Part shown: piece by piece, positions 1-64,000 of the stretch
How positions within the stretch are numbered: the stretch's first letter is position 1
How the letters are laid out: every line of letters begins with the position of its first letter
Source of the DNA: an uncultured virus (IMG/VR IMGVR_UViG_2740892351_000003)
Taxonomy: Duplodnaviria; Heunggongvirae; Uroviricota; Caudoviricetes
Reading direction: 5' to 3' (one strand)
IMG/VR virus record: IMGVR_UViG_2740892351_000003
Location: 62,001-126,000 of that record
Length of the DNA stretch: 64,000 bases
The notes under the pieces: model-generated
What the model was told of the DNA's origin: nothing
Database searches by the model: none
What the model saw: the letters and a program-made list of their open reading frames with translations, nothing else
Program-made: the position numbers and the translations under genes

Positions 1-1233
1 TTTAACTGTATAAACATTTCCATTATATTTAATCAAGTCATTTGGCTGATACAATGATTTTTGCTTCCTTATTCTTCTTTGACCTTTAGATATTTTCTGA
101 CCTCTGAACATTCTAAGATTTTCAGAATTTAAATTCTTGTTTCTAGTCCTTCTTCCACAATTAAGTTCACTTGCGGAAACCTTCTCACCAGTTCTATTAT
201 CTATATATTTAGCATCATAGAATTTTTCAAGACTTCTATTATTTAATCTTGACTGTTCAACTTTAAATATTTCTAAATTTCTAACTTGATTAACACCTTT
301 AGCTATAGCAAAAGCATCATTAAAATGACTTTTTTCTATACCATGTTCAATTCTATGATTTTTAGTCAAATAACCATAAGTTGCTTTAATGTTAGTATAT
401 TTTTCTTTCAACTGTTCCAATAAGTACCATCTTATCATTGACATAAATGTAGCATCTCTAAAACCTCTGACCTTTTTACCATTTTCACACCAATCATACA
501 AAAATTTCCCCTTTTTATGATTAGGAGATGTATGACATTTATTACACAAAGTTATTAAATTACTAGGAGCATCAGAACCACCCTCACTCTTGTACTTAAT
601 ATGATGAATTTCTAATATTTGTTCTTTACTCTTATTCTTACAATTAGGATTTTGACATTTATGTCCATCTCTATGAAGTACATATTCTCTAACATTCCAG
701 AAACCCATTTGTTCTCCCTGTTGATATTCTACACCAGATATATCAGGATTCTTGATTTTTTGTATATCAAAATTAGCAACCTCTAATACTATATTTCTGA
801 TAGGCAATATAGAATTAAGATAATCTATAAATTTAAGATGGGTATTCAATTTATGTTGTAAACTTGGTGCTAACCATCCTTGTCTTATTTTTCTATTGTT
901 CCATCTAGGTTTTCTATATCTTAATCTTTGTCTCCTAATTCTTCTATACTGACTTTTTTCTAATAATCTATCTTTCATACCTTGAAGCAATTTTACTTCT
1001 CCAACTATTAATTCTTTACTATCTGTTATAGCTGAAAATCCTATATTTAAATATCCACTATCTATCCCCAATGTTATAGTTTGAATATATTCAGTATCTG
1101 TCTTATACAGTAATTGTATAATAAATGGATTAACTTTTTTAACAGTAGCTTTCTTTTGATTCAATAATTTTCTAGCCTTTGCATTAGTAGTAGGCATTAA
1201 TGGCTTTCCTTCAAAATTAATTACATATACCAT
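1..1233 (-). CDS. iscB: IscB RNA-guided endonuclease (IS200/IS605 OMEGA system); 3' end runs off the window
   Basis: Not in the ORF track. Manual translation from ATG at 1233: MVYVINFEGKPLMPTTNAKARKLL (PLMP domain), LGIDSG (RuvC-I), RRIRRQRLRYRKPRW (bridge helix), LEVANFD (RuvC-II), RDGHKCQ..EIHHI..GGSDAPSNLITLCNKCH (HNH), KSHFNDAFAIA (RuvC-III). Confidence 0.95.
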   Translation of the reverse strand, partial: MVYVINFEGKPLMPTTNAKARKLLNQKKATVKKVNPFIIQLLYKTDTEYIQTITLGIDSGYLNIGFSAITDSKELIVGEVKLLQGMKDRLLEKSQYRRIRRQRLRYRKPRWNNRKIRQGWLAPSLQHKLNTHLKFIDYLNSILPIRNIVLEVANFDIQKIKNPDISGVEYQQGEQMGFWNVREYVLHRDGHKCQNPNCKNKSKEQILEIHHIKYKSEGGSDAPSNLITLCNKCHTSPNHKKGKFLYDWCENGKKVRGFRDATFMSMIRWYLLEQLKEKYTNIKATYGYLTKNHRIEHGIEKSHFNDAFAIAKGVNQVRNLEIFKVEQSRLNNRSLEKFYDAKYIDNRTGEKVSASELNCGRRTRNKNLNSENLRMFRGQKISKGQRRIRKQKSLYQPNDLIKYNGNVYTVK

Positions 1234-1477
1234 AGTATAATCCTTTCAGATAATTTAACCTCACCTTACGGTGGTAAGCTCTCTTCGCCAATGTTATGAA
1301 AGGTTTTAAATATACCACACTTCACCTACCATCAGTGATGTTTAATGATATACCGTAGAGTTTAGGACTAGAGAAGTATCCTAAAGTACCTATATATTCT
1401 TACATAACGTAGTTAAAACTTAGGCTATTCAACTAGCTTTTGCAAGCTACTACCCTTTAGGGTAATTGGCGGTTGAC
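1234..1477 (-). ncRNA. omegaRNA (HEARO-type) scaffold of IscB
   Basis: Non-coding ~245 nt immediately 5' of iscB. Starts GTCAACCGCC..TACCCTAAAGGGTAG and contains AGCCTAAG, CTACGTT and CATTGGCGAAG motifs typical of HEARO/omegaRNA, plus several hairpins. Confidence 0.85.
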
Positions 1478-1487
1478 AAAAAGATTT

Positions 1488-2381
1488 TTATTCTCGATTA
1501 GTCTTTAAATTATGATACCTCTGATGATATGCTTTATAGATATTATTTGCATCACCTTTCAAGCATTTTAACTCTAAATATTTTTTTATTTCAGGAATAG
1601 ACCAAGATACACACTCATAAGCTTCTTGTTCATACATATCGTATATTATCCCTGATTTTTGTAAAGTCTTACCAGTCAGATGTATGTCTAAATCTGAAAA
1701 TGCTACTGATAAAGTTTTTAACCTATTTTGTATTCCATTCTTACTAATAGCCTTCATACCATTATCAGTTAATTTGGTAGGTCTAGTTTTTATTATATAT
1801 TCACAATCCATGTTAAATTTATATTCTGTTTCTTTACTACTTCCCTTTATTTCGCTTTTAGTATAATAATCTTCTACAATAACATCTTCTAATATTTCCT
1901 TCATATAATCATCACAAATAAATCTTCTGTCTGGAAGGTCTATATATGAATAATCTTTTGCTATATCTGACACTTTCAAATATCTTAATTCTATATAATC
2001 TTTTCCCATGATACCTTCAAAGAGAGCATATACTATAAATTTATCTTGAGCATTTAAAAATGCACTACATATATTTTTTATTTGGTTTCTTGTAAAATAT
2101 TTATTGGCATTAAATTTTATCATATCTGTGTATTTGTTAGTATCTATACTAATATTACAATTATTTTCTTTTAATATCTCTCTTAAAATTCTTAAATTAG
2201 TATATACAGTTGTAGTAGATTCTCCTATTAATCTTCCTTTTATAAAACTATCTATATTTTGTTCATTTAAATTACTTATTTTATCTATTTTAGCTTTAGT
2301 TATAAACTCTTCTAAGTATCCATTTATTCTGTTACGTCTTACTTCTTCCTCTCTTATTGTACTTTCTAATTTATTAACCAT
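1488..2381 (-). CDS. Tyrosine-recombinase-fold DNA-binding protein, SPbeta MrpR (YopR)-like lysogeny repressor
   Basis: N-terminal SAM-like core, then NAQDKFIVYALFEGIMGKDYIELRYLKVSDI and LTGKTLQKSG. Catalytic R and HxxR residues are absent. Family assigned from remembered motif similarity. Confidence 0.6.
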   Translation of the reverse strand: MVNKLESTIREEEVRRNRINGYLEEFITKAKIDKISNLNEQNIDSFIKGRLIGESTTTVYTNLRILREILKENNCNISIDTNKYTDMIKFNANKYFTRNQIKNICSAFLNAQDKFIVYALFEGIMGKDYIELRYLKVSDIAKDYSYIDLPDRRFICDDYMKEILEDVIVEDYYTKSEIKGSSKETEYKFNMDCEYIIKTRPTKLTDNGMKAISKNGIQNRLKTLSVAFSDLDIHLTGKTLQKSGIIYDMYEQEAYECVSWSIPEIKKYLELKCLKGDANNIYKAYHQRYHNLKTNRE

Positions 2382-2492
2382 TTTTTAATTCACTCCCTTT
2401 TTAAGCATATATAATAAATTATAGTACAACATAATCTATAAGTACATATTATTATGTTTTATTTAGCTTAATTGTTCTATAATTTTTTAATA

Positions 2493-3461
2493 TTAATTAA
2501 CATCTCCCACTTTTAATAATTTATATATTGGATTATTTTCAGTCATTTTTTTTGTATTACTCTCTTTGTCTTGATGCATATAATATTTATACATTGTCTG
2601 TATACTTTTATTACCTGTAAACTTTCCTATTTCTTCCAATTTTGTTCCTGTTTCAGACATTAATGAAACAAAACTATGTTTAAAACTATGCGGTGTTACA
2701 TGAGGCAATCCAGCTAACTTCAATGCTTTTTTTACAAGTCTTTCTATTGACCTTGTTGTTAATCTTTCATTATTTTTAGATAAGAACAAAGCATTTGTGC
2801 TATCTTTATTATCTTTTTTACCTTCGATTTGGTTTCTAAAGTATAAAAAATCTCTATACATTTTTAATACTTGTTCATTTAAACCTACATTTCTTTTTAA
2901 TTTTCTTTTCCCTATCACTTCAAAATCTCCATTCGAGAAATTTATGTCTTTTATATTCATTTTTTCTATTTCATGTATTCTCATACCAGTAAAAATAAGT
3001 ATGTTTATAATCAAATTATCTCTGCAAGTATTATAGTTTTTATTATCAACATATAATTTATTCATAGTTTCTAATAATTTAATAATTTCATCTTTAGTTA
3101 ATATCTTTTTCTCAAATTGAACTTTATCTTGTAATTTTTTAACGTAGCTAACGGGATTATCTTTAATTTTACCTTTAGCTCTAAGAAAGCCACAATAAGC
3201 TTTAAATGATGCTCTTTTTCTGTTTATTGTAGCTGCTTTCATTCCTTTTTCTTTTAATAAGATAAGCCATTTTTCTTGTATATCTGTAAAAAGTATTTTA
3301 TCAAGTTCTTCCATTGTACAATTTTCTTTTTTAAATAAATACCTTATGCCTTCTTTTACATCAGCTCTATATGCTTTTATTGTTTTCTCATCTCTATCAT
3401 TATATAACTTTAAATTTAATAAAAATTCTTCTAGAGCTTCTATTCCAGTCATATGTATCAC
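2493..3461 (-). CDS. XerC/D-like tyrosine recombinase
   Basis: SAM domain (EKTIKAYRADV, ATINRKRAS), TGMRIHE, VIGKRK, VTPHSFKHSF, TMYKYY. Confidence 0.9.
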   Translation of the reverse strand: MIHMTGIEALEEFLLNLKLYNDRDEKTIKAYRADVKEGIRYLFKKENCTMEELDKILFTDIQEKWLILLKEKGMKAATINRKRASFKAYCGFLRAKGKIKDNPVSYVKKLQDKVQFEKKILTKDEIIKLLETMNKLYVDNKNYNTCRDNLIINILIFTGMRIHEIEKMNIKDINFSNGDFEVIGKRKLKRNVGLNEQVLKMYRDFLYFRNQIEGKKDNKDSTNALFLSKNNERLTTRSIERLVKKALKLAGLPHVTPHSFKHSFVSLMSETGTKLEEIGKFTGNKSIQTMYKYYMHQDKESNTKKMTENNPIYKLLKVGDVN

Positions 3462-3618
3462 ATCCTTTTTATTTTATATTTATATCATATACCTATTTTA
3501 TTTAGTTGTCAATATTTTTAAGTAATTTTATATTTTATTTAGTTTAATTAATCTTATCAAAATATAAAAATTTTTTTGATAAGATATTAAATTAAAAACT
3601 ACGATTTTATTGTCATTT

Positions 3619-4191
3619 TTATTGACCATACTTCTTTATGTATTCTAATAATGCCATGCTCATCAAATCAGATTTATTAAACTCTCTAAATTTTTCACAA
3701 AACTCATCAAATAAGTTCCATGCATCTTTATTCAACCTAACTGTAGTCCTTATAGCATCTTTTGAAGGTAAATCAATTTTAATACCATCCTGTACAATTT
3801 CTATTACATTTGTATCTTCTTTATTCTCAAACCAGTTTAATACATCTTGTATTTTATCATAGTCTTTTGCTAAAGAGATTATATTATTTTTAAATTGGTT
3901 GTCAATTACTATGTTGTGATTGTTGTCATCTTCTATTGTCATATTAAATCTATTATCATTATTACTCTGTTGTCTGTTGTTTACTACCTTTGTCATACTA
4001 TTGTCACCAATAAACACATACTCATCATTTATACGTTTATAACCTCTTTTAGTGAGATATTTTCTTATACTACTTTCAGATACACCAAGCTCTATAGCAA
4101 CTTTAGTCAAACTCTTACTATCATTTAACTTACTATTAATATATTCAACTATATATGTTATATCATTATTTTTTAAATCATTCCAAGTCAT
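3619..4191 (-). CDS. DNA-binding protein (N-terminal HTH, C-terminal ribbon-helix-helix-like)
   Basis: SLTKVAIELGVSESSIRKYL (HTH); RTTVRLNKDAWNLFDEF..KSDLMSMALLEYI (RHH pattern). Confidence 0.7.
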   Translation of the reverse strand: MTWNDLKNNDITYIVEYINSKLNDSKSLTKVAIELGVSESSIRKYLTKRGYKRINDEYVFIGDNSMTKVVNNRQQSNNDNRFNMTIEDDNNHNIVIDNQFKNNIISLAKDYDKIQDVLNWFENKEDTNVIEIVQDGIKIDLPSKDAIRTTVRLNKDAWNLFDEFCEKFREFNKSDLMSMALLEYIKKYGQ

Positions 4192-4376
4192 ATACTCACC
4201 TCTAATTTAAGTATACTACACGAGATTATGATTGTCATACTATGTTAATCTTTTAATTCTACGTTTAATCTACATATCTTTCTAAACTATATCATTTTTT
4301 TACAATATTACATCTATTAATAAGTAAACGATAAAGTCAATATGCTGTAATTTAGTATATTGACTTTATATACTTA

Positions 4377-6731
4377 CTACAAAATTAACCCTAAAGTGCT
4401 GTTATACTTTAACTTATTACTAGATTTTAGTACCATATATCCTTCTAATTTATTTATTAATTTCAAGTAACACAATCTATTAAATATAAATCCTGACACT
4501 TGAATTGAGTCACGTTGTAAATCTATATCTTCTCGATAAAAATCTTCCTCGAGAATAATTTTACAGTTTGTATCAGTAGCTTTAAAAAGCTTAGATGCTT
4601 CGCTCTCATTATCAACAATATGTTTATAAGGTTCAAAATTAAATATTAAATCCAAACCATCGAAATCAGCTTTATACATACCAAAAATATTCTTAATTTC
4701 ATTATCACAATTTATAAAACTATCTTCAAAATATTTTTTAACTACACTATTATCATAATATTCATTCAAAATATTTTTTCTAATACTCATCGTAAAAATA
4801 GATTCTGTCTTTAATATTTTATTTAAAATAGATTTAGTTGTATTCTTAAGTTTGTCGTCATAAATTTCATCTTTACTAGGCAGAATATAAAAATTCCCAT
4901 ATTCACATTTATCATTACTATTACATTTACTCATTCTTTGTATTAAACTATCCATAGTTGCTAAATCACTTATTACTATATTAAAATCTATGTCTAATGA
5001 TATTTCTTGAGTAGATATCCAAACATCACCCTTTTCATCAAATATTTTATTATATTTTTCTTCTTTATCTTTAAATTTAAACCTATCATGCAAAACATTT
5101 ATATCTGCATCATTATATTTATTTGATAAGTTTTCTTTTAAAAGCTTATATGTGCTATTAGCTGAATCAATAGTGTTTTTTATTATTAAAATTCTCTGTT
5201 TCTTTTCTAAAGCATTTTCAACTATTGATTTGATTTCTTTTTCTTTTATAAAAGAAACCTTTACATTTTTACCTTCACAAATATCTTCTTCCTTGTTGCT
5301 CTCAATAAAAACTATCTCCCCTTTATCAGTGATATTTTCATTACATTCTTCTTGAAAAATAATTCCCTTGCTTATCATTTGCTCTTTATATGATTTTGGA
5401 AGCATAGTTGCCATTAAGTGAAAATCAACATTTAAATACTTACATGCAAACTGTATAAAATATATTAAAATTAAAAACATCTTTGGATTCAATAAATGAA
5501 CTTCATCAACAGTTATAGATGCATTTTTTACAGCTGCAAATATCTTTTCATACCCTGGAAACTTAAACATACTTAATAATAATTGGTCAATGGTTGCAAT
5601 TAAATATGGTTTACAAAGATTCAAACTCAAATCTATATCTCTTAAAGTTACTTCACAATCTTGTTCATTATAATTTTCACTATATGAATATAAATTTATA
5701 TCTCCATTAAGTAATCCAAGATAATCATTTTTAAATATATTTTTTATGTAAAAACTTTCGGATGAAAATTGATTTGGAACTAAAAATAATTTTCTTTTAA
5801 AATTCTTTCTACAATCAGCAACTTTTTTTCCTGACCCAGTAAATGCAACAGTCAGAACATTTTTTTCAGAAAATTTTCTCATCTTTTTTTGTATAGTATT
5901 GAACTCTATATTATTTTTTTCTAAATTATCATGATTATTATATATATCATTTAAAATCATTTCATCAATTTCTTTATCAGTAAAATCATTATAAAATTTT
6001 ATATCTTTATTTGTGCCTTGTGCAACATGGTCTATTAAATTCAGCATACCTTTATACAAAATATATTTAGCTCTTCTTTGATTTAAAATTGAGTCATCTA
6101 TTTGACCATTATCATAATCACTCTCTATAACCATTTTTTCACTTAATTTATCTAAATAATCATAATCCAGTACATCCTCATTAAATTTAAAATCTATATT
6201 TAAAATTTCACTTATACAATCTTCTATATCTTTCAGATTAAATGATTCTTTGTTTTCTAAAATTCCATCATCAATATACTTATAAATTTCTTCTTGTACT
6301 TTACTAGTAGTTAATTTCATATAATCTATATAATTTCCATGATGTAGCATTATGCTTTTATATATATAAAATTCATCTTCTTCTGACAAGTTCATTTTTT
6401 CTAATATTGATTTCAAAAATGCTCCAGAAAACACATTATGTTTCGCTATCTTTTCTAAAGATTTTTTTTCAAATTCTAATTTTTTGATTTCTTCTTTTAA
6501 AGAACTAGATGATATTTTATTGTTAATTTCTATTTTTTGCTGTGTGATTAAATTAATCTTTCCTAAATCGTGCAAAACACAACATATCTTTAGTATTTCT
6601 ATATCTTTACCTGAATACAAATCTATATCTAATATAGATTCTAATACTTTAAATAAATCTTTAATATGTCCGACTAGTGTTTGTTCCTTTTTATTTAAAT
6701 TACATGAACCAGCCAATAATTCTTTTTTCAT
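4377..6731 (-). CDS. cas3: Solo Cas3-like protein (HD nuclease plus degenerate SF2 helicase)
   Basis: HD domain: LVGHIKD, LHDLGK, HNVFS, LHHG, LIDH. Helicase: AFTGSGKK, TIDQLL, DEVH, MAT, LHDRF, EISLDID, QRMSKCNS. Probable start at ATG 6731. Confidence 0.9.
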   Translation of the reverse strand: MKKELLAGSCNLNKKEQTLVGHIKDLFKVLESILDIDLYSGKDIEILKICCVLHDLGKINLITQQKIEINNKISSSSLKEEIKKLEFEKKSLEKIAKHNVFSGAFLKSILEKMNLSEEDEFYIYKSIMLHHGNYIDYMKLTTSKVQEEIYKYIDDGILENKESFNLKDIEDCISEILNIDFKFNEDVLDYDYLDKLSEKMVIESDYDNGQIDDSILNQRRAKYILYKGMLNLIDHVAQGTNKDIKFYNDFTDKEIDEMILNDIYNNHDNLEKNNIEFNTIQKKMRKFSEKNVLTVAFTGSGKKVADCRKNFKRKLFLVPNQFSSESFYIKNIFKNDYLGLLNGDINLYSYSENYNEQDCEVTLRDIDLSLNLCKPYLIATIDQLLLSMFKFPGYEKIFAAVKNASITVDEVHLLNPKMFLILIYFIQFACKYLNVDFHLMATMLPKSYKEQMISKGIIFQEECNENITDKGEIVFIESNKEEDICEGKNVKVSFIKEKEIKSIVENALEKKQRILIIKNTIDSANSTYKLLKENLSNKYNDADINVLHDRFKFKDKEEKYNKIFDEKGDVWISTQEISLDIDFNIVISDLATMDSLIQRMSKCNSNDKCEYGNFYILPSKDEIYDDKLKNTTKSILNKILKTESIFTMSIRKNILNEYYDNSVVKKYFEDSFINCDNEIKNIFGMYKADFDGLDLIFNFEPYKHIVDNESEASKLFKATDTNCKIILEEDFYREDIDLQRDSIQVSGFIFNRLCYLKLINKLEGYMVLKSSNKLKYNSTLGLIL

Positions 6732-6907
6732 ATTAACCCCCAAAATACTTTAAAGTAATAATAACTATCTATGTTTATTACTTTTTATATATTAACTATC
6801 TTCATAAACTCCTTCTGTTTAAAAGTCTGCATTATTTAAATGCAGACCTGATAAAAGCATATTTTATTGTTGTTTATACTAATTAAAATATATAATTTAT
6901 ACTTTGA

Positions 6908-7429
6908 TTACTGCTTTCTTTCAAACTTAGAATATGCTCCTGATAATTTTTTTATTTCTCTTGAGTTGTATTTTCTTTGTATTTCTTTAACCCTTCTCAT
7001 ATGTTCATCCATATTAAAATCATATTCTAGTTGTTCCATAGCACATTTTTTTAAATATTTAGATGTGTTTGTATTAAGTCCAACACGTCTGAAACCTTTT
7101 ACAATATTGTTGTTAGCTTCTACTAACATTAAATCCATTGCATATCCTTCATTTTCTTCAAGTTCTTGAAATTCTTTACATTTAGATAAATGAATTGTAA
7201 ATGGTATATCTGCATCTCCTATACCCATTGTATTTGTAAATACGAAGAAAATAATTTTGTCTAAAAAAGATACATCTATTCTTAAATTACCTTTTCGAAA
7301 TTCAATTATTTCTTTGTCTGATAAATTATCTAATTTAAATATAGCTGTAAATCCAGTTTCACTAAAATTAATACTCAAGCCAACTGGTATTTCTGCTTCT
7401 AATTTCTTTCCTACTTCTATTTTAAACAT
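6908..7429 (-). CDS. hypothetical protein
   Basis: 173-aa ORF with GGAGG RBS, in the leftward operon. Confidence 0.8.
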   Translation of the reverse strand: MFKIEVGKKLEAEIPVGLSINFSETGFTAIFKLDNLSDKEIIEFRKGNLRIDVSFLDKIIFFVFTNTMGIGDADIPFTIHLSKCKEFQELEENEGYAMDLMLVEANNNIVKGFRRVGLNTNTSKYLKKCAMEQLEYDFNMDEHMRRVKEIQRKYNSREIKKLSGAYSKFERKQ

Positions 7430-7558
7430 ATATATTTATTCCTCCAATTTTTCATATTGTACATTATAAGTATAGCTTGTCTTATAACATTTTTCATCAT
7501 TTAATTTTCTTTTGATACTTCTCTTATTATTTTATTGCGATTTAATACACAAGTTAAA

Positions 7559-8107
7559 TCAATTATTATTAAGCAAATTATTATTAAGCAAATTATTAAA
7601 AAGAATAATATCATGATAATAATAATTTTCTATACTTCTTTCAACTATTACTTGCAATTCTTGTTTACGATTTTCAATATTCTTTTTTATTTCTTCTGAA
7701 AAATCTGACAAACTATCTTCTAGATTTCTTTCAATTAATTCGTCAAAGCTGTCTTTGTTGAATTTTTTATAACTTTCCCAATCCAAATCTTCATTTTTAA
7801 TTTTACACCATTTTTCAAATTCTTCATAATCATTTAAGTAACAAGGTTCTCCTAGTAATTCATTAACACTTATTTTTTCTTTGTTTAATTCACAAATAAA
7901 AATTTCTCTTTCATAAATATCTTCTACATATTTAAGCGAGTTATGAACTGATATAGCTTCAACTTTACCTTCTAAATTTATATATATTCTTATAGTATTA
8001 TCTTCTGCTAAAAAACTTTCCTTATAAACTTTTATAGCTTCTTCTTCTATTTTATCTATATTCTTATCTATTATTTTTAAAAATCTTTTTATTTTTTTAT
8101 AATTCAT
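7559..8107 (-). CDS. hypothetical acidic protein
   Basis: 182-aa ORF with AGGAGG RBS. Confidence 0.8.
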   Translation of the reverse strand: MNYKKIKRFLKIIDKNIDKIEEEAIKVYKESFLAEDNTIRIYINLEGKVEAISVHNSLKYVEDIYEREIFICELNKEKISVNELLGEPCYLNDYEEFEKWCKIKNEDLDWESYKKFNKDSFDELIERNLEDSLSDFSEEIKKNIENRKQELQVIVERSIENYYYHDIILFNNLLNNNLLNNN

Positions 8108-8167
8108 CTTAATTCCTCCTATTTTTAAATTCTATTTTATAGTTTTTGAAAATAAATTTAATTACAC

Positions 8168-8500
8168 CTAGTATTCTATTTCTACTAATTTATTTTTATC
8201 CTTTAGATACTGCTCAATACCTTCTTCAACTTTACCTCTAAGTTCTGATAATTCGTCACAAAATTGTTCACATTCACTAAGCTGCTCTAAGTCTAAAATT
8301 TCATCATACTCTCTTGTAAAAATTTTATGGTTATATGGTATATATATAGTATATTCTATATATCCTTTAAATCTAAAATCTTGACTCATTTTCATATCTA
8401 CCTTTAAATCATTAACTTTAATTGTGCAATTTTCTATATTTTCTATTTTAAATCTAAAATCAGGTATATAATGCCACTCTTCTTTAAAATATTTTTGCAT
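8168..8500 (-). CDS. hypothetical protein
   Basis: 110-aa ORF with GAGGTG RBS. Confidence 0.8.
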   Translation of the reverse strand: MQKYFKEEWHYIPDFRFKIENIENCTIKVNDLKVDMKMSQDFRFKGYIEYTIYIPYNHKIFTREYDEILDLEQLSECEQFCDELSELRGKVEEGIEQYLKDKNKLVEIEY

Positions 8501-8514
8501 ATCAATTCACCTCT

Positions 8515-8832
8515 TTATAATTTCTCTATATTTATTATTTTTATTATAGAACTACAAACATCTTCCTCGTTTTTTTCTACCACTTCAAATTCAATATTTA
8601 TGTCTAAGTCATAATCTTCGCCTAATCCGCAATATGTATAGCTTCCTACATTTAAATATTCGTTTATATCTCCAGATGTAAAAAAGTCCCAACTACTTGT
8701 TCTTTCTACTGCTCTAGCATATAATTCTTGTATTTCATTGTCAAATTCTATTATATTAAACTCTTGCCCTTTTAAATTTTCCATTTCTTCTAAAAATTCT
8801 ATTATTTTATTTTCCATTTTAGCCATCTCCAT
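8515..8832 (-). CDS. hypothetical acidic protein
   Basis: ~105-aa ORF, tightly packed in the operon. Confidence 0.75.
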   Translation of the reverse strand: MEMAKMENKIIEFLEEMENLKGQEFNIIEFDNEIQELYARAVERTSSWDFFTSGDINEYLNVGSYTYCGLGEDYDLDINIEFEVVEKNEEDVCSSIIKIINIEKL

Positions 8833-8835
8833 TTT

Positions 8836-9342
8836 TTAATTATTTTTATATATAAAAGTTCTTTCGCTCTTTTCAATTTCTGTAAGATACTCTAAAAATT
8901 CTTTAATTTCCTGCTTGTTTATGCCTGTTAATTCGTGTCTAATTTCACATTTTTCAACACGTGTAGAATATTTCCCTTCTAATTTATAAAATTTAGGTCT
9001 TACATTAGCTATAAGGTCACTTTCTACATTTTTGCTACACAAGCTATTTACATATATTAAAATGTTTTCTATATTTTCTATGTCTACTTTGTCGCTTTTT
9101 GAATAATAAAAATTAAATCTCAATCTTATTCCTATTTTACTGTTAATTTCACCATGACCCCATGTTTCAATTTTTAAACTCTTTCCAGCTGTTTCTTTAA
9201 CGCATCCTACGTGACAGTTAGCACAATCTTTAAGACTTATATCAAATATATCATTGTTAATTTTATTAATCTCTTTTTCTATCATTTTAACATTCTCTTT
9301 ATTAACTTTTAAATCTAATATTGTACTAAAATCTATATTCAT
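8836..9342 (-). CDS. hypothetical protein
   Basis: 168-aa ORF with GGAGG RBS and a CxxC motif. Confidence 0.75.
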   Translation of the reverse strand: MNIDFSTILDLKVNKENVKMIEKEINKINNDIFDISLKDCANCHVGCVKETAGKSLKIETWGHGEINSKIGIRLRFNFYYSKSDKVDIENIENILIYVNSLCSKNVESDLIANVRPKFYKLEGKYSTRVEKCEIRHELTGINKQEIKEFLEYLTEIEKSERTFIYKNN

Positions 9343-9418
9343 GTTTTAAACCTCCAATTATTTTTTATTTTAATTATAATATCTGTTGGTGAACTATATT
9401 TGTACCAATCCAAAATTT

Positions 9419-10501
9419 TTAACAATTTACTCCTCTATAAAATAAATGCCATATTAATTCTATTTTTCTTGATATTTCTTCTATTTTTCTAATACTTTCA
9501 ACTTTAGATTCTTTAATTTCTTTAAATCCATTTATGAAATATCTTGGATTTTCTTGTATTAATGTCTCTATAATAAGTTCTTTTGTTTTTTCCGTACTTG
9601 CATTAGGAACTTGTTTTATTATTTCATCAAATATTTCAACTATTTTAAGTACATTTTCTTTTATCTCATTAGCCCATGCGTTGTTAAATTTTATTTCTCT
9701 AGCTATCTTCTTAGCTTCTTCATAACTTATGTTATAATCTTTAACCTTTTTTAATTTGTGTGGTACTTGTGTTTCATATTCCAGTAAGCTCCATATTTTA
9801 CTTTCTTCTGCAAATTGAGAATCTTTTAATGTCTGATTTATATGAAATGCTTTTTGCTCTAAAGAATTATGTTCTAAAATATCTTTGAAATTATCTATAA
9901 AGAATTTAGCACTTTCTATACTTCTCATTTCTTCTTTTATTCTTTTAAACTTTCTTTTACATTTTTCTGTCATTTCTTCTATGCTCTTGTCTTTTACTTT
10001 ATAATCTCCGTCTTCTATTTTTTTCATTTTAATCTTTTCTAGTTCGTCAACAAAATTTAAAACATTATCTCTTATTTCATTAGCCAATTCAACTTGTTTT
10101 TCAGAACCATTTAACGTTAATACATTAAATGAATTTTCTTTTATTTCTTGACTGACATTATCTTCTCTATAAATTTCTTTTGAATATATTTCAATTATTT
10201 CATCAGTAAGCAAATCTATGAATTTTTTTAACACATTTGAGTATTGTTTTATGAAGTAAAAATTTTTATTGTTACAATCATAATAAATTTTTAATTCAGA
10301 AATATTACCAGAATTTTCAACACGCTGTGCTATCTTAGTTATTCCTAGTCCCTCTCCTAGTCCAATTCCAAAATCATTATTTTTAATAAACTCTTTGAAA
10401 TCAATTTTAGAAGGAACTTTATTTATGTAAATTCGTCTATGTTCTCCACCTTGCCATAATTTATATTCTTTTAATAAATTTTTTACTAATAAAGTTTCCA
10501 T
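9419..10501 (-). CDS. hypothetical protein with an internally duplicated helical domain
   Basis: LNGSEKQVELANEIRDNVL..SAKFFIDNFK is repeated as AWANEIKENVL..NPRYFINGFK. AGGAGG RBS. Confidence 0.8.
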   Translation of the reverse strand: METLLVKNLLKEYKLWQGGEHRRIYINKVPSKIDFKEFIKNNDFGIGLGEGLGITKIAQRVENSGNISELKIYYDCNNKNFYFIKQYSNVLKKFIDLLTDEIIEIYSKEIYREDNVSQEIKENSFNVLTLNGSEKQVELANEIRDNVLNFVDELEKIKMKKIEDGDYKVKDKSIEEMTEKCKRKFKRIKEEMRSIESAKFFIDNFKDILEHNSLEQKAFHINQTLKDSQFAEESKIWSLLEYETQVPHKLKKVKDYNISYEEAKKIAREIKFNNAWANEIKENVLKIVEIFDEIIKQVPNASTEKTKELIIETLIQENPRYFINGFKEIKESKVESIRKIEEISRKIELIWHLFYRGVNC

Positions 10502-10765
10502 TTTTTATACCTCCTTATATTTCTAAACTTTAGAATAATAGTATATTCTAAAGTTTAGATTTGTATATTTATTTAATATACTTTTATTATAGCAATCAAT
10601 AGTGAATTATTTTTGTATCAAATAAATATTTTTATAAAATTTTATTCTATTGTAAAACCTTTTAATTTACCATCTTTAATAATAAATGTTAATCCAGCTG
10701 TATGCCATCTAAATGCATCATACAAACTTATTTTATGTATATCTTTTATATAACATATCATAATA

Positions 10766-11251
10766 TCATTCTCCTATATAAAATTTTATACAGTTAATTA
10801 AATCAACTTTACTATCTAATGTTAAATACCAATCACCCATACAAGAAGGATAAAAATAATATTTATTATCATTTTTTATATATACAATTGAACTTCCATC
10901 ACTTAAAAATACTTTAATGTTTCCATTGTTATTTAACTTATTAATCACATATACATCCTTTGAGTGACTTATATTGTTTGACAGCTCTTTGTAAGTTGCA
11001 ACTGCTCTATCTAAATCTTTTTTATTTTTAAAGCTATAGTTCCAGTCACCTAGACAAACTGGATAGAAATTATAAACTTGCTCTTTAGTATCATATAAAA
11101 CTACACTTTCATCTTCTAATATTTCTACAACTCTGTCGGTAGTTTCTACATAAAAATTATCTAATTCGGCAGCCTTAACTTTTGTTGCTCCTGCAACTCC
11201 AACAATAATTAAACCTAATAACATTCCCATAGCTATATTTTTGAATTTCAT
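10766..11251 (-). CDS. Exported protein with signal peptide and two internal repeats
   Basis: Signal peptide MKFKNIAMGMLLGLIIVGVAGATKVKA. Repeats YNFYPVCLGDWNY and YYFYPSCMGDWYL. Confidence 0.8.
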   Translation of the reverse strand: MKFKNIAMGMLLGLIIVGVAGATKVKAAELDNFYVETTDRVVEILEDESVVLYDTKEQVYNFYPVCLGDWNYSFKNKKDLDRAVATYKELSNNISHSKDVYVINKLNNNGNIKVFLSDGSSIVYIKNDNKYYFYPSCMGDWYLTLDSKVDLINCIKFYIGE

Positions 11252-11568
11252 TTTTACACCCTCCTAGTTTATGATTATGACCCCGTACAAGCCTCTATAA
11301 GCTGTTTGAAAATCATCTTAATGTATTTATACCTTTTGATTTTTATAATCTTTAAAACCCTTTTATCAAATCACTATCATTATCATTTGAATTATAATAA
11401 TATAGCTATAACAATAGCGATTTGATAACTCATATATCATATTAAAAATATAATTTTAAACTCTTTTATTACTTCATGTCCTATATTAAAGATATGACAC
11501 TCTTTTATATAAAATATAATCCTCATCTATATAAAATTCATTGTCATTAATTCATCGCCTACATACAT

Positions 11569-12153
11569 TTATTGCATACTTTTATATAGTTCTTTTAAAT
11601 CTTCATTTTCATCTAATATTACTTTTAAAGGTTTCATAGTATAACAACTTTTATATTTATATTTGTTTTTATTGTAATTTTCATCAAATTTACTCATATA
11701 TTCCTTATACTTGATAAACAAACTGTTTAATATATCTATATCTATCAATCCAGACTTACTAAGTTTATTCATTCTCATACAACTATCTATCATACGAGCC
11801 AAAGACCAAGCCACTTCCGCAATTGCATCTTCTAACATTTGTTCATTAGATTTATAAGCATAAGAACCTTCTTTGTATTTAGTATTATTCTTCACTATTT
11901 TATTAAGATTTGTCTCTATATCTAAACCCTTACTGTAGTACTCCATACATTTGTAATGTTTTTTTATCTCTCTCGACAATGCTTTGTAAAATGTAACATT
12001 CAATTTCATTATTTTTTCTACACATGTTAATCCAACATGAAAAACTTCTCCTGTAACATTATTTTTTATTGTAGCTATATTTTTTATAGTTCTTCCACAG
12101 TGGTCACAAGCTCCTTTACCTTTTGTATAACTTATCAAAATATACTCATTCAT
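11569..12153 (-). CDS. hypothetical protein with N-terminal zinc ribbon
   Basis: CDHCGRTIKN..HVGLTC. Confidence 0.8.
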   Translation of the reverse strand: MNEYILISYTKGKGACDHCGRTIKNIATIKNNVTGEVFHVGLTCVEKIMKLNVTFYKALSREIKKHYKCMEYYSKGLDIETNLNKIVKNNTKYKEGSYAYKSNEQMLEDAIAEVAWSLARMIDSCMRMNKLSKSGLIDIDILNSLFIKYKEYMSKFDENYNKNKYKYKSCYTMKPLKVILDENEDLKELYKSMQ

Positions 12154-12184
12154 GCTTAAACCTCCAATTTGTATTTAAATGTTG

Positions 12185-12487
12185 TTATTTCATATTTCTT
12201 TCTATCTGAAACGCTACCAATCCATACACCTCTGCTTGTTCTTTTGCTATTTCGTCCTCATTTCTATATGCATCTCTCTCACGTTCAAACTCTAATTGTT
12301 TAAAATATTTAACTATTTCTTTTTTTGTTTTAGTAATTCTTTCCAGCTCAAACGCTGCCATCTCCCATGCTTCAACTTGTCCCTTTGCTACTTCATTATT
12401 ATTTATATCTGCATCTTTCTTATAACTAGATGCTATTATTCTAAAGTATCCAATTGTTTCCTCTTTTGTTCTATATCTTCTTTCCAT
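12185..12487 (-). CDS. hypothetical protein with tandem internal duplication
   Basis: TKEETIGYF..VAKGQVEAWEMAAFELER and TKKEIVKYF..IAKEQAEVYGLVAFQIER. Confidence 0.8.
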   Translation of the reverse strand: MERRYRTKEETIGYFRIIASSYKKDADINNNEVAKGQVEAWEMAAFELERITKTKKEIVKYFKQLEFERERDAYRNEDEIAKEQAEVYGLVAFQIERNMK

Positions 12488-12540
12488 TTTTACGCCCTCC
12501 TAATTTTATATTAAAATTAATATTTTAAGTACTTGTATTT

Positions 12541-12903
12541 TCATCTGTAATAACTCTTTATATAGTTTAATAGTTTTTCTTCTACATCTATATCAAAGAC
12601 AGTTTTACACCCTACTATATTTTTTAAATCATTTAAAGTAAGCATTATTAAATGTGTATTATTCAAATCTAATCCATTTACAGTGTTTAAATTATATGTA
12701 TCTAAATAATGAGATAAACCACAACCAAAACTATAATTTGCTAATCCATATTTATATCTAAATGGTGCTATATGCTCTACTCCTTTACACAACTTTAGTG
12801 TGACATCCTCAATGTTATTATTATCTATTAAAAAAAATCTAGTTTTTATTGCTTTCATACTTCTTAAGCAATTACCTATGCAACCAATTAAATACTTATT
12901 CAT
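12541..12903 (-). CDS. hypothetical protein
   Basis: 120-aa ORF with GGAGG RBS. Confidence 0.75.
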   Translation of the reverse strand: MNKYLIGCIGNCLRSMKAIKTRFFLIDNNNIEDVTLKLCKGVEHIAPFRYKYGLANYSFGCGLSHYLDTYNLNTVNGLDLNNTHLIMLTLNDLKNIVGCKTVFDIDVEEKLLNYIKSYYR

Positions 12904-12940
12904 TTTAAACCCTCCATTTATATTAAAAGTTGAATTTTAT

Positions 12941-13444
12941 TTATATCTCTTTTAATATTTTTTGATAATTACTATGAAGTAATATTGTTCTACATTTTTC
13001 ATTATATGTTCTTATATAAACATCGCCATCTATTGTTAAAGTATCATAATCTTCGTATCCAATTTGATTTTGTCTAGTTAGTAAATTGTATATTTCTTTT
13101 CTTTTACACCATCCTGTTCCTATATAAAATAATTCTCTCTCTGTTTTAGAATTACTTTCTCTTTTACTTTTTTTGATATCTAACTTTTTAATTAATATAT
13201 CATAGTCTATATCAAGATTAAGTTTTAATTTATAATGTCCTGTTTTTGATATAGTAAAAATTATCCAACTAGAGCTATCATATATTTTCCCATCATTTAA
13301 ATTAATATTATTTATATTTTTTTTAATAAAACTATCAACCAATTTAAATATTCTATTTTGTCTAGTATATTTTTTTACATTTCTTACAAGTATTTGGAAA
13401 ACTGGATTCCCTTCTATATCATAAAATACGATTATTTTATTCAT
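12941..13444 (-). CDS. hypothetical protein
   Basis: 167-aa ORF with AGGAGG RBS. Confidence 0.75.
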   Translation of the reverse strand: MNKIIVFYDIEGNPVFQILVRNVKKYTRQNRIFKLVDSFIKKNINNINLNDGKIYDSSSWIIFTISKTGHYKLKLNLDIDYDILIKKLDIKKSKRESNSKTERELFYIGTGWCKRKEIYNLLTRQNQIGYEDYDTLTIDGDVYIRTYNEKCRTILLHSNYQKILKEI

Positions 13445-13478
13445 TTTATTTTCCTCCTATAAATTAATTATTTTTTAT

Positions 13479-13715
13479 TTAAAATTCTTTATATTGAATT
13501 TTATTTTCATTATCTAAATACATCATATTATTAATATTTTGTATTAATTGCTGTCTCAATTCTTCTCCTTTTAAAGCCCAATCTAATCCGATTAAGTTTC
13601 CTAGTCTAGTACTTAAGGAATTATAAGTTCCTGCTTCTCCTATTGTTTCACCTTCTAAAATGTCACATATATTTATTAAATCTGTTGCAGTCATATATTT
13701 AGAATAATTTATCAT
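13479..13715 (-). CDS. hypothetical protein
   Basis: 78-aa ORF with AGGAGG RBS. Confidence 0.75.
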   Translation of the reverse strand: MINYSKYMTATDLINICDILEGETIGEAGTYNSLSTRLGNLIGLDWALKGEELRQQLIQNINNMMYLDNENKIQYKEF

Positions 13716-13759
13716 TTTTAACCCTCCTAATATTTTACATCTATCTTAAGAATTGAATT

Positions 13760-13981
13760 TTATAAAACAATAGCTTTAGCTTCTGTTATTTCATTATTAA
13801 ATTTTATATTTTCCAACCATACACCACTTGGTAGTTTTTCATCAAGTGACCACAGGTAACAATCAACATCATTATGATATATTGTTGGGTTGAAATTTTC
13901 TATAAAAAGTATATCCTGCTTATTTAACTCTTTTGTTTTTATGTCCCATACTACATTTGATATTTTGCTATTTATTTTCAT
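13760..13981 (-). CDS. hypothetical protein
   Basis: 73-aa ORF with GGGGG RBS. Confidence 0.7.
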   Translation of the reverse strand: MKINSKISNVVWDIKTKELNKQDILFIENFNPTIYHNDVDCYLWSLDEKLPSGVWLENIKFNNEITEAKAIVL

Positions 13982-13997
13982 TTTTAATAATCCCCCT

Positions 13998-14138
13998 TTA
14001 TAATTTATTAGATTGTTTCAATAATTTTAATTGATTGCTGTTTCCACATTTTAAAATAATACTTTCTGTAGTACTCCAATAGCTACTATCTAAATCCTTT
14101 TTAAACAATGATTTTATCTTGATTATTAATTTTTTCAT
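13998..14138 (-). CDS. small hypothetical protein (46 aa)
   Basis: Below the ORF-track cutoff: MKKLIIKIKSLFKKDLDSSYWSTTESIILKCGNSNQLKLLKQSNKL, with AAGGGG RBS. Confidence 0.6.
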   Translation of the reverse strand: MKKLIIKIKSLFKKDLDSSYWSTTESIILKCGNSNQLKLLKQSNKL

Positions 14139-14205
14139 AATTTTATTCCCCTTTCAATTTTTTATTGGAAGTGGCGTTTTTAAAGAACGCCCTAAAACTT
14201 TTTAT

Positions 14206-14919
14206 TTAAGAAACTATAGCTAAATAATTTGATGCTATACAAATATTCTCATAACGTAAGTCAGTTCCATATAGCTCATAATTAAAGTATCTTTCAAGTG
14301 TTTCTTGACTTAACTCTTCAATATCTCCTAATCGTTCAATATAATTCTCTGCAAATTCAATATCTGTCATATTTTCATAATATTCTATATCTTCTTCGTA
14401 TAAATTTTCAATAATCATGTCTTTATCAAAACGTAAATCTCTTGAAAATGCTTCTATGTCAAAGTAGTAAGCAATATTTTCTATATAAGATAAATCACCA
14501 CAATATATTTCTTCTATGTAACTACGTCCTAAATTTTCATCATCCAATTGTGACCTGTCGTCAAGTTGTATAAAAGTATAATTATCTGACAAGCTACAAA
14601 TATCACTTTCAATCATGTCGTAAAAATCAATGTATCCACGTTCAAGTAAAGCTTTTAACTCTTCAATCTCATATTCTTCTAACCTCTCAAGTTTCATTGC
14701 TAATTCATTCAGTTGCTCTATATTGCTATGTTCACTTATTTCTAACCCTTCTATATCTGTTTCAAAATCTGTTATGAAATACTCCTCATATTCTTCATTT
14801 ATCCCTATTCTATCTAATATTTCTTCTAATTCTTCCTCGTTTACTGGAAGTTCAGCCCATTCCCCTATTAGTTCACCTTCGTTATATTTCCCTAAATTAG
14901 TTATGTATATATTTAGCAT
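14206..14919 (-). CDS. ardA: ArdA antirestriction protein (DNA mimic)
   Basis: MLNIYITNLGKYNEGELIGEW..LP, EEYFITDFET, YFDIEAFSRDL, YFNYELYGTDL; extremely acidic. Confidence 0.92.
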   Translation of the reverse strand: MLNIYITNLGKYNEGELIGEWAELPVNEEELEEILDRIGINEEYEEYFITDFETDIEGLEISEHSNIEQLNELAMKLERLEEYEIEELKALLERGYIDFYDMIESDICSLSDNYTFIQLDDRSQLDDENLGRSYIEEIYCGDLSYIENIAYYFDIEAFSRDLRFDKDMIIENLYEEDIEYYENMTDIEFAENYIERLGDIEELSQETLERYFNYELYGTDLRYENICIASNYLAIVS

Positions 14920-14946
14920 TTTATATCCTCCCTTTTTATATTATTC

Positions 14947-15038
14947 TATGACCGTTTGGTCATATATTTATTTAAAGCTTTCCCTTTTCTTAATTTAATT
15001 ATAATTCACAAAGACCATATTGTCAAGTCTATTTGGTC
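14947..15038 (-). promoter_or_regulatory. sigmaA promoter of the ardA operon with three GACC-N4-GGTC operators
   Basis: TTGACA (15026-15021), 17 nt, TATAAT (15003-14998). Palindrome TATGACCGTTTGGTCATA at 14947-14964; variants at 15013-15024 and 15027-15038. Confidence 0.75.
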
Positions 15039-15058
15039 ATATATTCTTGTAAAAATTT

Positions 15059-15253
15059 TTAGTATTTTTCTAATAAAGTATTTGCATCAATGTCTAAAAA
15101 AGTTATTAATCGTTCAAATTCAGATATTGAAAATTCACGTTCTCCTTTTTCTTTTCTTACATAAGAACGCAATGAAATGTTTATACCTCTTGCAACGTCT
15201 TCTTGAGAGTATTTTTTTTCTTCTCTTATTTCTCTTAATAGATATAATTTCAC
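15059..15253 (-). CDS. Small XRE-family HTH regulator
   Basis: LREIREEKKYSQEDVARGINISLRSYVRKEKGER. Confidence 0.9.
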   Translation of the reverse strand: MKLYLLREIREEKKYSQEDVARGINISLRSYVRKEKGEREFSISEFERLITFLDIDANTLLEKY

Positions 15254-15307
15254 TTTGTCTCCTCCAATATTATTATTCTATAATAATACCATACTAAGAG
15301 CTTGTAG

Positions 15308-15337
15308 AAAAGACACTCAATAATTCAAGTGTCTTTT
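15308..15337. terminator. intrinsic terminator-like hairpin
   Basis: AAAAGACACT..AGTGTCTTTT inverted repeat with A/T tails. Confidence 0.6.
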
Positions 15338-15346
15338 TATGTATTA

Positions 15347-15580
15347 CTATTTAATTGATTTTGCTGTTTCATTTTGCACTATATCAAGCTTAGTATACAA
15401 TGAGGTTTGACCATTTTCTAGGTCTTCAATTCTAAAATCAATACGACTAAAACATTCTAAAAGTCCCTCAACATTAGATTTTATTTTATCTTGTGTATAA
15501 TCAAATTCGTCAAGCTTGTCATTTAAAATTTTAATACTTTCCTGTATTTCTCGTAGCAATTCTAATGTTTTCTCATCCAT
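15347..15580 (-). CDS. coiled-coil protein, MDEK family paralog 1
   Basis: Starts MDEKTLELL; heptad pattern. Confidence 0.75.
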   Translation of the reverse strand: MDEKTLELLREIQESIKILNDKLDEFDYTQDKIKSNVEGLLECFSRIDFRIEDLENGQTSLYTKLDIVQNETAKSIK

Positions 15581-15591
15581 TTTATCTACTC

Positions 15592-15903
15592 CTATTTAAT
15601 TGATTTTAACTTTGCTATTTCATTCCAATTTTTAGATGTAGCCATTTCTACAAAGTTCATGTCATTTTTTAAAGTGTCTATTTTTTCTCCAACTTCTGTT
15701 ATACCTTCCATGTTTCTAGCAACTTGATTATAAGTTAAGTCTAGTTTCTTTTTAATTTCTTCTTGTCCTTCTTTTAAATCACTAAGTTGGTTTTCAATCC
15801 CATCAAAACGACCATCCATACTATCTAGTCTATTTTCGATTCTGTCAAATCTAGTATCCATTTTTTGTAATAATTCTAATATTTTTTCATCCATGCCGTT
15901 CAC
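15592..15903 (-). CDS. coiled-coil protein, MDEK family paralog 2
   Basis: MDEKILELLQKMDTRFDRIENRLDSMDGRFDGIE, heptad repeats. Confidence 0.8.
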   Translation of the reverse strand: MNGMDEKILELLQKMDTRFDRIENRLDSMDGRFDGIENQLSDLKEGQEEIKKKLDLTYNQVARNMEGITEVGEKIDTLKNDMNFVEMATSKNWNEIAKLKSIK

Positions 15904-16470
15904 ACTCCTATTTTATTATTATATCATAATTTAAGTGTTGTATTCTAACACTTACTAAAATAATCTAATAAATAGTTTAAATTATACTAGTAAATATTAG
16001 ATAGTTTATAACCATGTAGGTGTCAAGCAGTACAAACTATAATTTTAATGCTCAATCTTTAGTACTTTTTATAACGCAGTACCTCACAACTGCTATGTCA
16101 TATTAAATTGTATTGAGTGCCATTATAGAAGCAACTAAGTTGATACCTCAATTTTTTGTAGGCTTTAATTGGAAACCTTTATTAATTTTATTTACTTAAT
16201 GTTGGGAACACCTCACCAACTGGTATGACTAATTCATTTTTGTAGTTAAAAAATGAAGAAAAAACTATGTGTAATATTTGTGTTGTGTGCCTTTCACCAT
16301 TCACACCATTTAAAAGGTCAACTTAAAGGTAGTAATTTTTTAATAGTAGTTTAATATTTTTTAATAGAATCCTTTAAGATATTAGCTTTAGAGTTTTAAG
16401 AAGGTTCTTTGCCTGTTACTTCATTTGAGAGGTGGCTTTGTGTTTTCTTGTTCTCCCTTGCTATGATTTA

Positions 16471-16578
16471 ATTATATATCCAAACGGATATATTGTCAAT
16501 ATTTATTTTTATAATTTAATAAAAAATATATCTAAACGGATGTTAATATATTTAGATATACGACCGATTGGATATATA
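16471..16578. promoter_or_regulatory. Genetic switch: leftward sigmaA promoter with three operator palindromes
   Basis: Minus-strand TTGACA (16499-16494), 17 nt, TATAAT (16476-16471). ATATATCCAAACGGATATAT (16474-16493) lies between -35 and -10; related sites at 16526-16545 and 16559-16578. Confidence 0.8.
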
Positions 16579-16635
16579 ACTGATTGTTCTTAATAAATAT
16601 ATATGATATTATAATAAATATAAAGAGGTGATAAA

Positions 16636-16953
16636 ATGATTAGTGATAGATTAAGAGAACTAAGAAAAGAAAAAGGCTACACAATTAAAGAGTTAGCACA
16701 AATTATAAATGTTTCAGATATTTCAATCAGTAGATATGAAAACAACAAAAGGGATGCAGATATAAAAACATTGAAAGAGTTAGCAAAATTATATGATGTA
16801 TCATTAGACTATATAACTTGTCTTACAGATAATAGAGAAAATATACAACTTGAAGAAGAAGAAGTCAAACTATTAGATAATTATAGAGAGTTAGACACTA
16901 AAAGTAAAACAATAGTACAAGAACAAATAAATACATTAAAAAAACTACTGTAA
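16636..16953 (+). CDS. XRE-family (CI/ImmR-like) repressor
   Basis: RLRELRKEKGYTIKELAQIINVSDISISRYENNKR..YDVSLDYI; divergent from the early operon. Confidence 0.9.
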   Translation: MISDRLRELRKEKGYTIKELAQIINVSDISISRYENNKRDADIKTLKELAKLYDVSLDYITCLTDNRENIQLEEEEVKLLDNYRELDTKSKTIVQEQINTLKKLL

Positions 16954-17105
16954 GCTAGACATATATATCTAGCTTATTTTTTATATTCGATTTTAAAAAC
17001 TAAAGGTACAAACATAAGGCAATCACATTACAATACGCTTAGAATAGATTTAAATAGCTTGTATAATATATTATATTGTGTAGAATGTATTATAATATAA
17101 CCATA

Positions 17106-17176
17106 TCAAAAAAATCCGATGACCTGCATACTTATATAGATATATATATCAATATGCGAGTCATCGGAAAAATTAA
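17106..17176. repeat. Imperfect palindrome, copy A
   Basis: TCCGATGACCTGCATA, AT-rich core, TATGCGAGTCATCGGA. Partner copy at 24694-24764. Confidence 0.85.
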
Positions 17177-17219
17177 AAATATAAAAGTACTTAACAAAAT
17201 GTCAAGTACTTTTTATGTA

Positions 17220-17567
17220 TTATTGTAATTTTATTTTTATTTCTTCTAATTGTTCCATATTTCTAGCGACTTGGTCGGTTGCTCCATTTAGCTTTCTATT
17301 AATCTTAATTACTCTAGTTTCTATTGCATTTAACTTAATGTCAACCACATCAAAGTTATCTTTAATAGAAGTCATTTCCTCTGCTGTTGAAATAGATTGA
17401 TTATATAGTATATCTTGTTTCTTTTCAATACTGTCAAGCCTATTTTCTATACTATCAAATCTAGTATTCATATCTGTTTTTACTTCTTTTAATTCATTTT
17501 CAATTCCATTAAGTTTACTATCCATTTTCTGTAATAACTCTAGTATCTTTTCATCCATCACGACCAC
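17220..17567 (-). CDS. coiled-coil protein, MDEK family paralog 3
   Basis: MDEKILELLQKMD..TRFDSIENRLDS..QVARNME shared with 15592-15903. Confidence 0.8.
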   Translation of the reverse strand: MVVMDEKILELLQKMDSKLNGIENELKEVKTDMNTRFDSIENRLDSIEKKQDILYNQSISTAEEMTSIKDNFDVVDIKLNAIETRVIKINRKLNGATDQVARNMEQLEEIKIKLQ

Positions 17568-18077
17568 GCTCCTTTTATTATTATAACATAATAGTTAATG
17601 TTATATACAGCTAATTGTCGTATTCTAATCAACTTGTGTCATTATAAGTTTTCATTTGTCACACTTCCTTTTGATTTTATTTAATTGATGATTTAATAAT
17701 ACATTACTTTCCAATTTTTGTCAATATGTTCTATTATATTTATATATTTTATTTAGTTATTGTCCTTGTAAAAATATTGCTTATCATATTGATATCACTA
17801 GCTTATGAGTACATAATTGTGTGAATTATTTTTTATATCTACTATAGTATGCGAATTTAATGTAGTGTGATAGATGCTAATAATGTAGTTATAATATTAA
17901 GCTAATAATGTAAGAGTTCTATTTCTATAAGCTTTTTTATTTAATAATGAACACAAAAAATAATAACTCATGCTATCATCTTTAAAATAACATAAATTAT
18001 TATTTCTAATAAAAAGTAAGATTTAGTACCTTTTTATTCGTTTTTAACAAAGTAATTTCTTTTCTTAACATACATTA

Positions 18078-18113
18078 ATAACGTCGTATAATAAGATGAT
18101 TATACGACGTTGA
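18078..18113. other. loxP/dif-like site-specific recombination site candidate
   Basis: Perfect 13-bp inverted arms AACGTCGTATAAT / ATTATACGACGTT around an asymmetric AAGATG core. Confidence 0.6.
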
Positions 18114-18799
18114 CCCTAAAAATAGAAGAAAGGGGGCTATTTTTAGACTTTAGTATCAAATGATATTCATTATCATTTTGTAGTCCTTTTTCTTCTACAT
18201 CCCAAATTCCATTCGGCCCTTAAAATAAACATTTATACAAAATTACACCACTAATTCAAATTTTTAAACATACACTCATGAACAATTTCAAACCGTCTCC
18301 GAGTATTATAAAACAGTGTTAATTCAATACTTATTTTTCATTAATCATGATAAAAAAATAGCCCCATCTATGTTTTGAACCTATGTTATAAGGCTAAAGC
18401 ATGAACATGGGGTGTATGTTTTATTTTAATTTATATGAACTATATAAAATATATATTATATCCTATAAATCAACTATAATTGTTATAAAATAATTTTAAA
18501 TAGTGTATGTTTTAAATTTGAACATCTCAAAATCCTATAGACAAAATTTTAATTCTATCAAGTTATCATTTTTTACTTAAAATTCAATACAATTCAAACA
18601 AAATATACTTCATGCAATTTATTCAAGATTAAAACATATAAATATGCCTATTTTATAGAAAAATATATAGTAATTTATATAATTTTTCATATCAATTTTC
18701 GTAGACACTATACTCCAGAAAATCAATCTAAAATGATAAGTTTTATAAAATAATTTTCAAACTTAAGTAGTGTATGTATGGTTTTTATAAAAATTATTA

Positions 18800-18980
18800 A
18801 TATTTAATATGCAATTGCATATAAATTATATTAAAATTTATAATTAAATGGAAAACAAATTGTAATATAACTTTCTTTACGATTGTAGTATATGTTGTAT
18901 TACAATTATAGTTTAATAGTATATATAATTTATATTAAATTTGCATTGTAATTATATACCAATTGAAATATAATTAAACT
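18800..18980 (+). promoter_or_regulatory. Candidate parC centromere/promoter region
   Basis: Degenerate ATTG(C/T/A)A(A/T)..TA repeats (AATTGCATATAA, AATTGTAATATAA, ATTGTAATTATA, AATTGAAATATAA) immediately upstream of parR-parM. Confidence 0.4.
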
Positions 18981-19008
18981 AAATGAGCTATAAAAGGAGG
19001 GGATTTTT

Positions 19009-19242
19009 ATAAAAAAGGATACTTATAATTTACAGATACCTATTCCAATAGAATTAGCTGATAAATTAAAATCACTAGCTGAAAAGGATGAAAGAAGTTT
19101 AAGATTGTATTGTAAAAGAGTACTACAATTACATGCAGATGAAATTTATAATAATAATAATGATATTGACGAAGCTAATACTAATAATCAAAATGAAACA
19201 GCTAAAAAAAGAAAAGTAGGAGCTTTAAAACCACAAAAATAA
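19009..19242 (+). CDS. Ribbon-helix-helix protein, ParR-like adaptor (ATA start)
   Basis: AGGAGG RBS at 18995-19000, then ATA. IKKDTYNLQIPIPIELADKLKSLAEKDERSLRLYCKRVLQLH (RHH) with a basic tail. Directly upstream of parM. Confidence 0.75.
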   Translation: MKKDTYNLQIPIPIELADKLKSLAEKDERSLRLYCKRVLQLHADEIYNNNNDIDEANTNNQNETAKKRKVGALKPQK

Positions 19243-19259
19243 TTTAGGGGGATTTACTT

Positions 19260-20204
19260 ATGAAAAAAGAAAAAGTAAAAGTTGCAGTAGACTTAGGTAA
19301 TAGTATGCTTAATTCAGCAGCATATATTGAAAAAGAATTAATTTTAAAAAAGTTACCAAATAAACTTCAATTTGAAAAAACAATATCACCAAAAGCACGT
19401 GTTATGAAAAAAGATGGTAAGGTAATCTACCTAGGTGTAGGAGATTTAAATAATAATGTTCTTAAACATACTAGAAAAAATTTATTAGAACAAGTTTTAG
19501 TCATGATTCATGAAATATTTCCTGATGAGGATAATCTTTCTGTGGAATTGATAACCGGATTACCACCAACTCAAATGTTTAATGAAAAATATTTGAAATT
19601 ATTTCAAGATATTTTTATTCAACCTGGAGAAATAAAAATTACTATTGATGGGAAACAAAAGACTTTTGAAATACTTAATGTTGATGTTAAAGCAGAAGGA
19701 TACTCAGGATTTATTTCACTTGTAGACAAGATTACTACTAAACAGAATATTCTAGGAATAGATGTTGGAGGCAGTACTACAGATTTATGTAATTATGAAT
19801 ATGATTATGAGGATGATATGTACTATCCTAATGTAACAGACACTATAGAAAAAGGAATCATAGACTTTGAAACAGCAATAGCAAATAAATTTAATAGTAA
19901 AAATGGTGCAGATATAAAAATAAGTCAAATAGATGTAATATTAAGAAACGATATTGATGTTATAGAGTATGAGGGTTCTAAATACAAATTAGATGATTAT
20001 ATTGATGCCATGTACCCTATTATTGATGATATGATTAATAAAATCACTAATAAATTTGGTCAGCTAGATGGATATTATGTCGTTGGTATTGGAGGGGGCT
20101 ATAAAACATTTAATAAATATGCTAATCAATTTATAAGTAAACAACTAGAAGTCGATGATGATTCTCGTTTCTATGCAAATGTAATTGGATACCTTGAACA
20201 ATAA
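19260..20204 (+). CDS. parM: ParM/StbA-family actin-like partition ATPase
   Basis: Actin-fold motifs VAVDLGNS, TGLP, AEG, GIDVGGSTTD, GIGGG. Confidence 0.88.
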   Translation: MKKEKVKVAVDLGNSMLNSAAYIEKELILKKLPNKLQFEKTISPKARVMKKDGKVIYLGVGDLNNNVLKHTRKNLLEQVLVMIHEIFPDEDNLSVELITGLPPTQMFNEKYLKLFQDIFIQPGEIKITIDGKQKTFEILNVDVKAEGYSGFISLVDKITTKQNILGIDVGGSTTDLCNYEYDYEDDMYYPNVTDTIEKGIIDFETAIANKFNSKNGADIKISQIDVILRNDIDVIEYEGSKYKLDDYIDAMYPIIDDMINKITNKFGQLDGYYVVGIGGGYKTFNKYANQFISKQLEVDDDSRFYANVIGYLEQ

Positions 20205-20302
20205 TACTAAAAATATTTAATGAGAGCCATTTTAAGACAGTTCCATGCCCGTCCATGATAATTAATTCATATTCAGAAATAAAATCGCTTAGAATAGATT
20301 TT

Positions 20303-20329
20303 AAAGGTCACTAATTTAGTGACCTTTTT
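20303..20329. terminator. bidirectional terminator between parM and the rep gene
   Basis: AAAGGTCACTA-ATT-TAGTGACCTTT between convergent genes. Confidence 0.75.
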
Positions 20330-20330
20330 A

Positions 20331-20957
20331 TTATTTCTTTTGTTGTTTTTTTATTATCTCTCTCATCTTACTCGCACCTGATGCAATTTCTTTTTCAGAC
20401 ATAGAATATATTTCTAATTCAGTAAATCCATTTTCTTTTAGTACTTGTATATCTTTTTCTTTTTGTGTTATAATATTATTATCATTAATTGAATTTAAAG
20501 TTTTTCGTTTCGAGTCATCTGTTGAAGCTGCTACTTCATCAGGTGACTTTTTACTTTTCTTCTTTTCCCTTTTCGTCTTCATGTAACTCTCTGCATTTTC
20601 TCGAATTTTTGACTTAGACATTGCAATTTCATACACGTTATTTCCATATAAATTATTTTCATTTTGGATTCTATAAACCTTAATAAATCCATTTTCCTTT
20701 AAGACCTCAACATATTTTATAAAAGCATTTTTACTTATGTTCAACTCTCCATAGATTGTTTCCATTCTTGGATGACAGTATTTTTTATTACCTGCGAAAC
20801 TAGCCAGATAAGCGTAAATAGCTTTTGAGTAAATAGGTATGTCCTTATTTCTCATAAGAAATTTTGGAGATATACCATAACCATCCGAAAGAATACTATC
20901 TTCCTCTAGTCTAACATCTAAAACCTCACCATCTTTAATTTTTATTATATTATTCAT
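20331..20957 (-). CDS. Winged-HTH replication initiator-like protein
   Basis: GYGISPKFLMRNKDIPIYSKAIYAYLASFAG..CHPRMETIYGELNISKNAFIKYVEVLKENGFI..NVY matches phage/plasmid Rep N-terminal domains. Confidence 0.7.
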   Translation of the reverse strand: MNNIIKIKDGEVLDVRLEEDSILSDGYGISPKFLMRNKDIPIYSKAIYAYLASFAGNKKYCHPRMETIYGELNISKNAFIKYVEVLKENGFIKVYRIQNENNLYGNNVYEIAMSKSKIRENAESYMKTKREKKKSKKSPDEVAASTDDSKRKTLNSINDNNIITQKEKDIQVLKENGFTELEIYSMSEKEIASGASKMREIIKKQQKK

Positions 20958-20966
20958 AAGTTACTC

Positions 20967-21206
20967 CTAGTGCAATTTGTATTCATATACAAATATTCCA
21001 TTTTCAAATTTTTTATTAACTTCAAGATAGCCCTTGTCTTTCAATTCGTTCCATGCCATTCTAAACGAATATGCTCCCAAATCTAAATAGTCCATCAAAA
21101 ATTGTTTAGAGAAGTAAGGTTCGTTTTTAAATGCTGAGATAGTTCCATAAAGACCTTTAGCTTTTAAGCTAATACTTTTACTTTTGAATATATCTTCTTT
21201 TACCAT
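20967..21206 (-). CDS. Small winged-HTH protein (Rep-like fragment or accessory)
   Basis: ISLKAKGLYG..AWNELKDKGYL. Confidence 0.7.
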   Translation of the reverse strand: MVKEDIFKSKSISLKAKGLYGTISAFKNEPYFSKQFLMDYLDLGAYSFRMAWNELKDKGYLEVNKKFENGIFVYEYKLH

Positions 21207-21343
21207 AGTCTAATTTTTACACCCTCCTATTTTTTTATTTTAAACTTATTATAATTTATAATTCCCATTTTTTCAAGGTAATTTTTCCCTTTACATAAAC
21301 AAATAAATACAAAAACAAATATATTAAAAACTGTTTATATTAA

Positions 21344-21486
21344 TATACCATCTCATGGTACGCCCATAGCATGGGATATCGAAAAATTCGATGTACCACG
21401 AGATGGTATATCGAAAGAATCGCTATATTTCAACGTTTTTTCGATTTTTGCCTCGATATACCACGAGATGGTACATCGAAAAATTA
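21344..21486. repeat. Iteron-like palindromes, candidate replication origin
   Basis: TCGATGTACCACGAGATGGTATATCGA (21388-21414), TCGATATACCACGAGATGGTACATCGA (21453-21479) and partial TATACCATCTCATGGTAC (21344-21361), upstream of the rep genes and next to AT-rich DNA. Confidence 0.7.
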
Positions 21487-21772
21487 AAGTATCTGAAACA
21501 ATTTAAAAATTATATAGTTATGCACAGATAAAAATACAAATTGTTAATAAAATTGCAACTTATCAACATGTTATCAACAACTTACTAACAGCTTATCAAC
21601 AGGGAATAAAACTGAATAAAATACTAAATTGACAAAAATAATATAAAATGTTAATATATAATTATAGATAAAATTAAGATAAAATATTAAATTAATAGGA
21701 GGAAATTTATATATGAAAAACATTTAACAACTAAATAAAATTAAAAAACAAAATTGAAATGGAGGTTAAAAT

Positions 21773-22010
21773 ATGAAGAAAAGTAAAGAATACAAAAAGA
21801 TGAAAGGACTAGAAGATGGTAAACAAAAATATAAAAATATTAAGAGAGGATTATAGTGAATTTTTAGATGACTGGAATATAATTGGAAAAAGAAATATAT
21901 ATAAATGTCCAGAATGTCAATATCATGGGAATAAATGTGACAGACATAATAATAGTGAGGGGGTAAGCTATGGCTTTGATAAGTGGCAATTTCAAAGGGA
22001 AAATAGATAA
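21773..22010 (+). pseudogene. Small CxxC protein apparently split by a frameshift
   Basis: GGAGG plus ATG at 21773 gives a 27-aa ORF. The CPECQYH-containing frame overlaps it and would join at the TATAAAAATATT A-run. Confidence 0.4.
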
Positions 22011-23163
22011 TAAAAGTATTTGGGACTACATGCATAAATTAGACTATAAATTAGAAACATTAGAAGAAAGAAAGAAATTTATTGATGAATTATTAAATCT
22101 AAAAAATATAGATGAGCTTAAATTCAGTGATGATAAATTTTGGCAAGAAGTATTCGATAAAGGAATATGCAAAGCTAATTTAAATACAACAGATGTATTA
22201 TGGTCAGAAACCAATATAAGTCATTTCTTAGAAAAAGTAGGTACATATCTATTAGCAAAGGATGATAAAAAAGAAGAAAAAGAAAATATAAAAGTATATG
22301 ACTCTTATTCAGAATTTAAAAGGAGTATGCAACAAGAGAAAAAAATGCGAAAACATGCAGAGGTGGTTGAATTTGATGTTGAAGACAATGAAAATTCAAA
22401 TGGAAAACCAGTAAGAATACTAAAAAATCAGAAAAATTTTAAACTATCTCCAGATATAAAAATAAGTAAAAAAGATAGATTAAAATATTCTGAAATAGAA
22501 GATTATTATAAATATAAACAGTATTTATTAAACTTAAAAAATGATAAAGAGCATAGAGAAAATTTATCAAAAAGTATAAATTCAAATAATGTAAAATTAA
22601 GAATTAAAAAAGGCGGGGATATTTACAGGTTTGCAATCAAACAACTACCACTAGTTCAGGATGATATGTTACAAGTCAAACTCCAAAAAGATAAAAACAT
22701 AATTTGGAAAGCTCCATTAAAAGATAGTTGTAATGACATCAATATAGACTGTGATTTAATAGATATGTTTGACCCAGTACATGTAAAAGCTCTATTACAA
22801 ATTCCTTATAATGATAACTTAATAGATGAGATAGCATTAAGTAAACAAGACATATTAAATAAAATAGAGTTAACTGATACACAAAAAATTATATTATCAT
22901 TATGGGAAAAAGGTGTTACACAAAATGAAATAGCCAAGCAATTAGGTATAGCTCAAAAAAATGTAAATTTACATATTGATAGAATAGTAAATAAGTTTAT
23001 AGATAAGTATACTGAAATATATGAAGACGAATATTATTATGTTTATTTAGTAAAAGGAAAGTATAAAAAATGTAGCAAGTGTGGAGAAATCAAGCTAATA
23101 CAAAGGTTTGATAGAAATGGAAAAGGAAGATACCGTTCAAATTGTAAAGATTGTAATAAATAA
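21970..23163 (+). CDS. Sigma-70 region-4-type HTH regulator with C-terminal zinc finger
   Basis: LTDTQKIILSLWEKGVTQNEIAKQLGIAQKNVNLHIDRI; CSKCGEIK..CKDC. Confidence 0.7.
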   Translation: MALISGNFKGKIDNKSIWDYMHKLDYKLETLEERKKFIDELLNLKNIDELKFSDDKFWQEVFDKGICKANLNTTDVLWSETNISHFLEKVGTYLLAKDDKKEEKENIKVYDSYSEFKRSMQQEKKMRKHAEVVEFDVEDNENSNGKPVRILKNQKNFKLSPDIKISKKDRLKYSEIEDYYKYKQYLLNLKNDKEHRENLSKSINSNNVKLRIKKGGDIYRFAIKQLPLVQDDMLQVKLQKDKNIIWKAPLKDSCNDINIDCDLIDMFDPVHVKALLQIPYNDNLIDEIALSKQDILNKIELTDTQKIILSLWEKGVTQNEIAKQLGIAQKNVNLHIDRIVNKFIDKYTEIYEDEYYYVYLVKGKYKKCSKCGEIKLIQRFDRNGKGRYRSNCKDCNK

Positions 23164-23270
23164 GTGGGGGAAAATAGGGTATAAAATCGGCTGGAAAAGA
23201 CATTAATATATGTAGGGGTAATTAATACCACTACAAATAAATAAAATGTATAATAAAAGTCGAGGAGAGA

Positions 23271-23582
23271 TTGAAAATGAGAAAAAATGAATATGTAAAA
23301 TTATTTCAAGAGAAACTAAAGGAAGAAGGATTAGAACTAAAACAAAAAGAAGTAGATGTAGTATTAGATGCATTTAAAGAATTAGTTGTAGATATATTTA
23401 AATCAGGTGAAGACGCTACTATAGGTGGATTTCTAAAAATAGGAAGAAAAGAAATAGAAGCATGTGAAAAAACACATACTTTACCAGGAAAAGAAGGAGA
23501 AAAATATATTATACCAGCCAGTACTAAACCAACAGTTAAATTTATAAATTCTTTTGTAAAAGAACATATGATATTAAAATAG
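23271..23582 (+). CDS. HU-family DNA-binding protein
   Basis: MRKNEYVK..VDVVLDAFKELV..GEDATIGGFLKI..IPASTKPTVKF. Confidence 0.85.
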   Translation: MKMRKNEYVKLFQEKLKEEGLELKQKEVDVVLDAFKELVVDIFKSGEDATIGGFLKIGRKEIEACEKTHTLPGKEGEKYIIPASTKPTVKFINSFVKEHMILK

Positions 23583-23651
23583 TTAACAACTAAATAAAAT
23601 ATAAATATAAAATGGATAAGTCTTAATCGGACTTATCATTATGGAGATATA

Positions 23652-23686
23652 GGAGATTATTAATGGTTCGATTCCATTAATCTCCA
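23652..23686 (+). other. tRNA minihelix-like element (acceptor stem and T arm only)
   Basis: GGAGATT-ATT-AATGG-TTCGATT-CCATT-AATCTCC-A. Confidence 0.55.
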
Positions 23687-23699
23687 TCTTTTAAGCAAA

Positions 23700-23738
23700 A
23701 AGAAAGCACATGTCGTGAGATAGCAGTAAGTCTTTCTT
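23700..23738 (+). repeat. 39-nt structured leader motif, copy 1
   Basis: AAGAAAGCACATGTCGTGAGATAGCAGTAAGTCTTTCTT, identical to 25699-25737. Confidence 0.85.
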
Positions 23739-23770
23739 TTTCTTTTTATTAAGAAAGAGAGGATGATATC

Positions 23771-24697
23771 ATAGAAGAAATAAATATAAAAGAAGTAAGC
23801 AAGATAATATGTGTTAGTGAAAATACATTATATAAAGATTTTAAAAAATATGCTTCTAAATTAGAAGAAAATAATATTTTTTATGATGGAAAAGGTAAAA
23901 AAAGAAAGTTTTATAGAAAAGAAATAAAAGACAGTGAATATATAGCATATGATATTTTTAAACAAATTGCTTATAATGTCTGGAAATTTGATAGTAAAGT
24001 AGATATAAATAAATTATTATATTACATGGCTGTGATTCTAACTATGCAAGATATAAAGGGGAATATGAGTATATTATCATCAAATCAAATGGCAAATATA
24101 GTAGGAGTGGACAAAAATACCATATCAAGATATAAAAATAAATTAATTAAAAATAATATCTTTATGCCCTCTAATCTATCTAAAACAGTTACATATGCTA
24201 CATTTAAAGATATAGATGTCTTAAGTATTAAAAGTGAATTAATACCACATAAAGAAAATTGTAAAAATAGAGTAAATCAAGATAAAGAATTAGATAATTT
24301 TAGATATCAGGTTAGACTGGTAGCAGATAAAAATATAAACTTTAAAAGAAAAGAAAATATCATAGTTGATAATAGTTTGTATGAAGATTATCTAAATGCA
24401 TGTAGAATTATAGCAAATACACCATTTTTAAAAGATAGAGAAAATTATAATAGAGTAGTAAATATGGTGAAACATAATAAACATGAATTAAATGTAACTC
24501 AGAAAGATAAATACATAGCATTCAATGAATTTGCAAGAGAAATAGGATTAGTTAAGTTATATCAAGTACATAAGACAGAATATAGAACTAATGTTATGAA
24601 AAATAAAGAGTTATTAGATATAATTGTTAAAGCTTTTAGGTATAGAAATAATAATAGTAATATTAATAATAAACTAGTAAAATACAACTCATATTAA
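23771..24697 (+). CDS. HTH DNA-binding protein; probable ATA start extends the 24026 ORF by 85 codons
   Basis: GAGAGGATG RBS, then ATA GAA GAA ATA..., open and in frame with 24026. N-terminal IKEVSKIICVSENTLYK and internal SSNQMANIVGVDKNTISRYK HTH motifs. Confidence 0.7.
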   Translation: MEEINIKEVSKIICVSENTLYKDFKKYASKLEENNIFYDGKGKKRKFYRKEIKDSEYIAYDIFKQIAYNVWKFDSKVDINKLLYYMAVILTMQDIKGNMSILSSNQMANIVGVDKNTISRYKNKLIKNNIFMPSNLSKTVTYATFKDIDVLSIKSELIPHKENCKNRVNQDKELDNFRYQVRLVADKNINFKRKENIIVDNSLYEDYLNACRIIANTPFLKDRENYNRVVNMVKHNKHELNVTQKDKYIAFNEFAREIGLVKLYQVHKTEYRTNVMKNKELLDIIVKAFRYRNNNSNINNKLVKYNSY

Positions 24698-24764
24698 TTT
24701 TTCCGATAACTCGCATACTTATATAAATATATATATCAATATGCAGGTCATCGGATTTTTTTGA
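24694..24764. repeat. Imperfect palindrome, copy B
   Basis: TCCGATAACTCGCATA, core, TATGCAGGTCATCGGA. Arms are reverse complements of the copy A arms. Confidence 0.85.
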
Positions 24765-24780
24765 AAGAAATATTTTAAAG

Positions 24781-25344
24781 GTGTATGTTATGAATTTACA
24801 ATACTTTGAAAAGGATAAATATTATGTTTATAAACATTACATTATAGATCATGATGGTAAAGAGAATGTCTTTTATATTGGAAAAGGAATTGGAGACAGA
24901 ATTTATAATCAAATCAGAAATGAAAAATGGTATGACATAGTAAAAAACAATAACTATAATTATAATGTTGATATTATTAAATATTTTGAAAATGAAAAAG
25001 ATGCATTAGATTATGAGGTAAAATTGCAATTATATTATTGGAGCAATGGACAATGTGAAGGTTGTGCTGATATAGATGCAGCAATAGGCAAAGAAAAAAT
25101 AAAGAAACAAAATAAATTATTAGAAGAAGGACGGGTTATACAAGATGACTATTTAAATAAATGGTTATTTAAATATGAATTGGAAAATATCATCAATACA
25201 TATGAGTTAAAAGATAATAAAAGAAGAGTAATGTCTGCTAATAAATTCATTAATTATTTAAAAGAATGTAATTATAGAATTGAAAAAATTAGAAAAAGAA
25301 CAAAAAAGAAACAAGAAACATTATATAAAATATGTAATAAGTAG
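24781..25344 (+). CDS. GIY-YIG-family endonuclease (free-standing)
   Basis: YYVYKH..VFYIGKGIGDRI..EKDALDYEVKL. Confidence 0.7.
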   Translation: MYVMNLQYFEKDKYYVYKHYIIDHDGKENVFYIGKGIGDRIYNQIRNEKWYDIVKNNNYNYNVDIIKYFENEKDALDYEVKLQLYYWSNGQCEGCADIDAAIGKEKIKKQNKLLEEGRVIQDDYLNKWLFKYELENIINTYELKDNKRRVMSANKFINYLKECNYRIEKIRKRTKKKQETLYKICNK

Positions 25345-25698
25345 GATTTTATAATTATAATATTAAATCACAAGGCTTTAGCCGTAGTGATAGCAAGGAA
25401 CGTAAGTGACGTGGTAGCTATAACTAACGCCTTCACTTCGTTCAGTTGTTATCCTCAGCTAAAGCTTCGGATATATTATTTTAATTTAATACATATGGGT
25501 TAAAAACCCCTTCATATGGTGACATATGATAGCAAACATAGAATATGCTAAAAGTTAATACAATTAGCAGAGATAGCTCATTTGAGAAGCTCTGGTGACT
25601 AATAATAGGCATCTTATATTGTAAGATGATGATGCCACTAAAAATATTAAACTACAACGTGAAATTTGTGGGATAATTACTCACCATTTCAGAACTGG

Positions 25699-25737
25699 AA
25701 GAAAGCACATGTCGTGAGATAGCAGTAAGTCTTTCTT
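25699..25737 (+). repeat. 39-nt structured leader motif, copy 2
   Basis: Identical to 23700-23738. Confidence 0.85.
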
Positions 25738-25778
25738 CCTTTTAAATAATATTTTAATTAAAAGGGAGATTTGATAAA

Positions 25779-26609
25779 ATGAATGGTGAAAAACTTATAG
25801 AAAATAAAGAATTAAGAGATAGAAATATAGATAGAGTAGATGTGTTGGAACATGTGAAAGAGATATTAACTTTAGCAAATACAGATTTTAGTACAGTAGA
25901 ACTTGTTTCTGAGTATTATGAAGTAGATAGAGATACAATAAAAAAACTTATACAGAGAAATAGAATTGAATTAGAATTAGATGGTCTTAAGTTATATAAA
26001 TACAATGATATAGCTGAAGTACTTGAAAATACTAAAAAGGGACTGGATGTCACTTTTAAAATTCCTCCAAGAGGTCTAATATTAATACCTAAAAGAGCTA
26101 TTCTTAGAATAGGCATGTTACTTAGAGATTCAGAAGTTGCTAAAGAAGTTAGAACTAGATTACTAGATATTGTACATGATGCAGAAGAACAAACTGAAAT
26201 TGTAATAGAAGAAATTAGAAATGAACAAAATATAAAAGAAGACATGCTTGAAGCGATAATTTCTGGTGACCATAATAAATTATCTGTACTACAGACAGAA
26301 TTAATAGGGTTGAAGAATAAAAGAATATCTCATTTAGAAGATGTTATAACTAATTCAGTCACTATAACAGAAAGTAAAGCTATTATTAATAAATGTGTTA
26401 GAACAATAGCAGTTAAAAAATTTAATTGTATGTTTGGTAAAGCCTGGGATGAATTTTATAGATTTATTAACTATAAACTTGGCATTAATGTTAGAAATCG
26501 AAAAGGTAAAGGATTAGCTAGATTTTCAGATGAAGAAATCTTAAAGATGGAAAAGATAGCTAAAAGCTGGTTAGAGGAAAATGATATAGATTTTAAATTG
26601 GTAATATAA
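25779..26609 (+). CDS. Antirepressor-like DNA-binding protein
   Basis: VSEYYEVDRDTIKKLIQRNRIELELDG..KRAILRIGMLLRDSEVAKEVRTRLL, followed by a coiled coil. Confidence 0.6.
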   Translation: MNGEKLIENKELRDRNIDRVDVLEHVKEILTLANTDFSTVELVSEYYEVDRDTIKKLIQRNRIELELDGLKLYKYNDIAEVLENTKKGLDVTFKIPPRGLILIPKRAILRIGMLLRDSEVAKEVRTRLLDIVHDAEEQTEIVIEEIRNEQNIKEDMLEAIISGDHNKLSVLQTELIGLKNKRISHLEDVITNSVTITESKAIINKCVRTIAVKKFNCMFGKAWDEFYRFINYKLGINVRNRKGKGLARFSDEEILKMEKIAKSWLEENDIDFKLVI

Positions 26610-26627
26610 TTTAAATTTGTTTTCAAA

Positions 26628-26704
26628 AGGGATATAGCTCAGGTGGTTAGAGCATTCGGTTTATACCCGAAAGGTCATAGGTTCGACTCCTATTATTCCT
26701 ACCA
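26628..26704 (+). tRNA. tRNA-Ile (anticodon UAU)
   Basis: AGGGATA/TATTCCT acceptor stem, GCTC/GAGC D stem, TTCGG-TTTATAC-CCGAA anticodon arm, ATAGG-TTCGACT-CCTAT T arm, encoded CCA. Confidence 0.9.
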
Positions 26705-26709
26705 AATAT

Positions 26710-26800
26710 GGAGAGGTACTCAAGTGGTAAAGAGGATAGTTTGCTAAACTATTAGTTCAATTAATTTGATACGAGGGTTCAAATCCCTTCCTCTCTTCCA
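26710..26800 (+). tRNA. tRNA-Ser (anticodon GCU), long variable arm
   Basis: GGAGAGG/CCTCTCT acceptor stem, ATAGT-TTGCTAA-ACTAT anticodon arm, GAGGG-TTCAAAT-CCCTT T arm, CCA. Confidence 0.88.
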
Positions 26801-26855
26801 ATAAAAAAAGTTTGTTATTTTTAAATAATATTTTAATTAAAAGGGAGATGTTTTT

Positions 26856-27473
26856 ATGGTTAAATATAATGTTCATAAAGCTTTAGCAGAAAAGAAGTTA
26901 TTAGAAGATAAGATAGATAGATGCATTAGTAATTTCAAAATTGTAGGTACTAAAAAAGGGTCTGATAAAAATGTATATGAAACAAAAACAAGTGTAGAAG
27001 ATTTTAATGTAGAAGTTTCAAGTAAATACCAACAAATAGAAGATTTAATATATAATTATAACGCATTAGATAAAGCAATTAATATCTCTAATGCTGTAAC
27101 AAATGTTCAAATTGCTAATAAAAATTATACAGTTTTAGAAGCAATAAAAAGAAAAAATAGTATAGAATTAGATAAATCCTTGTTGAGACAAATGGTTAGT
27201 AACTATGATTGTATGATGTCTGAAGTAAATCGTAGAAATGAAGAAGTACAAAGAAATACAGATAAAATGTTTGAGGAAAAAGAAAAAAGTAAAGATGGAG
27301 CAGAATTTATTTCATTTTATAAAAAACAACAAGAATGGTCTTTAGTAGACCCTTTAAAAGTAAGAGAGAAAATAGAAAAGTTAAGGGATGAAATAGAAGA
27401 ATTTGAAAAAGAAGTTGATTTTGCATTGAGTACATCAAATGCACTTACAATTATAGATGTAGATTTAAAATAG
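26856..27473 (+). CDS. Coiled-coil protein, tentatively DIP1984/DUF6847-like
   Basis: VHKALAEKKLLEDKI, SNAVTNVQI..YTVLEAI, LVDPL..EVDFALSTSNALT. The family resemblance is from memory only. Confidence 0.55.
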   Translation: MVKYNVHKALAEKKLLEDKIDRCISNFKIVGTKKGSDKNVYETKTSVEDFNVEVSSKYQQIEDLIYNYNALDKAINISNAVTNVQIANKNYTVLEAIKRKNSIELDKSLLRQMVSNYDCMMSEVNRRNEEVQRNTDKMFEEKEKSKDGAEFISFYKKQQEWSLVDPLKVREKIEKLRDEIEEFEKEVDFALSTSNALTIIDVDLK

Positions 27474-27495
27474 TCCTTAATTGAGCTATTTTTTA

Positions 27496-27794
27496 ATTTG
27501 CAGGTTAGGCGAATAACATAAATTATAAGTTCCCATTTGATTTTGGGTTAAAAATCAAACTGCTTATATAAAAAGTGATGGGTACATACAAACGAAACGA
27601 TTGTACTGTATAAAAGAGAACAATGGATATAAAGCTTAAAGTTAAAAATTCAAATATAAAATCTCAAGGATAAAAGATTAAATTATTAAAATAGTAAAAA
27701 TAAAATAAAAAAGTTATAGAAAATCCTTGATAAATGCTAAATGCGTTAACTTATATTAGCTATTGTTAGCTACAAGGCTGCCTAATTTGCAAAT
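27496..27794 (+). ncRNA. Candidate ~300-nt structured RNA with a heptamer array
   Basis: 16-bp closing stem 27496-27511/27779-27794, nested stems, eight 7-nt units at 27630-27685; no substantial ORF. Confidence 0.6.
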
Positions 27795-27846
27795 AAATAT
27801 ATTCCCAGTAGAGCTATAGATAATATAAAAATAAAGGAGAAAATAT

Positions 27847-28034
27847 ATGAAAAATAATAAAGGAACGATTTTAGAAAATGTGAAGTAATAAAACAAGAAG
27901 ATGGTACTTATAAATTTATAGAGCATACAAAAAATGGCGATAATGAAGTGTTATCTAGTGATGTTTTTGACCAGTATATTGGAAAAACAGATTTAAATAT
28001 AACGATAAGATTAAGTGAAACAATAGTCCAATAA
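27847..28034 (+). pseudogene. Small protein (SPbeta YonK-like position) with a 1-nt frameshift
   Basis: AAGGAG RBS plus ATG; the frame stops after 13 codons while an overlapping frame continues EVIKQEDGTYKFIEHTKNG..ETIVQ*. 188 nt = 3n+2. Confidence 0.55.
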
Positions 28035-28111
28035 ATCAATATTAGACTATTTATTTTTTTACTTAATATATTGATAATGATATTTATGTGATAAACAGGG
28101 AGATATTAAAT

Positions 28112-29305
28112 ATGGAAGACATATTGAAGAAAAAAGAAGATGAGTCACTAGTTGACTATAGGATTAGAATACGACTGGCAAAGGTTAATAAAGAGATAGA
28201 TTTGGATTGGGGAGAGATGGTTGAACTATTGGGGTTAGAATGTTCTCCAGACCATTGTAGGAAGGTTTCTTATGGGTTGAAAGAGGCTTTTGATTATCTT
28301 AATTCTAAAGTACAAGATAATTCTGCTCAAGAAGAGATTGATAAAATAAATGAGAAAATATTAGAGCTGAAAAAGATAAAAGTACAGTTATCTGATGAAA
28401 GGTCATTAGTAAATAAGAAAATAAGAGAATATTCAAGAATAGATAATATAATTGATTTATTTAATAATAAAATAGATGATATATCACTTCATAAGCCATT
28501 TCTAAGTGATTCTAGTTACAAATGCTATGAATCTTCAAATCAAGAGGCTATTATGCTAATCTCAGACATACATTATGGATTAGAGACTATTAATGCATTT
28601 AATAGATATAATTCAGAAATATTCAAGATAAGAATACAATATTTAAAAGATAAAATTATTGAATATAGTAAGTTGCATAAGATTAATAGACTGCATGTAA
28701 TGCTACTTGGAGATTTAATCTCTGGCCACATACATAATTCTATAAGATTAGAAAATAGAGAAAATATAGTTGAACAAATTATAGAAGTATCTGAAATACT
28801 TAGTGAATTTATATATGAATTATCTAAAGAAATTGATAAAATTATTGTTTATTCAGTTGATGGAAATCATGATAGGGTTCTTCCTAAAAAAGATGAAAAT
28901 TTAGATAAAGATAATTTTACACTATTAATAGATGAATATATAAAACTAAGAATTAAAAGTTTAGATAATGTAATATTTCAAGAGAACATATATGATAATG
29001 ACATAATAGTAACTAGAATATGTGGAAATACATGTTTCGCAGTACATGGAGATAAAGATAAAATGTCTACAGCAATTCCTAAATTAACCTCTCTTATAAA
29101 ATCAATTCCTGATTATATTTTCATAGCTCATCTACACAATTGTAAAGAAGATAGTTATGGAGAAAGTGAAATTATTGTAAATGGAAGTTTTTCTGGAACA
29201 GATACATATGCTAAGAATCTAAGATTAAGTTCATATGCAATGCAAAAATTAATGATATTTAATGATGATGGAAGATTATGTACTTATAATATTAAGCTTA
29301 AATAG
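28112..29305 (+). CDS. Calcineurin-like metallophosphoesterase/exonuclease
   Basis: SDIHYG, LGDLISG, GNHDR, VHGD, AHLH motifs. Probable start at ATG 28112. Confidence 0.88.
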   Translation: MEDILKKKEDESLVDYRIRIRLAKVNKEIDLDWGEMVELLGLECSPDHCRKVSYGLKEAFDYLNSKVQDNSAQEEIDKINEKILELKKIKVQLSDERSLVNKKIREYSRIDNIIDLFNNKIDDISLHKPFLSDSSYKCYESSNQEAIMLISDIHYGLETINAFNRYNSEIFKIRIQYLKDKIIEYSKLHKINRLHVMLLGDLISGHIHNSIRLENRENIVEQIIEVSEILSEFIYELSKEIDKIIVYSVDGNHDRVLPKKDENLDKDNFTLLIDEYIKLRIKSLDNVIFQENIYDNDIIVTRICGNTCFAVHGDKDKMSTAIPKLTSLIKSIPDYIFIAHLHNCKEDSYGESEIIVNGSFSGTDTYAKNLRLSSYAMQKLMIFNDDGRLCTYNIKLK

Positions 29306-29447
29306 AGCTAATTATTAAAGGACTAATACGATAATATTCCATCATTATGATATGGTATTAGTCCTTTAATGGGCTAAATTCAATCTCCCTTCTGAGGTCA
29401 GTTTCATGCTGACCTCTCTTTTTTCATCTCAAAAGGAGAGTGATAAA

Positions 29448-30308
29448 ATGGCTAGAAAAGGTAAAATTAAATGTTCTTGTTGTGGAGAAGAAAAGTCAGC
29501 AGCAAGAGATTTTTATAGTAGCTCTAGTAAATTACATAAGAGCTTAAGTACTTTTCCCATGTGTAAAAATTGCGTTGAAGAATTATATGATGAGTTAGTT
29601 TACAAGTATGCTGGGGATAAAAAAATAGCAGCAAAGAGACTATTTGTAATGTTAGATGTTTATTATGATGAAGACTTATATAATACATGTATTAACAAAG
29701 AAAACAAAGGAAAGTCTAAATGGTTAGGCGAGTACATGAAAACTAAAGCAAATGCTAGATATGTAAGTAAATCAAGTCTTGATAATATTAATTCAAAAAA
29801 TCTAGTTGAAGATGATATTGATTCTGATTTTAAATTAAATGAAACAAAAATAAATAATGATATGGTCGAAAGATGGGGAGCAGGACTAAGAAAAGAAGAT
29901 TATATGTTTTTAGAAAATAAATTTAATGAATTTTCTATTGCATATCAATGTAAAAGACCTGCTGAAAAAATGTTGTTAGAACAAATTTCTAAATGTTTAT
30001 TAAAGAGTGATGAAGCACTAAGAAATGGTGATGCTACAGGGTTTGAAAAAATGAATACCTTAATATCAAAACTTATGAATGATGCAAATATAAAACCTAT
30101 TCAAGAAGCCAGTTTAGCAGAAAATGAAACGATTACATGGGGTACATGGATTGATAAAATAGAAAATTACAGACCTATAGGAGAGCCTTCAGAACAATTC
30201 AAAGATGTAGATAAAATAAAAACATATATTAATAAGTGGTTTATAGGACAAATGAGAAAAGTATTCGATTTAGCTAGTGAGGATAATCCAAATGATGACC
30301 AAGACTAG
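29448..30308 (+). CDS. Zn-finger protein upstream of terminase (possible terminase small subunit)
   Basis: CSCCG..CKNC; overlaps terL. AAGGAG RBS before ATG 29448. Confidence 0.55.
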   Translation: MARKGKIKCSCCGEEKSAARDFYSSSSKLHKSLSTFPMCKNCVEELYDELVYKYAGDKKIAAKRLFVMLDVYYDEDLYNTCINKENKGKSKWLGEYMKTKANARYVSKSSLDNINSKNLVEDDIDSDFKLNETKINNDMVERWGAGLRKEDYMFLENKFNEFSIAYQCKRPAEKMLLEQISKCLLKSDEALRNGDATGFEKMNTLISKLMNDANIKPIQEASLAENETITWGTWIDKIENYRPIGEPSEQFKDVDKIKTYINKWFIGQMRKVFDLASEDNPNDDQD

Positions 30309-32067
30309 AAAGCTAAATAATAACGAAATTAACTCAGATAAAAATAAAGCTCTTGAAGAAGGAATAATTGAATGGACTAAGTTTTATAGAGAAAATCCAC
30401 ATAGATTTTGTATTGATTATTTTGGTCTTAATTTATATTTAGTTCAAATTATTCTTATATATATGTTTGATAAATGTAATTATGCGATGCTTATATGTGC
30501 CAGAGGGTTTGCAAAGAGCTGGATTGCTGCTGTATATGCATGTTGTAGAGCTGTCTTATATCCAAATTCTAAAATTGGTATAGCTGCATTTACTAAATCA
30601 CAAGCAGAACTTATTATAAGAGAAAAGATAGAAAAAGAATTAGTAAAACAATCTCCTATGTTAGCTAGAGAGATTAAAAAGATAGAATATAATAATAAAT
30701 TTTCTAAAGTAACATTTCATAATGGAAGCACTATAGAAGCTATAGTCTCAAATGAGCAATCAAGAGGTTTCCGTTTCAATATTCTTATTGTAGATGAATT
30801 TAGATTAGTAAAAAAAGAAATACAAGATAGGATTCTTAAGCCATTTCTAAATGTAAGTAGAAATCTAAAGTTTAAAAAAGATGGAAAATATGAAGATTAC
30901 CCTCCAGAGCCTAATAAAGAATTATATTTAAGTAGTGCATGGTTTAGGATGCATGAAGCATATGACAAATTTAAATTGTATGTGAAAGATATGGTAGATG
31001 GTAGAGATAAATTTGTACTTAATTGTAATTATAAACTTTCTCTTCATCATGGAATATTAGATAAAGAAAGAGCAGATGAAATGAAAAGAGAAATGGATGC
31101 TGTTTCTTGGATTATGGAGATGGAATCACTTTTCTTTGGGGAAAATGAAGATGCTATATTTAAATCATCTTATGTGAATCCATGTAGAACATTAAAAAAT
31201 CCATTTTATCCTCCAACAGATTTAGAAATATTATCTGCTAAAAATGGAAAAGTTAAGTGTAATTTACAAAAAAGAAAAGGTGAGTTGAGGATAATTTCTG
31301 CTGACATTGCTGTTGCAGAAGGAGACAATAATGATAACTCAGTGTATACATGTTGGAGATTATTGCCTGAAAAAGATTATTATGAAAGAATGGTTGTTCA
31401 TATAGAATCTCATAATGGTATGAAGCCAGACAAACAAGCAATAAGATTAAAACAATTATTCTTTGATTTCGAAGCAGATTTCTTAGTTATAGATACTCAA
31501 GGGGTAGGCCAAAGTGTTTTATCTGATTTACTTAGGGTTAATTATGATGATGCTAGAAATAAAGAATATAATGCGTTTTCTCATGCTAATACAAATCATT
31601 TACATAATAATTTTATTACAAAAGAGAATTATCCAGTTATATTTGAGATTAAGGCATATGGACAAATAAATCATGATTGTATAATTGGCTTACTTGATGT
31701 ATTTCTAAAAAATAGAATAAAGTTACCTATAAATGATGTAGAAGCTAATGACATGTTAAGTAGTACATCTGGATATGCAAAGAAAAATTATACAGACCAA
31801 GCGAGAATGATATTACCATACAAACAAACTACACTACTTGTAAACGAATTAATAAACTTAGAAACTGTTAAAAATGATGGTCAAAAGTGGCTTAAGGTCA
31901 AAGAAAAGGGAAAAGCAAGAAAAGATAGATATTCTTCTTTAGCATATGGAAATTATCTAGCAAATTTACTAGATGGAGAATTAAAAAAAAGAAATAGTAA
32001 GAACAGTGGACAAATAATTTCATTCTGGTCAGGAGGTGGAAACCATAATAGAACTCAAAGAAGATAA
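30292..32067 (+). CDS. terL: Terminase large subunit
   Basis: Walker A CARGFAKS, RGFRFNILIVDE (Walker B), ISADIA and KDRYSS (nuclease domain). Confidence 0.92.
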   Translation: MMTKTRKLNNNEINSDKNKALEEGIIEWTKFYRENPHRFCIDYFGLNLYLVQIILIYMFDKCNYAMLICARGFAKSWIAAVYACCRAVLYPNSKIGIAAFTKSQAELIIREKIEKELVKQSPMLAREIKKIEYNNKFSKVTFHNGSTIEAIVSNEQSRGFRFNILIVDEFRLVKKEIQDRILKPFLNVSRNLKFKKDGKYEDYPPEPNKELYLSSAWFRMHEAYDKFKLYVKDMVDGRDKFVLNCNYKLSLHHGILDKERADEMKREMDAVSWIMEMESLFFGENEDAIFKSSYVNPCRTLKNPFYPPTDLEILSAKNGKVKCNLQKRKGELRIISADIAVAEGDNNDNSVYTCWRLLPEKDYYERMVVHIESHNGMKPDKQAIRLKQLFFDFEADFLVIDTQGVGQSVLSDLLRVNYDDARNKEYNAFSHANTNHLHNNFITKENYPVIFEIKAYGQINHDCIIGLLDVFLKNRIKLPINDVEANDMLSSTSGYAKKNYTDQARMILPYKQTTLLVNELINLETVKNDGQKWLKVKEKGKARKDRYSSLAYGNYLANLLDGELKKRNSKNSGQIISFWSGGGNHNRTQRR

Positions 32068-33520
32068 AAAAGATTATACTTTAGACCAAATAAAGTACTT
32101 AAATGAACAATTAAGACAAAGAAATTATGCAATGATAGAAAATACTATAAATCTATCAAATGAAATGTATAAAATAAGAAATATAAGTAGAGACCAAGTA
32201 AGAAAAGCTATGACAGACCCTTACAAAAACGTAGAATTACTACAAAAGGTAAGTCTTTTGCTTAAAGAAACATCTGGTACATATAAGAGAATTCTAAATA
32301 TGATTTCAACCATGAATACATTTGACCATTATATTATACCAATAAATATTTCTAAATTTAAAGATAAAAATGATTATGTCAACTCTTTTTTTAAGTCAGC
32401 TGCACTTCTAAAAAAATATCAACTTAAACATATTTGTCCTTGGATAACTGAAAAAGTGTTAGAACAAGGAGAAATATATCTATATAAAATTGAAGATTCA
32501 AAATGCATAATGATGCAACAAATACCAGCCTCTTATTGTACAATAACATCTAAAGTAAATGGAGTATTAAGGTATGGAATTGATTTACGAAAAATAAATA
32601 AAAAGACTCTATCAGCATTTCCAGTAGAAGTTCAAGAAGCATATAAAAAATTGAATGATGGAAGATTAAAAAAAGAAGACTTAATAGAAAATAAGTATTA
32701 TGAATTAAGTGATAATGCTGTGGCATTTAATATAGATATTGATTCGACAAAAGGAATACCATTTTTTAGTTTTTTATTTGATGATATATTGGAACTTGAA
32801 GATATGAAAGATTTAAAGGGTTCTAATGCTATCATTGAAAGTATTAAGTTAATACATGGGAAAGTTCCTTATGGTAAAGATGGTGAGCCACTAGTTGCTT
32901 TTGATTTATTAAGTGCTTACTACCATGATATAAAATCAAACTTACCAGCTGGTACATCTGTAGCAGTTACTCCACTAGATATGGAAGGAATTAATCTAAG
33001 TGATGGAAAATCAAAGATTAATGATTATGTTAAAGAAGCAAAAGAATTTATATTTGATAACGCTGGAATTAATACAGCTCTTTTTAACTCAGATAAAATA
33101 AATACAGAATCAATTGCAGATGGTGTTATAGCAGATAGTTTAATACCTATGAGGATTCAAAATGAAATAGAGACATGGATAAATTATGAACTAAATAAAA
33201 AGAACTCATCAAAAGCATTCCAACTTTACTTTGTCGGTACAACTCATTTTAACCAATCTAAAATATCACAACAACTTAGAGAAAATATAAATAGTGTAGG
33301 AGATAGTAGAACAGTATATTTAGCTAGTACTGGAAAAGAGCCAATTGAAATTGCTAATTTATATAAGGCAGAACAATTAATGGAAATAGATGATTTATTA
33401 CCAGTTAAACAGGCTTCATATACATTTTCAAATAATGATGTTGGAAGACCTACTAATGAAGACAAAGGTGATGGTGGTACAAATGGAAATAAAGCAGATA
33501 GAAAAGATGAAAACAAATAA
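32036..33520 (+). CDS. Portal protein
   Basis: Position right after terL, 494 aa, GIPFFSFLF motif. Confidence 0.7.
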   Translation: METIIELKEDKKDYTLDQIKYLNEQLRQRNYAMIENTINLSNEMYKIRNISRDQVRKAMTDPYKNVELLQKVSLLLKETSGTYKRILNMISTMNTFDHYIIPINISKFKDKNDYVNSFFKSAALLKKYQLKHICPWITEKVLEQGEIYLYKIEDSKCIMMQQIPASYCTITSKVNGVLRYGIDLRKINKKTLSAFPVEVQEAYKKLNDGRLKKEDLIENKYYELSDNAVAFNIDIDSTKGIPFFSFLFDDILELEDMKDLKGSNAIIESIKLIHGKVPYGKDGEPLVAFDLLSAYYHDIKSNLPAGTSVAVTPLDMEGINLSDGKSKINDYVKEAKEFIFDNAGINTALFNSDKINTESIADGVIADSLIPMRIQNEIETWINYELNKKNSSKAFQLYFVGTTHFNQSKISQQLRENINSVGDSRTVYLASTGKEPIEIANLYKAEQLMEIDDLLPVKQASYTFSNNDVGRPTNEDKGDGGTNGNKADRKDENK

Positions 33521-33710
33521 TAAAAGGTTTATTATTGCATTTACAAGTGATAAAAAAGACGAATTAATGAAAAAAGGATTTGCTTTTATTAACAAAAATA
33601 AATGTGGAGAAGAATCATTTTATTTATTTGAAAATAAGCCTGATGAGATACTTAATTTTAGTAAGGAAGATTTTAAAGATATAGGTTTTAGCGATGTAAT
33701 GTTTGTTTAA
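33507..33710 (+). CDS. small hypothetical head-region protein
   Basis: MKTNNKRFIIAFTSDKKDELMKKGF..; overlaps the portal stop codon. Confidence 0.65.
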   Translation: MKTNNKRFIIAFTSDKKDELMKKGFAFINKNKCGEESFYLFENKPDEILNFSKEDFKDIGFSDVMFV

Positions 33711-33722
33711 GGAGGTGAGAGA

Positions 33723-35105
33723 TTGAAAGTAGTTAGTATTCCATGTGGATTTGAGACATTTTCTAATGAAGAGGATGATAGAAAATTAAATGTAAAATTA
33801 AAGATTTTACATGAAGGTAAAAATTTAAATAAAACTAAGTTTAATTTGTCAACTATAAATGAAGCGGAATCAACTTTATCAGATATACCAATACTTGGAT
33901 ATATAAAATATGATGAAGAACAAAATGTGGTAGATTTTGATGAGCACAATATGATAACTAAAGTTGTAAAGGATGATAATGGTTATTCTATAGAGTATAA
34001 ATTCTTAGAAAGACCACTTGGTGTAATTCCAAATAATACAGAGATAACTTATACAGAAGAAGATGGAAAGACATATTTAAACTGTACAGGACTTATTTGG
34101 AAGCATTATTCTAATTCAGCATATCAATTATTGACAGAGTCAAAGTCAAAAAGTGTAAGTATGGAAATAGCAGTTGAAGATGGAGAGGTTGATAAAGCAG
34201 ATGGATATTATAATATTAAAAGATTTAGTTTTTTAGGAATTACTATTTTAGGAGATGATGTTGCTCCTGGAATTGAAGGAGCATCTATAAATACATATAG
34301 TAATTTTTCAAAATATAAAAAAGCAATTTATGATATTTGCAAAGAAATGTATTCGTTTAAAGGAAAGGAGGAAGATATATTGAGTACAAACAAAAACTAT
34401 GGACTATCAACAGAAAATATAAGAATTTCTATTAATAGTCAATTAAAAAATAAGATGGTTGAGGTTGAAGACCCTTACTGGGGAGGTAAATACACAACTA
34501 GAGAATATTATTTAAGAACTATTTTACCAGAAGAAAAAATAGCTATACTAGAAGACAATATAAATTATTGTGACTATTATGGTATACCATATTCTATAGA
34601 TGGAGATGATGTTGTTTTAGATTATGAAAACAGAAAATCATATATAGAAGAATGGAGAGAGAAAAAAGAAGGAGAAGTTATAGAAACTTTTTCTAAAGAA
34701 GATACTTTAAAAGAATTAGTTCTTGAAAAGTTTAATGAAAAAGAGATTGAAATAAAAAATCTGACTGAAGAGTTGGAAAGTTTAAGAAAATTTAAGGCTG
34801 ACAAAGAAATGGAAGAATATAAAGTAGAAGTTTCTAGTGTTATCTCAGAATTTAATTCTTTAACAGAAGAGGAAGTTAAGACTTTTAAAGAATCTGCTAT
34901 AAAGAAAGAGATATCTTTAGAAGATTTAAGAAAAGAGTTGAGTTTACTTGATTATGCTAAGTTAAAAGAAAATACAAAGAAATTTAATTCTGATAAGGAA
35001 CTTATAGTTGAAGAAGCAAAAATAAATTATTCATCTACATTAGAAGATGAAAATAAAGATACAAAATCATATGAACAAATATTAAGAAAACACTCAAATA
35101 AGTAG
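33723..35105 (+). CDS. Prohead protease / scaffold fusion
   Basis: LHEGKNLN, GLIWKHY, VSMEI, GITILG..PGIEGA, followed by a long charged coiled coil. Confidence 0.75.
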   Translation: MKVVSIPCGFETFSNEEDDRKLNVKLKILHEGKNLNKTKFNLSTINEAESTLSDIPILGYIKYDEEQNVVDFDEHNMITKVVKDDNGYSIEYKFLERPLGVIPNNTEITYTEEDGKTYLNCTGLIWKHYSNSAYQLLTESKSKSVSMEIAVEDGEVDKADGYYNIKRFSFLGITILGDDVAPGIEGASINTYSNFSKYKKAIYDICKEMYSFKGKEEDILSTNKNYGLSTENIRISINSQLKNKMVEVEDPYWGGKYTTREYYLRTILPEEKIAILEDNINYCDYYGIPYSIDGDDVVLDYENRKSYIEEWREKKEGEVIETFSKEDTLKELVLEKFNEKEIEIKNLTEELESLRKFKADKEMEEYKVEVSSVISEFNSLTEEEVKTFKESAIKKEISLEDLRKELSLLDYAKLKENTKKFNSDKELIVEEAKINYSSTLEDENKDTKSYEQILRKHSNK

Positions 35106-35146
35106 TGTTTATTTTTATGAAAAAAAATAAAAAAGGAGATATAAAA

Positions 35147-35605
35147 ATGGCAGATAAAGCGATATTAAATTGTGATATAGATAAATATCCAGATGTTGTA
35201 ACAGCAAAGAATGGAAGTGATGTACTAGAAAATGGCGCAATAGTTGCATTAGGTGGCTTAGTCGATTCAGAGCTAGGAAACGATTGTTATAAAATAGAAA
35301 GATTATCAGAAGGATGTAGATTTGGAATTTTAGATAGTGTTGCACTTCAATATGATGAAAGATTGGATGAAAGAGATTATGAATTAAAAGCAAGTGAAAT
35401 AGATAGAGTTAGATTACCTCATAAGGGGTTATGTATGACATTAGCTAAAAAACATTTTGATGGTGTAGTAGCTGTTGGTGATGAATTGGAACTTAAGGCA
35501 GATACCTATAAGTTGACAAAAAAAACTACAGGTTTAGTAGTTGCAAGAGTTGAAGAGTTATATAACTTTAATGGACAAGATTCTGTATATGTATCTTTTA
35601 TGTAA
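35147..35605 (+). CDS. Head decoration/auxiliary capsid protein
   Basis: Between protease and major capsid gene; LENGAIVALG motif; AAGGAG RBS. Confidence 0.6.
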   Translation: MADKAILNCDIDKYPDVVTAKNGSDVLENGAIVALGGLVDSELGNDCYKIERLSEGCRFGILDSVALQYDERLDERDYELKASEIDRVRLPHKGLCMTLAKKHFDGVVAVGDELELKADTYKLTKKTTGLVVARVEELYNFNGQDSVYVSFM

Positions 35606-35617
35606 TAACAAGTAGAT

Positions 35618-35640
35618 GAACTGGAAACAGTTCTTTTTTT
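35618..35640 (+). terminator. terminator-like hairpin before the major capsid gene
   Basis: GAACTG-GAAA-CAGTTC-TTTTTTT. Confidence 0.55.
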
Positions 35641-35674
35641 ATGCAAAAAATGACTAATGAAAGGTGGAAAAAAG

Positions 35675-36646
35675 ATGGCTATAGATATAATAGCATTAAA
35701 AGATTTATCAAATGATATATTAAATAGAAAAGTAAAAAATTATTCTCAATGCGAAGATGCATTAAGAAAAGAAATAATAGATATATGTGGAGGTGAATGG
35801 GGACAATATACGTTCTTTGAAAATAAATATAAGATATTCCAGATATTATCTGAAACAATAACTGATAAAGTAAATAGATTAACTGAAGAAGCATTTTCAG
35901 ATTTTTGTGATGTAGAAAACTTTGATTTGGGTAATAAAAAAGAATTTACAGTCAAAAATACTGATTTATTAAGGATTGCAAATATAGCTGAAGGTAAAAA
36001 CAGTACAAGAAGACAAAGATTATTAGAAAAAAAAGTTCCTACATCTGCATTTAAATTAGCAATAGCTATATATGAAGAATTTGATAGATTTATAACTGGA
36101 AGAATAGACTGGTCTGAAATGGTAGATAGAGTATCTTCTACATTCCAACATCATATAGCAGAGGCAATAGCATCTACTATGGAAGGAGCTTATACATCTG
36201 TACATACTAATTTAAAAACTAGTGCTGCTTATTCAGATAAGGATTTAAAGAAAATAGTTAATAAAGTAAAAGGTGCTACTGGACAGTCTGTTGCTATATA
36301 TGGAACTCCAGAGGCAGTAGGAAACATAGAAGGTGTTGGAGCTGATTTAGATAAAGATGACAAGAGAAACTTTGGATATGTTAAAAACTTTAGTGGAACA
36401 CCAGTAATAGAATTACCTAATTATTATGATGTTGAAAGAGATAAATGGGCATTAAGCAATAATATTTTATATGTTATACCAAATGATGAGAAGATAATTA
36501 AATTAGGTTTTGAAGGTAACACATTAATAATAGAAAACACTGATGGAACAGTTAGAGATGACCAACAAATAGAAATGTTCATGTCAAGAAAAATGCATCT
36601 AGGAGTTGTTGTGGCATCTAAATTTGGCATGTATAAGATACAATAA
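35675..36646 (+). CDS. Major capsid protein
   Basis: Position, ~323 aa, FDRFITGRIDWSEMV and GTPVIELPN motifs of SPbeta-like capsid proteins. Confidence 0.75.
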   Translation: MAIDIIALKDLSNDILNRKVKNYSQCEDALRKEIIDICGGEWGQYTFFENKYKIFQILSETITDKVNRLTEEAFSDFCDVENFDLGNKKEFTVKNTDLLRIANIAEGKNSTRRQRLLEKKVPTSAFKLAIAIYEEFDRFITGRIDWSEMVDRVSSTFQHHIAEAIASTMEGAYTSVHTNLKTSAAYSDKDLKKIVNKVKGATGQSVAIYGTPEAVGNIEGVGADLDKDDKRNFGYVKNFSGTPVIELPNYYDVERDKWALSNNILYVIPNDEKIIKLGFEGNTLIIENTDGTVRDDQQIEMFMSRKMHLGVVVASKFGMYKIQ

Positions 36647-36672
36647 CATTATAATTAGAAGGGAGATTAAAA

Positions 36673-37266
36673 ATGGCTGGAAAAGCAAAAAAAGAGGTTT
36701 CAAATGAAATTGAACAAATTAATGAAAATAAAATATTGCAAAAGAAGAGTTCAAGAAAAACATATAAACAATTGAGAAGTGAATTAAGGAAACTTAAAGA
36801 TGAAATAGAAGTTGAGATAATGAACTTAGATACTGGTACTGTTCTTTATAGAGATAGAGATGAAAGACTAATATTTGAAATGAATAAAGCTGGAGAAAAA
36901 ACATTTATATTATTGTCTGATTTATATGAGATATCAAATAAACATAGAGGGTATTTTGAAAACTATCTTATAACTATAATTGATGTTGATAGTGATGATT
37001 ATACTGTTGAAGATATATTAGAATATTTAAACTTAAAGGATATGTATGAGTATTTAGATGAATATGATTTAGACTATATAAATCATATATTATTAAAATT
37101 AGATAATGATAAGTTTGTTAATCTAGTAGAAAAAGCTAATTATGGTTTGATAGAGTGCTTAGGTTCAAGGGTAATCGAATTATATAAAAAGGGTAAATTT
37201 GATTCTCACTATAAAGAACGTTTAATAGCTACTAGACTAGGTTTACAAAGCTTATTTGAGGACTAA
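36673..37266 (+). CDS. hypothetical virion morphogenesis protein
   Basis: 197 aa, directly after the capsid gene. Confidence 0.6.
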   Translation: MAGKAKKEVSNEIEQINENKILQKKSSRKTYKQLRSELRKLKDEIEVEIMNLDTGTVLYRDRDERLIFEMNKAGEKTFILLSDLYEISNKHRGYFENYLITIIDVDSDDYTVEDILEYLNLKDMYEYLDEYDLDYINHILLKLDNDKFVNLVEKANYGLIECLGSRVIELYKKGKFDSHYKERLIATRLGLQSLFED

Positions 37267-37311
37267 GGTGGTGTTATACATCACCTATTTTGTTGAAAGA
37301 GTGGTGATGAT

Positions 37312-37947
37312 ATGGCTACACCAGTAAAAGATATATATAAACAATTTCTTTCTTTAATAAATGATGAGGAGATGCTATTACTTGAAGAAGAAATAATTGA
37401 GGATATGATGTATTCATATCTTCAAAAGGCTACATTTGATTTTTATGAGTGTAGAAAAGATTTGTCTATAATAGGGCAAGAAGAATATTGTATTACAATT
37501 CCAATAAATCAATCAGAATATGTTGTTAATCAAGTTAATAAAAATCATGATATTTATTTAGTTGGTAAATCTACAAATAAAGAATATGAAGTCAATAGAG
37601 ATTATACTGTAGAGTTTAAAGAAGAAGACTGTATAATAACCTTTGAAACAGAAACAGAGGAAGAAATCTTATTTAAGAGTAAATATCTAGGAGAAATAAT
37701 TTCAGACCTTAATTTAGATGAAATAATTATATTAGCTTATGGAATGATGATTTGGTGGCTTCAACCTAAGATTCTTAGAGAAGAAAATTTAAAACAGATG
37801 TTAACTGACTCAGATTATAATACTAAGTCTGGTGCTAATATGTTAGCAAAACTTTGTTTATTAGAAGTTCAAATTAGAGAGCAACTTGCTAAATACAAGA
37901 CAAGATATGTATATAAAGGCTTTAAAGGTTGGGATAAAATTGAGTAG
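37312..37947 (+). CDS. Head-tail adaptor/connector candidate
   Basis: MATPVKDIYKQFLSLIND..EIIILAYGM..LTDSDYNTKSGANML; position in the module. Confidence 0.55.
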   Translation: MATPVKDIYKQFLSLINDEEMLLLEEEIIEDMMYSYLQKATFDFYECRKDLSIIGQEEYCITIPINQSEYVVNQVNKNHDIYLVGKSTNKEYEVNRDYTVEFKEEDCIITFETETEEEILFKSKYLGEIISDLNLDEIIILAYGMMIWWLQPKILREENLKQMLTDSDYNTKSGANMLAKLCLLEVQIREQLAKYKTRYVYKGFKGWDKIE

Positions 37948-38932
37948 TTATATTAATAATTATAAAAAAAGAATTGGACTAGGATGTTCAACACCTAAAA
38001 AAAAAAGAATATTACAACTAAGATTAAGTTTTAAGAAATATTTAAAAGAAACACCAACCTGTATTGAAGTTCCTATAACTGATATAGATGAAGTTTGTAT
38101 AACAGAAGATACTAAAAAAGCTGTAGTTTCAATTAATGATATAACTAATAATGATAAAAGAGCTTTAGATGAAAAAAATCTATTAGTTGAATCTGATTTA
38201 AATGTAGATGTGGGTTGCTATCTTTTCTATGATAATTGTTATTGGTTAACTATATTTAAAGAACATAAAGAAATGAATACATATAAACATTTCATAATAA
38301 AAAGATGCAATCAATTCTTTAATTATAAATATAAAGGTCAGATGTATAAAATCCCTATAGCTGTTGAAAATTTAACCTTATATTCTGATGGTATGGCAGA
38401 TAATAAATATACTTCTATCTCAGATACAAAAAGACAACTTTATTTTGGAAGTAATCCTGTAACTAAAACTATAGATATTGACACTAGAATAATGTTAACT
38501 GGTAAAACTGTATTTAGAGTTACTAGTATTAATGACTTTGAGTATAATGGCAGAGAAACGGGTGCAGATGGTCTTATTAAAGCTATTTGTTTACAAGATG
38601 CATTGATTTCAAAAGATGATACAATAAATAATATTGCTTGGAATGATTTATCTGAAAATGATAGTGTGATTATTCCTTTCAGTAAGATTATAGGTTATGA
38701 AGTAATAAATCTAGGAGAAGAAAATGAGTACATAATAGACCATTTTCAAGGAGTTAAATGGCTCTTAGACAAGCAATACGGATATTGTGATATAATTTAT
38801 CAAGATGAGAAAAAATGTGTCATACAGGCTAATACATTGGCTAAGTATTCTGGCTTAGAAGCCTTGCTATTGGCTAAAGATAAAGATACAAATGAAATAA
38901 TAGATACTAAAAAAATAACACTAAGGGGGTAG
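37940..38932 (+). CDS. Head closure / connector candidate
   Basis: ~330 aa in the connector module; TTG start at 37940 overlaps the upstream stop. Confidence 0.5.
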   Translation: MSSYINNYKKRIGLGCSTPKKKRILQLRLSFKKYLKETPTCIEVPITDIDEVCITEDTKKAVVSINDITNNDKRALDEKNLLVESDLNVDVGCYLFYDNCYWLTIFKEHKEMNTYKHFIIKRCNQFFNYKYKGQMYKIPIAVENLTLYSDGMADNKYTSISDTKRQLYFGSNPVTKTIDIDTRIMLTGKTVFRVTSINDFEYNGRETGADGLIKAICLQDALISKDDTINNIAWNDLSENDSVIIPFSKIIGYEVINLGEENEYIIDHFQGVKWLLDKQYGYCDIIYQDEKKCVIQANTLAKYSGLEALLLAKDKDTNEIIDTKKITLRG

Positions 38933-38946
38933 ATATATGGGTCTAT

Positions 38947-39441
38947 ATGGCTTTCCCTAACAAGATGATAAGTAATATAGGAACAACTCTAATGTCAAAT
39001 CAAGACTTCGCTAAATTTATGATTTATAATAATGAATCACAAAAAGATATTTTATCCATGCCTGATATAAAAAATCCAGTTAAAGAGCTTAGAAACAAGA
39101 AAGTGTTTTTTAATAGAAGAGTAGAAAAAGTATTAAAAGAAGCAGATGTTTCTGTTTACATAACATTATTTAAATATAATCTTTATAAAGATAGAAGTAG
39201 AATAATAAAAACTACTAATATTGAAATTGGTGTAGTATGCCATGATGAATGCCAAGATACTTTTAATGGACTAAGAGATGCTGCATTAGTATGTTGTATA
39301 GTGGACACAATCACTGAAAATGAGGAAATAGCAGGTATAGGAAAAATAAAATTAGAGAGCTGTTCCCCCATGTTTAATTTAGATACAAGTTATAATGGAT
39401 TTAGCATAGTTGTATCATCTGAAAGTTTTGGTGATATGTAA
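38947..39441 (+). CDS. Tail terminator candidate
   Basis: 164 aa, position before the tail genes. Confidence 0.45.
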   Translation: MAFPNKMISNIGTTLMSNQDFAKFMIYNNESQKDILSMPDIKNPVKELRNKKVFFNRRVEKVLKEADVSVYITLFKYNLYKDRSRIIKTTNIEIGVVCHDECQDTFNGLRDAALVCCIVDTITENEEIAGIGKIKLESCSPMFNLDTSYNGFSIVVSSESFGDM

Positions 39442-40244
39442 TGTTGGAAAATTATTATATTACAGGATTACCAATTAAGCTAAGTGAAACATTAGGAACT
39501 GTATATCAACCTACTATTGAAGAACTTATTAAATTTGATATGGCTAATTTAGAGATAGTTAATCCATTTTTAGTACTTGAAAAGAGCTATTCTCAGCTAT
39601 GTAACGAGGAATCATTTGAATTGAAATGTAAATATGATGCTATACCTATCTTAGATTTGATGATGTTAACATCAAGAAGAGATTCTTCTGAAGAAATTGA
39701 GTTACTTAGTGATAAGATAAAAAAATCTTTATCTATATTATATAAAACTGATATTAAAAATATTGAATATATGAATAAGATTAAAATTGGTATTTTAATT
39801 AAATTTGATAATAAAAAGAAAAATGCTTTTATAAGTAGAGAGGATTTTGGACTAGTATCAGATTTAATTTTAGAGATGTTTTGTATTGATAAAAAGAATT
39901 TATTTAAAGATGATGAAGATAAGTGGATTGAAAATACTGGCTCTGAAAGAGAAAAACAGTTGATTGCACACTTTAAAGAAAAGGAAAGAAAGAAAAGAGA
40001 AAAAGAAGCATACCATTTATGTGATTATATAAATATAGTTCAAAATATAAATGGATATATAGAAATAGATGTGATTTTAAAAATGACTTATTGGCAATTA
40101 ATTAATGTTTATAAGACTAAGATACAATTTAAAAACTATAATGAAAGTTTAGGCTATGCATGGTCATTTAAATATCAAACAGATATGGATAAAATGAAGC
40201 ATTGGTCTAAAGAGATAAAAATACCACTTAGCACTGTTAAATAG
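39441..40244 (+). CDS. hypothetical tail-region protein
   Basis: 267 aa, translationally coupled; ILKMTYWQL motif. Confidence 0.5.
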   Translation: MLENYYITGLPIKLSETLGTVYQPTIEELIKFDMANLEIVNPFLVLEKSYSQLCNEESFELKCKYDAIPILDLMMLTSRRDSSEEIELLSDKIKKSLSILYKTDIKNIEYMNKIKIGILIKFDNKKKNAFISREDFGLVSDLILEMFCIDKKNLFKDDEDKWIENTGSEREKQLIAHFKEKERKKREKEAYHLCDYINIVQNINGYIEIDVILKMTYWQLINVYKTKIQFKNYNESLGYAWSFKYQTDMDKMKHWSKEIKIPLSTVK

Positions 40245-40288
40245 CAGTGCTATTTTTTATGCAAAAAATGAGAGGATGATTTTATAAT

Positions 40289-41107
40289 ATGAAAAGATTT
40301 GCAGTGAAAGATGCAGGTAATGTAATAGTAAAAAATAAAGTAACAGGAGAAGTATTGTTTTATTCACAGGATTTAAATGCTTTTAATTTTAAGATGGATT
40401 CAGAATCAGTTTATGCAAAAGCTAAAGGTGCAAATACAATAGCTTTTGATGGAGCAATAACAGCAAGTTTAACAATGGAACAAGAAGTAATACAAATGGC
40501 ACAATTAGCGATGTTATTATCTTCTGATATAGATGAGAAAACTGCAAAGGTTGGGAAAAGAAAAGTATTAACATCTGATAGTACTAAGAAAGTTACTTTA
40601 GAAAATATAAAGCCAGTTGCAAATAGCATATCTGTATATAGTATAGAAAGTGATGGAATATCTATAATTAAAAAATTACAATTCACTTCATCAGTTACAG
40701 GAGCTAATACAGAAATAACAATATCTACAGCCGATTTTAATGCGGGAGATAAAGTAGCAGTATTCTATTTAGAAGAAATACCAAAAGCAAAAGTTGTAAA
40801 AATAAAAGAAGAATCTACTGCACCAAATTACGTTGTAGAAGCTGAGGTAATGGTTAAAACTGTGGATGGTGAATATATGGTTTTATACATGAGTGTTCCA
40901 AATGCAAAAGCACAAAGAAGTATAGAGTTAAATCTTACTGCTGAGAATCCATCTGGATTTAATATGACATTAGATGTTTTACCAGATGAAAATAAAGAGT
41001 ATGCTACATTCACATTTATAGGAGATGAAAATCTTAATCCTGCTAGAATGGCTTCAATGCTAGGTGTTGAATTAGAAGATGAAAAAGATACTAAACCTAA
41101 GAAATAG
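40289..41107 (+). CDS. Major tail (tube) protein
   Basis: KRFAVKDAGNV..VYAKAKG..LTAENPSGFNMTLDVL; flanked by terminators. Confidence 0.7.
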   Translation: MKRFAVKDAGNVIVKNKVTGEVLFYSQDLNAFNFKMDSESVYAKAKGANTIAFDGAITASLTMEQEVIQMAQLAMLLSSDIDEKTAKVGKRKVLTSDSTKKVTLENIKPVANSISVYSIESDGISIIKKLQFTSSVTGANTEITISTADFNAGDKVAVFYLEEIPKAKVVKIKEESTAPNYVVEAEVMVKTVDGEYMVLYMSVPNAKAQRSIELNLTAENPSGFNMTLDVLPDENKEYATFTFIGDENLNPARMASMLGVELEDEKDTKPKK

Positions 41108-41205
41108 TAAAATACCCTACTCTTAATTGAGTAGGGATTATTTTTTTACGTTTAAATGTGGTTTTAATCGGATTTGAACTTAAAAAAATGAAAGAAGGTG
41201 ATAAA

Positions 41206-41991
41206 TTGGTATTTTTAGATGATAAGTTTTTATTTGATAATGTTTCAAGTGAATCTATGAACATCAAATTAGTTACATTAGGTGATGATGAAATACTGAA
41301 TGAATATGGATTGCCTTATGAAGAAGCAATTAAATCTGATAGCAGTTTTAATAAAAATCCTTGTTACAGTGAAGATGAAACTACTATAGAACCTATAACA
41401 TTACAATTCTGTTTATGTAGCGAACATGGGGAGGCTTATGAATGGGATGATTATACGCTAGAAAACATATGCAATTGGTTTTGGCAGAGAGAATTTAAAC
41501 CTTTTATCAGTTATGACAATATAGAAGAAATATACTATTTCAAAGCGAGAAAGATAATAAAAAGATATACAAAAGATAAAAAAGGTGTATTAGAAATAGA
41601 GTTTCAACCATATACAAATTATGCTTATAGAAGCTTTCAAAAAGTTATAACTGTCAAGGATACAAGGGAAATTAAACTAAATAATGTGTCTAATGTAGAT
41701 GAAGAATATGCTCCAGTAATTGATATTGAATGTCTAAAAGAAGGAGATATAACTATTAGAAATTCTACTATCAGCGATAATGAAGAAGACAATTTAGTTA
41801 TAAGTGGATTAGAATTAAATGAAAAAATAACAATAGATAATTTATACTATACTGTTTTAAATAGTTCTGGTGAGAATAGGTTTAATATTGTTAATAGAAA
41901 GTGGATTAGGTTAAGAAGAGGTGTAAATATATTGAAGTTTACTGGAAACTGTAAAGTTTCTATTAAGTGTAAATATCCAATAATAAAATAA
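41206..41991 (+). CDS. Distal tail (Dit)-like protein
   Basis: FLFDNVSSESMNI..NWFWQREFKPF..PYTNYAY..WIRLRRGVNILKFTG. TTG start at 41206 after GAAGGTG. Confidence 0.7.
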   Translation: MVFLDDKFLFDNVSSESMNIKLVTLGDDEILNEYGLPYEEAIKSDSSFNKNPCYSEDETTIEPITLQFCLCSEHGEAYEWDDYTLENICNWFWQREFKPFISYDNIEEIYYFKARKIIKRYTKDKKGVLEIEFQPYTNYAYRSFQKVITVKDTREIKLNNVSNVDEEYAPVIDIECLKEGDITIRNSTISDNEEDNLVISGLELNEKITIDNLYYTVLNSSGENRFNIVNRKWIRLRRGVNILKFTGNCKVSIKCKYPIIK

Positions 41992-42004
41992 GGGAGAGAT
42001 AGAT

Positions 42005-42454
42005 ATGAATAAAATACAAGTAGATAAATTAATACAAGATGAAGTTAGGGCTATAATACCAATTATAGATGAGAATGGTAAAGAGGAATATATAGAAGTT
42101 AGAAATCCTGATAAGGAGACTAAAGAAGAGATATTAAATAAAATATGGGTTGGTATGGAGAATCCTGATTTAGCATTGTCTCAAGAAGATATTCTTAAAA
42201 TGTTGATTGATAAATTGACTAATATAGAGTTAAATATTGAAATAGAAGATTTAGTAGATGGCAATATATCTAGTGAATTAGAAAATGTGATGTATTACAT
42301 AGGTCAAATAGAAAATGAATTAACTGCATCTTTATTAATGAATACTGAAATTAAGCTAGGTCAGATGAAGAATGAGATATTACAGGATAGAGTTTTAAAA
42401 GAAACTGAAGAAATTGAAAAGATGAATAATATTAAAGATAAGGTAGTGAATTAG
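42005..42454 (+). CDS. tail assembly chaperone candidate
   Basis: Acidic 149-aa protein in the tail module. Confidence 0.45.
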   Translation: MNKIQVDKLIQDEVRAIIPIIDENGKEEYIEVRNPDKETKEEILNKIWVGMENPDLALSQEDILKMLIDKLTNIELNIEIEDLVDGNISSELENVMYYIGQIENELTASLLMNTEIKLGQMKNEILQDRVLKETEEIEKMNNIKDKVVN

Positions 42455-42892
42455 ATGGAATTTAAATCATTAGATGAACTAGTTGCCTATACAAAAAATA
42501 AGATTGCTGCATCTATGCCAGAAGTTGGAAAAGAAATGAAAGAGATAGTAAAAGGAGAAGTGAACAAACAAGTTTATTCTAATTACGCTCCATCACTTTA
42601 TGATAGGACTTATGAATTGCTTAATGCAATAGATGTGTCTGAAATAACATCAAATTCTGTAGCTACAGAAATTAAAGATAGTGGGAGTTGGTTTGATATA
42701 TATAGCAAAGCACATGCTTTTCCAATGGAGCGATTTGAAAATGGAGGCGTGTGGGGACATGGAAGTACTAAATATAACCCTGTATTTAGACCTAGAACAA
42801 ATATAATGGAGGAAAGTAATTCTAAGGCACAAGAGAGAGTACCTAAGTGTTTTAAATCAACTATGAATAGATTGGGAGTGCCAATAGAATAG
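42455..42892 (+). CDS. HK97 gp10-like tail completion protein candidate
   Basis: YAPSLYDRTYELLNAI..PRTNIMEE pattern. Confidence 0.5.
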   Translation: MEFKSLDELVAYTKNKIAASMPEVGKEMKEIVKGEVNKQVYSNYAPSLYDRTYELLNAIDVSEITSNSVATEIKDSGSWFDIYSKAHAFPMERFENGGVWGHGSTKYNPVFRPRTNIMEESNSKAQERVPKCFKSTMNRLGVPIE

Positions 42893-43115
42893 TATAAAAG
42901 ATTTCCTATGCACATTTTCTTAAAATAAATAAAATTTAAAAATATATTGTAAAAGATGAAAAAGTATGATACTATTTAAAAATAGAGAATTAATATGCTA
43001 ATCATATTTTTAATGTATAAATTATTGTGTTGATTCTAACAACTAAATAAAATGCAAAATAATAATTAAAAATATGAAAAATGATGGTTAAATTTTAGAA
43101 AAAGGAGATGTGCAT

Positions 43116-43901
43116 ATGGAAAATGAAATGAAAGTAGAAGTCTTTAAAAATGAGCAGTTTGGTGAAATTAGAGTGTTAGAAAAAGGTGGAGAACCTTGGT
43201 TTGTGGGAAAAGATATAGCTAAAATGTTAGGATATTCCAATTCAAGAGATGCCTTAAAAAAGCATATCGACGAAGAGGATAAGGGGGTAGCGAAATGCGA
43301 CACCCTTAGAGGAAGACAAATTTTAACAATTATTAATGAAAGTGGATTATATAGTTTAATCTTAAGTTCTAAGTTGGCAGAAGCTAAAAAATTCAAAAGA
43401 TGGGTGACAAATGAAGTATTACCTACAATAAGGAGACATGGAGCATACCTGACAGATGATAAGATAGAGGAAATATTGTCCAATCCAGATACAATTATAA
43501 AACTGGCTACAGAACTAAAAGAAAAGAGAGAAAAAATAAAACAATTAGAAACAGAAGTTGTCCATAAAGAAGATGTGATAATTGGATTAGTTGAAGATAT
43601 AAGTTTAGCAGAGAAAAGACAAAGAATTAATCAGATAGTTAAATATAAGGTAGAGCCTAAGAATTTCAGTAAAAGATGGAATTTATTATATGACGAATTT
43701 GAGAAAAAATATCATTTGGATTTGAAAAGAAGAATTAATAATTGTGATATCAAACCTAAAATTAAGAATAAGATAGACTATATAGATAGAGAAATGAGTA
43801 TGATTCCTCAATTGTATGAGATAGCATGTAAACTGTTTGAAAATGATGTGGAAGACTTAAAGAATGAATGGATTTCTGTTATAGAAGAAAAAGTTTGTTA
43901 G
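43116..43901 (+). CDS. BRO-N domain antirepressor
   Basis: FKNEQFGEIR..PWFVGKDIAKMLGYSN..INESGLYSLILSSKL..KFKRWVTNEVLPTIRRHG. Confidence 0.9.
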   Translation: MENEMKVEVFKNEQFGEIRVLEKGGEPWFVGKDIAKMLGYSNSRDALKKHIDEEDKGVAKCDTLRGRQILTIINESGLYSLILSSKLAEAKKFKRWVTNEVLPTIRRHGAYLTDDKIEEILSNPDTIIKLATELKEKREKIKQLETEVVHKEDVIIGLVEDISLAEKRQRINQIVKYKVEPKNFSKRWNLLYDEFEKKYHLDLKRRINNCDIKPKIKNKIDYIDREMSMIPQLYEIACKLFENDVEDLKNEWISVIEEKVC

Positions 43902-44029
43902 ATTTAGATGTGACAAATAGTCACTTATGAGATAGCATTGATAATTGAATAATAAGGCTAGAGAGATTAGTCTAATATCATTGTTATTCTAATCTCTTAA
44001 ACTAAATAAAATTAAAAGGAGATTGGAAT

Positions 44030-44773
44030 ATGAATAATTTAATGGTATTTGAAGGTAAAGAGGTAGAAATATTTGAACTTGATGGGAAGATTTTATTTAA
44101 TCCAAGAGATGTGGCAGAATGTTTAGAATTAAGTGAAAGTGCAACAAGAAATCATTTATCTAAAATGAGTGATAAACAAGCGATATTATTAAGAAATTCA
44201 GATGTCCGAGATAAGGGCATCCGAAAATTAAATAATGCAGGAGAGAAATTTCTTACAGAAAGTGGAGTATATAAACTGATATTTAAATCAAGAAAAGAAA
44301 AAGCAGAGAGGTTTCAAGATTGGGTAACTGATGAAGTATTGCCATCTATTCGTAAAACAGGTTCATATAATATGAATCATGACAATATAAAAGATGTATT
44401 AATACCAATCATGTTAAATGGTATGTTAGCAGGATTTGAACAATTTTCAATAGAAAATGATAAGAAAATAGATGATAGATTTAACCAGATAAAAAATAGA
44501 ATGGATGAAAAGATTAATGATGTAAAAAATCTAATTGGATTTAGGTCTAAGAATATAACTATGTTGTCAAAATTATTAAAGTTAAAATTATCTTACATTA
44601 AAGGTTATAATGTTAATGCAAATGACTATGATTATAGAAGTACGACCACTAAGATTTTTTCAAGGTATAATGTGTCTAAATGGGAAGATATACCTGTATC
44701 TAAATTTAATGAAGTTCATGCTTTGATTGACACTTTAGAAGAAATAGATGATATATATACCTGGAAAAATTAG
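44030..44773 (+). CDS. BRO-N antirepressor with ORF6C-like C-terminus
   Basis: FLTESGVYKLIFKSRKEKAERFQDWVTDEVLPSIRKTG; YNVSKWEDIPVSKFNEV. Confidence 0.88.
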   Translation: MNNLMVFEGKEVEIFELDGKILFNPRDVAECLELSESATRNHLSKMSDKQAILLRNSDVRDKGIRKLNNAGEKFLTESGVYKLIFKSRKEKAERFQDWVTDEVLPSIRKTGSYNMNHDNIKDVLIPIMLNGMLAGFEQFSIENDKKIDDRFNQIKNRMDEKINDVKNLIGFRSKNITMLSKLLKLKLSYIKGYNVNANDYDYRSTTTKIFSRYNVSKWEDIPVSKFNEVHALIDTLEEIDDIYTWKN

Positions 44774-44848
44774 AAAATCCTCAAATGTGGGGATTTAACT
44801 AACAATAATGAGTAATCGCCACTGTTAGCGATTTTGGAAATATGACAT

Positions 44849-44917
44849 AAATATAATAAGATTAGCAACTCTTATAGATTTTTAAATAAAATAAGAGTTG
44901 CTAATCTTATTATATTT
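44849..44917. terminator. 27-bp perfect inverted repeat (terminator-like)
   Basis: AAATATAATAAGATTAGCAACTCTTAT..ATAAGAGTTGCTAATCTTATTATATTT. Confidence 0.6.
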
Positions 44918-45103
44918 GTAGAATATAGAATATTATATATAAATTTATAAAAAACAAATAAAATGATAAAAAACAAAAATAAATAACATATTATTACATA
45001 TTTTTCCATTTTAATTATTTTGAAAAAGTGTTAGAATTTGTATAACAAATAATAATTCCGGAAAGACTTGTTTGAACTTTATAGCAATATTGGAGGTATT
45101 ATT

Positions 45104-45808
45104 ATGTTTAAAATAATTATATGTGAAGATGAAGAAATTCAAAGAAAAATAATGTTTGAATATATAGAGATTTTCTTTAAAAAAGATATTGAATATGAAA
45201 TTATTTGTTTTAATAATGGAGAAGAATTAATAAATAATTATATTAAAGCAGATATAATTTTTATGGACATAGGATTTAAAGGTATGAATGGCTTAGAAGC
45301 AGCAAAAGAAATAAGAAAAATAGATAAGGATGTTGTTATAATATTTGCAACAGCTTTCGTATCGTATGCTACAGAAGGTTATGATGTTAGAGCTTTTAGC
45401 TATTTACTAAAACCTATAACATATAATTCTTTTGAAAAGATAATGTCAAAATATTTCATTGAGAGGTCTGAAGAAAAGAAATTAATAGAATTTAAAATAA
45501 AAGATGAAACAAAAGTAATAAAATTAGAAGAGATAATATGTATAGAGAGTTTAGGGAAATATGTAAAGATTCATACTAAGACTGAAAGTTTTTTTACTGC
45601 AATTAAAATCAAAAGGATTGAAGAGAAGCTTTCTAGTAAAATATTCTTTCGATGTCATAAAAGCTTTTTAATAAATTTATTAGAAGTTAGAAATTATAAT
45701 AGAAAAGAAGTTATTTTAGGTGATAGAAAGATAAAAGCTACAATTTCTTATAGACAATATAATAATTTTAAAAAGAGTCTCACTTCTTTTCTATGCGATA
45801 GATTTTGA
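45104..45808 (+). CDS. Orphan LytTR-family response regulator (AgrA-like)
   Basis: Receiver domain IIICEDE, DIIFMDI, MNGLE, YLLKP; LytTR motif FFRCHKSFLINL. GGAGG RBS before ATG 45104. Confidence 0.92.
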   Translation: MFKIIICEDEEIQRKIMFEYIEIFFKKDIEYEIICFNNGEELINNYIKADIIFMDIGFKGMNGLEAAKEIRKIDKDVVIIFATAFVSYATEGYDVRAFSYLLKPITYNSFEKIMSKYFIERSEEKKLIEFKIKDETKVIKLEEIICIESLGKYVKIHTKTESFFTAIKIKRIEEKLSSKIFFRCHKSFLINLLEVRNYNRKEVILGDRKIKATISYRQYNNFKKSLTSFLCDRF

Positions 45809-45858
45809 ATAAAATAAATTATTTATAATTATAAAATGAATAAAATTATTCTTGAAAT

Positions 45859-45927
45859 TGCGCTTATACTGTTTTCCTATGCGTTCATTCCTTTTCGCTT
45901 GATTTTCTATTGAAAAGAAATTATTAT
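45859..45927 (+). promoter_or_regulatory. Candidate LytTR-activated promoter
   Basis: Direct repeats TGCGCTTAT (45859) and TGCGTTCAT (45880), period 21, upstream of TTGATT-17-TATTAT. Confidence 0.45.
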
Positions 45928-46033
45928 ATAATTAAAAGATACGTATCCTATTTAAAAGAGAAGCTTATCAAAATAAATTATTAAAGATAAGTTTCGAGAT
46001 TATTTAGTATTTTTAAGTACATTTTATAGGGGG

Positions 46034-46402
46034 ATGACGTATATGGAAAATTTAAAAAAAGATTTTGTGAAAAGTATGGGTATAATTAAATCATCTGAAA
46101 TATTTCAAGGAAATATATTAGAGAAGAATGAGCAAAGACTTGAGATGATTGAATATACGAAGCGAGATATTAATTTACTGACTAAAATTAAACATCTTTT
46201 TGAAAATATAAATGAATGTAATTTACAAGATGCACAATATATAATAGAAAATGAATTGTTTTATGAAAGAGTTTCAATTAATACAATAAATAAATATATA
46301 AATAAATTTGGTGATATAAATGATTTTAAATATGCATATAGATTGAAAGCAAAAAACGGGTTTAGGAGGACTATGGATTATTTAGTTAGAAAAAAGCATT
46401 AA
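46034..46402 (+). CDS. hypothetical protein, YIIENELF family paralog 1
   Basis: Shares LEKNEQRLEMI..YIIENELF.ERVS..GFRRTMDYL with 48760 and 50239. Confidence 0.8.
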   Translation: MTYMENLKKDFVKSMGIIKSSEIFQGNILEKNEQRLEMIEYTKRDINLLTKIKHLFENINECNLQDAQYIIENELFYERVSINTINKYINKFGDINDFKYAYRLKAKNGFRRTMDYLVRKKH

Positions 46403-46561
46403 GATAATTAAATTTGTATATATTAGAGGCAATCTAAATTGATTGTCTTTTTTTATTAAATAATTTATGTTGCAGTTATTCCAATGATGACAGAGGTATG
46501 ACAAGGATAATTATGTTTATATATTAGAAATAAAAATAAGCATCTCTAGTTGTTGAGATAC

Positions 46562-47398
46562 TTATCTTAGATTGTTTTTATCTTGTATTAGTTTATCCAC
46601 TAGATTGGAGATTAGGTCTAGGCAATCATCGTTTAGTAGGTCTATTTTACTAGATAGAGAAGGCTTGTCTTTTTTATTATTTAAATGTTCTTTTTTTATA
46701 AGGTCATCAAATTCATCAAATGGTAAAATGGCATTGTCGTCTATAAATCTTATTTTTTTAAAATGGTAAGGGGTTTGTTCTTTATTATTTTTATTACGTA
46801 TTTTTAATATTTTATTTAAGTCTTTCAAAGGTATGGTTACTTCAAGTATATCTCTACAATTTTTCCTATTAGGATAATCTAAAATTTTGTCTAAATCTGA
46901 CAATGCTTTTTCAGGATATCCAAGGAAAGTATAAAGATTTCCTCTTTCTAGTAGAGCATTTTTATATTTAGAATTTGTCTCTATCACTTTAGTATAGTCA
47001 GCAATTGCATTTTCATAATCTCCAAGTATAGCATACATAAAGGCTCTTTGATAATAAGATTCTAAAGCATGGTGAGGAGCTTCTATAATCTCTGATGTAT
47101 AAAAATCTATTTTTTCTTTTATATAAGCATATTTCTCTTCTGTTAGAGGGATATCATTTCCATCTGTGATGTTTAACTCATGAATTTCATCAAGACTAAA
47201 TTTATGAAGATTCATTATTATATCTGTGGAAGTATCCAAAGCTGTTGCTAATTTTTCAAGTATATCTAAATTTGGAACTCTTTCTTCTCTTTCATAGTTC
47301 CCTAATGCTACTCTTGATATCCCAGCTTTCTCAGCTAATTGTTCTTGAGTCATTCTTCTATCTTTTCTAAATGTTTTTATATTCTCTCCGATTCCCAT
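46562..47398 (-). CDS. XRE-HTH plus TPR regulator
   Basis: IGENIKTFRKDRRMTQEQLAEKAGISRVALGNYER; TPRs YYQRAFMYAILGDYENAIADYTKVIE. Confidence 0.88.
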   Translation of the reverse strand: MGIGENIKTFRKDRRMTQEQLAEKAGISRVALGNYEREERVPNLDILEKLATALDTSTDIIMNLHKFSLDEIHELNITDGNDIPLTEEKYAYIKEKIDFYTSEIIEAPHHALESYYQRAFMYAILGDYENAIADYTKVIETNSKYKNALLERGNLYTFLGYPEKALSDLDKILDYPNRKNCRDILEVTIPLKDLNKILKIRNKNNKEQTPYHFKKIRFIDDNAILPFDEFDDLIKKEHLNNKKDKPSLSSKIDLLNDDCLDLISNLVDKLIQDKNNLR

Positions 47399-47709
47399 AA
47401 TATCAGCTCCTTTGTCATAAGTGTAACATAAATGACAACAAATGTATATATTTTGTTGACATTTTGATATGGTGCTATTATACTAAAATTAAGATAACAA
47501 AATATATACGAATGTTATCATGTGTTGTCTTGATTTTAGTATAATATTATTTTTAGGTTGATAGAGGTTTTGTTTGGAGATTGATAATATATGAAATTCC
47601 TCAAATTGATTAATTAAAAAAATAATTAGAAAAATCTGGATAATATATTGACTTTTTGGAACGCAAATAATATGATTATATTGTGGAACACAAAAAGTGA
47701 GGTGAAACA

Positions 47710-47880
47710 ATGAGTTCTAAGATAGGAAGACCAAAAGTAGATAATCCTAAAAATGTTGATGTTAAAGTAAGGTTTGATGAAAATACTCATAAGAAATTGT
47801 TAGATTATTGTGAGAAAGAAAATATTACTAGAACAGAAGCAATAAGAAAAGGAGTAGATTTACTTTTGGAAAACAAATAA
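47710..47880 (+). CDS. Small ribbon-helix-helix (CopG-like) regulator, 56 aa
   Basis: Below the track cutoff: MSSKIGRPKVDNPKNVDVKVRFDENTHKKLLDYCEKENITRTEAIRKGVDLLLENK; GAGGTG RBS. Confidence 0.85.
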   Translation: MSSKIGRPKVDNPKNVDVKVRFDENTHKKLLDYCEKENITRTEAIRKGVDLLLENK

Positions 47881-47998
47881 AAAGTAGCCCACATACCGAC
47901 CAAAGTAACGATGGACTACTTTATACAAGAAGTTATCTTCTATGAAATATTCTATCATAGAGAGGTACTTCTTACAATCAATTTGGGGAGGATTTTGT

Positions 47999-48745
47999 AT
48001 GATGAATAATTTACAAATATTTAAAAATAATGATTTTGGAGAAATAAGAACAATAGAGATAGATAATGAGGTTTGGTTTGTAGGCAAAGACGTAGCTATA
48101 GCATTAGGTTATGCTAATACAAGAGAAGCGTTGAAGACTCATATTGATAGTGAAGATATAGCTGATGTCGTAATTCACGACGGCAGCCAAAATAGAAACA
48201 TGAAAATAACAAATGAAAGTGGATTGTATTCTTTGATATTTGGTAGTAAATTACCAACTGCTAAAAAATTTAAAAATTGGGTTACTAAAGAAGTCTTACC
48301 AAGTATAAGAAAAACTGGTTCATATGATATAAATAATTTAGAAGAAAGAGTAGCTCCAATGATATTTAATGGTATACTTGCTGGGATTAAACAAGTTGCA
48401 ATAGAAAACGATAAGAAAATAGATACTAGATTTAATCAAATAGAAGATAAATTAGATAAGAAATATAAGAAACAAGATAAGCAATTTCAAGAAATGAAAA
48501 ATATGATAGGATTCAAAGCTAAGAACACACGAATGTTGTCAAAATTGCTAAAGATAAAGCTATCGGAAATAAAAGGATATAATGTAAATGCTTATAACTA
48601 TGATTATAGAACTGTAGTGACAAGATTACTTTCAATATATAATGTAACTAAGTGGGAAGATATACCAGTTACTAAATTCAATGAGGTTCATGCCATGATA
48701 GATGGAATAGAGAGTATGGATGATGTATATACTTGGAATCATTAG
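47999..48745 (+). CDS. BRO-N antirepressor with ORF6C-like C-terminus
   Basis: FKNNDFGEIR..WFVGKDVAIALGY..NESGLYSLIFGSKLP; the C-terminus is paralogous to 44030. Confidence 0.9.
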   Translation: MMNNLQIFKNNDFGEIRTIEIDNEVWFVGKDVAIALGYANTREALKTHIDSEDIADVVIHDGSQNRNMKITNESGLYSLIFGSKLPTAKKFKNWVTKEVLPSIRKTGSYDINNLEERVAPMIFNGILAGIKQVAIENDKKIDTRFNQIEDKLDKKYKKQDKQFQEMKNMIGFKAKNTRMLSKLLKIKLSEIKGYNVNAYNYDYRTVVTRLLSIYNVTKWEDIPVTKFNEVHAMIDGIESMDDVYTWNH

Positions 48746-48759
48746 GATGGTGACTGTTT

Positions 48760-49098
48760 ATGTGTATAATTAAAACAGTTTACAAATTTGATGGGGATAT
48801 ATTGCAAAGAAATGCTAAAAGAGTTCAGATGATAAGGGATATAAAAGGTAGTAGTAATTTGACGATTATAATTAAAAGATTTTTAGATAATGTAAAAGAT
48901 TATAATTTTAAGAATGTGAGATACATAATAGAAAATGAATTATTCTTTGAAAGGATTTCTGTTGATATGATATGTAGATATATGGATAAATTGAATAAGT
49001 ATGAAAATATAGAATGTATATTTGAAGAAGCCTATAAGTTAAAGGGAGAAAATGGATTTAGAAGGACTGTAGACTATTTAGTTAAACAAATACATTGA
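48760..49098 (+). CDS. hypothetical protein, YIIENELF family paralog 2
   Basis: NVRYIIENELFFERIS..GFRRTVDYL. Confidence 0.8.
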   Translation: MCIIKTVYKFDGDILQRNAKRVQMIRDIKGSSNLTIIIKRFLDNVKDYNFKNVRYIIENELFFERISVDMICRYMDKLNKYENIECIFEEAYKLKGENGFRRTVDYLVKQIH

Positions 49099-49228
49099 TG
49101 AAAAAGTTAAAAATATTAAGGCAGCTTATATAGCTGTCTTTTTTATAGTAAAATATAAGTGTGTACATGATGTATACATGTTGAAATTCCAACGTTAGGT
49201 TAATATGGTATAAAAAAAGAGGTATATA

Positions 49229-49975
49229 TTAATCATCCTCTTCTTTTTGTTTATTAAAAACATTTACAATATTAATAATAGCTTCTAATTCATCCGTATT
49301 CAGTTCTTGAGACTTTGAATATAGTGTATTTAGAAGATTGTCCTTTTCGATATCAAAATGTTCTATTTTTTCGACTTCAATAATTTCAGAATCCTGTACA
49401 TTATTTGATGATTCTATAGTATCCCTTATTAATAAACTATACTTTGATACATTATTGAATATAAACTCTCTTCTAGTATAAGCTTTTATACATTTATCAT
49501 CTAGCTCTATAGCTTTATTATAACATGCAACAGCTTTATCATATTCATTCATTTCAATAAATACATCTCCTAATGCAACATAAGTTTCAATAGATTTATA
49601 ATCTAATTCAATAGATTTTAAATAATGTTCAATAGATTTATCATATTCTTTTAATAGACTATATGTTAGACCTAAGAAGTTATGTATAGAGGCATCATTT
49701 GGATTTTTAGATAACAAATCTTTGCCAAGTGAAATGCCTTCTAAAAATTTACTGTTGTCCAAATCTTCGCTCATAATATCATTATAGTTTATATTTAGTG
49801 CATCACAAATTTTCTTTAGAATAGTCATATTTGGAATTCTTTTTTCATTTTCATAATTATATATAGCATTTTTTGAAAGACCTGATTCATTTGCTAACTC
49901 TTCTTGAGTCCAACCATTTAAAAGCCTATATCTTCTTATATTTTTTCCTATGTTACTTTTATCCATTTGTATCAC
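49229..49975 (-). CDS. XRE-HTH plus TPR regulator (second copy)
   Basis: IGKNIRRYRLLNGWTQEELANESGLSKNAIYNYEN; TPRs HNFLGLTYSLLKEYDKSIEHY. Confidence 0.88.
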   Translation of the reverse strand: MIQMDKSNIGKNIRRYRLLNGWTQEELANESGLSKNAIYNYENEKRIPNMTILKKICDALNINYNDIMSEDLDNSKFLEGISLGKDLLSKNPNDASIHNFLGLTYSLLKEYDKSIEHYLKSIELDYKSIETYVALGDVFIEMNEYDKAVACYNKAIELDDKCIKAYTRREFIFNNVSKYSLLIRDTIESSNNVQDSEIIEVEKIEHFDIEKDNLLNTLYSKSQELNTDELEAIINIVNVFNKQKEEDD

Positions 49976-50238
49976 TCCTTATATTAATTATACAACAAAA
50001 TCATACATTTGTAAAAATTATTCCTACAAAAAGGTTGAAAATAGTAAAAAATGGTATTATAATATAATCATACAATAATACAACGAATGTATGATTGCGT
50101 ATGGTTAATATAAAAAGGCTCTACAGACTTTGGCGAGTGGTAGAACCTTTTAAAGAGTTGATATAATCATCAACATAACTAATTTGATTATATCAACTTC
50201 TTATAAAAAATACAAATGTTAATATAAGGAGACTGGGT

Positions 50239-50577
50239 ATGAGTATAATCAAGGCTGTGGGAAGGTTTCAGGGGAATACTTTAGAAAGAAATGAGCAAAG
50301 AATTGAAATGATAAGGTTTGTAAAGCAAGATAGTAACTTATTAGTTATAATTAAGAAGTTCTTAGATAATGTAAGAGATTATAACTTGAAGAATGTAAGA
50401 TACATAATTGAAAATGAATTGTTCTTTGAGAGAGTTTCTATTGATGTCATATGTAGGTATATGGACTTATTGAATAGATGTGTTGATGTAGAAGATGACT
50501 TTGAAGAGATATATAAGTTGAAGGCAGAGGTAGGCTTTAGAAGGACTATGGATTGGTTATTTAGACAAGTACATTGA
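50239..50577 (+). CDS. hypothetical protein, YIIENELF family paralog 3
   Basis: NVRYIIENELFFERVS..GFRRTMDWL. Confidence 0.8.
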   Translation: MSIIKAVGRFQGNTLERNEQRIEMIRFVKQDSNLLVIIKKFLDNVRDYNLKNVRYIIENELFFERVSIDVICRYMDLLNRCVDVEDDFEEIYKLKAEVGFRRTMDWLFRQVH

Positions 50578-50629
50578 TATGTATGTTGTAAATATAATTT
50601 AATTTATTAGACTTGGAGAAGGTGAAATT

Positions 50630-52741
50630 GTGGTTAAAGATGTTAAGTTGAAGAAGGGTATGTGTAGAGATGAAGTTAATAGGTTGTTGAAGGAACATGA
50701 TGTTGATTTAGAGTTGGTTGATGAGATATATGGTGGAGTAGATTATAAATATAATTGGAGATGTGAGTGTGGAGAGGTATTTATAAGAACTTGGTATAAA
50801 ATTAAATCCAGAAAATCAATAAGATGTTTAAAATGTGTGAAGAATATTAAAGATGAATATGAAAATATATCAGAAGTACGTATATCTAAAGGTATGTCTA
50901 AAGATAGAGTTAATAAATTTATAGATAAGTGGTTATTATTGGCAGATGATATTTATTTAGGAAATAAATATAAGCACAATTGGAGATGTAAAGAATGTGG
51001 TAAAACTTTTGAGGCGAAGTGGTCGGACATTCAAGGAAAGTGGAAAAATTTAAAATGTAAAAGTTGCAAATATAACATGAAAGATTTTTATAATTCTATT
51101 CATGAAGTCGTATTAATAAAGAATATGAGTAAAGATGAAGTTAATAGATTAATTGGGAAATGGGTGTTATTAGAGGATAGTTTTTACAAAAACAATAGTT
51201 ATTCACATAAATGGAAATGCATAGAATGTGGGAAAGTATTTAAAAGGACTTGGAGTAGTATAAAATCAGGAAATAGAACTAAATGTGAAAATTGTAGATT
51301 AAATTTAAAGAGCTTTTATAATAATGTTTCTGATGTAAATTTAGTAAAGAATATGACTAAAGATGAAGTTAATAAGTTGATAGAAAAGTGGATATTGTTA
51401 GAAGATGATACTTACAAAAACAACAGTCATTTACATAATTGGAAATGCTTGGAATGTGGAGAAGTATTTAAAAGACGTTGGAATGATATTAAAAAAAATA
51501 ATAGGATAGAGTGCAAAAATCATAAAAATGAAAATAAATATAAATATGAAGTTGAAAAAACTGGAGAATACGAATATATAAGACGTTTTAGAACAGGAGA
51601 AGTGCTACCTAATGGCAAAATAGCAAAAGCTCCTTATATTCAAATAAAACATAAATTTTGTGAAAGTATTTATGAAGTATCAGCGAACTCTTTTATAAAT
51701 ATGAAACAGAGATGCCCTAAATGTTGTGGTTCGTATGAAAATTCATTTGCATATTACATTGAAAAAGAATTAGAAGAGTCACTAGAAAAATATTGGGATT
51801 TTGAAAAGAATATAGCCAACCCATATCATATTAGTAAGAATAAAAGCAATAAAAATTCAAAGGGAGAAGATACCAGAGTATGGATTAAATGTCAGAACAA
51901 AGATTATCATGGTAGTTACATAACTTCAACTCATAGTTTTGTTAGAGGAAGTAGATGTCCTTATTGTGCTTCAAAAAAAATTCATGTAAAAGATTCCTTT
52001 GTTCAATATCATATAGAAAATACAGATAAGAATTTTATAAAAAAATATTGGGATTTTGATAAAAACACAATTGATTTTTTTTGTTTAAGCAAGAATACTA
52101 TAGAAAGGGTCTGGATTAAATGTCAGAACAAAGATTATCATGGTAGTTATAGTGTAGATTGTGATAGTTTTACTAGAGGTAGTAGATGCCCTTATTGTAG
52201 TGGAAAAAGAGTTAATTTTAAAGACTCATTTGGATATAATTATTTTGATATGGCTCAATCGTGGAGTCTAAGTAATAGTATAAGTCCATTTAAAGTAATG
52301 CAAACTAGTGGGAAGAAGTATAAATTTATATGTCCTAAATGTGGAAATGAATTTTCAAGAAGATTAGCAGATGTAGGAGAAAAGGGGTGTATATGTCCTA
52401 AATGCTCTAAAAGTAAAGGAGAAAAAAGAGTAGAACAGTATCTTATAAATAATAATATTAAATATAAAGATGAAGTAAAATTCAAATCTCTAGTTAGTAA
52501 TTTAGGGAATCCTTTGAGATATGATTTTTATTTAATAGATTATAATATTTTGATAGAGTATGATGGAGAATTTCATTTTAAGGAGTACTTTGAAGGTCAA
52601 AAATTTAATAAAAACTTATTACATGACAAAATGAAAAATGATTATGCTAAAGAAAAAAATATAAAGCTTATAAGAATTCCTTATTGGGATTTTGATAATA
52701 TAGAAGAAATATTAGATAGGGAGATAAGAAGTCTACTTTAG
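50630..52741 (+). CDS. Multi-zinc-ribbon protein with C-terminal Vsr/DUF559-like nuclease (homing-endonuclease-like)
   Basis: Four ~75-aa repeats (WxCxECGxxF..W), repeated WIKCQNKDYHGSY..CPYC units, C-terminal SKGE..YDFYL..IEYDGEFH..HDKMKNDYA..LIRIPYW. Confidence 0.8.
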   Translation: MVKDVKLKKGMCRDEVNRLLKEHDVDLELVDEIYGGVDYKYNWRCECGEVFIRTWYKIKSRKSIRCLKCVKNIKDEYENISEVRISKGMSKDRVNKFIDKWLLLADDIYLGNKYKHNWRCKECGKTFEAKWSDIQGKWKNLKCKSCKYNMKDFYNSIHEVVLIKNMSKDEVNRLIGKWVLLEDSFYKNNSYSHKWKCIECGKVFKRTWSSIKSGNRTKCENCRLNLKSFYNNVSDVNLVKNMTKDEVNKLIEKWILLEDDTYKNNSHLHNWKCLECGEVFKRRWNDIKKNNRIECKNHKNENKYKYEVEKTGEYEYIRRFRTGEVLPNGKIAKAPYIQIKHKFCESIYEVSANSFINMKQRCPKCCGSYENSFAYYIEKELEESLEKYWDFEKNIANPYHISKNKSNKNSKGEDTRVWIKCQNKDYHGSYITSTHSFVRGSRCPYCASKKIHVKDSFVQYHIENTDKNFIKKYWDFDKNTIDFFCLSKNTIERVWIKCQNKDYHGSYSVDCDSFTRGSRCPYCSGKRVNFKDSFGYNYFDMAQSWSLSNSISPFKVMQTSGKKYKFICPKCGNEFSRRLADVGEKGCICPKCSKSKGEKRVEQYLINNNIKYKDEVKFKSLVSNLGNPLRYDFYLIDYNILIEYDGEFHFKEYFEGQKFNKNLLHDKMKNDYAKEKNIKLIRIPYWDFDNIEEILDREIRSLL

Positions 52742-52818
52742 GTAGGCTTTTTATTTGTAGTATAAATTTTCTTTTAGACTTGATATAATTAAAATATCAG
52801 AGCATGAGGGGGAATATT

Positions 52819-53874
52819 ATGTTTAAAAAGATATTGTTGATTGGACTTGTAAGTATACTAGGATTTGGAGTTATTGGATGTAGTGATAGCAAAGAAGAAA
52901 AAGTAGATTATGATTATTATAATTCAAGTACATCATTAGCGTTTAAAGATGGTTTAGCTCGTGTAAAAGTTGGAGATAAGTGGGGGTTTATTGATAAAGA
53001 AGGTAATGAGGTTATAAAACCTCAATTTGATAATGCTGAACATTTTTTTGAAGGATTAGCTGTTATAGAGAAGGATGGTAAGTGGGGGTACATAGATAAA
53101 AATGGAGATATAGTTGTAAAACTACAGTTTGACTATGCTAAATCATTTAGTGAAGGATTAGCTGGGGTTGAAATAAATGATAAATCTGGTTATATAGATA
53201 AGACTGGAGAGATGATAATAGAACCACAATTTGATTATGTTAATGAGTTTAGTGAAGGTTTAGCTAATGTTTCAAAGAAAAATGAACATGGATATATAGA
53301 TAAAAAAGGAAATCTTGTTATTGATTATCAATTCAATGAAATTAGTGGTGAATTTAATGAAGGATTAGCATATGCAATGATTGAGGATGGTAATCGTGAA
53401 TATATAGATAAAGAAGGAAATATTTCTATTCAACCTAAATTTAAAGAAGCGGATAATTTTAATGAAGGATTAGCTAGAGTTAAAACAGATGATAAATACG
53501 TATATATAGATAAAACTGGTAAAACAGTTTTAAAACCAAAATACAATTATCTAGGAAGTTTTAAAGATGGATTAGCACCAGTAGGTATGAATGATAAGTA
53601 TGGATATATAGATAAAAAGGGGAACACAGTAATAGAACCCAAATTTGATTATGTTAAAGAATTTAGTGAAGATTTATCAGAAGTCAAAATGAGTGATAAA
53701 TGGGGATACATAAACAAAAAAGGTGATGTTGTTATAAACCCAAGATTTGATGAGTCTAATCCATTTAAAGAAGGATTGGCATTTGTTTTAAAAGATGGAA
53801 AATGGGGAGCTATAGATAAAGAGGGGAAAGTTATTATAGACTTTAAGTATTCAGACGAGGATTTGAAAAATTAA
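52819..53874 (+). CDS. WG-repeat lipoprotein
   Basis: Lipobox VIGC after a signal peptide; about seven F.EGLA.V...KWGYIDK.G repeats. Confidence 0.9.
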   Translation: MFKKILLIGLVSILGFGVIGCSDSKEEKVDYDYYNSSTSLAFKDGLARVKVGDKWGFIDKEGNEVIKPQFDNAEHFFEGLAVIEKDGKWGYIDKNGDIVVKLQFDYAKSFSEGLAGVEINDKSGYIDKTGEMIIEPQFDYVNEFSEGLANVSKKNEHGYIDKKGNLVIDYQFNEISGEFNEGLAYAMIEDGNREYIDKEGNISIQPKFKEADNFNEGLARVKTDDKYVYIDKTGKTVLKPKYNYLGSFKDGLAPVGMNDKYGYIDKKGNTVIEPKFDYVKEFSEDLSEVKMSDKWGYINKKGDVVINPRFDESNPFKEGLAFVLKDGKWGAIDKEGKVIIDFKYSDEDLKN

Positions 53875-53893
53875 ATAATAGTGAATGATTTTG

Positions 53894-53918
53894 GACAGTC
53901 AATTGACTGTCTTTTTTT
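53894..53918 (+). terminator. intrinsic terminator after the WG lipoprotein gene
   Basis: GACAGTC-AATT-GACTGTC-TTTTTTT. Confidence 0.7.
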
Positions 53919-53941
53919 ATACAAAAAAAGGAGTTGAGTAG

Positions 53942-56900
53942 ATGGCTGAAGAGTTTAAGATTAAGACCAGTATTGAGCTTGATGACAAAGAAGCTAGAGA
54001 AAAAATAGAGAAATTAAAAAATAGTGGTCAAGATAAACCTATTAAATTAAATTTGAAAATAGGTGAATTAGATAAGTTATCACAACAAGCAGAGCAATTA
54101 AAAGGGATATTCAATAAAGCTTTTAAGATTGATAATACTGCTTTGAGCAACTTAAAGCAAATTGAATCTACTATGAAAGAAATAAATAAACTAAGTAGAA
54201 GAAGTCAAGAGAGCTTACTTGGTGGTGGCTTTGGAAACACAGGAAATATAAATAATGAACAGCAAGATTTAATAAGACAATATAAAGAAATCTCAAATGT
54301 TGTATCTAGACTTCAAAATCAGATGAGAACAGGTCTAGGAGATAGTTCAATTGAAAGAACAACAGAACAAATTGAAAGATTAAAAAGACAATTAGATTCA
54401 GTGTATGCACAAATGAATTCATCATCTCAAGCTAGAATGGATATGTTTGATGCTTCAAGAGCAACAAGAGATTTAGCTGATATGAATAGAAATCTTTCAA
54501 GAATAGAAGATATGGCAACACAAGCATCTGCTAGGCTTAATGGATTAGGCGATAATATAGATACAGATAAAGTAAATAGACTTAGGAATGAGTTACAAGA
54601 ATTAAAACAGACAGCTAGTAGAAATATAGATTTAAATCTTGATGTAGGTAATATAGTTAATAGAATACAAGAGATAAATCAAGAAGTTAGAAATTTAGAA
54701 AGAGTTGATAGCTTAAGGTCTAATTTCAGTAGAATAGAAGATTCTATTAGACAGGCATTTGGGCATGAGAGAGTTGAAGCTTTTAGACGTTCTTTAGAGC
54801 AACTTCAAGGTTCGGCAGGAAATCTAAATGGTGATTTTAACAATATATTTGATAGACTAACAAGAGAAATGAGAGATGCGAGACAAGAAGCTGAAAGATT
54901 AAATAATACAGTTTCAAAGGGTGGAGGGTTTTTTAATGATTTCTATTCATCTATAGCATCCTATTCTATTGGAGATATGTTGGGCGATGCTTTAACTGAC
55001 GGAATTAGGTCTATGAAAGATGTTATATTAGAGCTTGATAGCTCTATGACTGACCTTAAAAAGGTTGCAGAACCAACAGATATTGATAGCACATCTGAGT
55101 TAGATAAGATAAGGGAAAAAGCAATACAAACAGCTAAAGATGTAGGAATGAGTGCATCACAAGTTCAAGAATCAATAGCATCTTCTTTACAAGCAGGAAT
55201 TGGAGGTATGCAAGAAAGTATTGCTGCTGCAAGACAATCAATGATACTTGCCAATGTAGGGGACATGGATGTTGAAGGTGCTTCTTCAGCAGTAAACACA
55301 ATAATAAATGGATTTAGAATTGAACCTTTAAAAGAAATGCAAGTGCAGGTTGGAAATACTACAAAGAAAACAACAGAATTAACTGCTGCAATGGATATGC
55401 TAAATTGTTTGGCGTGTTAGATAGAAATATCTAATATTATGAGGGGGCAAAATCGGTGAAGGCTGAGATGCTACCACCGAGGTAAATTAAAGAATTAAAA
55501 AACTTTAATCACCGTAACGCATAGGAAATGAACCTATGCTATTTTTATGTTTAAAATAGTATAGAATATAATTTTCCCACGAGTGTCCTCCATCTTAACA
55601 GATAGTGCTGAAGATGAAAATATATGCTGAACTTACATGAATAAGAAATGTAAGAACTACAAGATAAAAAGCTTGTAGGATAACAATTTGAAACTATGCA
55701 GGAAATAATTATGCAATTGGAACAGCAGGTGTTGCCGAAGCGATTAATTTTAGTCGCCTTATATAGTAATATATAATGATAAACTCCTTTAACTGCTGGA
55801 AACTCCTGTTAGGCTTTTAGTACTAAGTGTAACAATCTAAAAGATAGGGACAATCAGCAGCCAAGACTCAATAGAGTAAGGTTCAACGACTAGGTTATAA
55901 ACCGTACATATCAAGCTATTGGATATGGAAATGGGGAGCATCCTTATAGGATGAAGATATAGTCTCGTCTGTATGGAAACATATAGCAGTTCATAAGAGA
56001 ACGGATTAAGTGTAGCGAACTTAATTGAAGATAAACGGAAACGTGGAGGTAGTGTACTTCATGAGTATGGTGTCAGTTTAGGTGACACAGTGGGTATGAT
56101 AACAGCAACAAATGAGGCTATACAAAATCCAGAAAAAGTAGGTAAATTTAAATTGCCGTCTTAGTTCAACAATCATAGAAGAATTAGGATTATTAATGGG
56201 AAAGAAACGGGAAAGCTTTAAAATGCCAATCCGAGTGGAAGGCTAATTTTAAAAGATTAGTCACACGCAACGCATAGAGATTGAAACTAGAAATAGAATA
56301 TAATATCTCCAAGAGTTCCCATTTGCTTTATGATTTAATTATAAGTAAAAAAGGTATGCTAGACTGGACTTGAAATGACAAGTCGATGAAAATGAGGGAA
56401 ACCTCCAGAGCAGTAGATAAAAAGCTACTGGTTAATAACAATCGAATGGTTTAAAAAGTGTCGCAATAAATTTAGCAGGTATGAAGGTTTCAGCTGATGA
56501 TGGTACACTTTCTTTAAATAAAACTGCAAAAGGTTTAAAGGAAATAGCTGGAATAACTATTTATAAAAATAAAGATACTGGTGAATTGAAGAATATGGTT
56601 CAACTCTTAGATGAGTTGAAAGGCAAATGGGGAGAACTCAGAGAGGATGAACAAAAAGGATTGGCTGAAGCAATAGCAGGTAAGCAACAAGCAGCTATAT
56701 TCCAATCCTTAATGGGTAATTATGAGACTTTTAAAGAAATAAGAAGTGAATTTTCACAAGGATTACAATTTGGTTCGGCTGAGGCTGAAAACAAACAATA
56801 TTTAGATAGTCTTGCAGGGCGTTTAAATGAGTTGAAAACAATATGGGCAGATATATTCCAAACTGTATTTAATTCAAATACAACATATGGATTTTTAGAT

Positions 56901-59900
56901 GGTTTAATATCTGTATCTAATGGAATAAATAGTGTTATAAAAACATTAGAAAGATTAAAATTAACAACACCAGCATTAATAGGAAGTTTTATGACTTTAA
57001 AAACGTTATTCTCTGGTATGGGAATGACAAATGGTACTAGAAATGTGGCTAGACTTATAAATCCTTTAAATATGATAGGAACTCCTATTAAAGCTACAAC
57101 TACAATACTACAATCATTTAGACATGCAGTAATGGCAGCAAATGTAGCTGGTGCTAATGGAGCAAATGTAATTACTAGAGCAGGAACAGGTTTGGGAGCA
57201 TTAAGACAAAGTTTATCTAGGACTTCTATTGGTATTGGAACATTAAATATAGCAACAAGTTTGTTAAATGGAGCTATGATAGGTTTAGCTACTTTTGCTA
57301 TATCTAAGGGGATACAATGGATAGATGATACTATTCATAAATATGAAAAACTAGCAGAGAAGCAAAAAGAAGTTATTGGAACTACTACAAGTGAGATAAG
57401 CTCTTTGCAACAGAAGAAAAAGAGTTTAGAGGGTATATCAGAGGAGTACAATAATTTAGCTAGTAAAACCGAAAAAACTGCTGATGAAACTGCTAGATTT
57501 AGTGAACTTAAACAACAAATTGCAGATATAGCACCAGAATTAGTATTGGGTGTAGATGAGAATAATGACCCTATTCTAAATATGAGTGGTAACTTAGATG
57601 AGGTCATTAATAAATTAAGAAAGGCTATAGAAGAAAAAAATAAACTTTTAAAGTCTCAAGAAGATGAACTTGCAATAACTACATCAAAGACTGCACCAAA
57701 TACAAAAAAAGACCTTGATAAAGAAAAGAAAAAACTTGACAAAGTTCTTGAAGATGAGAATAATTTATTTAAAAATGCTTTAAGTAAATCTAATTTTAAA
57801 GAACAAACAGAAGCATTAAAAAAGGCTTACAACCAACAAGAAACTGATTTTGCAGAACATCATCAAAACCTTCTTACTGAATATGAAAAATATAATGAAG
57901 AAGAAGAGGTAATGCAAAAAAGGGCAATTAATAGATTAACTAATTCTGATATATCTAAAACATATGCTAAGCAATCTGAACAAAAGAAAAGTAAAATGAA
58001 TGAGCTTGTGGCTAATATGAATTGGCATGACTATAGTGTAGGACAACAGAATAGTATTATAAGTGCTTTTGATAAAATAAGTCAGTCAATTCCTGTTGAA
58101 AAATTAGACCAGTGGAATAAGAAGATAACTGATGCCAATACAAATTATCAAGCATCTGGCGATATGAACCAATATACTAAAGAGTTACAAGGTTTAGCAA
58201 ATGAACTTCAAAAACTAAGTGGAGGAAGTATAAGTGCTGATACATGGCTTGTTGGATTACAACAAGGCTTCTATGGATTAGATTTAGCTAGTGTAAAATT
58301 ACATACTTTCTTGAAAAGTTATGGTTCGTCTTTAGCTGAATTTGAGAATAAAGACAGTCTTGCAATAAAGCTTAAAAATCAATTTGATGCATTAAATGAT
58401 TTTTCTCAAGATTTAGAAGTCAATGGTAAAATCAATGTAAAACTGCTTGAAGATATACAAAGTGGAGAAGATGGTCAAGATTTACCACAACAATTAAAAG
58501 AATTTATAAATGGAATAATGGCTGATGGTGATGCTCCAATTGAAGCTGAATCAGAACTGCTTCTTCAAATTACTACTAAAATTGAAAATGAAGGGCAATT
58601 ATCAAATGATGTTGTTGAAAAGTTAAACAGACTTTTTAAAGGTGAATTAACTCCATTAGAAATAGGTGATGGATTAAAAATCAGTGATGATTTACCTCCA
58701 TTATCAAAAGAAATGGTTCAAGCATTAAATGATAAATATAAAGAAGAATTTAAAAAGAATAAAGTTGCACCTGAAATTACCCCTAGTGTCAATGGAAAAA
58801 AAGCTAAAAAAGAATTAAAAGAATTAGAACAATTCAAAAAAAACACATTTAAATCAGATAAAATTGTGACTGAAATTAATAATAAAGGACTAGATTTCGC
58901 AAAAAAAGACTTGAGTGTATTAAAAGAACAGTTGGATAGATTTAAAAATGAAGATACAAAGTTGTCTTTTACTACAGATTGTGCAGATGCTTTTAAAGAT
59001 GTAAATTCTTTAGAGGAAGCTAGAAAAAAAATATCTGCTCCAATGAGTTTAAAATATGATATAGATGTAGATAAAAAAGGATTGACTGAAGCAAAAAAAG
59101 TCTATGATATTTTACCTGATAATCTCAAAAAAAAGATAGAAACAGAAGTAATAGGTATAGATAAATTAGACACATTACAAAACTTAATAGATAAAGCTCC
59201 AAATAAAAAAGAAACTATATTTGAAATAATTAATAAAAATCCAGATAAACTAAATGAGATAGATGAAATTCTTAATAATGTTCCAAATGATAAAAAGGAA
59301 GCTGTTATTGATTTTATAGTAAACAATTTAGACCAACTTGAAAAAGCTAAAAATGTACAAGAATTAATAAACAGTCTACCTCCAGAAATAAAAAAACAAC
59401 TTGGAATAGAAGTTGAAGGAGGAGAAAATGCAGAGAAAACTGTTAATACAGTTCAAAATGCAGATGGAACTAAGGCTGACCTTTTAGTAAATGCAGAAGT
59501 AAATGGAGAATCACAAGTAGTTGAATGCATAGAAACATTAGATAAGAATGGGAATAAAACATACACTCCTAATTTGAATCCTCAAGTTAATAATAGTGAA
59601 AAAGTTGTTCAGTGCATGAGAATATTAGATGAATATGGAAATGAATCTTATATTCCAATTGTAAGTCCTCAAGTTACTAATGAAGAAGGGCTTAACAGTA
59701 CTAAACAAAAAATGGATGAGTTAGATAATAAAACAGTAACTTCAACTGTACAAATAAAGACAGAAGGAGAAACTGAAGTTGAACAAGCAACCAATTTTAT
59801 AGAAAATACAAATCCAACTAAGGTTATTGAGTTATCCATAAACAACTCTGGTAAAGATGAAATTGACAATACAAAACAAAAGTTAGATGAACTTAATAAT

Positions 59901-62402
59901 GAAAAAGCCACTCCTACTATTGAAGCTACAGGTGCAGAACAAGCATCCAAACAATTAAATCAATTATCACAAAAAGCACAAGAAATTGGGCAAGGTAATT
60001 ATCATATAAATGTTAGTACTTCAACTGAACAAGGGGCTAAGAATATTTCAGGACTTATAGCTAGAGTAAAACAATTCTTAGCTTTGAAAGTATCTACACT
60101 TGTATTTAGAACTGAAACTGCACAAGCAGCAAAAAATGTATCAGGTTTGTTAGCCAAAGTACAAAGTTATGTTAGCCGATATGGTGGAAAAACTATAAAG
60201 ACTACATTTAGTGCATTAACTGCAACTGCTGCAAAGAACATATCAGGGCTTATTAGGAAAATAGAGTCATTTAAATCAAATTATGCAGGAAAAACATTCA
60301 CTACTACATTTGTAACTAATAAAGTGACTAATAGTTCTGGTGGTGGAGGAGGAGGAAATAGTTCAGATAAGACCAATAAAACTGAACGTACCTCTGTTAC
60401 TAATGTAACTCCAATTCCAGCTAATCTATTAGCTCAACCTAGAACATCAGAACCAGCACCAATAAGTGACGAAACTCCTGTAACACCAAAACCATCCTTA
60501 TTCTCAAGAGCAGTATCAAGAGCCACATCCGCTTTCAAAGTAATCAAACCTAAAGTTACAATAAACAATGACACAATAGACTCATCTGTAAAATATAGTA
60601 TAGAATTATTTAAAGAGTTAGAAAATGCTATATCAGCAGTAACAAATGAAATAGCTCTATTAGACAAAAAAATGGAACATGCTACAGGTGATGAGAAGAT
60701 TAAATACTTACAGGAGCAAAATAAATTATTTGCTCAACAAAAAGATTTAATAAAACAACAACAAGATGGATATAAAGCTGAAAGTAACAGACTTAAAAAT
60801 AGATTAAAAGAAAAGAAAATGGGCTTTAAGTTTGATGATACTGGAAATCTAACTAACTATGAAGAAAAGTTAATATCAATAGAAAAAGAATTAGACAAAT
60901 TAAATTCAAAGTCTGGTGACAAAGAAAATAAAAAAGATGAATCCAGAAAAAAAGAGTTGGAAGAAACTAAGAAAGTCCTTGAAGAATATATTAAAGTTAC
61001 ATTTACAGAACTGCCTAAATGTGAGCAAGAATGGGAAGAATACAATAATAAAATTAAAGAACACAATGAGGAGTTAAGGAAAGCACAAGAAGAAATGTGG
61101 AAACTTAATAAGAATTCCACATGGACTTCTATGTACAAAGATGTAGAGCAAGTAAATAATGAAATAGCAATGATAGATGTATTACTTAAAAATGCTACAG
61201 GTGATGAGCAGATAGAGTTGTTAGAAAAGAAAAAAGAGTTAATGGCCAAGAAGGCTAAAGAACTATCTGAAACAACAGCATATCTTCAAGAAACACAAAA
61301 AGAGCTACAACAAAAGCTACAAGGCTATGGATTTACATTTAGAGATAATGGCGATATAACTAACTTCATTCAACATAAAAATCAACTTAAAAAGAACATG
61401 ACTGATGAAGAATTTAAGAGAATGGAAGAGGCAGCAGAGGGATATTTGGATTTATTGATAAATAAAATACCTGATGCCAATAAGGAAATTGCTGAATCTA
61501 AGGAAGAAATTGAAGCATTAAATAAAGAAATTCAAGATGCTTATAAAGACCAGCTTAAAGAAGCTCAAAGCCTACAAGAAAAAATTAGAGACATGTATAA
61601 AAAAGAGCTTGAAGAGAGACTTAAAGAAATAGATAAAGAAACTAAAGCTAAAATTGATTCTCTTAAAAAGCAACAAGATGCTTACAATGATTCAAGAAAA
61701 GAAGCCAAATATAAAGATGATTATGAAGAACAACAAGATGTAATAAGTGATTTAGAAAAACAAATAGCAATAGCTGAAAGAGATAGTTCTTTAAGTGGTC
61801 AGAAGAAACTTAAAGATTTACAAAAACAATTAAAAGAAGAACAGAAGAAATTACAGGATTTAGTACAAGACCATGTAGACGACCAAGTTAACGATATGTA
61901 TGACAAGGAATCTGACAGACTACAAGAAGAAGCAGATAAGTTAAAAGAAGAGTTAGAGAAAAAATACTCAGATGAAAATTTAGTTGATTTAATTAATGAA
62001 GCAATTTCAAGTGGTAAATTTGTAGGTCTTGATGGAGAGGTTAAGAAACTTCAAGATGCTATTATTGAATACATAAATAAATATGAAGATGGTATGTTGG
62101 CAATGGGTTCTGTCACTAAGCAGGAATGGCTTGATAAGCTAAAAGAAGGTAAAGAGACATTAGAAGATATTAACGACATATTAGATGAATTAGATTTAAG
62201 TAAATTTGCTATGCCTAATTATAATCCTTCTTCAAATTCTCGTTCAAGAAGTGTGTCTCCAACATCATCAGTCAACTTTAATTCACCATTCTTTGTTGTT
62301 CAAGGAAATGTAACTAAGGATACTATGAAAGACTTAGAGAAATTTGGTAGAGATTTAGAAAATAGAGTATATAGAAAAATAGTAGAAAATATTAAATCAT
62401 AG
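53942..62402 (+). CDS. Tape measure protein, spliced: join(53942..55401,55691..55744,56038..56143,56445..62402), 2525 aa
   Basis: The TP901-type TMP core (ELDSSMTDLKKV, ILANVGDM) continues across the junctions as MDML-NYAGNNYAIGTAGVAEAM-KRGGSVL..NPEKVG-NGLKSVAINL. Total 7578 nt in one frame. Confidence 0.9.
55402..55690 (+). ncRNA. Group I intron 1 (289 nt, no ORF)
   Basis: Exon ends in U and pairs with IGS GGCGUGU; terminal G; P4 AUCGGUG/CACCGAG; P7 GCAUA/UAUGC. Confidence 0.85.
55745..56037 (+). ncRNA. Group I intron 2 (293 nt, no ORF)
   Basis: Canonical P AACUGCUGGAAA, Q AAUCAGCAGC, R GUUCAACGACUA, S AAGAUAUAGUCU. Exon GCGAU pairs with IGS GUCGC; terminal G. Confidence 0.92.
56144..56444 (+). 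ncRNA. Group I intron 3 (301 nt, no ORF), related to intron 1
   Basis: Exon GGU pairs with GCC; AAACGGGAAA/AAUCCGAG; CAACGCAUAG..GUAUGCUAG (P7); terminal G. Shares AUAGAAUAUAAU and AGAUAAAAAGCU with intron 1. Confidence 0.85.
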
Positions 62403-62504
62403 ATTATTTATATAAACAAAGGATTTTAAGTAGAAATCCGGATTTCTCTAACAAAATCCAGATTTTATTTCAAAAAATAATATGTATATGATATAATAAT
62501 GATA

Positions 62505-62655
62505 TAAATGATATAAATTTATATCATAAAGACATAAAAAAAGAGACTACAAACTATTTGCTGTAGGGTGTAGTTCTTAAAGTTAACAATAAAAAGAATA
62601 GATTTATGTATTACTTTCAGAATCACTAGACCCGCCAGTCTGGTGATTCTTTAAT
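62505..62655 (+). ncRNA. Antisense antitoxin RNA of type I TA (ends approximate)
   Basis: TG-N-TATAAT extended -10 at ~62489-62497; terminator GAATCACTAGAC..GTCTGGTGATTC overlaps the toxin 3' end. Confidence 0.6.
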
Positions 62656-62765
62656 TTTCTAATAGATGCTTTCAAGTTTAAGATTGCATCTATTAGCTTT
62701 GTCAAATGATTGATTATTCTTGTAATCATAATTATCATTATTAAAAACAAAACTAAGTACTCCAT
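62604..62765 (-). CDS. Type I toxin (53-aa membrane peptide)
   Basis: MEYLVLFLIMIIMITRIINHLTKLIDAILNLKASIRKLKNHQTGGSSDSESNT; AAGGGGGTGAG RBS; the mRNA 5' and 3' ends are complementary (AGAGACTACA / TGTAGTCTCT). Confidence 0.75.
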   Translation of the reverse strand: MEYLVLFLIMIIMITRIINHLTKLIDAILNLKASIRKLKNHQTGGSSDSESNT

Positions 62766-63026
62766 AGTCTCACCCCCTTTCTTACTGGGGATTTTAACTA
62801 AAGAGCCATCACCCTAATAGTCTAAACTGTAGTCTCTAAAAATATTATACCATAATTTTCCATAATGTTAAATTTAATATTATATTGACGACAGCAGTAG
62901 AATAAAGATATAATACAGGTAACAGAAAATTAAAATATTTTTACATAAAGAATTTCTACTTATCTAGGCCACCTTAAACAAGTGGCTATTTTTATACTCT
63001 GGTATATATTTAAGGAGGTGTTACAA

Positions 63027-63182
63027 ATGATAAATAATATAGAAGATTGTAAGCTTCTTATTGAGATAGAAATAAGAATGAAAGGTATAGATGAAAAAGA
63101 ACTAATATCTCAAAGCGAAATTCTGAAAGACCTAAATATTAATGAAAAAGACCTTGAAGATATTGAAGTGAATTTTGAATAA
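63027..63182 (+). CDS. small acidic hypothetical protein (51 aa)
   Basis: AAGGAGGTG RBS before ATG 63027. Confidence 0.65.
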   Translation: MINNIEDCKLLIEIEIRMKGIDEKELISQSEILKDLNINEKDLEDIEVNFE

Positions 63183-63304
63183 TGAAATGATTTATAATAT
63201 ACCTATTTAAAACATGTATTAATTGATATCAGTAATAGTGATTTTTTATTTATTAACTGTAAACGAATCTGTTTTACAAAAACGTATTTATGATATAATA
63301 AAAG

Positions 63305-63412
63305 TAAGGAATTTAATCTACTTAATACAAAGAGTGATTGTTTCCTTAAAGTTAATTAAAAATCAATTTATCTTTTGAAACCACTCTTATTGGCGTTTGA
63401 GTGGTTTTTTGC
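63305..63412 (+). ncRNA. Second type I antitoxin-like RNA (ends approximate)
   Basis: TGATATAAT promoter at ~63291-63299; terminator AAACCACTC..GAGTGGTTTT. Confidence 0.5.
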
Positions 63413-63478
63413 TTTATCATATATGTAACAAACTATTAAACTTGTTGCAATATTTAGATTAATAAAATATTTTAACTC
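63368..63478 (-). pseudogene. Truncated type I toxin remnant
   Basis: ..NIATSLIVCYIYDKAKNHSNANKSGFKR* has no start codon or RBS, and there is an in-frame stop just upstream. Confidence 0.5.
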
Positions 63479-63522
63479 ATCTTAATTGATGGGCTTTTCT
63501 AATACAAAGAAGGTGATAAAAT

Positions 63523-64000
63523 ATGCATTTTAATGTGAATCTTAAACAGATAAAATCTGATTACACATTAACCATTCACAAGATGAACAAATCATTTTTA
63601 GGTCAAATCCCAATCAACTTTTTAAATTCTATAAAGCGTGAGCTTGGTGGAGTAGATGAAATACAACTTACCATTCCAAAACATATTACAGAACGTTTTC
63701 AATTCTCTAAAGTAGTAAATCCTCTATTTGATGAAATGAAAGAAGAACGTCTTATCTGTCTCAATGATAAAGAGTACTTTGTAATTAAGAATGTTGTGAC
63801 CACAGATGACAAGTTAAAAGTAGTAACAGCTAAATCTAAAGAAGTTAAACTAGGAAAAATTGATGTGAATATTGAGGACTATGGATTACAGATGTTTACC
63901 AAAGATGAAGAAGCATCTATTATATCTCTTAATGATTATTTAAAACAAGAGACAGGCTGGAAACTTGGTTATGTGGATGATTCAATTGCTTATGAAACTG
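63523..64000 (+). CDS. Tail (baseplate hub/Tal-like) protein, N-terminus; runs off the window
   Basis: GAAGGTG RBS; MHFNVNLKQIKSDYTLTIHK..DEIQLTIPKHI..EYFVIK.. is open to the window end. Confidence 0.7.
   Translation, partial: MHFNVNLKQIKSDYTLTIHKMNKSFLGQIPINFLNSIKRELGGVDEIQLTIPKHITERFQFSKVVNPLFDEMKEERLICLNDKEYFVIKNVVTTDDKLKVVTAKSKEVKLGKIDVNIEDYGLQMFTKDEEASIISLNDYLKQETGWKLGYVDDSIAYET

Follow-up and report, generated by a model that had tools for sequence, protein, structure and literature searches.

A phage-borne solo Cas3 with altered helicase motifs and an intact HD nuclease site, a candidate Cas-derived anti-CRISPR against the Clostridioides difficile type I-B system

The window, the 64,000-nt stretch analysed here from the DNA of a large Clostridioides difficile phage, contains a solo cas3 gene (phage cas3 below). 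Since its product is a captured Cas3 with ruined motor motifs but a preserved nuclease site and reading frame, encoded near a putative anti-CRISPR (acr) gene of a known type, it probably serves in counter-defence, a captured defence gene having been put to that use. Our leading explanation, to which we give just under an even chance as a whole, is that cas3 was captured once from the host 'partial' type I-B operon by a phiCD211-like phage lineage, and that its product would be a Cas-derived anti-CRISPR that occupies the place of host Cas3 on Cascade and is unable to translocate.

The ORF of about 784 aa reported in the initial annotation is present, on the minus strand, with the following features:

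4377..6731, minus strand: phage cas3 coding sequence for a solo Cas3 that has an HD and an SF2 helicase domain, ATG start, 784 aa plus stop
6737..6741, minus strand: GGGGG resembling a Shine-Dalgarno sequence, separated by 5 nt from the ATG at 6731, from direct reading of the sequence
6021..6677, minus strand: HD nuclease domain, residues 19-237, ligand motifs LVGH, LHDLGK, KHN, LHHG and IDH all intact

The frame extends further upstream to a TTG at 6743, giving 788 aa. The product passed the NCBIfam models cas3_HD (TIGR01596; 69.2 bits, cut-off 43.45) and cas3_core (TIGR01587; 131.6 bits, cut-off 102.45) and matched PF22590 (1.3e-17). Its AF2 model (pLDDT 87.7, pTM 0.90) had only Cas3 structures among its best 10 Foldseek matches in the PDB (4q2d, 4qqw, 8zns and others; E down to 3e-19, TMq 0.48-0.62), and entry 5b7i, 'Cas3-AcrF3 complex', was also among the fold-search matches. 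The protein is thus a Cas3 by family models, by fold (HD, two RecA-like and C-terminal domains) and by its HD ligands, but lacks two other marks of a Cas3, namely intact motifs I, III, V and VI, and Cascade genes and/or an array alongside.

No CRISPR array was found in the window by TRF and repeat scans, and none of at least three repeats in the 139,236-bp record by a k-mer chain scan and a fuzzy search with the phiCD211 repeat. In tblastn searches of the 139-kb record, host Cas6, Cas8b, Cas7 and Cas5 gave chance-level matches only (E 0.4-0.9). The earlier remark that the gene is accompanied by neither other cas genes nor an array is therefore true of the window and also of the whole record. 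Two 29-nt repeats at 21388-21481 were considered as a CRISPR and rejected, as they are palindromic and lie in a divergent region of regulatory or origin-like character.

Over its full length the phage protein is 75-78% identical to the chromosomal Cas3 of the C. difficile 'partial' type I-B operon, which has the order cas6-cas8b-cas7-cas5-cas3, is followed by prmA/rsmE/mtaB and contains no cas4/1/2; this operon is described in PMC10732046 (2023) as the interference-active one. In the tree, the 7 phage-clade rows formed a single branch (100/100) inside a 12-row Clostridioides Cas3 clade (100/100). The host partial-operon Cas3 (clusters P0007 and P0008, locus L012) shares its domain layout (HD, RecA1, RecA2, C-terminal) and its HD ligands with the phage protein, but differs in two respects: i) it has canonical GSGKT, LLHGD, MTAT, LHSRF, TQSVE and QRMGRCNR, all of which are altered in the phage protein, where only DEVH is unchanged, and ii) it sits behind cas6-cas8b-cas7-cas5, whereas the phage gene stands alone. 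A profile-based scan of IMG/VR yielded 4 such loci from 66 candidate stretches, all in the same phage group.

The motifs were aligned with those of 15 relatives and then with 37 reference Cas3 proteins; 28 phage-clade sequences were examined for lesions, 27 of which reach the helicase. On the minus strand, the helicase motifs of phage cas3 are:

5823..5837, minus strand: Walker A (motif I), GSGKK, residues 299-303, Thr to Lys (T303K)
5700..5714, minus strand: LLNGD, residues 340-344, reference-invariant His to Asn (H342N; LLHGD to LLNGD)
5496..5507, minus strand: motif II, DEVH, residues 409-412, retained
5403..5414, minus strand: motif III region, MATM, residues 440-443, MTAT in host and references (A442T/T443M)
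5079..5093, minus strand: motif IV region, LHDRF, residues 547-551, against LHSRF (S549D)
4992..5015, minus strand: motif V, STQ--EISLD, residues 573-580, 2-residue deletion against STQSVEISLD
4917..4940, minus strand: motif VI, QRMSKCNS, residues 598-605, both arginines of QRMGRCNR gone

The four alterations first noticed in the gene, i.e. the lost Walker A threonine (GSGKK for GSGKT), the changed motif III (MATM for MTAT), the shortened motif V (TQ--EISLD for TQSVEISLD) and the changed motif VI (QRMSKCNS for QRMGRCNR), were all confirmed by alignment. H342N and S549D are two further changes not in that motif list; the H342 column holds Asp in the lineage of cluster P0006. The motif V deletion and the motif VI changes R602K and R605S/I/V occur in 27 of 27 clade sequences, motif II is DEVH in 26 and DEIH in 1, and motif Ib is likewise altered in the phage clade. 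Walker A, which is GSGKT in host Cas3 and in all references, is GSGKK in 17 clade members, RSGKK in 1, NSVKT in 4 and NSVKM in 5; on these sequences the P-loop is still drifting while the motif V and motif VI lesions are fixed in all members examined.

Among 93 columns invariant in 35 non-Clostridioides references, 10 are changed in the phage clade and 1 in the host clade. When the two host clusters were included (37 references), 13 of the 112 columns with at least 95% conservation were found to be changed in the phage clade, among them Walker A T303, motif III A442/T443, motif IV S549, the motif V deletion, R602 and R605. The initial annotation had called the helicase loss selective. More of the changes do fall inside the helicase motif windows, which were drawn from general SF2 motif definitions (9 of 50 columns, against 4 of 62 outside), but the excess is modest and not significant (Fisher p=0.077), and conserved positions are also changed in the HD domain (the non-ligand K8G and S238Q) and in the C-terminal domain (N704H and R717K); no statistical selectivity is therefore claimed. 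Judged by the roles that these motifs have in SF2 helicases and Cas3 in general, the ATPase activity of the phage protein appears to be lost.

The HD site shows a different pattern. Its nine ligand-motif columns (H22, H54, D55, H98, N99, H130, H131, D234 and H235), invariant or nearly so in the 37 reference Cas3 proteins, are unchanged in the 7 phage-clade sequences checked, as the initial annotation had indicated for the window, and all 28 clade sequences examined share the same HD motifs. A purely steric decoy would have no obvious need for an intact HD site, and its strict retention fits the second option of the initial annotation, a non-processive nickase, at least as well. It is conceivable, if unlikely, that the protein has a separate function as a guided nickase or nuclease, which, recruited by host Cascade or acting alone, would make single nicks or short cuts without translocation; its role might be to harm plasmids or competing phages, to initiate recombination or spacer priming, or to process the DNA of the phage, with the block of host Cas3 as a side effect. 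Such a function would account for HD motifs that stay identical while the P-loop drifts through 4 states, for the dN/dS of 0.12-0.27 in the HD domain within the phage clade, and for the CRISPR arrays that related phages carry at the same locus (seen here and described in PMC10732046); superinfection immunity has been raised as a role of phage Cas3 in PMC5786514. However, the phage with the solo cas3 has no array, a single nick is a weak weapon, and the nearby anti-CRISPR gene is easier to reconcile with inhibition than with exploitation of the host system; the HD activity itself is predicted.

The genes around phage cas3 are as follows:

7559..8107, minus strand: acrIB2-like gene P0096, 182 aa, two genes upstream of phage cas3 on the same strand
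6908..7429, minus strand: ORF173 (P0095; phrog_12389), between the acrIB2-like gene and phage cas3, a variable slot
3619..4191, minus strand: P0097 (phrog_2727), 190 aa, directly downstream of phage cas3, putative DNA-binding protein
14206..14919, minus strand: ArdA antirestriction gene (PF07275, 127.6 bits), in the same minus-strand gene run

P0096 matched phiCDHM13 gp28 (54% identity, 2e-29) and gp29 (57%, 8e-15) in tblastn, and its residues 1-160 are 55.9% identical to the phiCD38-2 ORF at 26681-27157. The acidic patch D-Y-E-E is kept, with D93 invariant and E95/E96 nearly so. By its homology to phiCD38-2 AcrIB2 and to both gp28 and gp29 of phiCDHM13, together with the acidic patch, P0096 has the sequence features of an AcrIB2 homolog and is a putative anti-CRISPR; the family name is that of PMC10732046, where the split phiCDHM13 form is reported to be inactive. 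This gene lies nearer to phage cas3 than ArdA does, is the more telling neighbour and is not mentioned in the initial annotation. Phage cas3 had been placed at the end of the ArdA run; ArdA is real and belongs to the same-strand run, but it lies about 7.5 kb upstream, so that the description is only loosely true.

ORF173 has homologs in 6 clusters only, all from Clostridioides, with no Pfam match and no named Atlas lead; its AF2 model, made on 6 sequences, is poor (pLDDT 45.6). The idea that it is an obligate partner of phage cas3 was dropped because an unrelated 174-aa ORF occupies that slot in LIBA6276. In CD160 the two genes are about 3.3 kb apart, with ORF173 still upstream of phage cas3 and a 178-aa ORF and a PD-(D/E)XK transposase lying in between. 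P0097 gave weak matches to HTH_6 (E=0.012) and HTH_7 (E=0.16) and Atlas leads to RHH_3 (0.89) and HTH_11 (0.88), and a sequence search of the PDB gave nothing useful. It adjoins the locus also in LIBA6276, ES-S-0107-01 and phiCD211, and may be an Aca-like regulator.

The neighbouring acrIB2-like gene allows another reading, for which we see little probability: the Cas3 homolog could be an inert look-alike that binds AcrIB2-type proteins, either working jointly with the phage's own AcrIB2 homolog or soaking up the Acrs of rival phages so that immunity protects the lysogen. AcrIB2 pulls down Cas3, that of both operons being enriched (PMC10732046), and the two genes are neighbours in the window, LIBA6276 and ES-S-0107-01; the prophage arrays of this phage group are also thought to serve conflict between phages (PMC10732046). 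On the other hand, a phage that made the sponge as well as the Acr would undo the effect of the latter, and the acrIB2-like gene was not found in the 22-kb locus of CD160 that contains phage cas3.

Phage cas3 is absent or reduced in part of the group. Five of the 9 phage records matched by a DNA query (phiCD211, filed twice, phiCDIF1296T, LIBA2945 and AR1086-1) retain only the last approximately 39 codons, which in phiCD211 form a C-terminal stub adjoining a mini CRISPR array; the gene is dispensable. CD160 keeps an intact copy of 781 aa and, 2.5 kb downstream of it, a second cas3 reduced to a C-terminal stub with a stop. With the queries used, CD160 yielded no partial-operon Cas8b, a Cas7 match of 33-36% only and no host cas3 of the 77% type; since the intact gene occurs there without a cognate Cas8b being found, it can persist without its presumed target.

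Where present, the gene is nearly always complete. Frames of 781-799 aa are intact in 25 of the 28 clade sequences. Among the 15 members listed of the 80 in cluster 1, 12 have a length of 781-788 aa and occur on 345 contigs, whereas each of the 3 shorter ones occurs on a single contig; in cluster P0006 the 9 members all measure 796-799 aa. Within the phage clade, dN/dS for the whole gene is 0.18-0.25 and that for the helicase core 0.20-0.30 (dS up to 0.23 in the alleles compared), against 0.13-0.16 and 0.08-0.13, respectively, for three host genes; when the window is compared with LIBA6276, the dS of the HD domain and that of the remaining domains are about ten-fold apart. The initial annotation had named random frameshifts with a dN/dS near 1 as refuting its proposal, and the gene does not show this pattern. 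By these substitution rates the gene is under purifying selection and is not decaying.

We therefore consider it improbable that phage cas3 is a functionless relic, captured, deprived of activity and carried along with its frame still unbroken. The loss or truncation of cas3 in the phiCD211 subgroup, the stub with a stop in CD160 and the changes at conserved positions in all domains are what a relic would show; against this stand the low dN/dS in all domains across alleles that have diverged at synonymous sites, the predominance of intact copies and the lesions common to phage lineages 20% apart in protein sequence. RNA-seq contigs from 4 libraries of one study, in which DNA carry-over is possible, cover phage cas3 at 4728-5313, 5502-5914, 5899-6456 and 3599-4752, the last spanning P0097 as well; the three contigs inside the gene have zero differing letters. 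The absence of contig cover in all 4 runs at 1-2668, 16676-17342 and 19344-20000 speaks neither for silence of these stretches nor against DNA carry-over.

A Cas3 that is still active despite its unusual motifs, supplying or boosting host interference to give superinfection immunity, the role originally suggested for such phages, is the least credible alternative and highly improbable, since, despite the retained K302 and DEVH residues and the two NCBIfam models passed, both motif VI arginines are lost, motif V has its deletion, one lineage has other residues in place of the Walker A glycines, the cas3_core score falls from 173.6 bits in host Cas3 to 131.6 with an alignment that stops short of the P-loop, and the phage has no array.

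Counter-defence remains our preferred explanation. The decoy or dominant-negative competitor proposed in the initial annotation gains from the host descent, the single clade, the fixed lesions, the purifying selection and the locus shared with an AcrIB2 homolog, while its mechanism stays conditional. As the protein keeps the Cas3 fold, it can probably still dock on DNA-bound Cascade at the target; the displaced strand may still be bound or nicked through the retained HD metal site; and with its ATPase disabled it would be unable to reel in and shred DNA. With the docking site so occupied, the scarce host Cas3 would be kept off, and lethal interference against the phage or prophage would be reduced to a repairable nick at most. 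The gene is encoded together with an AcrIB2-type anti-CRISPR gene and then a putative DNA-binding regulator, as in other acr-aca loci. In its most specific form, which we advance at rather less than even probability, the proposal is of a full-length, nuclease-competent, motor-dead Acr, made from the effector nuclease of the host, that would dock on type I-B Cascade, nick once at most and stay, excluding host Cas3; this would protect the infecting phage and also spare the lysogen from self-targeting. Against a decoy it can also be said that the phage already has an AcrIB2 homolog, which might itself bind the phage Cas3.

Helicase-dead Cas3 point mutants and Cas3-binding Acrs (AcrIF3, AcrIE1) mark the Cas3 step as a target of inhibition, and the general view of ATPase-dead Cas3 is that it can bind and nick but cannot degrade. 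Those mutants are laboratory made and those Acrs are unrelated small proteins, whereas the phage protein is a full-length variant that occurs naturally and is maintained by phages. According to bioRxiv 10.1101/2023.06.24.545427, AcrIB3 (Cas5-like), AcrIB4 (Cas8b-like) and AcrVIA2 (Cas3-like) are Cas homologs of viral origin that act as anti-CRISPRs; three features that mark such Cas-derived Acrs there, an orphan gene on a virus and apart from arrays and cas operons, a place beside acr or anti-defence genes, and a separate clade, are found in phage cas3. AcrIB3 and AcrIB4, type I-B Cas homologs on mobile elements, are described as poisoning the machinery by replacing a subunit, as is proposed here, but they replace Cascade subunits, before DNA binding, whereas the phage Cas3 would act at Cas3 recruitment. 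AcrVIA2 and AcrVIA2.1 of Listeria phages are likewise described as orphan viral Cas3 homologs in anti-defence loci and in a clade apart; by description, the only basis of this comparison, they have about 24% identity to Cas3 and no HD domain, against 75% and a kept HD domain here, and they act on type VI-A crRNA, AcrVIA2 needing its DEAD box (bioRxiv 10.1101/2023.06.24.545427), whereas the ATPase motifs of the phage protein are broken. The phiCD38-2 AcrIB2 is directed at the same host system and is proposed in PMC10732046 to act on Cas3, but it has no relationship to Cas3: it is small (about 159 aa) and acidic, and DNA mimicry is proposed for it.

If the explanation is true, this would be 1) the first Acr derived from the Cas3 effector and acting at the recruitment step, 2) a natural 'nickase Cas3' alongside AcrIB2 in one regulated locus, and 3) a second inhibitor of type I-B CRISPR in C. 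difficile, one that works by a different mechanism. It would show an anti-CRISPR arising from a recently captured defence gene by steps that can still be read: the gene is captured, it loses its motor motifs, its P-loop decays further and its nuclease site is kept. Type I-B CRISPR of C. difficile is, going by the titles of published papers, in use for phage-delivered CRISPR antimicrobials and genome editing. Since phage cas3 is common in sequenced isolates (the 345 contigs of the listed full-length members), it could alter the efficacy of such tools as well as native immunity in lysogens, and a natural helicase-dead Cas3 could serve as a starting point for nick-only type I tools.

The solo cas3 gene of this phage lies in a minus-strand run that also includes some twelve small genes without a known function. 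The run comprises, among others, the following:

4377-6731, minus strand: phage cas3, 784 residues translated from an ATG
6908-7429, minus strand: ORF173 (product P0095)
7559-8107, minus strand: acrIB2-like gene, a fused AcrIB2 homolog (product P0096; 54% and 57% identity to phiCDHM13 gp28 and gp29)
14206-14919, minus strand: ArdA

The cas3 frame extends open up to a TTG at 6743, and a Shine-Dalgarno-like GGGGG lies 5 nt upstream of the ATG. Its product scores 131.6 bits against NCBIfam cas3_core (cut-off 102.45) and 69.2 bits against cas3_HD (cut-off 43.45), and its best matches in a sequence search of solved structures are Cas3 chains. An AlphaFold2 model built from 44 sequences (pLDDT 87.7, pTM 0.90) retrieved Cas3 in every top Foldseek match in the PDB. 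The virus record (139,236 bp, of which bases 62001-126000 form the window) is grouped with phiCD211 and phiCDIF1296T among the large Clostridioides difficile phages. RNA-seq contigs from four libraries of one study cover the region, with three pieces within cas3 showing zero differing letters and others over ORF173 and the acrIB2-like gene; these denote presence in RNA libraries, not proof of transcription, and contig depth gives no ranking of the genes. An inverted repeat (GTCTGCAT-7 nt-ATGCAGAC) at 6825-6847, between ORF173 and cas3, is followed by only four T on the minus strand and was not called in a terminator scan; it may attenuate read-through into cas3.

The initial annotation had listed helicase motif changes beside an intact HD nuclease, and alignment with 37 reference Cas3 proteins of the same subfamily showed this list to be correct, though incomplete. 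After exclusion of P0009 (internal deletion) and P0035 (fragment), 13 of the 112 columns conserved in at least 95% of the references were found to be altered in the phage core clade.

Altered conserved positions in the phage Cas3 clade, by domain
HD domain: K8G, S238Q
RecA1: T303K (Walker A), I322F, H342N, A442T, T443M
RecA2: S549D, motif V residue deleted, R602K, R605S
C-terminal domain: N704H, R717K

As a control, 35 non-Clostridioides references gave 93 invariant columns, 10 of which were altered in the phage clade and 1 in the host clade. Within helicase motif windows, which we placed by general SF2 motif definitions, 9 of 50 conserved columns were altered, against 4 of 62 outside (Fisher p=0.077), a modest enrichment. 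The survey was extended to 28 phage-clade sequences (P0001-P0006 plus 22 cluster members), 27 of which have a helicase part, P0135 being a 302-aa fragment without one. The motif V deletion and the loss of both motif VI arginines occur in 27/27, and Walker A takes four forms (GSGKK in 17, RSGKK in 1, NSVKT in 4 and NSVKM in 5), whereas the HD-site motifs LHDLGK, (K/R)HN, LHHG and IDH are kept in 28/28; within the clade the P-loop is thus free to vary and the nuclease site is not. DEVH is kept in 26 of the 27, the other having DEIH. As an observation, an intact HD site beside altered helicase motifs is real and robust.

Pairwise Nei-Gojobori dN/dS on codon alignments of the four distinct phage alleles (L006 being identical to related phage LIBA6276 and counted once with it) was 0.18-0.25 over all sites, 0.20-0.30 in the helicase core, 0.12-0.27 in the HD domain and 0.07-0.31 in the C-terminal domain. 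Three host cas3 genes gave 0.13-0.16 over all sites and, for the helicase core, 0.08-0.13 (HD and C-terminal values n/a). Constraint on the phage helicase core is about two-fold relaxed, but still strong. Between the window gene and that of LIBA6276 (L002), dS comes to 0.27 for the HD domain against 0.025-0.045 for the three others, a roughly ten-fold mosaic indicating recombination among alleles, which the pairwise dN/dS estimates ignore. Among the 15 members listed of an 80-member cluster, 12 are 781-788 aa long (345 contigs altogether), and forms of 768, 609 and 302 aa are found on one contig each; in the cluster of P0006, 9/9 members have 796-799 aa and 7/9 lie on contigs of 115-152 kb. 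Nearly every copy has an intact frame, and the gene is not decaying.

Among 5.8 billion protein clusters searched, the nearest relatives (89-100% identity) lie on phage-size contigs, followed by a second lineage, P0006 (79%), the abundant chromosomal C. difficile Cas3 (P0007, 734 members; 73-75%) and remaining Clostridia at no more than 51%. A maximum-likelihood tree (24 rows, rooted by midpoint only) groups the 7 phage-type rows on one branch (100/100) nested in a Clostridioides clade of 12 rows (100/100), which is most simply explained by a single capture of host cas3 and then diversification on phages. A chromosomal homolog (77% identical) lies downstream of cas6, cas8b, cas7 and cas5 and is followed by prmA, rsmE and mtaB, with cas4/1/2 absent. 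This layout matches the 'partial' operon described in PMC10732046, where that operon alone is needed for interference and is inhibited by AcrIB2, and where the Cas3 it encodes far exceeds that of the full operon in abundance, yet is low in absolute terms.

The solo status of the gene held up: neither the window nor the whole record yielded a CRISPR array, and tblastn found no Cascade gene. In the direction of transcription, the acrIB2-like gene, ORF173 and cas3 are followed by the gene for P0097 (190 aa). The acrIB2-like product is 55.9% identical to a phiCD38-2 ORF over residues 1-160 and has the conserved D-Y-E-E acidic patch; PMC10732046 named the AcrIB2 family, validated the phiCD38-2 protein and found the split phiCDHM13 form inactive in its assay. 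P0097, with weak helix-turn-helix matches and ribbon-helix-helix leads, keeps its position in LIBA6276, ES-S-0107-01 and phiCD211 and may be an Aca-like regulator, while ORF173 occupies a variable slot, taken by an unrelated ORF in LIBA6276. Elsewhere in the window, a minus-strand ORF running off its start (1-1233, at least 411 aa; RRXRR, 203 bits, plus HNH; phrog_119) encodes an IscB-like or HNH endonuclease-like protein and adjoins tyrosine-recombinase-like genes at 1488-2381 and 2493-3461. Two internally palindromic 29-nt repeats lie 65 nt apart (21388-21416 and 21453-21481). About four CAACTTATCAA iterons follow them (21556-21601) in the intergenic stretch between divergent genes, and an actin-like (ParM/Alp-type) gene lies nearby at 19260-20204; region 21340-21601 resembles a plasmid-like prophage's origin, partition or switch region and not a CRISPR array.

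In phiCD211, phiCDIF1296T, LIBA2945 and AR1086-1, cas3 is reduced to its last ~39 codons, so the phage can dispense with the gene. One side of the phiCD211 stub is flanked by two transposase ORFs, and a 99-aa gene, a short degenerate CRISPR array and then an acrIB2-like gene lie on the other; the Cas3 fragment, 4-spacer array and acrIB2-like gene were noted earlier in PMC10732046. The locus is thus a hot spot of CRISPR-related cargo exchange. The 99-aa gene (L001, 10426-10725; phiCDHM13 gp30) is common to 29 C. difficile phage records, many medium-sized (74-100% identity), is absent at the window's cas3 locus, and may be what PMC10732046 describes as a conserved gene, its function unknown, downstream of acrIB2 homologs. 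C. difficile strain CD160 has an intact phage-type cas3 (781 aa) in another setting, with ORF173 ~3.3 kb upstream and ORFs between; with the queries used, neither a partial-operon-type cas3 nor Cas8b was found in its genome, and the Cas7 search gave only a 33-36% match. A gene for a TcdA/TcdB-family toxin (AVHW01000037.1, L011, 22-5534, cut at the locus edge) lies ~5.8 kb upstream of this cas3; after the toxin gene come a phage-type holin and an amidase and, further along (16055-18788), agr-like genes for a LytTR response regulator, a GHKL kinase and AgrB. This has the look of a mobile toxin-locus neighbourhood of phage origin. A second C-terminal stub 2.5 kb downstream of the intact gene (G002:C36:46451-46588, L022; 61% identity to residues 733-778, one TAG) suggests recurrent cas3 gain and loss at such loci.

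The best-supported reading of these sequence comparisons is that phage Cas3 would be an anti-CRISPR of Cas origin that intervenes at the Cas3 step. We infer each stage of this. Docking on the Cascade-R-loop would be plausible because the fold is kept and identity to host Cas3 is 75%; processive DNA degradation should fail because the motor is predicted to be disabled; and the phage-expressed protein could outcompete host Cas3 because the latter is scarce. Given the strictly conserved HD site, the nuclease or its ssDNA-binding pocket is probably important, so that the protein may make a single nick or keep hold of the displaced strand instead of being a purely steric plug. A guided nickase with a function of its own, in line with the fixed HD site, seems unlikely, and a partner protein or sponge for Cas3-binding Acrs, at a locus that also carries an acrIB2-like gene, rather less likely. 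A functionless relic, suggested by the stubs but at odds with the low dN/dS, is slightly less probable again, and a still active Cas3, with motifs V and VI damaged throughout the clade, is very improbable.

Viral Cas homologs with anti-CRISPR activity form the subject of a preprint that reportedly reached a journal version in 2024. They include AcrIB3 (Cas5-like), AcrIB4 (Cas8b-like) and the Cas3-like AcrVIA2/AcrVIA2.1, of which the latter two share ~24% identity with Cas3, have no HD domain and act on crRNA, AcrVIA2 depending on its DEAD box (bioRxiv 10.1101/2023.06.24.545427). 'Clostridi' is absent from the main text of that preprint; its Table S3, of 358 orphan cas genes of IMG/VR viruses, may list the present gene. 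PMC5786514 linked the Cas3 of large C. difficile phages to possible superinfection immunity, and PMC10778935 reported, without analysis, type I cas3 in prophages of environmental isolates. Full-text searches, covering mostly literature outside the subscription journals, turned up no account of helicase-motif loss in these phage Cas3 proteins. Two Listeria phage records without annotation (OR848150.1 and OR846720.1) contain a Cas3-like frame with 26% identity to residues 15-606, HD region included. The putative anti-CRISPR role is plausible and has better grounds than at first, and the C. difficile phage Cas3 may plausibly represent a variant of the known class of Cas-derived anti-CRISPRs.

Follow-up and report, generated by a model that had tools for sequence, protein, structure and literature searches.

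Comparative sequence analysis shows that the gene for a 205-amino-acid helical protein of a Clostridioides difficile prophage is followed by a large folded RNA, read from the same strand, and that this RNA, its fold and its near-obligate association with the gene and with tRNA clusters recur across many phages. We consider it quite possible, slightly short of evenly balanced, that the two form a dedicated ribonucleoprotein (RNP), in which the phrog_1491 protein would assemble on a cotranscribed, pseudoknotted, heptamer-bearing RNA of an uncatalogued phage family. The main features of the locus in the window (the whole 64,000-nt, or 64-kb, stretch of DNA analyzed) are as follows.

26628..26704, plus strand: tRNA-Ile gene (anticodon TAT), the first gene of the cassette (ARAGORN; Rfam tRNA, 70.9 bits)
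26710..26800, plus strand: tRNA-Ser gene (anticodon GCT), 55 nt before the open reading frame (ORF) at 26856-27473 (ARAGORN and Rfam)
26856..27473, plus strand: gene for the 205-amino-acid helical protein (phrog_1491, homologue of T5.085), ending in TAG
27496..27794, plus strand: structured RNA of 299 nt (fold z score of -4.28; covariation; no Rfam family)

The locus and its linkage across phages

The two tRNA genes immediately 5' of the protein gene, named in an earlier sequence-only reading of this DNA, are genuine by both ARAGORN and Rfam, and the closing stem of the RNA does begin 22 nt past the stop codon, as that reading had said. ARAGORN found no tmRNA in the window and returned the two tRNAs only. 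At gathering thresholds, Rfam 15 matched nothing in the whole window except HEARO (an RNA present here together with its ORF), a group I intron, and the two tRNAs, which bears out the earlier view that the RNA belongs to no named family. A permissive scan of positions 26500-28200 (E values up to 10) returned the tRNAs and two subthreshold plastid families lying over the tRNAs. A literature search found no paper on this RNA family or on T5.085. The catalogue in PMC10690425 comprises 8,495 short phage RNA candidates, and fragments of the family could be among them; a motif search of part of its supplements gave nothing, and any claim to priority is limited accordingly. The array described in the Minerva preprint (10.64898/2026.09.22.753630) is a different one and is linked to a reverse transcriptase.

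The cassette is hosted by a plasmid-like C. difficile prophage that carries a partition gene. It is missing as one unit from two related phages of C. difficile, homology to which restarts at 27791 and 27820. A promoter-like site at 26581-26610 is a match to the consensus only, and promoter and terminator scans of the window gave counts not above those of shuffled sequences. In the window, the stretch from the stop codon of the protein gene to the start of the RNA contained no terminator-like site and no excess of promoter-like sites. In RNA-seq contigs from two studies, 46 to 54% of the words sampled from 26600-28100 were present (a word-index result that is not localized within that stretch).

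In the loci examined, the RNA begins 6 to 86 nt past the stop codon of the phrog_1491 gene, on the same strand. Of the sequences that follow the genes of protein homologues, 61 distinct ones were compared, and every one contained the RNA, scored as at least 11 of 12 pairs of the closing stem P1 and at least 4 of 5 pairs of the crossing helix Pst (both described below). Searches with nhmmer from close relatives gave a match at the same place and on the same strand after 26 distant homologues. When IMG/VR was scanned with the RNA pattern only, 80 loci were recovered, 73 of them with complementary stem bases, and at 70 of these 73 true matches the protein gene lay upstream on the same strand. The proposed tie between the RNA and the adjacent helical-protein gene thus held up, nearly as firmly as sequences can demonstrate. 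The other gene neighbors vary among 20 loci, whose 90 flanking proteins included no third conserved partner. The single-stranded motifs AAAAUCC, GGCUG, and GAAAAC and the heptamer array are still conserved at 30 to 40% protein identity.

tRNA genes occur within 3 kb at 56 of 79 loci, every one on the strand of the protein gene, and a same-strand tRNA 40 to 58 nt 5' of the gene recurs at many homologous loci. In BM15, 17 tRNAs precede the phrog_1491 gene; in KB57, a tRNA-Thr starts 11 nt after the RNA ends. Intrinsic terminators were seen by eye right behind the RNA in RsoM2USA and KIL1, and the KIL1 record annotates one; their orientation agrees with the strand assigned to the RNA below. The RNA was present in all nine named phages tested, located by script in T5, Av-05, BM15, 949, Pontus, and KB57 and by eye in My1, RsoM2USA, and KIL1. 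In T5, it is unannotated and lies on the minus strand of the record after T5.085, in the 363-nt gap (43142-43504) between T5.085 and T5.084, where an RNA of about 340 nt would be expected. Members of phrog_1491 occur in phages of both Firmicutes and Proteobacteria, many of them large and unrelated to one another.

Fold of the RNA and its heptamer array

The elements of the RNA, with the data that define them, are listed below.

27496..27511 (ATTTGCAGGTTAGGCG) with 27779..27794 (TGCCTAATTTGCAAAT), plus strand: closing stem P1, 13 Watson-Crick and 3 G-U pairs
27514..27518 (TAACA) with 27763..27767 (TGTTA), plus strand: stem P1a (permutation test, mutual information)
27524..27531 (TATAAGTT) with 27748..27755 (AACTTATA), plus strand: stem P2 (permutation test)
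27532..27559, plus strand: 5' H-type pseudoknot, with helix S1 formed by CCC (27532-34) and GGG (27545-47)
27536-44 (TTTGATTTT) with 27551-59 (AAAATCAAA), plus strand: helix S2 of the 5' pseudoknot, an exact 9-bp inverted repeat
27560..27629, plus strand: variable region, whose length and sequence change from one family member to another
27582-86 (GTACA) with 27602-06 (TGTAC), plus strand: putative hairpin inside the variable region, one of the six stems proposed at first and present in the minimum-free-energy fold
27630..27685, plus strand: array of eight heptamers, family unit AARNUUY (equally UUYAARN)
27686..27724, plus strand: A-rich spacer of looser AAAG-type repeats, ending in a conserved AAAGUU..AAAAU
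27725..27729 (CCTTG) with 27773..27777 (CAAGG), plus strand: helix Pst, followed by a conserved C (covariation)

The plus strand folds at -60.5 kcal/mol, with a z score of -4.28 and none of 100 shuffles equal to it; the minus-strand fold has a z score of -2.69. These single-sequence statistics are modest, and it is the comparative data, read from aligned sequences, that make the evidence strong. Covariation was assessed in 40 distinct family members aligned with MAFFT, in which the RNA is 280 to 460 nt long and pseudoknotted. Over the whole structure, 87.2% of pairs are formed in the 40 members versus 58.6% in shuffles (none of 500 reached the observed value) and 34 to 44% in slid controls, figures to be read with the stem positions in the scripts having been picked by maximizing pairing and with the shared ancestry of the loci, because of which shuffle controls overstate significance.

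The closing stem proposed earlier, 16 bp between ATTTGCAGGTTAGGCG and TGCCTAATTTGCAAAT, is confirmed by the family: its 14 aligned pairs are 96.6% paired in the 40 sequences, and both sides change in 13 of the 14. A tally of 520 cells in P1 gives 446 Watson-Crick combinations and 69 GU or UG versus 2 AC. Because G-U outnumbers A-C by 69 to 2, the RNA is assigned to the plus strand, in agreement with the strand first suggested from the wobble pairs.

Inside P1, a P1a helix of at least 5 bp can form in 32 of the 40 sequences (mean of 17.1 and maximum of 25 with permuted partners). One of its pairs, 27518-27763, has some of the highest mutual information in the alignment and is complementary in 94% of cases (AT, TA, or CG). 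The GAAAAC linker could instead pair with AAGGUUU, within the first half of the 3' loop; the nested P1a was preferred. The stem between TATAAGTT and AACTTATA, also part of the original proposal, is P2; an unbroken helix of at least 6 bp occurs at conserved offsets in 36 of the 40 sequences, versus a mean of 13.6 (maximum of 21) with permuted partners, and its 5' strand exists in 30 distinct versions. P2 is only 62.8% paired in the raw MAFFT alignment because of register shifts.

Two of the original stems gave way to pseudoknot helices. The inverted repeat TTTGATTTT/AAAATCAAA is confirmed as S2, and the proposed CCCAT/ATGGG pairing is displaced by the CCC/GGG pairing of S1, giving an H-type pseudoknot; the S1/S2 arrangement recurs with differing sequences in about 24 of the 40 members, read by eye and without a control. 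The pairing of TCAAGGAT with ATCCTTGA is displaced by Pst, whose five pairs are 99% formed in the 40 sequences, with both sides changing in three of the five. At least 12 complementary versions of Pst occur (e.g., CCACG/CGTGG, CCAAG/CTTGG, and CTAGG/CCTAG), and its pairs rank among the top for mutual information. Since Pst crosses P1a and P2, it forms a pseudoknot.

The heptamer array has a lag-7 self-identity of 0.63 (P of about 0.008 when lag 7 is considered by itself and 0.066 when all lags between 2 and 21 are allowed). The 64-kb window holds two such lag-7 places, the array included, and Tandem Repeats Finder reports the array only as a weak period-14 repeat. Across the family, the best lag is 7 or 14 in all 40 members. 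The array columns showed no Watson-Crick-like covariation with any other region, and the predicted unpaired probability is 0.43 in the array versus 0.38 in the rest of the RNA (higher in the array in 28 of the 40 sequences). The array is thus a real, conserved feature and, by its lack of covariation, apparently unpaired. In the A-rich spacer, the columns AAAG..AAAAUCC are conserved, and the nhmmer matches to distant loci cover this spacer.

The phrog_1491 protein and comparable phage systems

The protein matches the phrog_1491 profile over its full length with an E value of 8.5e-72 (residues 1-203 align to positions 2-210 of the 211-position profile), and tblastn with it gave matches in 733 of 50,697 phage records. 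Searches of Pfam, NCBIfam, and PADLOC gave no match; with no Pfam family assigned, the TROVE domain of Ro60/Rsr, the partner of Y RNA, is not indicated either. The AlphaFold2 model (pLDDT of 87.8) is a helical hairpin bundle, predicted to consist of long helices and a small four-stranded sheet. Its sole clear structural relative is 3kdq, a protein of unknown function (Z score of 10.2). Alignments by VIA-align to CT398 (Z score of 7.9), HP0958 (7.2), and prefoldin (7.1) were dismissed as helical-protein noise. Foldseek against the PDB gave no match at an E value of ≤0.001, the ESM Atlas returned unnamed viral clusters only, and no RNA-binding fold was recognized in the structure searches. The proteins are mildly acidic (pI of 5.1 to 6.5 in eight members).

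PHROG labels the family "tail fiber protein," and the label has been carried into RefSeq. It is probably wrong and looks propagated: the genes are found in tRNA or early regions, not in tail modules, and no tail fiber protein was among the matches listed in the fold searches. Rad, the anti-retron protein of the T5 tRNA region, was considered and rejected; it has 189 amino acids with primase/helicase and TOPRIM domains (bioRxiv 10.1101/2023.03.15.532788).

Several known RNAs resemble parts of the locus. T4 species 1 and 2 and T5 rnaX are non-tRNA RNAs of phage tRNA regions, presumably released by tRNA-processing enzymes. The T4 RNAs are shorter than the phrog_1491-linked RNA and are not known to have a partner protein. 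T5 rnaX ("stable RNA with unknown functions") is annotated at 40848-41566, 2 kb from T5.085, and the RNA after T5.085 is a separate locus. OMEGA systems (TnpB or IscB with omega RNA; HEARO) likewise place a protein and a dedicated structured RNA side by side, but the 205-amino-acid helical protein has no RuvC or HNH motif and no Pfam match, and the phrog_1491 pair has neither a guide segment nor transposon ends. The operator of T4 gene 32 contains an A/U-rich stretch of UUAAA-like units that is bound cooperatively with a site size of about 7 nt. It shares with the phrog_1491-linked RNA a pseudoknot beside unstructured A/U-rich repeats; it lies, however, 5' of the gene that it regulates, over the ribosome-binding site, whereas the phrog_1491-linked RNA follows its gene, is far larger, and has a long closing stem. 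As modeled, the phrog_1491 protein is not a single-strand binding protein of the OB-fold type. PMC10690425 mentions a pseudoknot upstream of gp32.

Candidate functions of the RNA and protein pair

If the pair is a dedicated RNP, the RNA and the upstream phrog_1491 gene would be transcribed together within the tRNA operon, and the 3' end of the RNA would be set by processing of the next tRNA or, where a terminator follows the RNA instead, by termination. The omega RNAs of TnpB likewise arise by cleavage from the 3' end of the mRNA that encodes TnpB. The 14- to 16-bp stem would lock the RNA ends. The compact core may be a rod of nested P1, P1a, and P2 tied by the crossing 5-bp Pst, from which the small 5' pseudoknot, the hairpins of the variable region, and seven to eight UUYAARN heptamers in an unpaired row would project. 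Protein made from the same transcript would then assemble on the RNA, with the heptamer row as a multivalent binding platform, and the phage would produce the resulting particle alongside its tRNAs. The array is likely bound by the phrog_1491 protein. Possible biological roles are related to translation or tRNA, or to counterdefense.

The original proposal of a protein-plus-RNA module stands as to the structured RNA, the gene linkage, and the conserved array, and falls as to the anatomy of a type III toxin-antitoxin system. Three points weaken the RNP explanation: the protein is acidic and has no known RNA-binding fold, the array is predicted to be only slightly more unpaired than the rest of the RNA, and strict 3' adjacency is equally expected of a cis-acting 3' untranslated region. 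The first leads to an explanation that we find somewhat unlikely, namely, that the RNA acts without the neighboring protein, either as an RNA-only assembly or as a decoy in which the A-rich array titrates a host factor (ribosomal protein S1 or 30S subunits, Hfq, an RNase, or a tRNA-directed defense nuclease), with the gene linked for expression or in an accessory role. ROOL (RF03087) and GOLLD (RF01998) offer a precedent. As described in PMC12286853, they are large multipseudoknot phage noncoding RNAs, often near tRNA islands, with a scaffold around a less structured, disordered internal linker, no known protein partner, and no known function. The range over phages of Firmicutes and Proteobacteria would fit a universal host target, and the tRNA regions of T5-like phages carry antidefense genes (bioRxiv 10.1101/2023.03.15.532788). 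However, the phrog_1491-linked RNA matches neither Rfam model and is smaller (280 to 460 nt); in place of a variable linker it has an internal row of heptamers whose sequence is conserved, and it occurs in strict association with a single protein gene, a near-obligate pairing (70/73 and 61/61) that is hard to square with an irrelevant protein. The analysis also points to no host factor. Less probable still is a role as a cis-acting 3' untranslated region, in which the knotted structure would shield the mRNA from 3' exonucleases after the tRNA operon is cut or serve autoregulation by the protein. Its place 6 to 86 nt past the stop codon on the same strand, the tRNA or terminator often directly behind it, and the gap without promoter-like excess and, in the window, without a terminator all fit this explanation. 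Yet a length of 280 to 460 nt, two pseudoknots, conserved single-stranded motifs, and phased heptamers go far beyond what 3'-end protection would require, and the RNA sequence stays conserved when protein identity falls to 30 to 40%. Our impression, uncounted, is that other small ORFs of the same tRNA clusters lack such elements.

Two further explanations, a DNA element and a toxin-antitoxin pair, are each very improbable. DNA operators built of 7-bp repeats in direct succession are known, such as the heptads bound by the omega repressor of plasmid pSM19035. The array could on that model consist of heptad iterons or belong to a replication origin or a packaging site, given the terminase large-subunit gene 2.5 kb downstream of the RNA element in the C. 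difficile phage and the plasmid-like, partition gene-bearing nature of this prophage. Unlike the omega operator, the array is surrounded by covarying helices that accept G-U and not A-C (69 versus 2), which only single-strand folding explains; the crossing pseudoknot helix is conserved, no ribbon-helix-helix gene adjoins the array, and in other phages the pair lies far from the packaging genes. The asymmetry and the covariation already go most of the way to refuting a DNA element. Type III toxin-antitoxin systems such as ToxIN and AbiQ/antiQ, known from phages and plasmids, place a protein beside an RNA of short tandem repeats, and a repeat RNA that neutralizes a toxic protein could be imagined here, where a repeat-bearing RNA adjoins a protein gene in a mobile cassette. 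In those systems, though, repeats of about 34 to 40 nt lie upstream of the toxin with a terminator between; here the unit is 7 nt (versus about 36), the heptamers form part of a large folded RNA, the gene precedes the RNA instead of following it, and no terminator intervenes. The protein matches no ToxN- or AbiQ-like endoribonuclease family or other entry in PADLOC or Pfam, and the module is kept in strictly lytic phages such as T5. The likeness to type III systems noted at first thus fails on repeat length, gene order, and protein family.

A more specific form of the RNP explanation is rather doubtful at present: that several protein subunits read the phased UUYAARN units on a doubly pseudoknotted scaffold and that the target of the particle is the translation or tRNA machinery of the host, or a defense directed at that machinery. 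If true, it would be a protein-RNA machine without a described relative, carried by hundreds of sequenced phages, including T5. A 300- to 450-nt RNA with two pseudoknots has been overlooked by annotation in hundreds of phage genomes, its carriers including T5, Bastille-like Bacillus phages, the dairy-associated Lactococcus 949 group, and large C. difficile prophages. It is a third kind of large ornate RNA at phage tRNA islands, after ROOL and GOLLD, and, unlike those, it comes with an evident candidate protein partner. T5 and E. coli K-12 make the role of large phage RNAs of the tRNA region experimentally accessible.

The locus and its neighborhood

The window spans positions 62001 to 126000 of a 139,236-bp virus record and comes from one of the large plasmid-like siphoviruses of Clostridioides difficile (phiCD211, phiCDIF1296T, LIBA2945, LIBA6276, and AR1086-1). 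Window positions 26600 to 28100 recur at 94 to 99% identity, with at least 80% of the length covered, in seven phage records. This stretch, which lies between regulatory/replication genes and packaging genes, is laid out as follows.

26628-26704, tRNA-Ile(TAT), upstream of the ORF
26710-26800, tRNA-Ser(GCT), upstream of the ORF
26856-27473, ORF of 205 codons (phrog_1491)
27496-27794 (+), structured RNA of 299 nt
downstream, metallophosphoesterase-like exonuclease (phrog_284)
downstream, phrog_3314 protein
downstream, terminase large subunit

A sequence-only reading had proposed that the gene and the RNA form a new ribonucleoprotein system, and all the features it claimed, including the two tRNA genes, were found where it had placed them. 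The closing stem (P1) begins 22 nt after the stop codon and pairs the 16-nt arm 27496-27511 with 27779-27794 (13 Watson-Crick and 3 G-U pairs). The plus strand folds with a z score of -4.28, beating 100 of 100 shuffles, and the minus strand with a z score of -2.69. Inside the RNA lies a row of eight consecutive heptamers (27630-27685) with a self-identity of 0.63 at lag 7 (P ~0.008 for lag 7; marginal, 0.066, with all lags allowed); the window has one other such place. From the window sequence alone, the case for a structured RNA is suggestive, not compelling.

Several other features were seen in the window. The tRNA at 26628-26704 has the anticodon TAT (Ile, reading AUA), and its counterpart is called tRNA-Met(cat) in the LIBA2945 record. 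An ORF of 61 to 62 aa that is conserved just 3' in related phages (27847-28035, +) is broken here: its ATG frame ends after 13 codons, and the remainder (VIKQEDGTYKFIEH...) is in another frame. A frameshift could account for this, as could a sequencing error in an A run. A HEARO (omega) RNA at 1274-1477 (-; 128.5 bits) adjoins a 411-aa ORF (1-1233, -) running off the window start, and the two look like an IscB-type OMEGA element within the phage genome. A group I intron (55736-55986, +; Rfam, 103.7 bits) lies between ORFs 53942-55420 and 56481-62402.

Recurrence of the RNA next to phrog_1491 genes

Relatives of the protein were detected by tblastn in 733 of 50,697 phage records (588 cover at least 80% of the query), among them T5-like, rV5-like, Bastille-like, Lactococcus 949-like, Pseudomonas, and Vibrio phages and one Ralstonia jumbo phage. 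We analyzed 79 IMG/VR loci with protein relatives, the best of 407 confirmed out of 561 candidate stretches. A nucleotide profile built from only six near-identical C. difficile phage copies matched 20 close and 26 distant loci (protein identity of 31 to 44% in the latter), always on the gene's strand and 0 to 400 nt 3' of the gene. An ORF-free gap of 400 to 700 nt follows the gene in nearly all loci. Together with the window, these loci gave 80 flanks and 61 distinct sequences. The closing stem seen in the window recurs in the flanks of the homologues: P1 was present in all 61, with at least 11 of 12 anchored positions paired. All 61 also carried a 5-bp stem (Pst; 27725-29 / 27773-77 in the window) straight after AAAU and straight before C(U/A)G, its strands ~48 nt apart (5/5 pairs in 59 sequences and 4/5 in two). 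The element is 281 to 460 nt long, and its 5' arm begins 6 to 86 nt past the stop codon.

The RNA was found in nine of nine named phages tested, by script in T5, Av-05, BM15, Lactococcus 949, Vibrio Pontus, and Klebsiella KB57 and by eye in Pectobacterium My1, RsoM2USA, and KIL1. The phrog_1491 homologue of T5 is T5.085 (T5 record 43505-44143, minus strand), and the RNA (~343 nt) occupies the unannotated 363-nt gap between T5.085 and T5.084. The T5 record also lists a 719-nt RNA adjoining tRNA-Arg, "rnaX, stable RNA with unknown functions" (40848-41566); this is a separate locus, 2 kb away. One 349-kb jumbo-phage IMG/VR contig holds two gene-plus-RNA modules, 157 kb apart (L045 and L047).

Linkage was also assessed from the RNA side by scanning IMG/VR with a pattern consisting of RNA motifs only, which found 102 stretches, 80 of which were fetched. 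Complementarity between the two variable stem positions was seen in 73 of the 80; in 70 of these 73, a same-strand protein homologue (E <=1e-5) lay upstream. Ten fetched loci lacked the protein: seven were noncomplementary chance matches, and one was a chance match by appearance. In the other two (L097 and L150, identical across the stretches compared), a 467-aa HNH/treble-clef homing-endonuclease ORF (19-1419) ends right before the array and 3' domain (1420-1570); the fetched flank may stop short of the protein gene, and the endonuclease ORF may be an insertion in the RNA or next to it. When 90 proteins flanking 20 diverse loci were annotated with PHROG, no third conserved partner emerged; PhoH-like ATPases recurred in three loci, phrog_284 exonucleases in two, and homing endonucleases in several, and other neighbors varied.

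The tRNAs, ORF, and RNA are jointly missing from the related C. difficile phages ES-S-0173-01 and pCD1602_4, where homology picks up again at window positions 27791 and 27820, so the set behaves as a cassette. Close relatives have zero, one, or two upstream tRNAs. At least one tRNA gene lies within 3 kb, always on the gene's strand, at 56 of the 79 loci, which are not independent. A tRNA is frequently located 40 to 58 nt ahead of the start codon, with another just 3' of the RNA. In Bacillus phage BM15, the gene starts 43 nt after 17 tRNAs and is followed by a 489-nt gap; in Klebsiella phage KB57, tRNA-Thr lies 11 nt past the RNA end. A hairpin and a run of T directly follow the RNA in Ralstonia phage RsoM2USA (read by eye) and Pseudomonas phage KIL1 (terminator annotated there in the record). 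Given these tRNA neighbors and terminators, the simplest reading is that the RNA is co-transcribed with the gene and then trimmed by tRNA-processing enzymes or ended by termination. RNA-seq contigs from two studies contain 46 to 54% of sampled words of 26600-28100, a figure for the whole stretch and not the RNA specifically.

Covariation, fold, and the heptamer row

Pairing was counted in a MAFFT alignment (A4) of 40 family sequences that differ in the P1/Pst stems. P1 was 96.6% paired, with both sides varying in 13 of 14 pairs, and Pst was 99% paired, with both sides varying in three of five. The whole structure was 87.2% paired versus 58.6% in shuffles (reached by 0 of 500), although such controls are generous because the sequences share descent. 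Sliding the 3' partners by 1 to 3 columns lowered pairing to 34 to 44%. In our own scripts, stem positions were picked by maximizing pairing. With anchored positions, the 520 P1 cells comprised 446 Watson-Crick, 69 G-U/U-G, 2 A-C, and 3 other combinations, i.e., 99.0% pairing versus 60% (maximum, 68.5%) with 3' arms swapped among sequences. The excess of G-U over A-C shows that the plus strand folds and that the RNA is in the gene's sense, as had been argued from the wobbles of the window copy.

The anatomy given by the sequence-only reading was largely right. Its stem TATAAGTT/AACTTATA is P2 (27524-31 / 27748-55), nested within P1 and supported in 36 of 40 sequences by an unbroken helix that is 6 bp or longer and sits at fixed offsets (mean of 13.6 and maximum of 21 with permuted partners), with 30 different strand sequences among the 40. 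P2 is only 62.8% paired in the raw alignment because its register shifts. A second nested helix, P1a (27514-18 / 27763-67), reaches 5 bp or more in 32 of 40 (mean of 17.1 and maximum of 25 with permuted partners). The strongest mutual-information pairs included one P1a pair and otherwise recovered P1 and Pst. Pst crosses both nested helices (P1a and P2), which makes the core a pseudoknot. In the 5' domain, a compact pseudoknot of the H type has the proposed stem TTTGATTTT/AAAATCAAA as its stem 2 and CCC/GGG (27532-34 / 27545-47) as its stem 1. By eye, and without a control, ~24 of 40 members have this arrangement with differing sequences, and the rest have a plain hairpin.

The 7-nt periodicity extends to the homologues: in the region before Pst, the best self-similarity lag was 7 or 14 in 40 of 40 sequences, with the unit A(0.87) A(0.79) R N U(0.55) U(0.77) Y. 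In the 40 sequences, no column pair that includes an array column varied like a base pair; the row is therefore kept as sequence, not as a helix. Thermodynamic openness was 0.43 in the array versus 0.38 elsewhere (higher in the array in 28 of 40), and because this difference is slight, we infer rather than observe that the row is displayed single-stranded. In the KIL1 record, a predicted promoter (53533-53561; L202 2075-2103) is annotated within the RNA, over the array, and may be a false prediction from the A/T-rich repeats.

The protein partner and possible functions

The ORF matches phrog_1491 along its whole length (E = 8.5e-72), and Pfam, NCBIfam, and PADLOC gave no family for the 205-aa protein. 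RefSeq labels the product "tail fiber protein," apparently by propagation of the PHROG name; phrog_1491 genes lie in tRNA or early regions, outside tail modules. An AlphaFold2 model (23 sequences; pLDDT, 87.8) predicts long hairpins of helices, with a small four-stranded sheet linking them at one end. Searching the PDB with this model, Foldseek gave no match at E <=0.001. With VIA-align, 3kdq, of unknown function, stood above the rest (Z of 10.2, 150 residues aligned, rmsd of 8.0), the remaining matches (Z <=8) being at noise level for helical proteins. A BFVD structure search returned eight phage proteins, all uncharacterized. Eight family members have a pI of 5.1 to 6.5.

That the RNA belongs to no named family was borne out by Rfam 15, which gave no match at its gathering scores, nor with the cutoff relaxed to E 10, and our full-text literature searches found no description of it. 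PMC10690425 reports 8,495 unnamed candidates of 29 to 151 nt, and fragments of the RNA might be among them; its alignment files lay outside our search.

We tentatively favor, as plausible, a dedicated ribonucleoprotein: RNA and protein would come from one transcript, the protein assembling on the RNA with the phased heptamers as its repeated binding sites. It is less likely that an RNA so regularly accompanied by this gene works by itself or targets a host factor, as has been proposed for ROOL and GOLLD. Slightly less probable again is a cis-acting 3'-UTR role in stabilizing or regulating the gene's mRNA. A type III toxin-antitoxin-like pair, also raised by the sequence-only reading, seems very improbable, and a DNA element, set against the G-U excess in P1, equally so. 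The structured RNA itself is real and widespread, apparently undescribed, and tightly coupled to an uncharacterized protein and to phage tRNA clusters.

What the first reader, a model, noticed from the sequence alone, without database searches (positions are those of the whole stretch)
55402..56444. Three ORF-less group I introns packed into the tape measure gene, creating 54-nt and 106-nt micro-exons
The apparent split TMP (492 aa + 1973 aa) becomes a single 2525-aa frame when 55402-55690, 55745-56037 and 56144-56444 are removed. Each 5' exon ends in U paired to a G of an internal guide sequence, each intron ends in G, and core P4/P7 elements are present. Introns 1 and 3 are relatives; intron 2 is a different subtype. 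Phage group I introns are mostly known from DNA-metabolism, terminase and lysin genes, so a triple cluster in an essential tail gene is unusual. Tail assembly would depend on three splicing events. The exon phases (2, 2, 0) mean that skipping the 54-nt exon keeps the frame, which could give a TMP isoform 18 aa shorter. Unspliced RNA yields a 492-aa truncated product.
Basis: partly seen in the sequence, partly recalled or inferred. Interest (0 to 1): 0.85.

Follow-up and report, generated by a model that had tools for sequence, protein, structure and literature searches.

The report
Three introns in phage tail-ruler gene
The gene that sets tail length in this Clostridioides difficile phage is interrupted by three small self-splicing RNA introns, a real but already documented kind of arrangement that makes databases list the gene as two separate proteins.

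Summary
Removing 55402-55690, 55745-56037 and 56144-56444 gives one open 2525-codon frame. The close relative LIBA6276 naturally lacks inserts 2 and 3, with junctions identical letter for letter to the predicted joins. An uninterrupted 2528-aa tape measure protein (TMP) of Brevibacillus phage Sundance aligns colinearly through both micro-exons. Pfam PF10145 and phrog_4211 resume across the junctions. Intron 2 scores 103.7 bits on Rfam RF00028. Introns 1 and 3 fall below threshold but belong to a widespread phage intron family whose group I fold is supported by covariation. A contig from an RNA-Seq library joins 55401 directly to 55691; intron 2 is retained in that contig. Seven related phages carry introns at nine different sites of the same TMP core. 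Novelty is modest: group I introns at three TMP sites of Bacillus cereus-group prophages were published in 2008 (PMC2504315), and phiCD211's record already annotates one such intron. The exon-skipping isoform has no support. New member of a known kind; interest about 0.4.

The parts
53942..55401 (+). TMP exon 1 (486 codons + 2 nt; ends in U)
   Evidence: phrog_13137 2.2e-216; phrog_4211 profile 290-706; PF10145 profile 1-76 of 201. Sundance TMP residues 547-843 align here.
55402..55690 (+). Intron 1, 289 nt, ORF-less group I intron, family A
   Evidence: RF00028 only 16.5 bits, E 0.22. 90-96% identical copies in 5 related phages at 3 different sites. Fold supported by covariation. P1 up to 8 bp with U.G at the splice site, P10 4 bp. 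A contig from an RNA library joins 55401|55691.
55691..55744 (+). TMP exon 2, 54-nt micro-exon (18 codons)
   Evidence: Aligns to Sundance TMP 845-865. Contiguous with exons 3-4 in LIBA6276, where PF10145 covers profile 83-201 at 50.5 bits.
55745..56037 (+). Intron 2, 293 nt, ORF-less group I intron, family B
   Evidence: RF00028 103.7 bits, E 8.1e-26, full-length model match over 55736-55986. Exactly absent from LIBA6276. 93-94% identical copies in AR1086-1 and ES-S-0107 at other sites. P1 5 bp. Retained in the X1 RNA-library contig.
56038..56143 (+). TMP exon 3, 106-nt micro-exon
   Evidence: Aligns to Sundance TMP 863-897, 42.9% identity, E 3e-5. 97% identical to LIBA6276 L001 3746-3853.
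56144..56444 (+). Intron 3, 301 nt, ORF-less group I intron, distant family A (A3)
   Evidence: Exactly absent from LIBA6276. About 77% identical to introns in the topoisomerase II genes of Yersinia phage phiR1-37 and Bacillus phages AR9/PBS1; the AR9 CDS is annotated as a 3-piece join. RF00028 only a 12.9-bit partial hit. Shares the covariation-supported family fold. P1 3 bp, P10 3 bp.
56445..62402 (+). TMP exon 4 (1985 codons + stop)
   Evidence: phrog_10871 E 0; phrog_4211 profile 794-1410. Sundance residues 936 onward align.
50630..52741 (+). Context only: free-standing HNH/homing-endonuclease-like ORF (703 aa), 1.2 kb upstream of the TMP gene; possible trans-acting mobility factor (inference)
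   Evidence: phrog_559 HNH endonuclease 4e-89, phrog_9084 homing endonuclease, phrog_7140 intron-encoded nuclease; Pfam DUF4379, 4 stretches. Matches in 456 phage records; among the 7 phiCD211-like genomes compared (window included), found besides the window only in ES-S-0173 and pCD1602_4.

Best explanation
The window carries the tail tape measure gene of a Clostridioides difficile phiCD211-like siphophage (complete 139-kb virus record). Three small ORF-less group I introns interrupt the gene inside its most conserved part, the PhageMin_Tail core. The gene is transcribed as one pre-mRNA. Each intron folds into a ribozyme. Its internal guide sequence pairs with the last bases of the upstream exon, with a U.G wobble at the splice site (P1). 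The intron is then removed by the usual two-step, guanosine-initiated transesterification ending at its terminal G. An in-frame stop 6-7 codons into each intron halts ribosomes on unspliced RNA. Ligating the four exons gives one 2525-aa TMP. Shown here: the sequence anatomy, exact junctions for introns 2 and 3 from a natural intron-less allele, the intron 1 junction from an RNA-library contig, the conserved fold, and colinearity with uninterrupted TMPs. Inferred: self-splicing chemistry, efficient splicing of all three introns in this phage, and dependence of tail assembly on it. The introns belong to two lineages that occupy at least nine sites of this TMP core in related phages, each lineage always following the same short exon motif that matches its guide sequence.
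For: Frame: one open 2525-codon frame after removal. Intron-less allele: LIBA6276 junctions equal the predicted joins of exons 2/3 and 3/4. Distant uninterrupted homologue: Sundance 2528-aa TMP aligns 547-843 / 845-865 / 863-897 / 936+ to exons 1-4. Domain continuity: PF10145 profile 1-76 in exon 1, 83-201 from exon 2 onward in LIBA; phrog_4211 profile 290-706, 721-1384, 794-1410. Ribozyme identity: intron 2 RF00028 103.7 bits. For family A, my structure on a 71-row MAFFT alignment has 73.7% of cells paired, against 56.5% in shuffles (0 of 500 reach it) and 36-46% with slid partners; covariation score 0.343 against 0.133. Register-free P3 test: mean stem 6.19 bp against 4.03 cross-paired, 54 of 68 with 6 bp or more. 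Intron 3 is homologous to introns in annotated split topoisomerase II genes. P1/P10: U.G at every 5' splice site. The guide sequence differs between window intron 1 and the phiCD211-type copies in step with the different 3' exons, keeping a 4-bp P10. RNA: in RNA-Seq run X1 a 479-nt contig (depth 17.7) carries the last 16 nt of exon 1 directly before 55691. A 1485-nt contig in the same run goes from exon 1 into the intron. A family-A intron 8 nt downstream of site 3 in that variant phage also appears in both joined and unjoined forms. All 7 related genomes give open frames (0 stops) once their 12 mapped introns are removed.
Against: RF00028 does not reach its gathering score of 50 for intron 1 (16.5 bits) or intron 3 (12.9 bits, partial). 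On the MAFFT alignment P1 (36%), P3 (43%) and P6a (47%) pair poorly; only P3 was rescued by a register-free test. P1 is only 3 bp for intron 3, and intron 2 has no directly adjacent P10 (4 bp only with a 1-nt offset). The RNA evidence consists of assembled contigs from a library that may contain DNA, in a variant phage about 90-97% identical to the window, not the window's own phage. The same contig retains intron 2, and no joined form of intron 2 was listed (8 records not shown). No intron-less DNA allele of site 1 was found in the phage collection. Two of the 71 alignment rows (L015, L016) repeat the window's own introns.
Confidence: 0.88

Rival explanations
1. The TMP is truly expressed as two (or more) separate polypeptides, as public records annotate it, and 55421-56480 is a non-coding spacer.
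For: LIBA6276, phiCD211 and AR1086-1 annotate two CDSs. PHROGs holds separate families for each half: phrog_13137 and phrog_10871.
Against: Both micro-exons encode conserved PhageMin_Tail residues, colinear with uninterrupted TMPs. The spacer is exactly absent in part from a 97% identical relative, without loss of frame. The spacer contains a 103.7-bit group I intron. The annotated ATG at 56481 lies 36 nt inside exon 4.
Confidence: 0.03
2. The inserts are group I introns, but one or more no longer splice efficiently (decaying elements in a defective or poorly productive prophage), so little or no full-length TMP is made.
For: Intron 2 is retained in the X1 contig that has already lost intron 1. 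P1 is short (3 bp) for intron 3, and intron 2 lacks an adjacent P10. The introns are ORF-less. [quoted passage not shown]
Against: Copies stay 90-96% identical while host TMP exons diverge to about 30% protein identity. Core helices covary. The guide sequence has adapted to its site. A partially spliced intermediate is expected for a multi-intron transcript. phiCD5763, a related big phage, is reported to infect and propagate (PMC5786514 discussion passage).
Confidence: 0.08
3. The elements spread as DNA transposons (ORF-less IStron-like or MITE-like elements moved in trans by an IS200/605-type transposase), which would explain many sites sharing only a short conserved 5' flank.
For: Target conservation lies mainly on the 5' side, and no target duplication is seen. 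C. difficile is the original IStron host (PMC4227781 passages). An IscB-type HNH ORF with HEARO RNA is in the window.
Against: Published IStron criteria are not met. Targets here are GCT, GCGAT or GGT, not TTGAT, ATTAT or TTTAT, nor GG-ending with the intron starting after G. The 3' ends are TTG, ACG, TCG or AAG, not TCAG or CGG. There is no IS remnant in 268-301 nt. The conserved flank is what P1 pairing requires anyway. No TnpA gene was looked for in the genome.
Confidence: 0.04

Closest known systems
Group I introns TMP-IVS1, IVS2 and IVS3 in tape measure genes of Bacillus cereus-group prophages (Tourasse & Kolsto 2008, PMC2504315; section 8 read)
   Same: Small IA-type group I introns, mostly without a functional endonuclease gene, at several sites of a Firmicute prophage TMP gene. 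Up to two per gene are described in the section read. Related introns sit at different sites with P1/P10 adapted to each, and different introns sit at the same site. Patchy distribution among related phages.
   Different: Different host genus and phage group. Here there are three introns in one gene within 1043 nt, micro-exons of 54 and 106 nt (33 nt in phiCD211), and nine sites within about 150 codons across seven genomes. No sequence comparison with the Bacillus introns was made here.
Staphylococcus phage Twort orf142: a single gene with three group I introns and exon skipping (Landthaler & Shub 1999; only the title was seen, in the reference list of PMC11878797; paper not held)
   Same: Three self-splicing group I introns in one phage gene. 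The 3' half of window intron 2 has about 78% DNA matches to introns in Staphylococcus myophage recombinase genes.
   Different: A different host gene. Exon skipping is documented there (by the title) and has no support here.
Intron_gpI misc_RNA annotated between the two 'tail length tape measure protein' CDSs of Clostridium phage phiCD211 (NC_029048.2)
   Same: Same phage group, same gene, same conserved core. The annotated element is a distant relative of window intron 2 (59% identity).
   Different: The record annotates one intron. I map two there (288 and 275 nt, with a 33-nt micro-exon between them), at sites not used in the window. The CDSs are still annotated as separate proteins.
Multi-intron genes of Bastillevirinae phages (PMC11878797; passages read)
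   Same: Phage genes split by two or three group I introns. Alternative spliced variants are reported. RF00028 alone was insufficient, so subgroup models (GISSD) were also used.
   Different: Those introns are mostly in DNA polymerase and terminase genes, have a mean length of 802 nt and often carry endonuclease genes. 'Tape measure' does not occur in that text.

Membership tests
Group I self-splicing intron | 5' exon ends in U that forms a U.G wobble with the internal guide sequence (P1) | tested here: met
   T at 55401, 55744 and 56143. P1 of 8, 5 and 3 bp with G at intron positions 10, 9 and 12.
Group I self-splicing intron | Intron ends in G (omega G) | tested here: met
   G at 55690, 56037 and 56444. 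Among the boundary options left open by repeated bases, only these have U before the intron and G at its end.
Group I self-splicing intron | Match to Rfam RF00028 at gathering score (50 bits) | tested here: inconclusive
   Intron 2 met (103.7 bits). Intron 1 (16.5 bits) and intron 3 (12.9 bits, partial) not met. 0 of 19 other family-A loci reach 50 bits (best 42.6), so the model under-calls this family.
Group I self-splicing intron | Conserved core helices P3-P9 including the P3/P7 pseudoknot, supported by covariation | tested here: met
   Family A: 59 of 72 pairs show changes on both sides; 73.7% of cells paired against 56.5% shuffled and 36-46% slid. P4/5 78%, P6 72%, P7 97.5% (invariant, so uninformative), P8 83%, P9 78%, P9.1 87%. 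P3 supported by the register-free test. Weak on this alignment: P1 36%, P3 43%, P6a 47%.
Group I self-splicing intron | Precise absence from homologous intron-less alleles | tested here: met
   Introns 2 and 3: LIBA6276. Intron 1: no intron-less DNA allele found; the joined form is seen only in an RNA-library contig.
Group I self-splicing intron | Splicing in vivo at the predicted junctions | tested here: inconclusive
   Junction 55401|55691 is present in a contig of RNA-Seq run X1, alongside the unspliced form. Intron 2 appears only unspliced. For intron 3 only a related intron at a neighbouring site was seen joined. These are contigs, the library may hold DNA, and the phage is a variant.
Group I self-splicing intron | GTP-dependent self-splicing in vitro | not testable with these tools
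   Needs a bench assay.
Subgroup IA (extra P7.1/P7.2 between P7 and P3'; definition recalled, not from a call) | P7.1 and P7.2 hairpins | tested here: inconclusive
   Intron 1 has an 11-bp P7.2, absent from intron 3. On the alignment, P7.2 cells are 92% paired but most rows are gapped there, and P7.1 is 63% paired. In intron 2, about 45 nt inserted between P7 and P3' in the Rfam alignment are consistent with P7.1/P7.2.
Mobile intron carrying a homing endonuclease gene | ORF for an endonuclease inside the intron | tested here: not met
   No ORF of 40 aa or more on either strand within 55421-56480. The introns are 289-301 nt.
IStron (group I intron fused to an IS200/605 or IS607 element; criteria from PMC4227781) | Target TTGAT/ATTAT/TTTAT with 3' end TCAG, or GG-ending target with 3' end CGG; IS ORFs or their remnants | tested here: not met
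   Targets are GCT, GCGAT or GGT; 3' ends are TTG, ACG, TCG or AAG; there is no room for an IS.
Tail tape measure protein with PhageMin_Tail core (PF10145) | PF10145 domain in a very long protein within a tail module | tested here: met
   Exon 1 covers profile 1-76 (25.4 bits, below the 33.2 cut-off because truncated). LIBA exons 2-4 cover profile 83-201 (50.5 bits). Sundance covers 2-199 (88.2 bits). phrog_4211, phrog_13137 and phrog_10871 are all 'tail length tape measure protein'.

The most novel reading that the evidence does not exclude
The PhageMin_Tail core of phiCD211-like tape measure genes is a landing pad where two ORF-less intron lineages have repeatedly moved to new codons. There are nine sites in seven genomes, plus up to three more suggested by sequencing runs. 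Site choice appears to be set only by the few exon bases that pair with the intron's guide sequence: family A always follows GCT and precedes an A-run, which together complement its guide; family B always follows GCGAT. That pattern is the footprint expected of ectopic transposition by reverse splicing, a route long proposed for group I introns but poorly documented in nature. Alternatively, the variable free-standing HNH nuclease gene just upstream mobilises them in trans.
Probability: 0.3. Interest if true: 0.6.

Novelty: new member of a known kind. Interest (0 to 1): 0.4.

Why it matters
Practically, public records and PHROGs treat this essential tail gene as two proteins, and the general Rfam model misses two of the three introns. 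Automated annotation of these C. difficile phages therefore mis-states the TMP, and with it any inference of tail length or gene content. Biologically, late-gene expression of the tail ruler would depend on three ribozyme reactions. The family also offers an unusually dense natural series for studying how ORF-less group I introns reach new sites: the same intron at different codons, different introns at neighbouring codons, and micro-exons down to 33 nt. The kind of arrangement itself is already in print for Bacillus prophages.

Tried and rejected
(1) A full-length covariance model of family A was not built: about 300 positions exceeds the tool's stated time forecast. I used a MAFFT alignment plus pair counting instead.

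(2) An exon-skipping isoform (55401 joined to 56038): no such joint was listed (8 records not shown). No support either way.

(3) RNA runs X4 and X5 show only unspliced introns of phiCD211-type and AR1086-type phages. Their exons differ too much from the window to say anything about it.

(4) X9 (library kind unknown, 0.56 of sampled words) appears to lack intron 2 at site 2 and to carry a family-B-like insert near 56113-56122. I did not resolve this arrangement.

(5) Tail length as a check on TMP length: no figure in PMC5786514.

(6) Garneau et al. 2018 (PMC5772226) and Landthaler & Shub 1999 (PMC22036) are not held. The former may already describe phiCD211's TMP intron.

(7) Searches 'phiCD211 + intron' (4 papers, none on TMP introns in the passages read) and 'difficile + group I intron + phage' (45 papers, listing only) showed no description of TMP introns in C. 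difficile phages. PMC5786514 and PMC12671070 contain no occurrence of 'intron'.

(8) The Sundance row of the alignment anchored on the wrong motif, so its numbering there is void. One search is the valid comparison.

Earlier 293- and 295-nt lengths for the AR1086-1 and ES-S-0107 introns were corrected to 294 nt.

(10) HNH ORF versus intron number: HNH-positive genomes carry 3, 3 and 1 introns; HNH-negative carry 2, 1, 1 and 1. Too few to conclude anything.

(11) The search of earlier findings returned nothing.
Full report
**What is there.** The window is bases 62001-126000 of a complete 139,236-bp virus record. Its closest named relatives are the large Clostridioides difficile siphophages LIBA6276 and LIBA2945, at 97.6% identity over the parts shared. 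More distant relatives are phiCD211/phiCDIF1296T, AR1086-1, pCD1602_4, ES-S-0107-01 and ES-S-0173-01. ORFs 53942-55420 (492 aa) and 56481-62402 (1973 aa) flank a stretch with no ORF of 40 aa or more on either strand. Both ORFs match PHROG 'tail length tape measure protein' families.

**Check of the observation.** Removing 55402-55690 (289 nt), 55745-56037 (293 nt) and 56144-56444 (301 nt) leaves 7578 nt that read as 2525 codons and a stop. The exon phases are 2, 2, 0. A T precedes each insert and a G ends each one. Read-through from each upstream exon stops after 6-7 codons. An open frame can always be engineered by choosing coordinates, so the real tests follow.

**Test 1: a natural intron-less allele.** LIBA6276 keeps insert 1 but lacks inserts 2 and 3. 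Its sequence across both positions is identical, letter for letter, to the predicted joins of exons 2/3 and 3/4. Repeated bases leave 2-3 alternative cut positions.

**Test 2: a distant uninterrupted homologue.** Brevibacillus phage Sundance encodes one 2528-aa TMP. By tblastn, its residues 547-843, 845-865, 863-897 and 936 onward fall on exons 1, 2, 3 and 4 in that order. Exon 3 aligns at 42.9% identity (E 3e-5).

**Test 3: domain continuity.** PF10145 (PhageMin_Tail, 201 positions) covers profile 2-199 in Sundance. It covers only 1-76 at the end of window exon 1. It covers 83-201 from the first codon of exon 2 in LIBA6276, where exons 2-4 are contiguous. The full-length TMP profile phrog_4211 shows the same pattern: 290-706 for exon 1, 721-1384 for LIBA exons 2-4, and 794-1410 for exon 4 alone. 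The micro-exons are therefore genuine coding pieces of the most conserved part of the protein.

**Are the inserts group I introns?**
- Intron 2 matches Rfam RF00028 end to end at 103.7 bits (gathering score 50).
- Introns 1 and 3 do not: 16.5 bits (E 0.22) and a 12.9-bit fragment. They are 66% identical to each other, against a shuffle mean of 12.8% and maximum of 47.1%.
- Intron 3 is about 77% identical to sequences inside the split topoisomerase II genes of Yersinia phage phiR1-37 and Bacillus phages AR9/PBS1. The AR9 CDS is annotated as a three-piece join.

**Family A fold.**
- From those 80 I kept 70 representatives under 88% identity. I dropped one that was cut by a contig end, and aligned 69 with the two window introns.
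- I drew the structure by hand on intron 1: P1, P2, P3, P4, P5, P6/6a, P7, P7.1, P7.2, P8, P9 and P9.1, with P3/P7 crossing as in group I introns.
- On the alignment, 73.7% of cells pair, against 56.5% in shuffles (0 of 500 reach it) and 36-46% when partners are slid. The covariation score is 0.343 against 0.133. 59 of 72 pairs change on both sides.
- P7 is invariant, and its sequence context parallels the Rfam consensus P7.
- P1, P3 and P6a pair poorly on that alignment. A register-free test rescued P3: mean own-partner stem 6.19 bp against 4.03 cross-paired, with 54 of 68 sequences at 6 bp or more.
- Caveats: two rows (L015, L016) repeat the window's introns, and the structure was derived from one of the rows.
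- RF00028 reaches its threshold in 0 of 19 other family-A loci (best 42.6 bits). Failing that one membership criterion therefore says more about the model than about the RNA.

**Splice-site helices.** Every copy has U.G at the 5' splice site.
- Window intron 1: P1 of up to 8 bp and a 4-bp P10.
- phiCD211-type copies of the same family carry a different guide segment that pairs with their different 3' exon. This is a compensatory difference between sites.
- Intron 2: a 5-bp P1, but P10 only with a 1-nt offset.
- Intron 3: only 3 + 3 bp.

**RNA evidence (one call allowed; all runs are assembled contigs).**
- RNA-Seq run X1 carries a variant of this phage, with roughly 90-97% identical pieces.
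- A 479-nt contig (depth 17.7) lies on 55691-56145. The 16 letters before it equal window 55386-55401, as I checked. That is exon 1 joined to exon 2 exactly at the predicted junction.
- A 1485-nt contig in the same run passes from exon 1 into the intron.
- In that variant, the third intron is a family-A copy sitting 8 nt downstream of the window's site 3. It too appears both unjoined (depth 12.9) and joined (depth 5.1), and the join preserves the same six amino acids as the start of window exon 4.
- Against: the 479-nt contig still contains intron 2, and no joined form of intron 2 was listed. An RNA library can contain DNA, and 8 records were not shown.
- I read this as moderate evidence for splicing of the family-A introns in vivo, and as no evidence either way for intron 2.

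**The wider picture.** Using pairwise DNA comparisons and frame checks, I mapped 12 introns in seven related genomes. Every spliced product is open. The occupied sites, with the flanking amino acids, are:

| Site | Position | Family | Genomes |
|---|---|---|---|
| 1 | N^YAGNN | A | window, LIBA6276 |
| 2 | YAG^NNF | B' | pCD1602_4 |
| 3 | TTGD^VGAA | B | ES-S-0107 |
| 4 | VAEA^M | B | window |
| 5 | QNA^EK | A | phiCD211, pCD1602_4 |
| 6 | EKVG^NGLK | A3 | window |
| 7 | KTIG^INM | B' | phiCD211 |
| 8 | AEAI^SGK | B | AR1086-1 |
| 9 | AEAAA^GKY | A | pCD1602_4, ES-S-0173 |

- That is nine sites within about 150 codons.
- pCD1602_4 also has three introns. phiCD211 has two, separated by a 33-nt micro-exon.
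- Family A copies always follow GCT and precede an A-run. Family B copies always follow GCGAT. B' and A3 copies follow GGT.
- Runs X1, X5 and X9 suggest up to three further sites.
- Of the 80 IMG/VR family-A loci, 5 (L015, L016, L058, L063, L090) lie beside TMP-like coding sequence. L015 and L016, on one 240-kb contig, reproduce the window's arrangement and may be the same phage.

**Mobility (inference).** The introns carry no ORF. Sharing only the guide-complementary bases across sites fits ectopic insertion by reverse splicing, a route discussed for ORF-less introns in PMC2504315. It equally fits survivorship, because only insertions that can form P1 will splice.
- A free-standing ORF 1.2 kb upstream (50630-52741) matches PHROG HNH, homing-endonuclease and intron-encoded-nuclease families.
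- Among the seven genomes it is present only in the window, ES-S-0173 and pCD1602_4. That makes it a candidate trans-acting factor and nothing more.
- IStron membership was tested against published criteria and is not met.
- Unexplained: window site 4 and AR1086-1 site 8 share an identical 13-nt 5' flank, longer than P1 needs.

**Comparison with what is known.**
- Tourasse & Kolsto 2008 (PMC2504315, section 8 read) describe IA1/IA2 group I introns at three sites of the TMP gene in B. cereus-group prophages. They report related introns at different sites with adapted P1/P10, and targeting of the most conserved exon stretch. This is the same kind of arrangement.
- A single phage gene with three group I introns is known from Twort (title only seen). 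Genes with two or three introns are known from Bastillevirinae.
- The phiCD211 RefSeq record annotates one Intron_gpI between its TMP halves.
- In the library searched, I found no description of TMP introns in C. difficile phages. The main phiCD211 paper is not held.

**Verdict.** This is a new member of a known kind, with some added value:
- three introns and two micro-exons within 1 kb;
- a nine-site hotspot across relatives;
- an intron family that Rfam under-calls;
- a systematic two-protein mis-annotation.

Interest 0.4.

Noticed in passing
window 1-1477 (- strand): HEARO RNA (RF02033, 128.5 bits, 1274-1477) lies directly upstream of an ORF (1233..1, runs off the window) with Pfam RRXRR (3.3e-60) and HNH domains. 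This is an IscB-type RNA-guided nuclease pair carried by a C. difficile phage.
   Followed up: partly
window 50630-52741 (+): A 703-aa ORF with four DUF4379 treble-clef zinc-finger stretches matching PHROG HNH and homing-endonuclease families. Its C-terminal half has homologues in 456 phage records, often several places per genome, and it is variably present among phiCD211-like phages.
   Followed up: partly
window 52804-53874 (+): A 356-aa protein made of nine WG-containing beta repeats (PF14903, 1.7e-103), immediately upstream of the TMP gene where tail chaperone genes usually lie.
   Followed up: no
window 26628-26797 (+): Two adjacent tRNA genes, the second with a long variable arm.
   Followed up: no
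L012-L034 and L002: RF00028 reaches its gathering score in 0 of 19 IMG/VR loci of the family-A intron (best 42.6 bits). It also gave no hit at E<=1 on the phiCD211 locus, although that record annotates Intron_gpI there. A widespread phage group I intron family is therefore under-called by the general model.
   Followed up: partly
window 53906-54008 vs L001 690-793 (also L002, L003): The first ~100 nt of the TMP gene are repeated (79-86% identity) at the start of a small upstream ORF in related phages. phrog_29638 matches TMP residues 1-29.
   Followed up: no
window 55732-55744 and L003 3005-3017: An identical 13-nt 5' exon flank precedes family-B introns at two different codons of the TMP in two phages. 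This is longer than the 5-bp P1 requires.
   Followed up: no
PHROGs phrog_13137 and phrog_10871: The two halves of the intron-split TMP exist as separate 'tail length tape measure protein' families in PHROGs, so the split annotation has been carried into a reference library.
   Followed up: no
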